32,581 nt of DNA from Guillardia theta CCMP2712 (Eukaryota; Protista; Cryptophyta), in NCBI RefSeq assembly GCF_000315625.1, contig NW_005434619.1:72529-105109 (forward strand). Direction: 5' to 3'. A model generated the notes under the pieces. That model saw only the letters and a program-made list of their open reading frames with translations. It did not search any database and was not told where the DNA came from. Positions 1 to 32,581 of this stretch are shown here, piece by piece. How positions within the stretch are numbered: the stretch's first letter is position 1; every line of letters starts with the position of its first letter. The position numbers and the translations under genes are program-made.

Positions 1-53
1 GGAGGAGGAGGAGGAGGAGGAGCAGAAGCAGGAGCAGGAGCAGAAGGAGGGAC

Positions 54-1438
54 CTGTTCAAGATCCTTCCTATGGGAGTCGAATCGAAGAATGACATGGG
101 AGCTTTCATGACAGAGTCAAGCATCCTGTTTGAGCAAGTCAGAGACGGAGAGGAAGAAGATGGGGGAGAGAGGAAAGAGGAGGGGAGGGGAGGTGAGGGG
201 GATGATGAGAGGAGGGATCAGAGGAAATCGGATGGGGGGGGAAGAAAGGGACAAGGAAGCGAAGAAAAGTTTAGAGCACAATAGATCGAAGATGGGAGAG
301 AAGGAGAGAGGATGGGAGCAGGAAACGTGATGGGGGAAGAGAAGAAATTTCCTGTTGTGCAGGACAGAGGCAGCTCGAAGCTCCATGAGCATCAATGACA
401 CGTCTCTGATCAAAAAGAGAGCCTGCAAAAGAATAAAGAAATTACCATCGTCTAATATCGTCGTCGTTGTGATGATCATGATCATGATCGTCACTCTCCT
501 CCCCCCCCCCCCCCCCCCCCTTTCTCATCGTCATCATCTTCACCGTCACAATCGTTCTTTGCTTCTCTCCTCCTCCTCCTCCTCCTCCTCCTCCTCCTCC
601 TCCTCCTCCTCCTCATTCATCATGATGATCATGATCATCATCATCATCGTTCTGTGCTTCTTCTCTCCCTCCCTCTTACCGCAGACCCGAAGTTCCAGGT
701 AGCATAAACTCCGAGGTAGAAGGCGACTCGGTGACGGTCAGCAGCAGAGGCCCACTTAGTCAGCCACCAGTCGTTGCCGTTCCTTGCCGCCTGAGCAGAC
801 GAGCTCGTGAGAAGAGGAGAGGGAAGGAGAGGGAGGGAGAGGGAGGGAGAGGGAGGGAGAGAGGAGGAGAGACAGTGGTTGGTCTGAAGAGAAGAAGCGT
901 GCAAAGGAAAGAGAGTAGAGAAGAAAAGAAAAGATGAGTAGGGAGAAGGGAAAGAAAGAAAACAGAAAAGGACAGGAAAAAGGAAGGGAAGGGGAGGGGA
1001 AGGAAGGGAAGGGAAGGGAAGGGAAGGGAAGGGAAGGGAAGGCAAGGCAAGGCAAGGCAAGGCAAGGCAATGAAAGCAAGGTAGTCCTCAGATGCTTCAG
1101 CTCAGGTCTACCTGACTTAAGATACCAACAGCAGATATGATAGCGATGTACTTCAACCTGCGACAGAACAGTCAGCCAAACTCACGACAAACAAGGCAGG
1201 ACAAGGAACACCCCGTCCACCCCTCTCATGAGTCTTCTCAACCTCCTGCCTCTCCTCTCTGCCTCTCCTCCTCTCCTCTCTCCGTCTCCCTCCCAGCCCC
1301 CTCTCCCTCCCTAACTGTCCCCAGCTTACTTGAGCTCTCGGAAGTAGAAAGCGTACACATCGTGCGACACCGCTCCTTGCTTCTTGCTCTCCGGAGTCAC
1401 CTGACCGTCAGCCGTAAACAGTCAGACGCGGTTACGCC

Positions 1439-1504
<66 letters not shown>

Positions 1505-4037
1505 CCTGCTGGAACATCGATGGAGATCTCTTTGCCATCCCAGCAATCGCCGACGACCCAGACGTTCCTCCCTCCCCTGTAGTACTCTCCTCCTTGGACT
1601 TCTGACCTTCCTCACCACTTGCAGCAGCAGCAGAGGAGGAGGAGGTGGTGGTGGAGGAGGAGGCGACAGCAGGAGTCGCAGGAGCAGACGACGGCGCCGA
1701 TGCTGCAGGAGCAGAAGCAGGAGTTGCCTCAGCATCCTGCTTCTTCTGCGCACCCTCCTCTCCCTTCTCCTCCTCCTGCTTCTTGCTCTCATCCTCGCTC
1801 ACGTTGTCGATCACGGACTCCAGGTCCACTCCCTGCATCCTGATCTCGCTCAGCGTCCCCTGCGCCTGCACCTTCCCGTCCCCGAGCACGACAATGTAAT
1901 CCACCAGCGGCAGCAGGTCGAGCTTGTGGGTGACCAGAACTCTTGTCTTGTCCTGCAGCAGACGGATGAGGCAGTCGTCTAGCACGTGCGAGCCCACGTG
2001 ACTGTCCAGGGCGCTCATGACGTCATCCAGGAGGAGGCAGTCGAAGTTCTGGTACACAGCCCGGGCCAGCGCTATCCTCTGCTTCTGACCTCCCGACAGG
2101 TTCACCCCCCTCTCCCCGATCTCCGTCTCGTCTCCGTTGGGGAATTTTTCCAGGTCCGCCTCAAGCGCGCAGGCCTTGAGGACCTCCCTGTACCTCCTCT
2201 CGTCCATCGGCTTGCCGAACAGGATGTTGTCTCGGATGTTGGCGTTCTGGATCCAGGCCTGCTGCGGCACGTAGCCGACCTCTCGGGGTGCCCTCACTTC
2301 TCCCTCAAGGCACTTAGCATCTCCCAGCAGTGCAGATAGGAGGGTCGACTTGCCGCTGCCCACTTGGCCAACAATGGCCGTGAGACTGCCGCGGGGGATC
2401 TTGATGTTCACGTCCGTGAGGATGGGCCGGCTGGCGTTCCAGCCGATGGTGGCGGACTGGAGCTGGAAGGGGAGGAGGTCCTGGGAGGAGGTAAACTGAA
2501 TGTGCGAGAGGTCCCGCTCCTCAAGGCTCATGAACTCGTTGATCCTGTTGAGGGCGACGCGGCCTGAGACGATGGAGGAGATGAGGAGGGGGAAGACGAA
2601 GAGGGGGAAGGACATGATGTTGATGATGCTCAGGGCGGGCAGGACGACCTGCATGGTAAGGGGGTGCCCGAGAGCAGCGTATGCTCCGAATGTCGCCACG
2701 GAGACGGTGACAGGGGCAGAGTTCCAGAAGATGCTCTGCATGCTAGCGATGTAGCCATACCTCCGCAGCCTCTTCACCTCTTTCTTCCTGACGTCGGCGA
2801 TGCGGCGCAGCAGAGGCTTCTCCCACGCAAACATCTTGATGACCTTGATGCTGTGCAGCATCTCCGACACCTGCTTGACCCTCCTGTCCTTCTCCACCAT
2901 GTTCTTCTCCTGCAGTTTGCGAAGCTGGATGAGGATGGAGGCGTTGATGGGCATGATCGCGATCATAACTAGCAGGCCAACCAGGGACGCCACACCAACC
3001 ATGCGGTACAGGAGGATCATGGAGAGCAAGATCTGAAGGGGAGAGCTCCATACCAGGTTGTGAAGGTACGGCACAAGGTCGACGATCCTCTGGACATCGA
3101 CGGACATGAGGTTGACAAGCTCGCCGAGCGACTTCTGGTGGCGCGAGGAGGAAGACAACTTGAGCGACTTCTTGTAGATGCAGGAGACCAGCGCACCCCT
3201 CATCTGCATGGAGACGTCGAAGACCTTGTCGAAGTACTTATGCAGCGCCACCGAGGAGGCGTACTGGATCACGAAGAAGCACATGCACAGAAAAATGCCC
3301 TCCCGCCATGTCGGGACGTGGTCCATGCCCTTGGGGTCGACGTAGCGGTACACGGCCTTGACCAGGAAGGGAGAGAGGAAGGCAAGGAGGTCGTGGGGTA
3401 GCTTCCACAGCCCCCCACACATAAAGGGTACCTTGAAGACCCTCCAGGAGGCAGACAGGAGCGTCGGCGCCATGCTCTCCGAGCAGTTGCGCAGGAACTC
3501 CCTCATCTCCAGCTCCTCGGTGGTGTTGGCCGAGCAAGAGGATGGGTCTTCCTTCAACGCGCGCTCCAAGGCAAGTCCATGGACCTCGGCCTTGTCCTCC
3601 TCAGGAAACGGCGGCAGCTCCTGTTCCTCCAGGGGGTGGTCATAGCCGGCCTTGATGAGGGGATACATGTAGGAGAAGGTACTTCCTGACAACCATGTCT
3701 TCCTTGCCAGCCGAATCTTCTTGTGCTCCTCCGCCCCCTGCTGTAGATCTGAACTGCTCCCGTTGCCCCCCGACAGTCTGGTGTTGTTGGAGTTGACAGC
3801 AGGAGGGGCAAAGGCAGTGAGATGCTCCTTCCTCTTCAGCTGAGCTTTCGCTGGGCTAGAGGTGGCGGACTTTGAGAGAGAGTTTGCTTTCTTGGGCGAG
3901 TCCAAGGACATGTGATGTAAGGCATTGGCGCTGCTGACGCAAAGCAAGAGGGCAAGGGAAAGGCAAGCCATCCTGACGGATCGAGCAGCTCTGGTGAAGG
4001 ATGCTTTCATCGGCATGCTGTCCACCTCCTTCGTCAT
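54..4037 (-). CDS. ABCC: ABCC/MRP-type ABC transporter, 5' part (TMD1-NBD1-linker-start of TMD2); continues beyond the left edge of the window
   Basis: Large first exon ~4037-1506 encodes TMD1 and NBD1: Walker [20 protein letters not shown], signature LSGGQKQR, Walker B LLLDD, SALD. Hand-spliced exons stay in frame: 1400-1330 ([20 protein letters not shown]), 1157-1112, 790-680 ([10 protein letters not shown]...FYLGVY), 422-352 (RAASVLHN), 125-54 ([23 protein letters not shown], the ABCC TMD2 motif). Start is uncertain (ATGs at 4037, 4016, 4010, 3971). Confidence 0.95.
982..1068. repeat. (GGGAA)n/(GGCAA)n pentanucleotide repeat, intronic
   Basis: Visible tandem pentamers in ABCC intron 791-1111. 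Confidence 0.9.
1440..1500. repeat. (TCA)n microsatellite inside ABCC intron 1401-1505
   Basis: About 20 TCA units between a GT donor (1505) and an AG acceptor (1401) on the minus strand. Confidence 0.95.
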
Positions 4038-4786
4038 GCCAAACACGCTGAGTTGACCGCTCCTGGTGCGCTAGTTCGTAGAGGATATCAGAGTTCTCGT
4101 CGAATAGAAATCAGTCCGGTGCTGACATGGCCTGATGGAGGGGATTTGGGTCGATGTGCGAACTGACGGCCAGAAGTCAGGAAGACAACAAACATTTCAA
4201 ACTACTATCATGCAACTGGATGCTAGGAATGATCTCTCCTTCCTGATTCTATCGCTGATACGATGCCTTGACGTACATGTACCCTGAAAGCTCAGTGGAG
4301 AAATGCCTCCCGCATTCATGTCCTCACAATTATACCACAGATCACATCGCTTCTGTTCTTTCCTCTCCCATGCGGGATACACCTCTCCCTTCTCTCTTGC
4401 ACCCGCCCCCGCCACCCCGCCCCCCTCCCTCCCCCCTCCCCCCTCCCCCCCTCCCGTCCCTCCCCCCCCCCCCTCCCCCGTTCCCCGCCCCTGCCATCCT
4501 CTGCCTCACACATAAGGACAACTACCCCGCATCCCCACTATGACCCTGCTTTGGGCCCCATGCATCTCTGGGGCGGACCTGGCAGAGAGGGAGGTGGAAT
4601 GAGCGGGGACGAGGGCTGAGTATTGCAATGCTGTCGTGGCTTTCGGAGAGATCGACAGTCAAGGAGGAAGGAGGGAGGAAGAGGGAGGAAGAGGAGGGGA
4701 GGCCGAGGAGCAGGAGATGAGAGGAAGAGGAGATGAACTGCTAGACACAAGGGACAGCGCTGGAGGAGCCTTGTTCATGGAGTTCC

Positions 4787-7700
4787 ATGCTGCAGACTGA
4801 GGGCCAGCGCATGGGCACGAATTCGGTGGAAGCGGGGGAAGAGGAGATGGAAGGGATCCAAGATGGCGAGCACATGAGCATGACCAGGATGTCGGATCAG
4901 TCTCCAGCGCTGCCCGGCGACTTCTCCTTCTCCTCTCCGGCAGGATGCTCAGCTGTCGACAGGAGTCTCAACGACCCCGATGGCGGCGCCTCGGTGCTCC
5001 GCAGATCTCTGGACGTGGCGGAGAGAGAGATGTCGGAGCTGAGGAAGAAGCTGAAGCGATCGCAGGAGCGATGCGAGGCCCTGGAGAGGGAGAGGGAGGA
5101 GAGGTACGTGAAGATGAAGGCAGAGATCTACGAGAACAGCATGAGCCTTATGCGGGAGGTGCAGAAAGGGCACAACGACTCTCAGGAGATCTCGGCGAGG
5201 AGGATCGCGTTCCTCGAGAGGGAGCTCGACGCTGCCAGGAGCGACTGCTCCAACATGGAGATGCTGTCGAGGGAGCTGGAGACGAAGAAGAACGAGTGCA
5301 ACGAGCTGCAGGAGGCGCTGGAGGAGCTCGAGAACGAGAAGCGGGTGGAGATAGCTGCGGCGGTCGAGCAAGCGTGCGCTGATCTCAGAAGGAGTTTGCA
5401 AGTTGCTGATGAGTCTCATGGTGACGCTCTCCCTTCCCCCCTCGTTCCCTCCCCCCTCCTCACCTCTTTCCATCTATCCCTCCATCCCTCTTTCTTCCCT
5501 TTCCCTCTTACTTTCCTTCTGCTCTTCCCCGCCTACCATGGTGTATCAAGTTGAAACCTGTCAGCAGGGAGCCACGAACAAGCTGATAAGCAAGACACCA
5601 AAGTAGACGGAAGGTATCGATCCTCGTTGGGGGTTTGCCCGCTGACATCGTGTTTCAGCCTTGAGGAGAATATGGCAGACTACCATCTCAATCAAACCAC
5701 TCAAGTGAGCTGGGATGATGTACGCTCCTCGGGTGATGATAGAGACAGGGCAACAAGTACACGGATGAAGAGTTTGAGGCGATGAATGCTCAGGTTTGTT
5801 GTCTTCTCCTCCCCTCCCTCCCCTTCCATTGTCCTCCTCGTCCTTGTTTCTCTACCTCCTCCACTGTCTCTCCCTCTTCCCTCTTCTTCCACTTCAGCTC
5901 CACATGTAGTGTTTTGCTCTAACTCGTTTCCACTAGCTCGAGCGTGTGAGCGAGGACAAGGAGTCATTACAGCACAGGTTTGACATGCACGTCCGATGTC
6001 GTGCTGACAGTCAACATCACCTGCCACGTAGTGTTAGTCTGTTGTGTTGATTGAGCACGTCTCTGCTTTACCTCTCACTTGAGCTCACTGTCCGACAAGC
6101 TGATGGTGCTCGAACAGGCTGTGCGATGCAGAGGAGAAGAACAAAAGGCTCGAGCGAGAGCTGCACAGGTTGTTGCTCTCCATGCTCCCCACAGAACGTG
6201 ATGGTCAAGCTTAACATGTAGTGGATGGAGCTGACGTTTGTTGCGCTGGTGTTTGTTCGGATGTACCCGATTCTAGATGTGTTCATGATTGTTCAGATGT
6301 AGTCCATGTTTGTTTTATATGTGGTTTCTCTCGCGGTGCTCTGAAACTCCAGCTCCTTGGCAGGATGTCAGACATCCAACGGCAGATGGAGGTGACGTGG
6401 CGTCGAGTGTGGGGATTGAGAGCTGATAGCGGCGCGGCAGGTGAAGTTCGCGCAAGTGCAGATGGAGTATCAGATCTTCATGGAGATGGAGGCGAGGAAC
6501 CGTCAGGTGCGACCCTCCTGACGTCTTCATGCTGAGCTTGCCTCTCTCGATGACATGCGATGTTGCTGGCAGTGGGAGGAAGACTCTAGCTCCTTGTACT
6601 CGAGGTCAGGTGACGTGCTCTGCGATCTCTGCTCCTCACCCCGGGGGTCTGCGGCAGGGACAAGAGCAAGAAGAAGAACAGGGGCAGCAGGGAAGAAGGT
6701 CTGCAAAGGCAGCGAGCTGAACAAGATTCTGAGATGGGCAAGAGCATCCTGTTGCTCCAGGTGCTTGGAACTGTGCAATCCCTTCCCTCCCCCCCCCTCC
6801 CCTTCTCGTTTCTGTTTCCTTGCCACCCTCCTCCTCCTCCTCCTCCTCCTCCCCCTCCTCCTCCTCCCTTTCACCATGCTCAATATCTTCTCATTCTCCG
6901 CATTTTCTCTCCTCTCTCTCACCATTTCCCTAGAACGACGTGGAGAACCTCCGCTATCAACTCGAGTCCCGGGACGCGGAGCTCAGGTCTTTCCTGCTGC
7001 TGGCTGTCGCACTTGCCTGAGTGGTGTGGGCAGGGCCGTGAAGCTGCAGTACACGAACACGTCCAGCAACCAGGCTGATGAGGTGAAGTATCATCTTCGA
7101 CCGCCTCCGACGCGCCGGCGGTTTGACTTGACCTGGCAGTTGACATCTGCCAAGAAGGAGTTGGAGCAGATGAGGGAGAAGTTGATGTTGGTGGAGAACT
7201 CCAAGACGCTGTCGCCGTCGGCGGCAGCAACAGATATGTCGCTGTACAGGTGCTGGGGAAGTTCCTGCCTTGAAGTCAGGCGTGTTGAGCTGTCAGTAGG
7301 AAGCTGCGATCCCTTGAGGATGAGACGAGGCAGTTGGAGGATGAGAAGGGCTACCTGCGGGAGCAGCTGGAGGAGGAGAGGAGAATGAGGACGAAGACGA
7401 GAGGAGAGCTCGACGATCAGATCACCTTCTACCAGAATCTCATCAAGAACTTCATCATCCTGGTTGACTAGACCAGCTTCTCCTCCTCCCCTCCCCTCCC
7501 CTTGCCTCTCCCCTCCCATGTCTTCCAGTCTCCCCCTACCTCTCCAGTCCCGCCCCTCCTCTCCCTCCCCCCACCTCTTCTCCACTGCTCCTCCTTCTCT
7601 CTTCTTTTTCCATTACACTTTCCATGATGTCAGATTTTCATCCTCTCCTTCCTCCTGCTCCCTTCCCCTTCTGCTCTTTATTTTCATACCTGCAGGTGCC

Positions 7701-9896
7701 CGATGAGCTTCAGTCTGTGCAGGAAGCAGTCTTACGATCTCTCTCTTCGCACAAGGTTCTTGCCCTCTCCCCTCCCCTCCCCTCCTCCCCTCTCCCTCCG
7801 TCTCTCCGTCTCTCCCCTCTTGCCCCTCACTCTTCCTCCCGGGCTTGTTCCTCTCCCCCTCTTTATTTTCCTCTTGCCTCTCTTCCTCTGCCCTCCTCCT
7901 CATCATCGTCTTCTAGGCGGTCAACATTAGAAAGGGCTTCTACAACTGGAGCGACTCGTCTCCACTGGTAAAGAATTCCTCCTCCTCCTCCTCCTCCTCC
8001 TCCTCCTCCTTCCCCACCACTTCCTCCTCCTTCCCCTCCTCTTCCCCCTCGTCCTCGTTCTCCTCCATTGCCTCGTGCTCTGTGACCTGACCATTCTCTC
8101 AGGTGGTCAATGGCTTTTTGAATCTTGTTATCTCCTCTCCTCTTCGCGGTACGAGCGTAATAACAAACATGCAGGCAAGCGAGGAGGAAGCGGTCATGCG
8201 GGGATCCTGGTCCCTGGAGGAGAGCAGGTAAGGATGAAGAGGAGCAGCGGCATCGGCAGCCTGCGCAGGAGCAATAGGAGCAACAGCAAACAGCGCAGGG
8301 GGAGGGCAGGGGCGGGAAAAGGAGCAGGAGCAGCAGGAGTGCGTAGTTGTTGTGACGGAAGCATTTCGAAGGAGAGAGGGAGAGGAGGAGGGGGCAGAAG
8401 GGAGCAAGGAGGGAGGGGAGGGAGAGGAGGGAGGAGAGGCACGAGGAACCAAGGTGAGCAGGATGGACGCTTGACTGGTTTTACAGCTCAGGAAGTTTCC
8501 GAGGATNNNNNNNNNNNNNNNNNNNNNNNNNNNNNNNNNNNNNNNNNNNNNNNNNNNNNNNNNNNNNNNNNNNNNNNNNNNNNNNNNNNNNNNNNNNNNN
8601 NNNNNNGAGAGGAGGAGGAGGAAGGCATATCGTAATGTTTCATGGCCAGGGAGGATATGCGTTGAGCTTTACGGAAGACGCAAACTGCACGTTGAGACGA
8701 GTAGCGATCAGGTGAGCAGGAGGAGCAGGAGGAGTTAGGGGGGTGGGGGGCGGGCAGAACCGAGACCGAGAGGAAGAGGATTGGACTGGACTCAGACTTT
8801 CTTCAGCGGGTTTCAGTATGGTATGTGCTTGGGCGACAGCGCGCAGGTATCAAATGAGACGAAGAGCGAGGAAGAGAGAAAGGGAGGGAGGGAGGGAAGG
8901 ACGAGGGAAGGCAGGAGCAGGATGAGTTGACGGCTTGTCTGGCTCAGGTGTCAGTGATGGAAGGGAGCGAGATCAAGTGCGAGCACGCGATCGTGCTGGG
9001 GAACGTGTCCTCAGACGCGAAGCTGGTGCTGAGCAAGGGAATCACTTTGCAAGAGGAACTGTGCAGCCCAAGAGATCTGAGCCGGTAAGAGGTGGAGGGG
9101 AAGAGGAGGAGAGAGGAAGGGAGAGGAGACGAGGATTGTGGTGCAGGAGAGGCAGGAGAAGAAGGATGAAACGAGTGAGGACGAGGAGGAGATGGAAGAC
9201 CAGGAAGGGGAGGACGAGAACGAGGAGGAGGAGGAGGAGGAGGAGGAGAAGCAAGGGGAGGTGAAACATGAGGGGGAAGAGGAGAAGGAGGAAGGGGGAA
9301 ACGATGACGATAACCGGTTGCAGGCTCAAGGAGTTGATTAGCGCAAACTTGATGGCGGAGGAGGGAGCATGGATATTCGAGGAGGAGGGAGAGCGCAACT
9401 TGATTTCTTCCATGGCTCCTGTTGGACCCTTCTCTCCCATCCTCAGAGGTGTGAGACTGCTCGCTGCTTCCTCCCTCCTTGACGAGGTTGCCGCAGAGGT
9501 AGAGGGCCTTCGTCACGGGGACTTGGTGGCATGCGGTATGAATCATCCCCTCTCCCTACCCCTCCTGCTCTCCTCCTCGTACTCCTCCACCTCCTCCTCC
9601 TCCTCCTCCTCCTCCTTCCTCCTGCCCCTTCCCAATTAGTCACATCGGCAACAGGAGGAGATTTCAGCCCTGCAACGTGGTCAGCAGCATCGAATTCAGA
9701 GGAGCAGGACGCTGGGAGGAGGAGGAGAGGAGCGCGGGGGAGCAGGCTAGCGGTGCTGGGGAAGGAAGAAGAGGAGGAAGGAGAAGGTGACGAGGAGGAG
9801 GGGGGGGCTGAGCAGGAGGGGGAGACGTCAGAGATTGCGAAGCGAATCTTTTACGAAGGACAAGATGACGATGAAGATTCAGATAACAGCCTGTGA
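4787..9896 (+). CDS. Multi-exon protein: long N-terminal coiled coil, probable beta-helix-like segment, acidic C-terminus (may be two genes; spans a gap)
   Basis: First exon is E/K/R/L heptad-rich. Many small GT-AG exons keep the frame, e.g. VKFAQVQMEYQIFMEMEARNRQ, NDVENLRYQLESRDAELR, KLRSLEDETRQLEDEKGYLREQLEEERR. Later exons MRGSWSLEESSSGSFRG, YALSFTEDANCTLRRVAIR and VSVMEGSEIKCEHAIVLGNV look like beta-helix repeats. Stop at 9896. N gap at 8507-8606. Confidence 0.65.
8507..8606. other. Assembly gap (100 N)
   Basis: Run of N. Confidence 1.
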
Positions 9897-10148
9897 AGCG
9901 GAGAAGAGAGAAGGAGAAGGGCAGGAGAGGACAGCACAGTTTAGCGCAGGCAAGGACAGCCCAGGGGATGGCAGGGCAGGGCAGGGCAGGGCAGGGCAGG
10001 GCAGGGCAGGGCAAGTGATGGGTCGAGACGGGACGGGACGGTGATTGTGAAGTGAAAGTCAAGAACAACTGAACAAGAGCAAGAGTTGAGTTAGAAGCAT
10101 GATGGTTCAGTGTTCTTTGTTGTAATGAAACAGTGAAGCGAAGCATGC

Positions 10149-11632
10149 TCATGGGTTGTCGGGGTTTGACCCTGCAGCTGACATGCGGCAGATTATGATG
10201 ATCTCCTCCTTGTGTGCTCCGTTGGTGCCTGACAAGTGAAAAGTGAGAACAAGGGTGGAGGGAGAGACTGAAGTTGTGATGTCAATGAGAGAAGGAGCAG
10301 GAGACAACACGAGACGAAGGAGAGGAGAGGGAGGAGGAGAGAGCAAGAGATTCTGGGCTGGGAGACAGCGAGCAATGACAATCACGACTGTCATGGAGGA
10401 AAACTCACACTCGTTCTCAACCTCCTCGATCGACAACTGCAGCCCAAGACAACAGTCAGGACCAGCAGCAGGACAAACCCCTCCTCCGCTCCTCACCCCG
10501 ATAGCGCATGCGATGGCATCATAACACCTCGAGCCATCGCACAGGGAGAGCAGCTTGTTCAACCAGCGTCACGCGCTGTCGCACCGTACCATCCTCTCAC
10601 CTTCGCCGTCAAGTCCTTCCCGTTGTTGCCCTGGGATGCTGCAGGTTCTTTCCTTGACGCTGTGATGCTTGACTGCAAAGAGAGCGCAGATTCAGCGAAG
10701 AACATCTGTGCAAGTGAGACAACTTCGACCTTCTCCTCTCTTCATCTCCTCATCTCCCCCTCGTGACCTCCTCTTCTCTTCCTCTCCTTTTCTTCTATCA
10801 GCCCTGCCTCCTCCCAAAGTCCCACAGCCTCTTCCCCTTGACTGTTCTCCTCTTATTTCAGTCCCGTCTTTGTTACCATCCCCTCCCTCTCCCTTCTCCT
10901 CACTCGTACTACCCCCCCACACCCCCCCACACCCCCAGCCCCCTTGTTCTCTCTTCTCTCTCCTCCTCCCATTCCTCCCTTTCTCTCCTCCTCCTCCTCC
11001 TCCACTATATCTCTATCCTTATCCTTCCATCCACCTTCACACCTGACTCGGTCCTGTCCAAATCGGCCAGTGGTGCATTCTCCGCAGGTATCTGACATGT
11101 CAATCAGCAGATGATGCCGTCTCGAAGATGGTTTGCCTGTGAACTCGACCGAAGGTCAAGAGGCGAATGACATCGATGTTGTCGTTCTTCTTGAGAGATT
11201 CAGGAGAGGCGATCTGGACAGCTCTTGAACAAAATCGAAGGATCGATAAAAGAAGGTAGAAGAGAAGGGAATGAGAGGAGAGGGGAGGGGAGGAGGGAAG
11301 AGGAGAGAAGAGGAAAGGAGGGGAGGGGAGAGGAGAGGAGAGGAGAGGAGAGGAGAGGAGAGGAGAGGAGAGGAGAGGAGAGGAGAGGAGAGGAGAGGAG
11401 GGAGAGGAGGAGGAAAGGAGGGAAGGAGGAGGAAGGGGGTAGGGAGGGAGAGGAGGAGGACGAGGACGAGGACGAGGAGGACGAGGACGAGGACGAGGAC
11501 GAGGAGGTCGNNNNNNNNNNNNNNNNNNNNNNNNNNNNNNNNNNNNNNNNNNNNNNNNNNNNNNNNNNNNNNNNNNNNNNNNNNNNNNNNNNNNNNNNNN
11601 NNNNNNNNNNCAATACGAGAGAGAGAGAGAGA

Positions 11633-11686
<54 letters not shown>

Positions 11687-12775
11687 GAGAGGAAAGGAGG
11701 GGAAAGGAGAGAAGGGGGGGGTAGGGGAGAGAGGAGAGGACAGGACAGGACAGGAGAGAGGACAGGAGAGGAGAGGAGGTGAAAACGGTACTGACGAGAT
11801 GAATTGAGATAGAAGGTGAGGTGAGGAGGTGAGAAAAAGCGATGGGAAGGGATGGAAAGAAAACGAGAGGAGAAGACAAGAGAAACGGATTAAACGGAAC
11901 GAGAGGAGACAAGAAGAGCAGACGGAGAGGCAGACGAAACTACCTCGCTGGGGCGCTTTCCATGCTGCAGGGAGCAGAGGAATTGGAAGGCTCTTCAACA
12001 ACATTCAGCGCACAAGGATACCAAAGAGACTCTCAAGACCTGGGGATCGTTGGCGGCGGCGCGTCCTCAGAAGCCCGGCAGTACCTCACGCACTGATCCT
12101 TGAGCCTGCGCCCGCCACGTCATCCCACCATGGTGAGAACAGCGCGTTCGCTTCCTCTCGTCGAGGAGGAGCTCCCTGAGCTTCTTGGTGGTCGCATAGC
12201 AGTTGCTGGAGGAGGCGTCAGCTGGAGCAGCAGGACCTGCCGTCCCTTCACTTGAGTCTAATCTTGTCGATCATTCGCACGACCTCCATCTCCCTCTGCA
12301 GCAGCCACGAGACCTGGTGCCATGTCACTGCCCTCGGAGAGGCGAGGAGCGGTGGATACCTTAGCAAGGACAAACTCCAGCTCCATCTCCGACTTGATCG
12401 AGATCGTCATGATGTCGCTGACGCCTGCCAGCAGGTCGATCAGTCGATCAGCGACTCTCCTCGCAGCCCGAGGCAAGAGCAAGGGAGGGTTGCTGCTGCT
12501 ACCGTCAAAGAAGGAGACGAGCTTGAGGAGAAGAGGATCGGCAAGTTTGATCGAATCTTTCGATGCTACCCAGACCTTGAAAGATTTCGTCATGGTCATC
12601 GTCCCATCAGACTCCGTCCTTCACCGGAACTTCGTGTGGTCTGACTTCAGGTATAGACGCTCGCGGCAGACACTGCTTGTAGATCAGGAAAAGAACGATT
12701 GAATTCGAAGATCATCTCAATGAAAATCTCCGTCATCTCCATCATCTCCATCATCTCCATCATCTCCACCATCAT

Positions 12776-12830
<55 letters not shown>

Positions 12831-14360
12831 TCCATCATCATCTCCATCATCATCATCATCTTCATCATCTTCGCTGTCGTCATCGCTGTCGTTTCGTCTT
12901 TGCGGTTACCGACGCCTTTCATCTTGCATGCTCACAATGACAGGCACAATCTGACCTGCTGCAGTCGAATGGGCTCAGGATTGTTCTTAGGAAAATAAGG
13001 AATGTCGGATACACCTGAAGCCATGTAAGACAAGTGAAAAATGTGCGAGGAGAGAAGAACAGAAAGCAGGAATCAGAGAAGAGAAGGGCGAAGGAGAAGA
13101 GATGGGAGAGTAGGGAAAGAAGATTGGCAGAGGAGCAGGAGGAAGTGTTGAAGAGAAGAGATGAAAGAGAGGAGATAATAGTGTTGGTTAGGGGGGGCTC
13201 AACAAAACATCAAAGTCTTCGCAAGGCAACCAGTTGGCGGCATAGAGAATTGTCCCAGTGTGTTGATATCATGAATAATCCCCTGGATGATTGCCTGCGT
13301 TTGCTCGTGGTTGCTCTGAGACGATAGGAAGCGATGCTGAAAAGTTTGGTAGGCGTAAGTTGAGGACGAGGAGGAGGGGAAGAAGCGGACGTGGACGTGG
13401 GTGGAGAAGGAAGGAGGAAGGGAGGCGGGAGAAGTGGCCAGACGGGGTGGAGGAGGCATATCAGGAGGGGATACGAGGAGAGGGAGGAAAAAGAGAGGAA
13501 GGAACAGGAGGAGCAGAGGGAGGGAGGAGAGGGAGGAGGAGAAGGAGGAGGAGGGCGATGAAGCGAAACATTCACCTGTGTCTCCATTAGCCGAAAGTCG
13601 GAGGCGACTTGCTTGACAATGGGCTGGTAGGCGCTGACGTCGGTGGTCGCATCGAACACGAAGCAAACGTTGAACATGAACTACAACCATGGTCAGAAAC
13701 GCCGAGGGAGGGAGGGAGGGAGGGAGAGGGAAGGAGGGGAAGGGGGAGGGAGCTGGGAGAGGAAGGAGTAGGTGTGTGTGAGAAGGTGGGGAGTCGGGGC
13801 GGGAGGTGTGCATGACTGGGAGGGGGAGGAAGGGTAAAGAAGTGGGAGGAAATGGAGGGGAAAGGGAGGAAGAGGAGGAGGGAGAGGAGGAGGGAACGCG
13901 CTCCCTCTGCCATGAGGCACCTGGTTCCTCTCGTAGTGCTCGTCTCGGATGTGCTCGGGGTGGCCGACGAAGCGCAGACCGAAGGCAGTGACGCTGATGA
14001 GATGGCCGCAGAGCTCGCTGGAGGCGATGAGATGGTCGGAGAGATAGTCGCACGTGTCTGCGCTGACCAGGTTCTCCGGCGCCTGGAAGACAGGGCGGGG
14101 TCCCCTGTGGGGGTCGAATTCGCAGTAGAGGATGCACCTCAGCCATGCTGGCAGCGGGAGTGAGTGAGCAGCGGGTTGAATGCGGGGCGGGGCGGGGAGG
14201 GGAGGGGAGAGGAGGAGCAGGGCAGCGAAGGGCAGAGCAGTGGAGGGCAGGAGAGGAGGGGGCATGTGGAGAATCGGGGAGACAGGGCAAGAGGAGGAGA
14301 GGATGGGGTGAAAGCCATTGCCGCGCGCGGTGAGGTTACTCTACTGGGGCCTACAATCAT
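10149..14360 (-). CDS. NPRL2: Nitrogen permease regulator 2-like protein (GATOR1/SEACIT subunit)
   Basis: Spliced exons follow NPRL2 motifs in order: 14147-13921 LRCILYCEFDPHRGPRPVFQAP...HYERNQ; 13680-13576 FMFNVCFVFD...YQPIVKQVASDFRLME; PEVRPHEVPVWV; DPLLLKLVSFFDGVSDIMTISIKSEMELEFV; NCYATTKKLRELL; AFQFLCSL; IDVIRLLTFG..YLRRMHHWP; CDGSRCYDAIACAIG; IIICRM...stop 10149. First exon and start (~14360) are uncertain. Confidence 0.92.
11270..11780. repeat. Polypurine block: (GAGGA)n, (GAGGAC)n and (GA)n around an N gap, in an NPRL2 intron
   Basis: Visible simple repeats flanking gap 11511-11610. Confidence 0.9.
11511..11610. other. Assembly gap (100 N)
   Basis: Run of N. Confidence 1.
12730..12870. 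repeat. (TCA)n / (TCATCTCCA)n microsatellite in an NPRL2 intron
   Basis: Visible tandem repeats. Confidence 0.9.
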
Positions 14361-14602
14361 TCAGCCCTCCAGTTTCCTCGTGTTGCACACTCTGCCTTTG
14401 AAATGCAGTAGAAGAAAGAAGTGCAGGTATTGGAGCATAACCACCAACCTTCCGTTGCAAGGAATGATCCAAGGCTAAACTTCTATGGACATCAATCACC
14501 ATCGCTTTCACCCAAGCAGCAAGAAATATGCTAAGGTGTTGCATGATTGTAGTCCACAGAGGCAACCAAAGGGCAGAAACGTGTCGTCTACCGTATCTGA
14601 CT

Positions 14603-14853
14603 TCACTTCGACCAGACGAGGCGCAGCAAGCCGCCGATTGTCGGCAGGAGTCCAACAGACAGGAAGTACATAACAGAAACAGCAACGAGGCCAAATCCAA
14701 AGAAATTCGCCAGAACCTGAAACATGGAGATACTCTTGTACTTGTAGACTTCGCCAGGGAAATGACCGTGCTGCTTGAAGTGAGTGAGAAGCTTGTCCTT
14801 CTCCTCAAACACCTTCATCATCCAATCTTGCACTGCTTCAGTCTCCTCCGGGA
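14603..14853 (-). CDS. C-terminal part of a lysophospholipid / 1-acylglycerol-3-phosphate acyltransferase (AGPAT3/4/LCLAT1-like); the rest lies in an assembly gap
   Basis: PEETEAVQDWMMKVFEEKDKLLTHFKQHGHFPG followed by a hydrophobic tail matches the acyltransferase C-terminal motif W...F.EKD.LL..F...G.FP. Upstream sequence is N. The 3' end could be spliced further. Confidence 0.7.
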
Positions 14854-14953
14854 NNNNNNNNNNNNNNNNNNNNNNNNNNNNNNNNNNNNNNNNNNNNNNN
14901 NNNNNNNNNNNNNNNNNNNNNNNNNNNNNNNNNNNNNNNNNNNNNNNNNNNNN
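14854..14953. other. Assembly gap (100 N), probably hiding much more sequence
   Basis: Run of N. The catalytic domain of the adjacent acyltransferase is missing from the window. Confidence 1.
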
Positions 14954-15134
14954 TCCTCCTCCTCCTCCCTCCCTCCCTCCTCCTCCTCCTCCTCCTCCTC
15001 CTCCTCCTCCTCCTCTACAACGCTCCCCCCTTCCCCCGCCTACTGCGCCTTCTTTCAGCATAAAATAGGAACCACGAAAAAGTATTTTTTGATCCTTTCT
15101 CAATCCCTCGTTAGAGGGGCAGTCGAGCAGGGCG

Positions 15135-16311
15135 ATGCTCGGGGGCAACAGGAGCCGGTGGGGATGCAGGCGCATGGGAGGGAGGATGGGCAGGGAGGGG
15201 AGCGTGCGGAGATGGTTGACGGGGGCAGGAGGAGAGATTCGGGTGGAGGACAGCATGGCAGGTAGTAGAGGAAGTCTCCTCTGCCTCCATGGGATACCAG
15301 GGAGAGGAGAAGATTGGAACACGCTGGCAGGGGTGCTGAAGCATGCCGGCTACCGCATCCTCCGCGTGGACATGCCAGGGTGTGGGCAGAGCTCGGCTGG
15401 ATGCATGGGAGGAGGCGATCCGGCGAATGGGAAGGAGCTGGCGGGTATTATTGAAGAGATCAGGGAGAGGAAGGGTCTGGAGGAACCCTTCCTGCTTGCG
15501 CATGGACTTGGAGCTCAGGTCATCCCCTGACATGTCGGCGTGCACGAGAGGAGAGGCATGGAGGTAGCTTCCTCTGACGCCATGGCAGGTGGCGATGAAC
15601 TGTGCTGCTCGCTGCCCGCAGCATTGGGCTGGTCTTGTCCTCCTCAACCCACTGCCTGTGCTCTCTGCTCATCGGAGCATCAGGCCATACTGGGCCTTTC
15701 GAGCCATGGCGCGAATGCACGCTAGCATGGAGAGCATGGGAGCCGAGTGGCTGGCAGAGAAGCTTGTTTGGAGAAGTATGATGATCGAAGAAAACAACAA
15801 CATGTCGTCTCTCCCTGTCATGAAGCTCGCGGCCTTGACATGCGTTCAACAGGCTGCAGGGGAACAACCTCTCTCTCATGATGAGGCGATGGGTCGACTG
15901 CGACTTCTGGAAGTACGGTCTCCTCCTCTCACTGCGACTGCTGGTGCTGAGCGCGGACTGCAGGCAGGCTGCAAGAAGCAGGATGATCAAGAGCCAGAGG
16001 GTCAGCAGGGAAGGAGGGATGTCACGGAGTGACCTGCTGTCCTTACCAGGTCCCTGTCTTCATGTCCTGGAGCAAAGACGATCCTTTCGTGGAGGAGGCG
16101 CTCTACCACGAGCTGAGCCAGACCCTGACCGGGGGGTGAGACATTCTATTTACAAACCTCTTCGGCAAAGAATAATTAGTTGAAAAGGCCTCGGCTCGTC
16201 TTCAACGACGGAGGTCACTTCATCCAGGAGACACACGCCGATGAGCTGGGGTCGGCCATCCTTGACTTCTTGGCCTTGGAGGAGATGCAAAGGTTGGCCG
16301 GGAGGGGTTAG
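15135..16311 (+). CDS. Alpha/beta-hydrolase fold protein lacking the catalytic Ser
   Basis: LLCLHGIPG, GYRILRVDMPGCGQS, nucleophile elbow LLAHGLGAQ, GLVLLNP. Spliced exons give VPVFMSWSKDDPFV and RLVFNDGGHFIQETHADELGSAILDFL, stop TAG at 16309-16311. Start is uncertain. Confidence 0.85.
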
Positions 16312-16352
16312 AGAGATCGGGGACCTTGAGCGTCGTGCCGACTCTGGCAGCT

Positions 16353-18140
16353 TCAAAAGACAACTTTGTTTCCTGTTTGACAAGGAGGAGGAGTGGTCAG
16401 GGTGGAGTTGGCAGAGTCAAGTTGTCACCAAAGATCTGGTCATGTTTGTGCAAGGCAGCCTGGATGAAGCTTCAGCTCCGAAGCACAGCAAGCAGTTTAG
16501 GTCACAACCTGTCGTCGCTGCTTCAACTCCTCCATCTTCACCGAGACATTTTTCTGCAAGCAGATCAATCTGTGAACCATCGATACCGAGAATGGTCAAT
16601 TACCCCTCCGGAGCTTCCATCGGAAGCCACAGCGTCTTGAGTCACAGCCTTGGGAAGGAAATACACCGTTAGGGGGCGATTTGATGAAAGAGTACAGTTG
16701 AATAGTACAACAGAAATCGGGGCTAACGATAATGAAGTTTACCTGAAGAGCTCCCCTCAGGTCATCGAAATTTCTCAGGGCGTCATCTCGATTCCGAGAG
16801 TTGGTATCTATCGAAAAGATGTCACCTGAATAAGAAACTGCAACAAGCGAACAAGGTCCAATGGTGGACACTAGAAGGGGTGAGCAAATTGTACCTTCAG
16901 TTTGTTGCGGCAGTATGCTGGATGCAGAATGTGACGCGGCTGTCAAGTCCGCACCGATCTTTTGATTGTTGGAATGTGTCTGGCAAAGGAATTCCTGTTA
17001 GTACACATCAAATAGTTCCTGGAATGAAAGATTTCCTTCTTGGTGTGTCTATTCATGTTCTCCAGGAACATAACCATCTCAGCCTGCAAGGGTGACAAAC
17101 TGAGCCTCTGCCATTGGACTTGGGATGAAGAACCTGGTTATTCTCAGCTGCGTAGTGCATAGGAATCTTTCCATCAGAAGCACGACATAGTATGTCCCCC
17201 TGAAGATCATTCCATCACGCTCCCAGGATTCTTCGATTGACGTCAAACCCTCTTCTCTATCAAGAACTCTGCGGCTGGAAGATCGCCGTTGAGAGCCGCA
17301 AAGTGGAGAGCTGTCCTCCCTGCTCAGCAAACGAATCATCAGATTGGAGTAGCTCGGATCACTCCTGATACCGTAATGATCTAACTGGTTGACGTCGGCC
17401 TTGTTCCTCAGCAGAGCTTCCAGGACCTCTACGTTCCCGCAGGCGGCATGCTTGGAGAGGCGAGTGAGCGTCCAACAACACCAGGACTCGCTCTGCTCAT
17501 GGTATACCTGATGAAACAAAGGCGCGTCTAGATCGGTTATGACGTCACGGGCAGACCAGAGCTGCCAGGGGTTAAGCAATGGTGCTCTCGAGTCAGTGGA
17601 CAACAGTGAAGTCACCTCTTCATAAACATGGTCGTTGCTGGATGAAGGCTGAAGATCGTGCCCAGCTGCTGTGTGGAAGGTCAGCAGCATCAGAGACACG
17701 CGGGAACGACTCACGATCGGGCCTTTGGGCATGGTGCACAGACGAAGCATACGCGCTGTTCAAAGGATAGTCAGTTTGCACACCCATAAGATGAGAGGAC
17801 AGCCTGTATACCTAAAAACGTGTGTGCTAGGCCCTCTCGCACTCTTCAGCACACTGCTATCGTTCTTGCAACATTCAAGCTCCTCTGTACGATCTTCGAC
17901 ATCAGTGGTCGACGAAATAGGTGTTTCATGATGGGATGGGATGATGAATGTCGGGGAATAGGGTACGAAGTGACAAAGAATACTGTCTGGAACCTCATAC
18001 ACATGATAGTAGAAGATATCTGATACTGAAGATGTGCACAAAGCTCAGCATCAAAGGGATTAAGTCGGGAGGGAAAACGTAGGGCACGCAACAAATGCAG
18101 CTAGGAAGCGAACAGCAAGCTACTTGCAGTGATGTACATG
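16353..18140 (-). CDS. Ankyrin-repeat protein (multi-exon)
   Basis: Spliced exons give HAACGNVEVLEALLRNKADVNQLDHY, GRTALHFAALNGDLPAAEFLIEKR and DGKIPMHYAAENNQ-AEMVMFL (about three ankyrin repeats). A short coiled-coil-like tail follows (KNVSVKMEELKQRRQ), then GNKVVF* at 16353. The 5' end is approximate. Confidence 0.75.
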
Positions 18141-18231
18141 GAGTGGCTGCTTGACCAAGTTGAAAGGGCAGGGCAAGCTACAGAAGGAACAGATGGACAG
18201 CTGGGGGGACAGAGCAGCCTCAACGGGGTCA

Positions 18232-18267
18232 AGCATTGGAGGGAGCATTGGAGGGAGCATTGGAGGG
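18232..18267. repeat. 12-bp tandem repeat AGCATTGGAGGG x3
   Basis: Three exact copies upstream of the ankyrin gene. Confidence 0.85.
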
Positions 18268-19087
18268 AGGGATGAAGGAGGAGGGAAGACAGTGGAGGAG
18301 AGAGGGAGAGGAGAGTGGGGTCAGTGGGTTGAGAGAAGGAGGGGTGACAGGACCTTGCGAGATTAAGCTGAAGTTGCCGCCCATGGCGTCAAAGTGGGCA
18401 AGGGCACGGAGGTAGGGAAACGGTACCAGGGGGTAGGGTCATGATTGAACACACTACTCACAAGGGGTGGGGTATGTTGTTCGTGGTACCGGTCCTTCAT
18501 CGGCTTTTGGTAGATGAAAATACCCGTTAGGGTAGTGACCCCCAGGAATTTAGGTTCATTTTGTATGTGGGACCCCGTCAACCGGAGCAGAGCCGAGATG
18601 TGGAAGAGGGGGTGGGGTGGTGGTATCTCAGTGATTATTGAAGTTGGCAGCCTTTCAACAAAGTTCCGGGCCCGCCATCATCGGCGGAAGTCGGACCGGG
18701 GCCCGCGCACAGTCGGACCGTGACTCCCGGCGAGCCCGCCGGGCCGCCCCGGGCCCGGGCCCGGGCGCCCGGTGACTCCAAGTCGGACTAAGGAACTTCT
18801 TTACTCAAAGTTAAGTGAAAAATCAGTACGAGGACAATCAGGATAGTCGAGGGCGAGAAGAGAACTCCGAAAAGACAGCGAGAACCAAACCCAATCCTGC
18901 CGACTGCTGCCCCCCAAACTTAACTGATACCTTCACTAGGAACCTAAGGAACCGTACCCCCCCCCGGCGCGTACCCGCCGGTGCCCGCGGCCCGTACTAG
19001 TGACTGGGCCGCCGCGCACCGCCGGCCGGGCAGGCCCGGGCCCGGCCCTGCCGGGGTAAAGGCAATTGGGCAGCGCCGGGTCACCCG

Positions 19088-20782
19088 ATGCCGTCAGCTA
19101 GGGACATGTTGGCATGCAACCAGCAGAGCATGGAGCGGAAAACAGGTGGGTGGGGTGCTGGGCAGGAGCGGAGGGGGAGATGGTCGAGGAGAGAGACAGC
19201 GATCATGATTGTCCTTCTCTTCCACCTGGGATCTTGCGAGCATGAGAGGAGACAAGAAGCTGAGGAATGGGCGGCGAGCAAAGCCGACCACGATGCTGAC
19301 ACATGCTCGGATGAGCAGTGTATATCTGATGCCCGCAAGATCGATGCGTTCGAGAAATGGATCCAGTCACAGAAGCTTGCTGTGAACAAGTTAGAAGTGA
19401 AGAGCATACCTGGCTTCAGAATGGGAACGACCGCTAAAGATGACATCGCAGATGGTGAACTGTACATTGCTATCCCGGACCACATGCTCATGGGCCCAGA
19501 ACGAGTAGAACCTGGGTCAAGATTGGACAAAAAGTTGATGAAGATTGTTAAGAGCCAGTCAATTTCCATGCAAGAACAACGCAGGCTTCTGTCGGAGAAG
19601 AACAAGGTCCTCATGTACTTTCTCCTTCAGATGTACAACCCCAAGAAAGAATCGTTTTGGAAACCTTACTTCGATATCATGCCAACCAACTTGACATCTC
19701 CAATCTTCTGGAGTGAAGATGAGCTGCAAGAGCTTGCGGGCTCTGAGGTCTCGAACATGGCCAGGATTGAGAAGAAGAGGCTGCGCGCCATGTACGACGA
19801 ACTGCGCGAGCGTATCTTCAAACACGACAGGAAGACATTCTTGAAGCAGGCATTCACACTGAAGAACTGGTTCTGGGCCAACGGCCTGTACGACTCAAGA
19901 GTCATTCAACTCAACAGGCAGACTGGCCATGGGAATGTCCCGACATTCATCCCTCTGATAGACATGGTGAACTGCATCGAGAGTCAGGACAAGACCTTCA
20001 TCCAATACGACAAGAAGCTTCGTGCGGCAGTCATGTACGCAGATCGTGCAGTGTCTCGAGGGGTCCAGGTGATGTCTAGAAGATCCATCGCTTTCCCGAA
20101 GGTTTTCTGATTGATCGCAGGTATTCGAGTCTTACGGCAACAAGTCAAACTACGAATACCTGCTGTACAATGGATTCGTTATGGAGGACAACCCTAACGA
20201 CTGTGTCTACATTTCATTTCCTTCCTCCAATGCAAGAGATGTACGACAATTTTGTGTTTCTACGACAGAGATTCCCTATCAAGTCAGAGAGTGGGCGAAA
20301 TCTCAAAGCAAAGACGTGCGAAACTCTTGTCTCTCTTGAATACTGCAAGTGAGTCTTGTTTTGACAGGCAAAATCATATCTGATCAAGCACATTGAGGAG
20401 AAGAGGAGAGGATACAGTATGTCTCATTCTGCATTGAGTGATTCGAGGAATGCTAATTTTGTACACTTAGGAACAACCATTGCAGAAGACAACGAGTTGC
20501 TTTCGCGGTGAGTTTGTGTTGCCGAGAAGCTTATCACGGGTGATATGACACCTTTTACAGGACGATTCGCGAGAACCATGTGCATCATGACGTGACATCT
20601 GTTGTGGAAATAACTTGGTATGCAGGAACTTGCAGTTCGCTTGCGGCGGCACGAGAAGATGTCTTTGGACAAGATTATCGAAAACCTAAATAGGTCCCGA
20701 TGTTGCTCAGAGAATGGCAAGCTCTGACTTGATGCAGGGGGGCACTACAATGCTGCTAGACTCTGTTTCGCGAGATGTATAA
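19088..20782 (+). CDS. SET-domain protein of the Rubisco LSMT / SETD3-like family
   Basis: FEKWI, MGTTAKDDIADGELYIAIP, ESFWKPYFDIMP, PIFWSEDELQELAGS, FIPLIDMVN. Intron 20069-20120, then VFESYGNKSNYEYLLYNGFVMEDNPND, later TTIAEDNELL (LSMT substrate-binding motif). The 3' end lies at about 20760-20782. Confidence 0.9.
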
Positions 20783-20809
20783 TCTAGATTTACCCTGAGA
20801 AAAGGAAAT

Positions 20810-21131
20810 TTACTCGGAAGCACCGTAAGCACCATAGGAGCTGTAGGTGGGGAGGATGTTGGCGGGATCGTCACCGCGGATGCCTGGAAGACGGGTTCAA
20901 TACTCCAATCACAAATTTCACATTCGAAACAAACCTCCGAGGTTGTTCTCAGTGACGGTCTTGTGGGTGAAGAGGCCATCTCCCTGGTGCTCGTTGACAT
21001 AGAAGCTGGAGGTTCGACTGATGAGAACACATCTCTTCTCATAGCAAGCTTCCTTACTCGTTCAAAGTGAGGGGGCCGTTGCTGCCGGTGGCATCGAGGG
21101 AGGTGAAAACAGTTCTAACAGTCTGGAACAT
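20810..21131 (-). CDS. 76-aa three-exon microprotein of unknown function (absent from the ORF track)
   Basis: Exons 21131-21058, 21017-20935, 20883-20810, joined by GT-AG introns of 40 and 51 nt with matching phases. Product: MFQTVRTVFTSLDATGSNGPLTLNDRTSSFYVNEHQGDGLFTHKTVTENNLGGIRGDDPANILPTYSSYGAYGASE*. Codons are strongly C-ending. Confidence 0.75.
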
Positions 21132-22249
21132 CCTGTTCAAGGAAAAATGTCAACTTCGGCCATATTCTTTATGCACTAGGAAAGCACAGCCTATTGCATT
21201 TTACAGCGAAATGAAGCAAACAAACTTGTTTTCAAATCATGGCTCAAAGTGCAAACTGAGAATGACATCACACCAGAACTCTACAATTCAGCCTCCTCTT
21301 CATCAAAACAACATCACTCATCGCAAACGGCTTCTCCTCTCCGCCTTCCCCTCCCTCCCAACTAAACGCATTCTTTCGTTGCATGCCGCGGCTGACCTGC
21401 TTCTTGATTCTATTTCGGGGGGCGCCCGTCTATGAAGACTTGAGGTACCCCTACCCAAGAGCTTTTTAACTTCTACTCGACCCCGGAGTAGCTGGGGGTA
21501 CTTACATAAGATACGGCAAGGAGGGGTGGTGTTTAGTGAAACCTCAAACGAAGTGGGTAAGGGGGGTGGGGTGGGCCGCGGGTTTCTAGAGTCTATTTTG
21601 AGCGATGACTCGAGTGTGAGGGGATGAGGGCTATTACCGGAAAGTCAACAAGGTGACTATTGGGGCGGGCCCGGAAATTGAGGTCGGACTCGATTGAGTG
21701 ATTCCTTGAAGGTTGGGGGTGGGGGTCAGGGTGGGCTCAGGAGGTAGGGTTGGAATGGCGGTCTGGGGTGGGGTACTTAAAATGCTGAGGCGGCTGTATA
21801 ATATCACTTGGAAGAGTGGGTGGGGGTGGTGACCAGGAGGGTTGGCCCGCTCTCATCAGTTGGGAAGGATGTAGTCGGATTTTTTTCCAGGGGGTGATGG
21901 ACACAGTGACAGTTGATGGGGCGGCAGCGAAGGAGAGAGCGATGAAGAGGAAGAGAGAGGAGAGAGATAGAGAGGTTCGTGAGTTGAAAGGTGAGAAGGC
22001 CTCTTGATTAGCCTGCGGCACAGAGGCTAGATTGACTGGTCTGAAGTTACGGCAGAGCTGCTTTGCCAGATATCCGTTCGGCAGCTTGAGGGGCTTGAGG
22101 AGCGGCCGAGTGACAGAGTCTCAGAACGAGAAGAGAAACGCGGACAAGAGAAAGCTCAATGAGCTAAAGAATTACCGCCCTGTGATAAGAAAAGTCAGAC
22201 ATATCCCCAGTGGTATCCTTGACGTCCTTGGGATCTTTCAGCAGCCGGA

Positions 22250-23083
22250 ATGTTGAGAACTGCAGCGAGTTCGCCATACATATCGACGATGGTCAATGAC
22301 GAAGATGAAAGAGACTTGTTCAGCGACATGGGAACCTACCATGCCATCTGCCTCGCTAGAGCTCGGTCGAAGGACCGGAGCGATCGGACCATGGAGTGGA
22401 AGCACGTGCCTCGGTGCGTAGGCCTCGTGCGGCTCAGGCACGGCGCAGTGATCCCCAAGGAGATGCAAGTCAACGAGATCGGCAGGGTGCATGTCGCCCG
22501 CCCCCTCACCAAGGACTCCATCACCGACAGGCCCTCGCATCAGCTGAAGATGAGGGCTCCTCCTCAACGGCCCTCTACTGCCCCCCCAGGGGCGAGGCAG
22601 ACCCCCGTCGACGACCTTGCGAACCTGATCTGCACGCTAGACCGAAGCTCGTTGCGGTCGCTGATCGGGGTGCTTCAAACAAGGCTTGAGGGGGAGGGGG
22701 AGAGGGATGGGGAGGGAGACTCTGGACAGATGACGAAGCGGAGCTCCTTGCTCCAACGCGCGCCTGCTGTTGATTCCCGGCAAGCGCTGACGGTGAATGG
22801 CAAAGCAAAACCATGGCAGGTAAGAATTGCAGCGAACGGCAGCAAGTCGAACAGATCCTCGTTGCCTTCTCAGCGTTCAGTGCAAGTTGCTGTGGGCCAT
22901 CAAGCGGATAGTTCTCGCAGTCATTGGAGCAACACGGAGCCTCCAGTGAGCGGCAGCCATAGGGCGTCGGGTCGATCAGCAGTGAACGTTGAGAGCAATC
23001 GAAGTCGGGATCCGAGGAAAGAAACTCTTGTCAGGTTCCTGCAGACGGTCTTCAAACCTCACAGGTATCCGTCGAAACTCTGA
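22250..23083 (+). CDS. Hypothetical protein (upstream exons likely from ~21940)
   Basis: 277-aa non-repetitive ORF with coding-like GC3 bias and an RPSTAP motif. No family recognised. Confidence 0.55.
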   Translation: MLRTAASSPYISTMVNDEDERDLFSDMGTYHAICLARARSKDRSDRTMEWKHVPRCVGLVRLRHGAVIPKEMQVNEIGRVHVARPLTKDSITDRPSHQLKMRAPPQRPSTAPPGARQTPVDDLANLICTLDRSSLRSLIGVLQTRLEGEGERDGEGDSGQMTKRSSLLQRAPAVDSRQALTVNGKAKPWQVRIAANGSKSNRSSLPSQRSVQVAVGHQADSSRSHWSNTEPPVSGSHRASGRSAVNVESNRSRDPRKETLVRFLQTVFKPHRYPSKL

Positions 23084-23386
23084 TGTGGAAATAGCATGGC
23101 AGAGTAGTCAGCAGTGTGGGGAGGGGAGAGGGAGGCAGCACTAGTGGCAGGGGGAAAGATTCTGAATCTGAGACATCCTTCTTTGCAATCCTCACCCTAC
23201 TTGCAGGTCGGAGAGCGGGAGGCAACAGCCGGGTACTGAGCGGGAGCTGAACAACAACTGAGAACTACGAGGGAGCAACGAACAACGGAAAACAATATCT
23301 TGTTACAAGGCAAAAGTGCGAAGGGGGGAAAGAATATTGTAGAGGAAAATGAAAGAAAAAAACTATTCGGACCTATATGTTACACC

Positions 23387-25514
23387 TCATGACTTGTGCA
23401 GCTGCGCTCGAACTTTCTTCAAGTCAGTTTGCAAGATTCCCTCTACGTTCTTGAGATCCCCAACCAAGTTGCTGTATGAGGGGCGATCGACCTTCGGTCC
23501 TCCCCTCGCTCTCGTTGAGTGTGTTTCTGACCGCCTCCTCGACTTGCTTCCTACCACACCCGCCTCCTCCCTTGTGCCTGGCGGCACTGCTGCAGATCTC
23601 CGCTTCTGCCCCATGTGGAGGAGGATGGAGTCCGCACGTGACGTAGAGCTCTGGTCCACGAAGCTTCGCAATGCTCGGACAAAAGACAACCCCAAGTGCT
23701 CGACGTCCTTCGACTCCTTCGAGATTGAGTCCACCTCGTCGTCAGATCTCACCACCTCGTCGTCAGCCCCGGATGTTGAGGAGGAGGAGGGGGAGGAGGA
23801 GGACTGAGAGTGTTCCTTCTTCCATTTCTCGAGTAGGCGATTGATTGCGGACCTGGCAGGTACAAGAGGTCAAGAATGATCAAATCACGGAGAGATGCAC
23901 TCTACAGCCCAAAGCATAGATTGTGCGCTGACCAAGACGGGATCGTGAATAGAAGCAAGAGAAGGAGCAGGGGTAGGGGCAGGGGCAGGGGTGTTGGCAC
24001 CGTTTCATCTCAGGGAGGAAGTTTCTGTTCAACTTGATCTCAATTTGTTGAGGCAGGGCTGGACCTTCCCGCAAGAAGTTCGCCAGGTGCGCCTGGGCTG
24101 CAATAGGGACCCTCAGCGGGTAGGAAGCTTGAGAAGTCGCAGTCCCAGAACGCTCGGGGAGCAAGACACGCTCCATCACCCCGCGAGTGAGCAGAGGAGA
24201 CGCTGGAACCTCCACGAAACGAGGCAGGTAAGTCGAGCGTTGGGCCCTCATGGCAGCAGATGGATTCTTGTACTCGGGCGAATCCTGCTTCCCCTGCTGC
24301 TCACAGCACAACTCACATGCACGGCAGAGGTTCCCGTGCCTTACCTCGTGAGACGGGGCGGTGTCGGCGACAGCTTGTGACTGCTGGCCTTCAAGACTAT
24401 TACAACCAAGGGACAAGACCAGCACAGCGACACCTGAAGTAGCCGAGGAGGAAGAATGTAGAGGAGGAATCTGATGCCTCTCCACAGACACGAAAACAGG
24501 AGCAGTCTCTACCACGGCCTGTTGGGGCTGGCCGAGAATCTTCTAGGAAGGGAAATCAGGGAATGATATCCCGCTCGCAACACTTACAACAGGAGCGAAG
24601 TGCTTCATCACTGACATGGGAATTGTCTCCATGGTGCTTCTCCCAAGCCCTGGCTCGCTCAGCGGGGTCTGCCCGAAGTTCCACCCTTGACGGATGGTAG
24701 CTAAAGGAGGCCGCGGCGCTCTGGGGAGAAGAAACAAGAATGAGAAACGACGGGACGACAGTCCGGTATCAATCGCGTCATCGCCGTTTACCTCTTAGCA
24801 AATACTCTGAGCGCAAAAGTCAACGGACTTTCAAGGGGAAGATCGCTCAGTCACCTTCTTGCCTCCTCTTCTCCTCTGCTCGGCATGAGGTATGGTCGTC
24901 TCCATATGACATTCCTCTTGCGCAAGAACACGTCCACGCTGCTGTTCAGGTGAGGGCAGGGTTTCCTCTCCATCAGTCAGACCTGGCAGGAGCTTTCTTC
25001 CCGTGCCTCCAGCCCTCGGACTCAGCCCTGCCAGGAACATCACCAAGTTACAAGTCATTACAAGGCTCCTCATACGGCAGACAATCCTTCCTTGGTAGGA
25101 TGGCGCAGTCTTTTGAAACCAGCACGCCGTCTGATCGAATAGATGAGGAGACAGAGAGTCATTCAGCAACACCACCAGGACCTGGCGGGACCCCCCAGTT
25201 TCGCATATTGTGCGTGCCGTCGAAAGCAGGCTGCGTCTCCCATGTCAGCAAGGCAGAGCAGCAAGCAAGAAAGGCGAGCACAACCTTGTCATCATAGCTT
25301 CTTGTGTCGTGGACCGGCGAATTAACAAATTGCTAGCAAGAAGTTCAGCAAACGAGCAGCAAACTTGTTGGGTTACCTCTGGCACGAAATATCGATAACC
25401 AGTCCATCGGAGAAAGAGCTCCGTGGTATGAATTCTGCGGTTGCCCGCCATCAACAGTCCCAAGACTGCAGTCGAAACAAGGAGCGAACAAGCGGCGGGC
25501 CAAAGCTTCGACAT
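23387..25514 (-). CDS. Hypothetical multi-exon protein with N-terminal signal peptide / signal anchor
   Basis: Starts MSKLWPAACSLLVSTAVLGLLMAG. A series of short GT-AG-bounded exons follows (e.g. DSPEYKNPSAAMRAQRSTYLPRFVE, AHLANFLREGPALPQQIEIKLNRNFLPEMK). The last exon ends LQTDLKKVRAQLHKS* at 23387. Exon structure only partly resolved. Confidence 0.55.
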
Positions 25515-25642
25515 CTTCCTGCAAGATTGTCATGCTAAAGCAGATGTGGTCCTTTCTGTGCTCGAGCTCCCAAACCTTTTAATCCATTTTCTCTGCTTCA
25601 TCGAACAACATCCCTTGAATGAAACTTCTCCCCATCATCCGA

Positions 25643-25780
25643 TCCTGTCCTGTCCTGTCCTGTCCTGTCCTGTCCTGTCCTGTCCTGTCCTGTCCTGTCC
25701 TGTCCTGTCCTGTCCTGTCCTGTCCTGTCCTGTCCTGTCCTGTCCTGTCCTGTCCAGTCCAGTCCAGTCCTGTCCTGTCC
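25643..25780. repeat. (TGTCC)n pentanucleotide microsatellite
   Basis: More than 20 tandem TGTCC units with a few AGTCC variants. Confidence 0.95.
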
Positions 25781-25984
25781 TCTTGTCTCTGCATGTGCGT
25801 CTTTCTTGTCGCTATGCTGCCTCTCGGTACACTCTGCCATATCATGCCACATGCTATTTTCGGGATGACCGCACCCGGCCGGCCCGGCGCCCGCGGCTCG
25901 GCCGATCACTCAGTAAAGAGTCGGCAGAGTAAATCGGCGGGCCCGGCGGTCGCCGTGAGCGATCGGTACAAAATTTCAGCAGAA

Positions 25985-26047
25985 AAGTTCAAAACTTGAG
26001 AGCAAGTTCAAAACTTGAGAGCAAGTTCAAAACTTGCTCAAAACTTG
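25985..26047. repeat. 19-bp tandem repeat AAGTTCAAAACTTGAGAGC (about 3 copies plus a half-site) with a palindromic core
   Basis: Two full units, a third truncated unit, then CTCAAAACTTG. The core CAAGTT-caa-AACTTG is an inverted repeat. Confidence 0.9.
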
Positions 26048-26658
26048 CGAGGAGATGCACCCTTTGCCTTGCACAATTCGGACCGGTGGTTCATACGGCA
26101 AGGAGCTTTAAAAGACAGGGGTGGTTGCACACGAGTTTTTGGAAGCGACGCGATTGCAAGGCAACGCTATGCGGATACCACCCACCCTACACCATCAATG
26201 CTTTATGGACCCCACCGTGAGTGAGAAAAACTCTCCCCCGACCTCCCCACCACGTTTGTATGTCCCACCACCACCTGGAATCTCAGCCACCCTCGACATA
26301 CACCCCTTCTTTCCCAGGATTGTACCCCTTCTTTCCCACTTCTTGCAATTGATACTACCACCCCCACCCATCCTTTTTACAGACAATGATTACCCCACCT
26401 CCTCTCAAGTTTTCGCTGTGTCGATCCCCGATTCGTCAGCTCCACCGTTTTGCATCCCATAAGCGAGCACGACCTTGTATCCCCACTCTAAGGACATCTG
26501 CCCAAGGTTTCTCCTGTTCTGTCTGTCTCCTCTTACAGCGTTGGATAAAGAGGTGTTGCTTTCTTTGAGATAGTCAGCTACAGTTTTTGTCTTAAAGACA
26601 AGACCGGCTCTGCCTACTCGGCCATCTCTCATCTTGTGAGATATGTGCAATTGATACG

Positions 26659-27398
26659 ATGGATAGGGAATCAAAATCAGAACAAGAGACGAGGAGTGAC
26701 CAATGTACAGAAGCGAAACCGAGAAAACCTATCGAAAGAGAAGGAAGAAAACAGAAAGCCCTGCTAACACCAGAAAAGGCAATAGAAATTTATTCTTTGA
26801 GGGGATTTCAATCGGACAGCAAAACTGCTGAAAGTTGTTCGATAGCCAAACGTTTTGGAATAAGTGCAAAGGCCGTTCGGGATATCTGGGACAGAAAGTC
26901 GTGGGCGCATGCGACCATGTACATGTGGACTGCAGATGAGAGGCGGGAGTACGATCAAGTGGAGAGAAGAGGTCCAGGGAGACCAGTCGGCTCAAAGGAC
27001 AAGGTCCCAAGGAGACGAAAGCAGGATGGTACAGACACAGCTGTAGCTCTCGAGGTCGATGCTCCTGGTTCCCACTTTAGCTTCCGATTATTCCGTGTGG
27101 CTGACTTCGTATTTGTTTTGCTGCAGATGCTACGAATGATGTTGGAGTCCTTGTTTCGGAACCCTCATGTCAACCAGATCACTCAGCGCTGGAGTGCTGG
27201 GGAGCTGATGAGTTTAAAGTAAAAGATTTGCAGGCATCGGCAGCGCAAGGATCTTCAACAGCAAGTTCTTCAACCACCCTCGGCTCAAATTCTGATCAGG
27301 CAAATGCAGAGGATTACATGAGGGAGGGCAGCCCTGATTGGATGGCGCGGCCTACAACGGAGGGAATAGAAGATTTCATGTTCGAGGATCTTATATGA
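26659..27398 (+). CDS. Putative DNA-binding protein / transcription factor: HTH + AT-hook-like motif + acidic tail (226 aa, two exons)
   Basis: Exon 26659-27067: LLTPEKAIEIY...SIAKRFGISAKAVRDIWDRKSWAHAT (HTH-like) and RRGPGRPVGSKDKVPRRRK. GT-AG intron 27068-27126. Exon 27127-27398 ends EGIEDFMFEDLI*. Confidence 0.75.
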
Positions 27399-27551
27399 TT
27401 TGTTTAACAGTTGTACTTGTAAATGATAAGATTTGAACACAGTTACGTCATTGAATCGTATGAAGTTTTGATTCTAGAAATGTCGATCAGAGAGTGTTTG
27501 GATGTTTGTCCACCTGAATGAAAATTGTGCTTTGCCTTTGGAGTTTGAGAC

Positions 27552-28640
27552 GATGGAGTTTTTCACCCGGAATGAATTCTCACGATTGTGGACTCGAACA
27601 AGAGCACTTCAGCTTGTTGGACGAAAGTTCGTAGAGTTGTCTATCTTTAGAAAGATCTCCTTTCGTACGTGCTCCAAATAATCTACAACCTCTTCGTTCC
27701 TTCACCCCTCTGCCTCACCCCACTCTTTCCTTTCTGTCTTCCTTCCTCTTCCGCTATTCCTACTCCCTTCAATTCTTGACTCTTTTGTTGCAGCCCAGTT
27801 CATATGTTGGGGCTCAAAACACCCCACAGAGGTAAATACTCACTCCGAACAGCCTGCACTTGTTAAATCGTTTTCTAACTCCCTCGTCTACTGCTACACT
27901 CCTGATCTCCTTTCCGTTTGTTTCATCCTTATCCCTCATGTCTGTGGTTCTTCACAAACTGCAGCTTTCAGTCGAACACATTATTTCATGTTAAGTATCG
28001 GCCTTTGATGATTGGATCACGATTAGATCAGTTGCGTTTGGCATCAATATGGATCAGCACAAAAAGAAGGAATCGGGATTTGCGGTTCAGGAAGAAAAGG
28101 CAGCAATGATACTACTTCACAGCAGCTACCAACGGCAGAAGCATGGAACGTGAGCGGAGAGAGAGAATGGTTGCTCGCTAGCTAAGGATAGAGGGAGAGG
28201 CAGGAGATGAGGGTTTCTGGTTGAGCTCAGCAACTCCCCATCGCCTGCGATTCGACGGCATGCTAGCAAGGCGGTACCTGGCATGCGATCGAACCCACCG
28301 AATTATTTTTTCGAAGGTTCCATCGGGCTCACCTCAGGGACAAAACTTTGAGTACCCCCTCCTTGACCCTGGAATATACCCCACCCCTCAGTATTTTCCT
28401 TCACCTGGACATGCGAGTGGCGGCTCCTCTTCCTGCCACATGCCTCCTGCTCGCTCCTCCTCCTCCTCCTCCTCCTCCAGCTCTCAACTTCGTCCTCGTT
28501 GTTATCTACCTCCGCAAGTCACCCCTATCCTCCTCCTCCTCCTTCTCCCTGCCCCTACCGCCAACACTGCCAACACCACGTCACCTCCACAACCACCACC
28601 ACCTCCTCCTCCAGATCCTTCTGCTTCTGCATCTACCTGA
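27552..28640 (+). CDS. Possible small multi-exon hypothetical gene with Pro/Ser-rich end
   Basis: ATG at 27552 (MEFFTRNEFSRLW...) and several GT/AG-bounded segments (PQFICWGSKHPTE; VPSGSPQGQNFEYPLLDPG...). Middle phases were not resolved and no homology was recognised. Confidence 0.3.
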
Positions 28641-28886
28641 TGTTACCTGATGTGCTTGTCGCTTAGTTCTTGAGTCTTTCTTCATCTCTCTCCCATATTG
28701 CCATCTTCAAGTTCAAAGCTGCCACATAACTTGACATACTCGACATAATCACTTGTACAGCTATGTCTGTGGCTCCTGAGACGAGCATTGACAGAGCTCG
28801 TTTGATCACTCTGGCCAGCTCACTCCTTCTCAACAGGAACATGCTGGCGTCTAATATCACACTCGACTAGCCGAAGTCAGACCACC

Positions 28887-31800
28887 ATGGACCTTCTTGC
28901 TCTGCATTCCGCTCTGGCGGGTAAGTGTCGCTGCATGGCGACAGTGGAAAGGCTGACCTTGAACCAGGATCTCTTAGCGCCAATCATGACGAACGACAAG
29001 CAGCAGGTTATATTGGACGTATGAGGAGGATGAAAATGATGCGAATGCTGCAGAGAACGCTCTGAGAGGTCTGGACGCTGTGCCAGGATATCTGCCATGC
29101 CTCCTCCATATCATCAGCAGTCAAGAGGTGTTGGTTTCTCCCCACTGCAGTGACAGGCTGTTGAGATCTTTGCAGGTTACTGTGCAAGTCAAGCAAGCCG
29201 GCATGATCTACTTCAAGAACCTTGTGAGCGCTCGATCGATCGCCCTCCTGCCCCCTCACCTGCACTGAAGGTCCAGAAGCATTGGGAACGGGAGTACTCG
29301 CCGGAGAACAAGAAGGTGTGAAGGATTTTTCTTTGCAGTTCGACCAACAGTCAGGATGTTTACACGCTTCCGTGCTCAGGATGAAATCGTCTTCAGCGAG
29401 GCTGACAAGCAGTCAGTGCGGAATGGTCTGCTACCCTTTGTTGCTGCGCAGGGAGGGGAGTGATAGATTCCCGCAGGGCTGTTGGAGGCCCTTATCGTTG
29501 CAAATCATCAGACGAGGCCGCAGATCGTCGAGAGTCTAAGAAAGATCGCATGTAACGCTGAGCTTGCACGAGTGCCCTGCCCGTCCTGACAGTCGTTGCC
29601 GCAGCCGTGGACTTTCCTGTCCGAATGCCAGGTCCGCCCAGTCCTTTGCTCCTCAGCTTGCCTTGGAACTCTGTAGCGAGTTGTTGTTTCTCTGATTCTC
29701 GTTTTGCTCCCAACAGAATTCTTGGACGCCGTGGTATCGGAGCTCGACATTAACCTCCTCAACGCTCAGAGGGTCCTGGCTGCTCTGATCGCGTGCCGTG
29801 CGCTGTGCAAGGTTGCTGTTGTCCTGCTTCCTGCCCCACTCCCTTCTCCTATCTTCATTTCACTCCCTCACCCACCCATCGTCTCTCTCTCCTCTCTCCT
29901 CTCTCCCCTCTCCCCTCTCCCCTCTCCCCTCTCCCCTCTCCCCTCTTCTCTTTCTCTTCCTACACTTCTGTCTCCTTCTCCTCTCCTATCCCCTCCCATT
30001 CCCTCCCCTCCCCCTCTCACTCCTGATCACCTCAGGTCTTCGAGTACCGACAGGCGGAGCGGAGGCTCCCGCTCAACGGCATCATCAGCGCAGCGTTCTC
30101 GCGCATCGCGACAATCCTCGAGCTCCTGCTCACCGCTAGCCCAGAGGACGAGCAGGCAGCCGAGGCCATCAAGATCGGCGTCAAGTGCTTCTGGTCGTGC
30201 GTCCACCAGTCCGTCCCCTTGCAGTTGCAGGAGCCGGAGGTCTTCATGCGATGGATGTCCATCATGTACCGAGTGATCGAACGCCCCGTCCCCGCGTCCC
30301 TCAGTTCGCAGGCGAACGAAGCTGTGCTTGCCAAGAAACCCTTCTGGGCTGCGAAGCGCTGGGCCTGTCAGATCCTCCACAGGATCTTCCACAAGTACGG
30401 GAACCCCAAGACAGCAGAGAAACAGTTCGGGCCCACCCGGCCGGGGGAAGTCACGATCTCCCGCATCTTCCATGACGAGCTTGCCGTTCGCTTCATGAAC
30501 CTGATCCTGCAGTTCCTGTCCGGCAAGGCCAGTAACGCCTTCCTGCCCGAGCGAGCGGTGGTGGAATGCTTCAACTACCTCTCCACCGCCGTGTCCCTTG
30601 CCATCGTCTGGCAGGAGCTGAAGCCGCACGTGGAGTTCCTGGTGACTCAGGTGATCTTTCCCATCCTCTGCTTCGACGAGACAGACGCGGAGCTGTGGAG
30701 CGACGACCCGTCGGAGTTCATCCGCAAGTCCTACGACGTCATGGAGGACTACACCTCCCAGCGCGTTGCCGCCTGCTCGCTCGCCATCGATCTGTGCAAA
30801 AAGCGCGCCAAGTCCTGCCTCGTGCCCATCGTCAAGTTCTGCGAGAACCAGATCATTGAGTCGACCACCATGTCACAGCGGCATCCCGACAACCAGGAGC
30901 TGGCGGAGGCGTCGGCGAGCAAGAAGGACGGGGCTATGTACCTCCTCGGAGCGATCGCGATGCAGATTTCCGAGTCCGAGCAGCTGTACGAGTGCCAGGA
31001 CGGGATCGAGAACCTGATCTCCAACTTCATCGCCGTGGAGCTTGAGTCTCCTCGCGGGCACATGCGAGGACGCGCTTGCTGGGCCCTGGGGCATCTGGTG
31101 GACCTGATGGACGTCAGCTCCGACCAGTTCACGGGGCTGGTTCACCGGGTAATGAGGATGTTCAGGGACGAGCACATAGCCGTTCGCTTCCAGGCGGCGG
31201 TGGCGCTAAGGATGCTGATCTACGACCAGGACAACCGGACGGCATACGCGTCTATCAGGCAGGACGTCGGTTCCGTCCTGCCGCAGATCATGGAGGAGCT
31301 CTTCGTGTTGATGGATCAGATCAGCAGCGAGGAGCTGGTGTCGACCCTCGACGTCCTGATCGAGTGCTTCTCGAACCAGATGCCTCCCTTTGCTCAGGGC
31401 CTCTGTAACCGGCTGGCCGAGACGTTCCTGCGCTTCGCCGACTTCGACGACGTTGAGAACGACTCGAGCCTCGCAGCTTCACAGAGCTGCTGCGCCATCG
31501 CCACCCTCCTCGACTCCGTGAAAAACTGCCCGGAGGTCTTTCAGCAGCTCGAAGCGACGCTGATTCCCTTCCTCCTCCGCGTTCTTTCCCCGGACGAGAC
31601 TGGAGGGTATCCCTACACGGAGTACATCGAGGACTTCATTGAGATCGTCACATACCTGACAACCTACACCCCGCACGCCTCCGACGGCCTCTGGTCCCTC
31701 CTCCCTCCCCTCGCTCAGGTCTACCTGGACTGGGCGGACGAGTACCTGTGCAACATTAATCTGCCGCTCGAGAACTACATCTCGCGCTTCCCACAGGCAT

Positions 31801-32581
31801 TCATGGCCGACGAGAAGCGGCCGGAGCTGATCTTTCGCATCCTCACCAAGGTCCTCGACTCGAGGAGCGCGAGCGACCAGGACGTGGTCGAGGCGAACAA
31901 GCTCGCGCACTGCCTCCTCCTCCATGGCATGTCCAGCGTCGACAAGTTCGTCCCGGGGATCGTCTCTCTGGTCATCCGGAGGATGCAGCACTTCCCGCCG
32001 AAGAGGGACATCGTGCGGTCAGAGCTGATCAAGACTTCAGCCGCCTGCCTCTTCGTCAACCCTCGCAACTCCCTCATGACTGTGCAAGCTCACAACGCCA
32101 CCGCCCTTCTCTTCCAGGTCCTTGCGCTGGCTGTTTGTCCGTCGTCGGTTGATGTGGCGTGTTCGTGCAGACCTGGTTCACTGCTCTCATAGCTGTTGAG
32201 CAGAAGGAGACAAACAGGTTTACACTCGCTCCTCACTCCTGCTCCTCCTCTCATCTCTTGCCCCTCCCTCAGATTCATCTCCTCCTCTACCACCACCACC
32301 ACCTCCTCCTCCTCCTCCTCTCCTTCCCTCCCTGACTTGCTGTCCTCGTTGCAGGGCTGGCAACCAGTCCGCACCCATTTCAAGACAATCAATGACAAGA
32401 AGCTGTGTTCCCTGGGATTGACAGGTCCTTCTTATACATCTATTTGTGTATGTCCTTATGCGTCTCTTCGCTCCACCTCCCCATGAGAGCTTTCTTGGCG
32501 CCTCCCTGACGTCCCTCCAGCCATTCTCAGGACTCCCTTCGAGCATCTCTCCGCTCCTGTACAGGTAACCCTCCCTCCCTC
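28887..32581 (+). CDS. IPO7: Importin-7/8 family karyopherin beta (SAD2/Nmd5/Sxm1-like); runs off the right edge
   Basis: Small 5' exons: MDLLALHSALAG-SLSANHDERQAAENAL; VKQAGMIYFKNLVQKHW (IBN_N); VDFPVRMP. Long exon from 30036: FWAAKRWACQILHRIFHKYGNP, ELWSDDPSEFIR, KKDGAMYLLG, HMRGRACW, VRFQAAVAL. Later HFKTINDKKLCSLGLT. Confidence 0.93.

What the first reader, a model, noticed from the sequence alone, without database searches (positions are those of the whole stretch)
126..351. Non-canonical GA-AG intron required in the ABCC transporter
Seen: on the minus strand the exon ends CAC AAC AG|gaaatttc and the next begins aaacag|G ATG CTT GAC. Joining them gives [30 protein letters not shown]. Known: this matches the ABCC spacing LHxx(M/L)LxxVxxAPMSFFD. 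The nearest downstream GT (cac|gtttcc) is in the wrong phase. Sliding along the AACAGGA shared by both junctions gives no GT or GC start, so only GA-AG keeps a 3' AG. GA donors are known mainly from dinoflagellates and a few animals. Inference: this spliceosome accepts AG|GA 5' sites.
Basis: partly seen in the sequence, partly recalled or inferred. Interest (0 to 1): 0.75.

Follow-up and report, generated by a model that had tools for sequence, protein, structure and literature searches.

The report
Real GA-AG intron in cryptophyte ABCC gene

Summary
Confirmed. The window is Guillardia theta CCMP2712 nuclear DNA (G000:C55:72529-105109). On the minus strand an ABCC/MRP-type transporter gene has a 226-nt intron at window 351..126.

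- **Transcript evidence:** a spliced transcript-like contig (JGI/IMG 3300017164, L001, protein P0188) is 100% identical to the exons and lacks exactly these 226 nt.
- **Boundaries:** a 7-nt repeat (AACAGGA) allows eight placements. None is GT-AG, GC-AG or AT-AC, and only GA-AG keeps a 5' G and a 3' AG.
- **Protein:** the junction gives ...AASVLHNR|[14 protein letters not shown]..., colinear with about a dozen cryptophyte orthologues.
- **Public model:** XP_005828981.1 forces GT-AG sites and replaces 23 conserved residues with 16 spurious ones.
- **Frequency:** the other 35 introns on the same contig are all GT-AG, so GA is rare here (1 of 36), not at dinoflagellate level.
- **Machinery:** U1 (three identical copies) and U6 are canonical. 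No U12 or U6atac was found. The donor CAG|GAAATT matches the U1-complementary consensus at 7 of 9 positions, against a mean of 5.5.

The genomic A at +2 is therefore not independently verified.

The scan has already flagged GA-AG introns with AG|GAA donors elsewhere in this genome, and one follow-up was positive. This is a new member of a known kind.

The parts
126..351 (-). Intron 5 of the ABCC gene, 226 nt, GA-AG (5' GAAATTTC ... CTCAAACAG 3'), CT-rich
   Evidence: Absent from transcript contig L001, whose flanking exons are 100% identical to the genome. Of eight equivalent placements only GA-AG keeps 5' G and 3' AG.
346..354 (-). 5' splice site CAG|GAAATT (positions -3..+6); +1 G = window 351, +2 A = window 350
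   Evidence: It matches CAG|GTAAGT at 7 of 9 positions, against a mean of 5.5 in 35 neighbouring GT introns.
138..142 (-). Predicted branch site CTGAC (A at window 139, 13 nt upstream of the 3' splice site)
   Evidence: Sequence only. Similar CTGAC/TGAC motifs sit in other introns of the gene. Not tested experimentally.
126..130 (-). 3' splice site AACAG| followed by exon G (window 125)
352..422 (-). Exon 5 (71 nt), encodes [23 protein letters not shown](R)
   Evidence: L001 2892-2962 aligns at 100%. Conserved in orthologues.
54..125 (-). Exon 6 (72 nt), encodes (R)[23 protein letters not shown](R)
423..679 (-). Intron 4, 257 nt, GT-AG; contains (GGA)n and poly-G runs
680..790 (-). Exon 4 ([37 protein letters not shown])
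791..1111 (-). Intron 3, 321 nt, GT-AG.
1112..1157 (-). Exon 3
1158..1329 (-). Intron 2, 172 nt, GT-AG
1330..1400 (-). Exon 2
1401..1505 (-). Intron 1, 105 nt, GT-AG
1506..4164 (-). Exon 1: 5' UTR plus CDS from the ATG at window 4016, encoding the first transmembrane domain and first nucleotide-binding domain
   Evidence: L001 5-2663 aligns at 100%. Pfam ABC_membrane and ABC_tran. [10 protein letters not shown] at 4016.
1..53 (-). Start of intron 6 (cag|GTCCCT, GT-AG). It runs 3645 nt leftwards out of the window through an N stretch.

Best explanation
Window 351..126 (minus strand) is a genuine spliceosomal intron of a Guillardia theta ABCC/MRP-type ABC transporter gene, and its 5' end is GA rather than GT. 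It is most likely removed by the ordinary major (U2-type) spliceosome. The cell's U1 and U6 snRNAs are canonical, so the A at +2 is tolerated rather than specifically recognised. Recognition is probably helped by above-average complementarity of the rest of the donor to U1 (CAG|G.AA.T), a good CTGAC branch site 13 nt from a CAG|G acceptor, and a pyrimidine-rich intron. Removal is required for function: retention shifts the frame inside the conserved TMD2 segment LH..ML..V..APMSFFD. Shown here: the exact removal in a transcript contig, the absence of any canonical placement, the protein colinearity, and the canonical snRNAs. Inferred: that the cut is at G|GA rather than another of the eight equivalent placements, the U1-compensation mechanism, and the branch point.
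For: Organism and gene: there is a 100% match to GUITHDRAFT_88223. Pfam finds ABC_membrane and ABC_tran.

Transcript: P0188/L001 (JGI/IMG 3300017164) reads ...[22 protein letters not shown].... L001 aligns to the genome at 100% identity in exon blocks and lacks 36 segments; 35 of these are GT-AG in the correct orientation for two convergent genes, so it is RNA-derived. The 226-nt gap admits only the eight non-canonical placements. The exons spliced this way reproduce P0188 residues 1-960 exactly.

Conservation: about a dozen cryptophyte orthologues are gap-free across the junction, while the public model P0001 is not.

Machinery: three identical U1 genes have the 5' end ATACTTACCTGG and no variant copies were found. 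U6 has ACAGAGA. No U12 or U6atac was found, which agrees with PMC11347168.

Donor strength: 7 of 9 matches against a mean of 5.5; only 4 of 35 GT donors reach 7.

Single haploid locus: there is no intron-less second copy, and the nuclear genome is haploid (PMC4007541).
Against: Only one transcript contig supports the junction. The genomic A at +2 (window 350) was not confirmed from independent DNA; the metagenome pattern scan and ORF look-ups were blank. A 7-nt direct repeat at both ends is also the signature of reverse-transcriptase template switching. However, canonical introns in this sample carry repeats of up to 7 nt too. Splicing efficiency is unknown. Which of the eight placements is physically cut cannot be read from cDNA.
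Confidence: 0.85

Rival explanations
1. Assembly or sequencing error at +2: the true genome reads GT, so this is an ordinary GT-AG intron.
For: The +2 base could not be re-checked with independent DNA. A single-base error would be enough.
Against: All exon bases of L001 agree 100% with the assembly over 6.7 kb, so the local error rate is very low. Other windows of the same genome carry the same AG|GAA...AG architecture. Recurrent errors at exactly +2 are unlikely to explain that.
Confidence: 0.05
2. Artefact of cDNA synthesis or assembly: reverse transcriptase jumped between the two AACAGGA copies, and the real mRNA is different or the gene is broken.
For: There is a 7-nt direct repeat at both junctions. 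Template switching is a recognised source of false non-canonical junctions (discussed in PMC7072748). Only one contig supports the junction.
Against: The deletion restores the frame and gives a protein colinear, residue for residue, with orthologues from other cryptophytes. No canonical alternative does this, and the public model's GT-AG solution destroys the conserved segment. Repeats of 5-7 nt also flank canonical GT-AG introns on the same contig, including intron 32 with 7 nt.
Confidence: 0.03
3. DNA-level polymorphism: the 226 nt are an insertion with a 7-bp target-site duplication in the sequenced copy, and the mRNA comes from an insertion-free allele or copy.
For: The 7-bp direct repeat resembles a target-site duplication. 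The paralogues have no intron here.
Against: The G. theta nuclear genome is reported haploid (PMC4007541). The assembly holds no second, intron-less copy. The segment is not a repeated element; only weak CT-rich matches were found. It has a branch-site motif and a CAG acceptor like its neighbours.
Confidence: 0.03
4. A minor-spliceosome (U12-type) intron with unusual termini.
For: U12-type introns tolerate more terminal dinucleotide variation. PMC11347168 reports minor-like introns in G. theta by position-weight-matrix scoring.
Against: The donor GAAATTTCT lacks the RTATCCTT box, and there is no TCCTTAAC branch box near the 3' end. No U12 or U6atac gene was found, and PMC11347168 found none either.
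Confidence: 0.02

Closest known systems
GA-AG introns of the copepod Eurytemora affinis and the tunicate Oikopleura dioica (PMC7072748)
   Same: [quoted passage not shown] The site here (CAG|GAAATT) has that context, as do three other candidates on the same contig (gag|GAAGCC, aag|GAAAGC, cag|GAACTC).
   Different: In those animals GA-AG is a large class: PMC7072748 reports 3.2% of RNA-supported junctions in one of these species, and more GA-AG than GC-AG in both. Here it is 1 of 36 locally. A U1 variant was proposed for E. affinis, but G. theta shows only canonical U1 copies. The lineage is also different (cryptophyte).
Dinoflagellate (Symbiodinium) relaxed donors GT/GC/GA (PMC5177918; PMC5100056 reports up to 65 GA-AG introns per dynein gene)
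   Same: A GA donor before a normal AG acceptor, with G usually following the acceptor (26 of 36 here).
   Different: In dinoflagellates GA and GC are predominant classes. Here 35 of 36 introns are GT-AG and none is GC-AG.
Human FGFR GA-AG intron (Brackenridge et al. 2003, as cited in PMC7072748) and the Trema orientalis SYMRK GA-AG intron (PMC10668435)
   Same: An isolated, functional GA-AG intron in an otherwise GT-AG genome, spliced by the major spliceosome.
   Different: The FGFR case was reported to depend on a canonical splice site 6 nt upstream. Here the nearest upstream candidates are GC at -9 and GT at -14.
ABCC/MRP subfamily of ABC transporters
   Same: The domain order is TMD-NBD-TMD-NBD. 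The best named homologues are ABCC1/3/MRP. The conserved TMD2 segment LH..ML..V..APMSFFD.TP.GR.LNRFS is present.
   Different: No TMD0 domain (PF24357) is listed for this protein. The substrate is unknown.

Membership tests
U2-type (major spliceosome) GA-AG intron | Segment precisely absent from mature mRNA while flanking exons are retained | tested here: met
   L001 versus the genome: 226 nt missing, exons 100% identical
U2-type (major spliceosome) GA-AG intron | No GT-AG, GC-AG or AT-AC placement possible; GA-AG possible | tested here: met
   All eight placements listed
U2-type (major spliceosome) GA-AG intron | Donor otherwise complementary to a canonical U1 5' end | tested here: met
   U1 5' end is ATACTTACCTGG in three copies. 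The donor matches 7 of 9 positions.
U2-type (major spliceosome) GA-AG intron | Branch site (CTRAY) and pyrimidine-rich tract upstream of a YAG acceptor | tested here: met
   CTGAC at window 142-138, 13 nt from the CAG| acceptor, in a CT-rich intron. This is a sequence motif only.
U2-type (major spliceosome) GA-AG intron | Lariat with a 5' G joined to the branch A; cleavage exactly at G|GA | not testable with these tools
   Needs lariat RT-PCR or branch-point sequencing
U2-type (major spliceosome) GA-AG intron | Genomic +2 base really is A | tested here: inconclusive
   The assembly says A. Independent DNA was not obtained.
U12-type (minor) intron | Donor box RTATCCTT and branch box TCCTTAAC | tested here: not met
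   The donor is GAAATTTCT and there is no TCCTTAAC near the 3' end
U12-type (minor) intron | Minor snRNAs present in the genome | tested here: not met
   No RF00007 or RF00619 match in G000 (absence is not proven). PMC11347168 found none either.
Dinoflagellate-like relaxed donor code | GA and GC donors make up a large share of introns | tested here: not met
   1 GA, 0 GC and 35 GT among 36 transcript-defined introns. The sample is small.
Introner / transposon-derived intron family | Many near-identical copies in the genome | tested here: not met
   Only weak matches over the CT-rich part
ABCC/MRP ABC transporter | Two ABC_membrane plus two ABC_tran domains in one chain, with closest named relatives ABCC | tested here: met

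The most novel reading that the evidence does not exclude
Guillardia theta, and perhaps cryptophytes generally, carries a percent-level class of AG|GAA...AG introns spliced by a spliceosome with fully canonical U1 and U6. That would be an independent, third or fourth evolutionary origin of GA-donor tolerance, after dinoflagellates, a copepod and appendicularians. It would be systematically hidden in the public annotation, because the gene models were forced onto GT/GC donors.
Probability: 0.45. Interest if true: 0.65.

Novelty: new member of a known kind. Interest (0 to 1): 0.45.

Why it matters
**Annotation.** The reference protein of this ABCC transporter (XP_005828981.1) is wrong in a conserved transmembrane segment and truncated at the N-terminus. 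Any gene of this alga with a GA donor will have been mis-modelled in the same way. That affects comparative and phylogenomic work, where G. theta serves as the reference cryptophyte.

**Splicing evolution.** GA at the 5' splice site is usually a dead end. Finding it used in a lineage with canonical U1 and U6, in the same AG|GAA context as in a copepod and a tunicate, points to context compensation rather than a special snRNA. It also gives a tractable single-celled system for asking what makes +2 A tolerable. I found no paper in the searchable library reporting GA-AG introns in cryptophyte nuclear genes.

Tried and rejected
Places 940-975 were not sent to any search tool afterwards, and local alignments left them out or blanked them.
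- **Junction-spanning protein fragments.** A search for further G. theta transcript-derived fragments across the junction found only orthologues at 77% identity or less.
- **Metagenome pattern scan** for the unspliced donor, with N at +2, found 0 matches.
- **The search for related loci** with another window gene, to obtain a second transcript, found nothing.
- **Exact look-ups of the read-through ORF**, which exists only if +2 is A (a T would make TAA), found nothing on record.
- **Introner or repeat-family hypothesis:** rejected.
- **Second intron-less copy:** none.
- **Paralogue comparison of the intron position:** the paralogues have no intron here, so this was uninformative.
- **Variant U1 with an altered 5' end:** none.
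- **U12-type reading:** rejected.
- **RNA editing to restore GU:** A-to-I would give a G-like base, not U, and no A-to-U editing is known. This is rejected on general knowledge only.
- **Rfam scan of window 1-930:** only a chance-level miRNA hit, 22.5 bits against a gathering score of 230.
- **Joined exon model:** it was never sent to a search tool. It was compared only locally with P0188.

Full report
**1. What is in the sequence**

On the minus strand the window reads ...CTGTCCTGCACAACAG|GAAATTTCTTCTCTTCC...GACTTGCTCAAACAG|GATGCTTGACTCTGTC....
- Exon 5 is window 422..352, the proposed intron is 351..126 (226 nt), and exon 6 is 125..54.
- Joining the exons gives [47 protein letters not shown].
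- 226 is not a multiple of three, so retention shifts the frame.

**2. Organism and gene**

The 882-codon open frame at 4070..1425 carries ABC_membrane and ABC_tran domains. It is 100% identical to GUITHDRAFT_88223 of Guillardia theta CCMP2712. The next hits are cryptophyte sequences at 57-68% identity, followed by animal ABCC1/ABCC3/MRP proteins. The window is G000:C55:72529-105109.

**3. The public model avoids the GA donor and is wrong**

The public protein P0001 (XP_005828981.1) reads ...[36 protein letters not shown].... It uses an alternative acceptor inside exon 5 plus the out-of-frame GT at cac|GTTTCC. This replaces 23 conserved residues with 16 unrelated ones.

Cryptophyte orthologues, including a Hemiselmis transcriptome protein (P0005) and about ten metagenome or transcriptome fragments, read ...LF(L/W).RDV.LML.EL.A.S..H..ML..VM.APM.FFD.TP.GR.LNRFSNDQ with no gap. 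That is what the GA-AG junction gives.

**4. Transcript evidence**

P0001's 90% cluster has a second member, P0188 (1461 aa, JGI/IMG sample 3300017164). It contains ...[43 protein letters not shown].... Its contig was fetched as L001, 6756 nt.

I aligned L001 to the window and to the left flank fetched from G000.
- Every exon block is 100% identical to the genome.
- 36 genomic segments are missing from L001: 15 in the ABCC gene and 21 in a convergent neighbouring gene. Of these, 35 are GT-AG in the orientation of their gene. L001 is therefore spliced RNA of the same strain.
- The 36th missing segment is window 351..126.
- Because AACAGGA occurs at both ends, eight placements are equivalent: AA-CA, AC-AA, CA-AA, AG-AC, GG-CA, GA-AG, AA-GG and AA-GA. 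None is canonical. GA-AG alone keeps the 5' G and the 3' AG.
- The in-window exons, spliced this way, reproduce P0188 residues 1-960 exactly. This was a local comparison only; the joined model was not sent to any search tool.

**5. Alternatives at the DNA level**

- The intron is not a repeated element.
- The assembly has no second, intron-less copy.
- The nuclear genome is reported haploid (PMC4007541).
- The three paralogues that match this region have no intron here, so they say nothing about an ancestral GT.
- A 7-nt terminal repeat is not unusual on this contig. Canonical introns carry repeats of 0-7 nt, and the exon after the acceptor starts with G in 26 of 36 cases and with GT in 14 of 36.

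**6. Machinery**

- G000 has three identical U1 genes in tandem (C2:80288-84087) with the canonical 5' end ATACTTACCTGG.
- A pattern search leaving positions 5-7 free found only these three copies.
- U6 has the canonical ACAGAGA box.
- No U12 or U6atac match was found. This agrees with PMC11347168, which also found no minor snRNA genes in G. theta.
- The donor lacks the U12-type box.
- The GA donor CAG|GAAATT matches the U1-complementary consensus CAG|GTAAGT at 7 of 9 positions. The 35 GT donors average 5.5, and only 4 reach 7 or more.
- A CTGAC branch motif lies 13 nt upstream of the CAG|G acceptor.

The most economical mechanism is ordinary U2-type splicing that tolerates A at +2, helped by a strong remaining context. 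This mechanism is inferred, not shown.

**7. How common is it?**

Locally it is 1 of 36, far from dinoflagellate levels.

The scan's own notes list about 40 entries on GA-AG in this genome, and one positive follow-up. I treat these as leads only.

I fetched three of the noted places on the same contig.
- All three have the AG|GAA...AG architecture (gag|GAAGCC, 46 nt; aag|GAAAGC, 49 nt; cag|GAACTC, 180 nt), and each joins two long open frames.
- In the third, the Pfam Glyco_transf_7C match stops at profile position 53 of 78, exactly at the proposed donor.
- None of the three was checked against transcripts.

The AG|GAA context is the same as reported for E. affinis and O. dioica (PMC7072748).

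**8. Literature**

Searches for Guillardia or cryptophyte together with GA-AG or non-canonical splice sites returned no report of GA-AG introns in cryptophyte nuclear genes. GA donors are documented in:
- Symbiodinium (PMC5177918; PMC5100056);
- E. affinis and O. dioica, and human FGFR (PMC7072748);
- a plant SYMRK gene (PMC10668435).

**9. What is missing**

I have no raw-read support for the junction, no intron-retention estimate, and no independent check of the genomic A at window 350.
- Attempts to find independent DNA were blank.
- Some loci that the genome search fetched automatically (L018, L020, L022, L025) span those places. They were not used further.

**10. Verdict**

It is a new member of a known kind. 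Whether G. theta has a sizeable GA-AG class is open, and an RNA-seq junction census would settle it.

Noticed in passing
window 54-4164 (-), protein P0001 versus P0188: Beyond the GA-AG site, the public model XP_005828981.1 has other errors. It starts 197 residues too late (MAPTLL... instead of MPMKASF... at window 4016). It skips exons 2-3. It translates the 3' part of intron 3 (about window 886-797) as [32 protein letters not shown].
   Followed up: partly
L001 4538-4570; G000:C55 about 66201-66169: The transcript contig joins two convergent genes whose stop codons are only 31 nt apart. Either their 3' UTRs overlap in antisense, or an unstranded assembly merged them.
   Followed up: no
G000:C55:69105-72528, immediately left of the window: A 3424-base N stretch (an assembly gap or withheld sequence) lies inside ABCC intron 6, so the stated intron length of 3645 nt is nominal.
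   Followed up: no
36 introns on L001 (C55:62796-76692): Intron ends often repeat each other: 0-7 nt of identity, and AG|GT at both ends in 14 of 36 (G after the acceptor in 26 of 36). The neighbouring gene's 21 introns are all 43-85 nt, while the ABCC introns are 49-321 nt.
   Followed up: partly
G000:C55:164498-164543 (+), 186446-186494 (+), 219104-219283 (-) = L032, L033, L034: Three further candidate GA-AG introns, noted by other readers, with donors gag|GAAGCC, aag|GAAAGC and cag|GAACTC. Each joins long open frames. In the third, the GT7 (Glyco_transf_7C) Pfam match stops exactly at the donor.
   Followed up: partly
G000:C2:80288-84087: Three identical U1 snRNA genes in tandem, about 1.7-1.9 kb apart, all with a canonical 5' end. 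Only a single U6 match was found (C22:748433-748538), and no U12 or U6atac.
   Followed up: yes
window 8507-8606, 11511-11610, 14854-14953: Three runs of exactly 100 N (scaffold gaps) inside the window.
   Followed up: no
window 423-679 (-): Intron 4 holds long simple repeats: (GGA)n of about 50 nt, a G run of more than 20, and ATG/ATC-type repeats. Exon 1 also encodes long low-complexity Ser/Ala/Thr stretches between the first nucleotide-binding domain and the second transmembrane domain.
   Followed up: no
They lie in intron 3 and were left out of all later searches.
   Followed up: no
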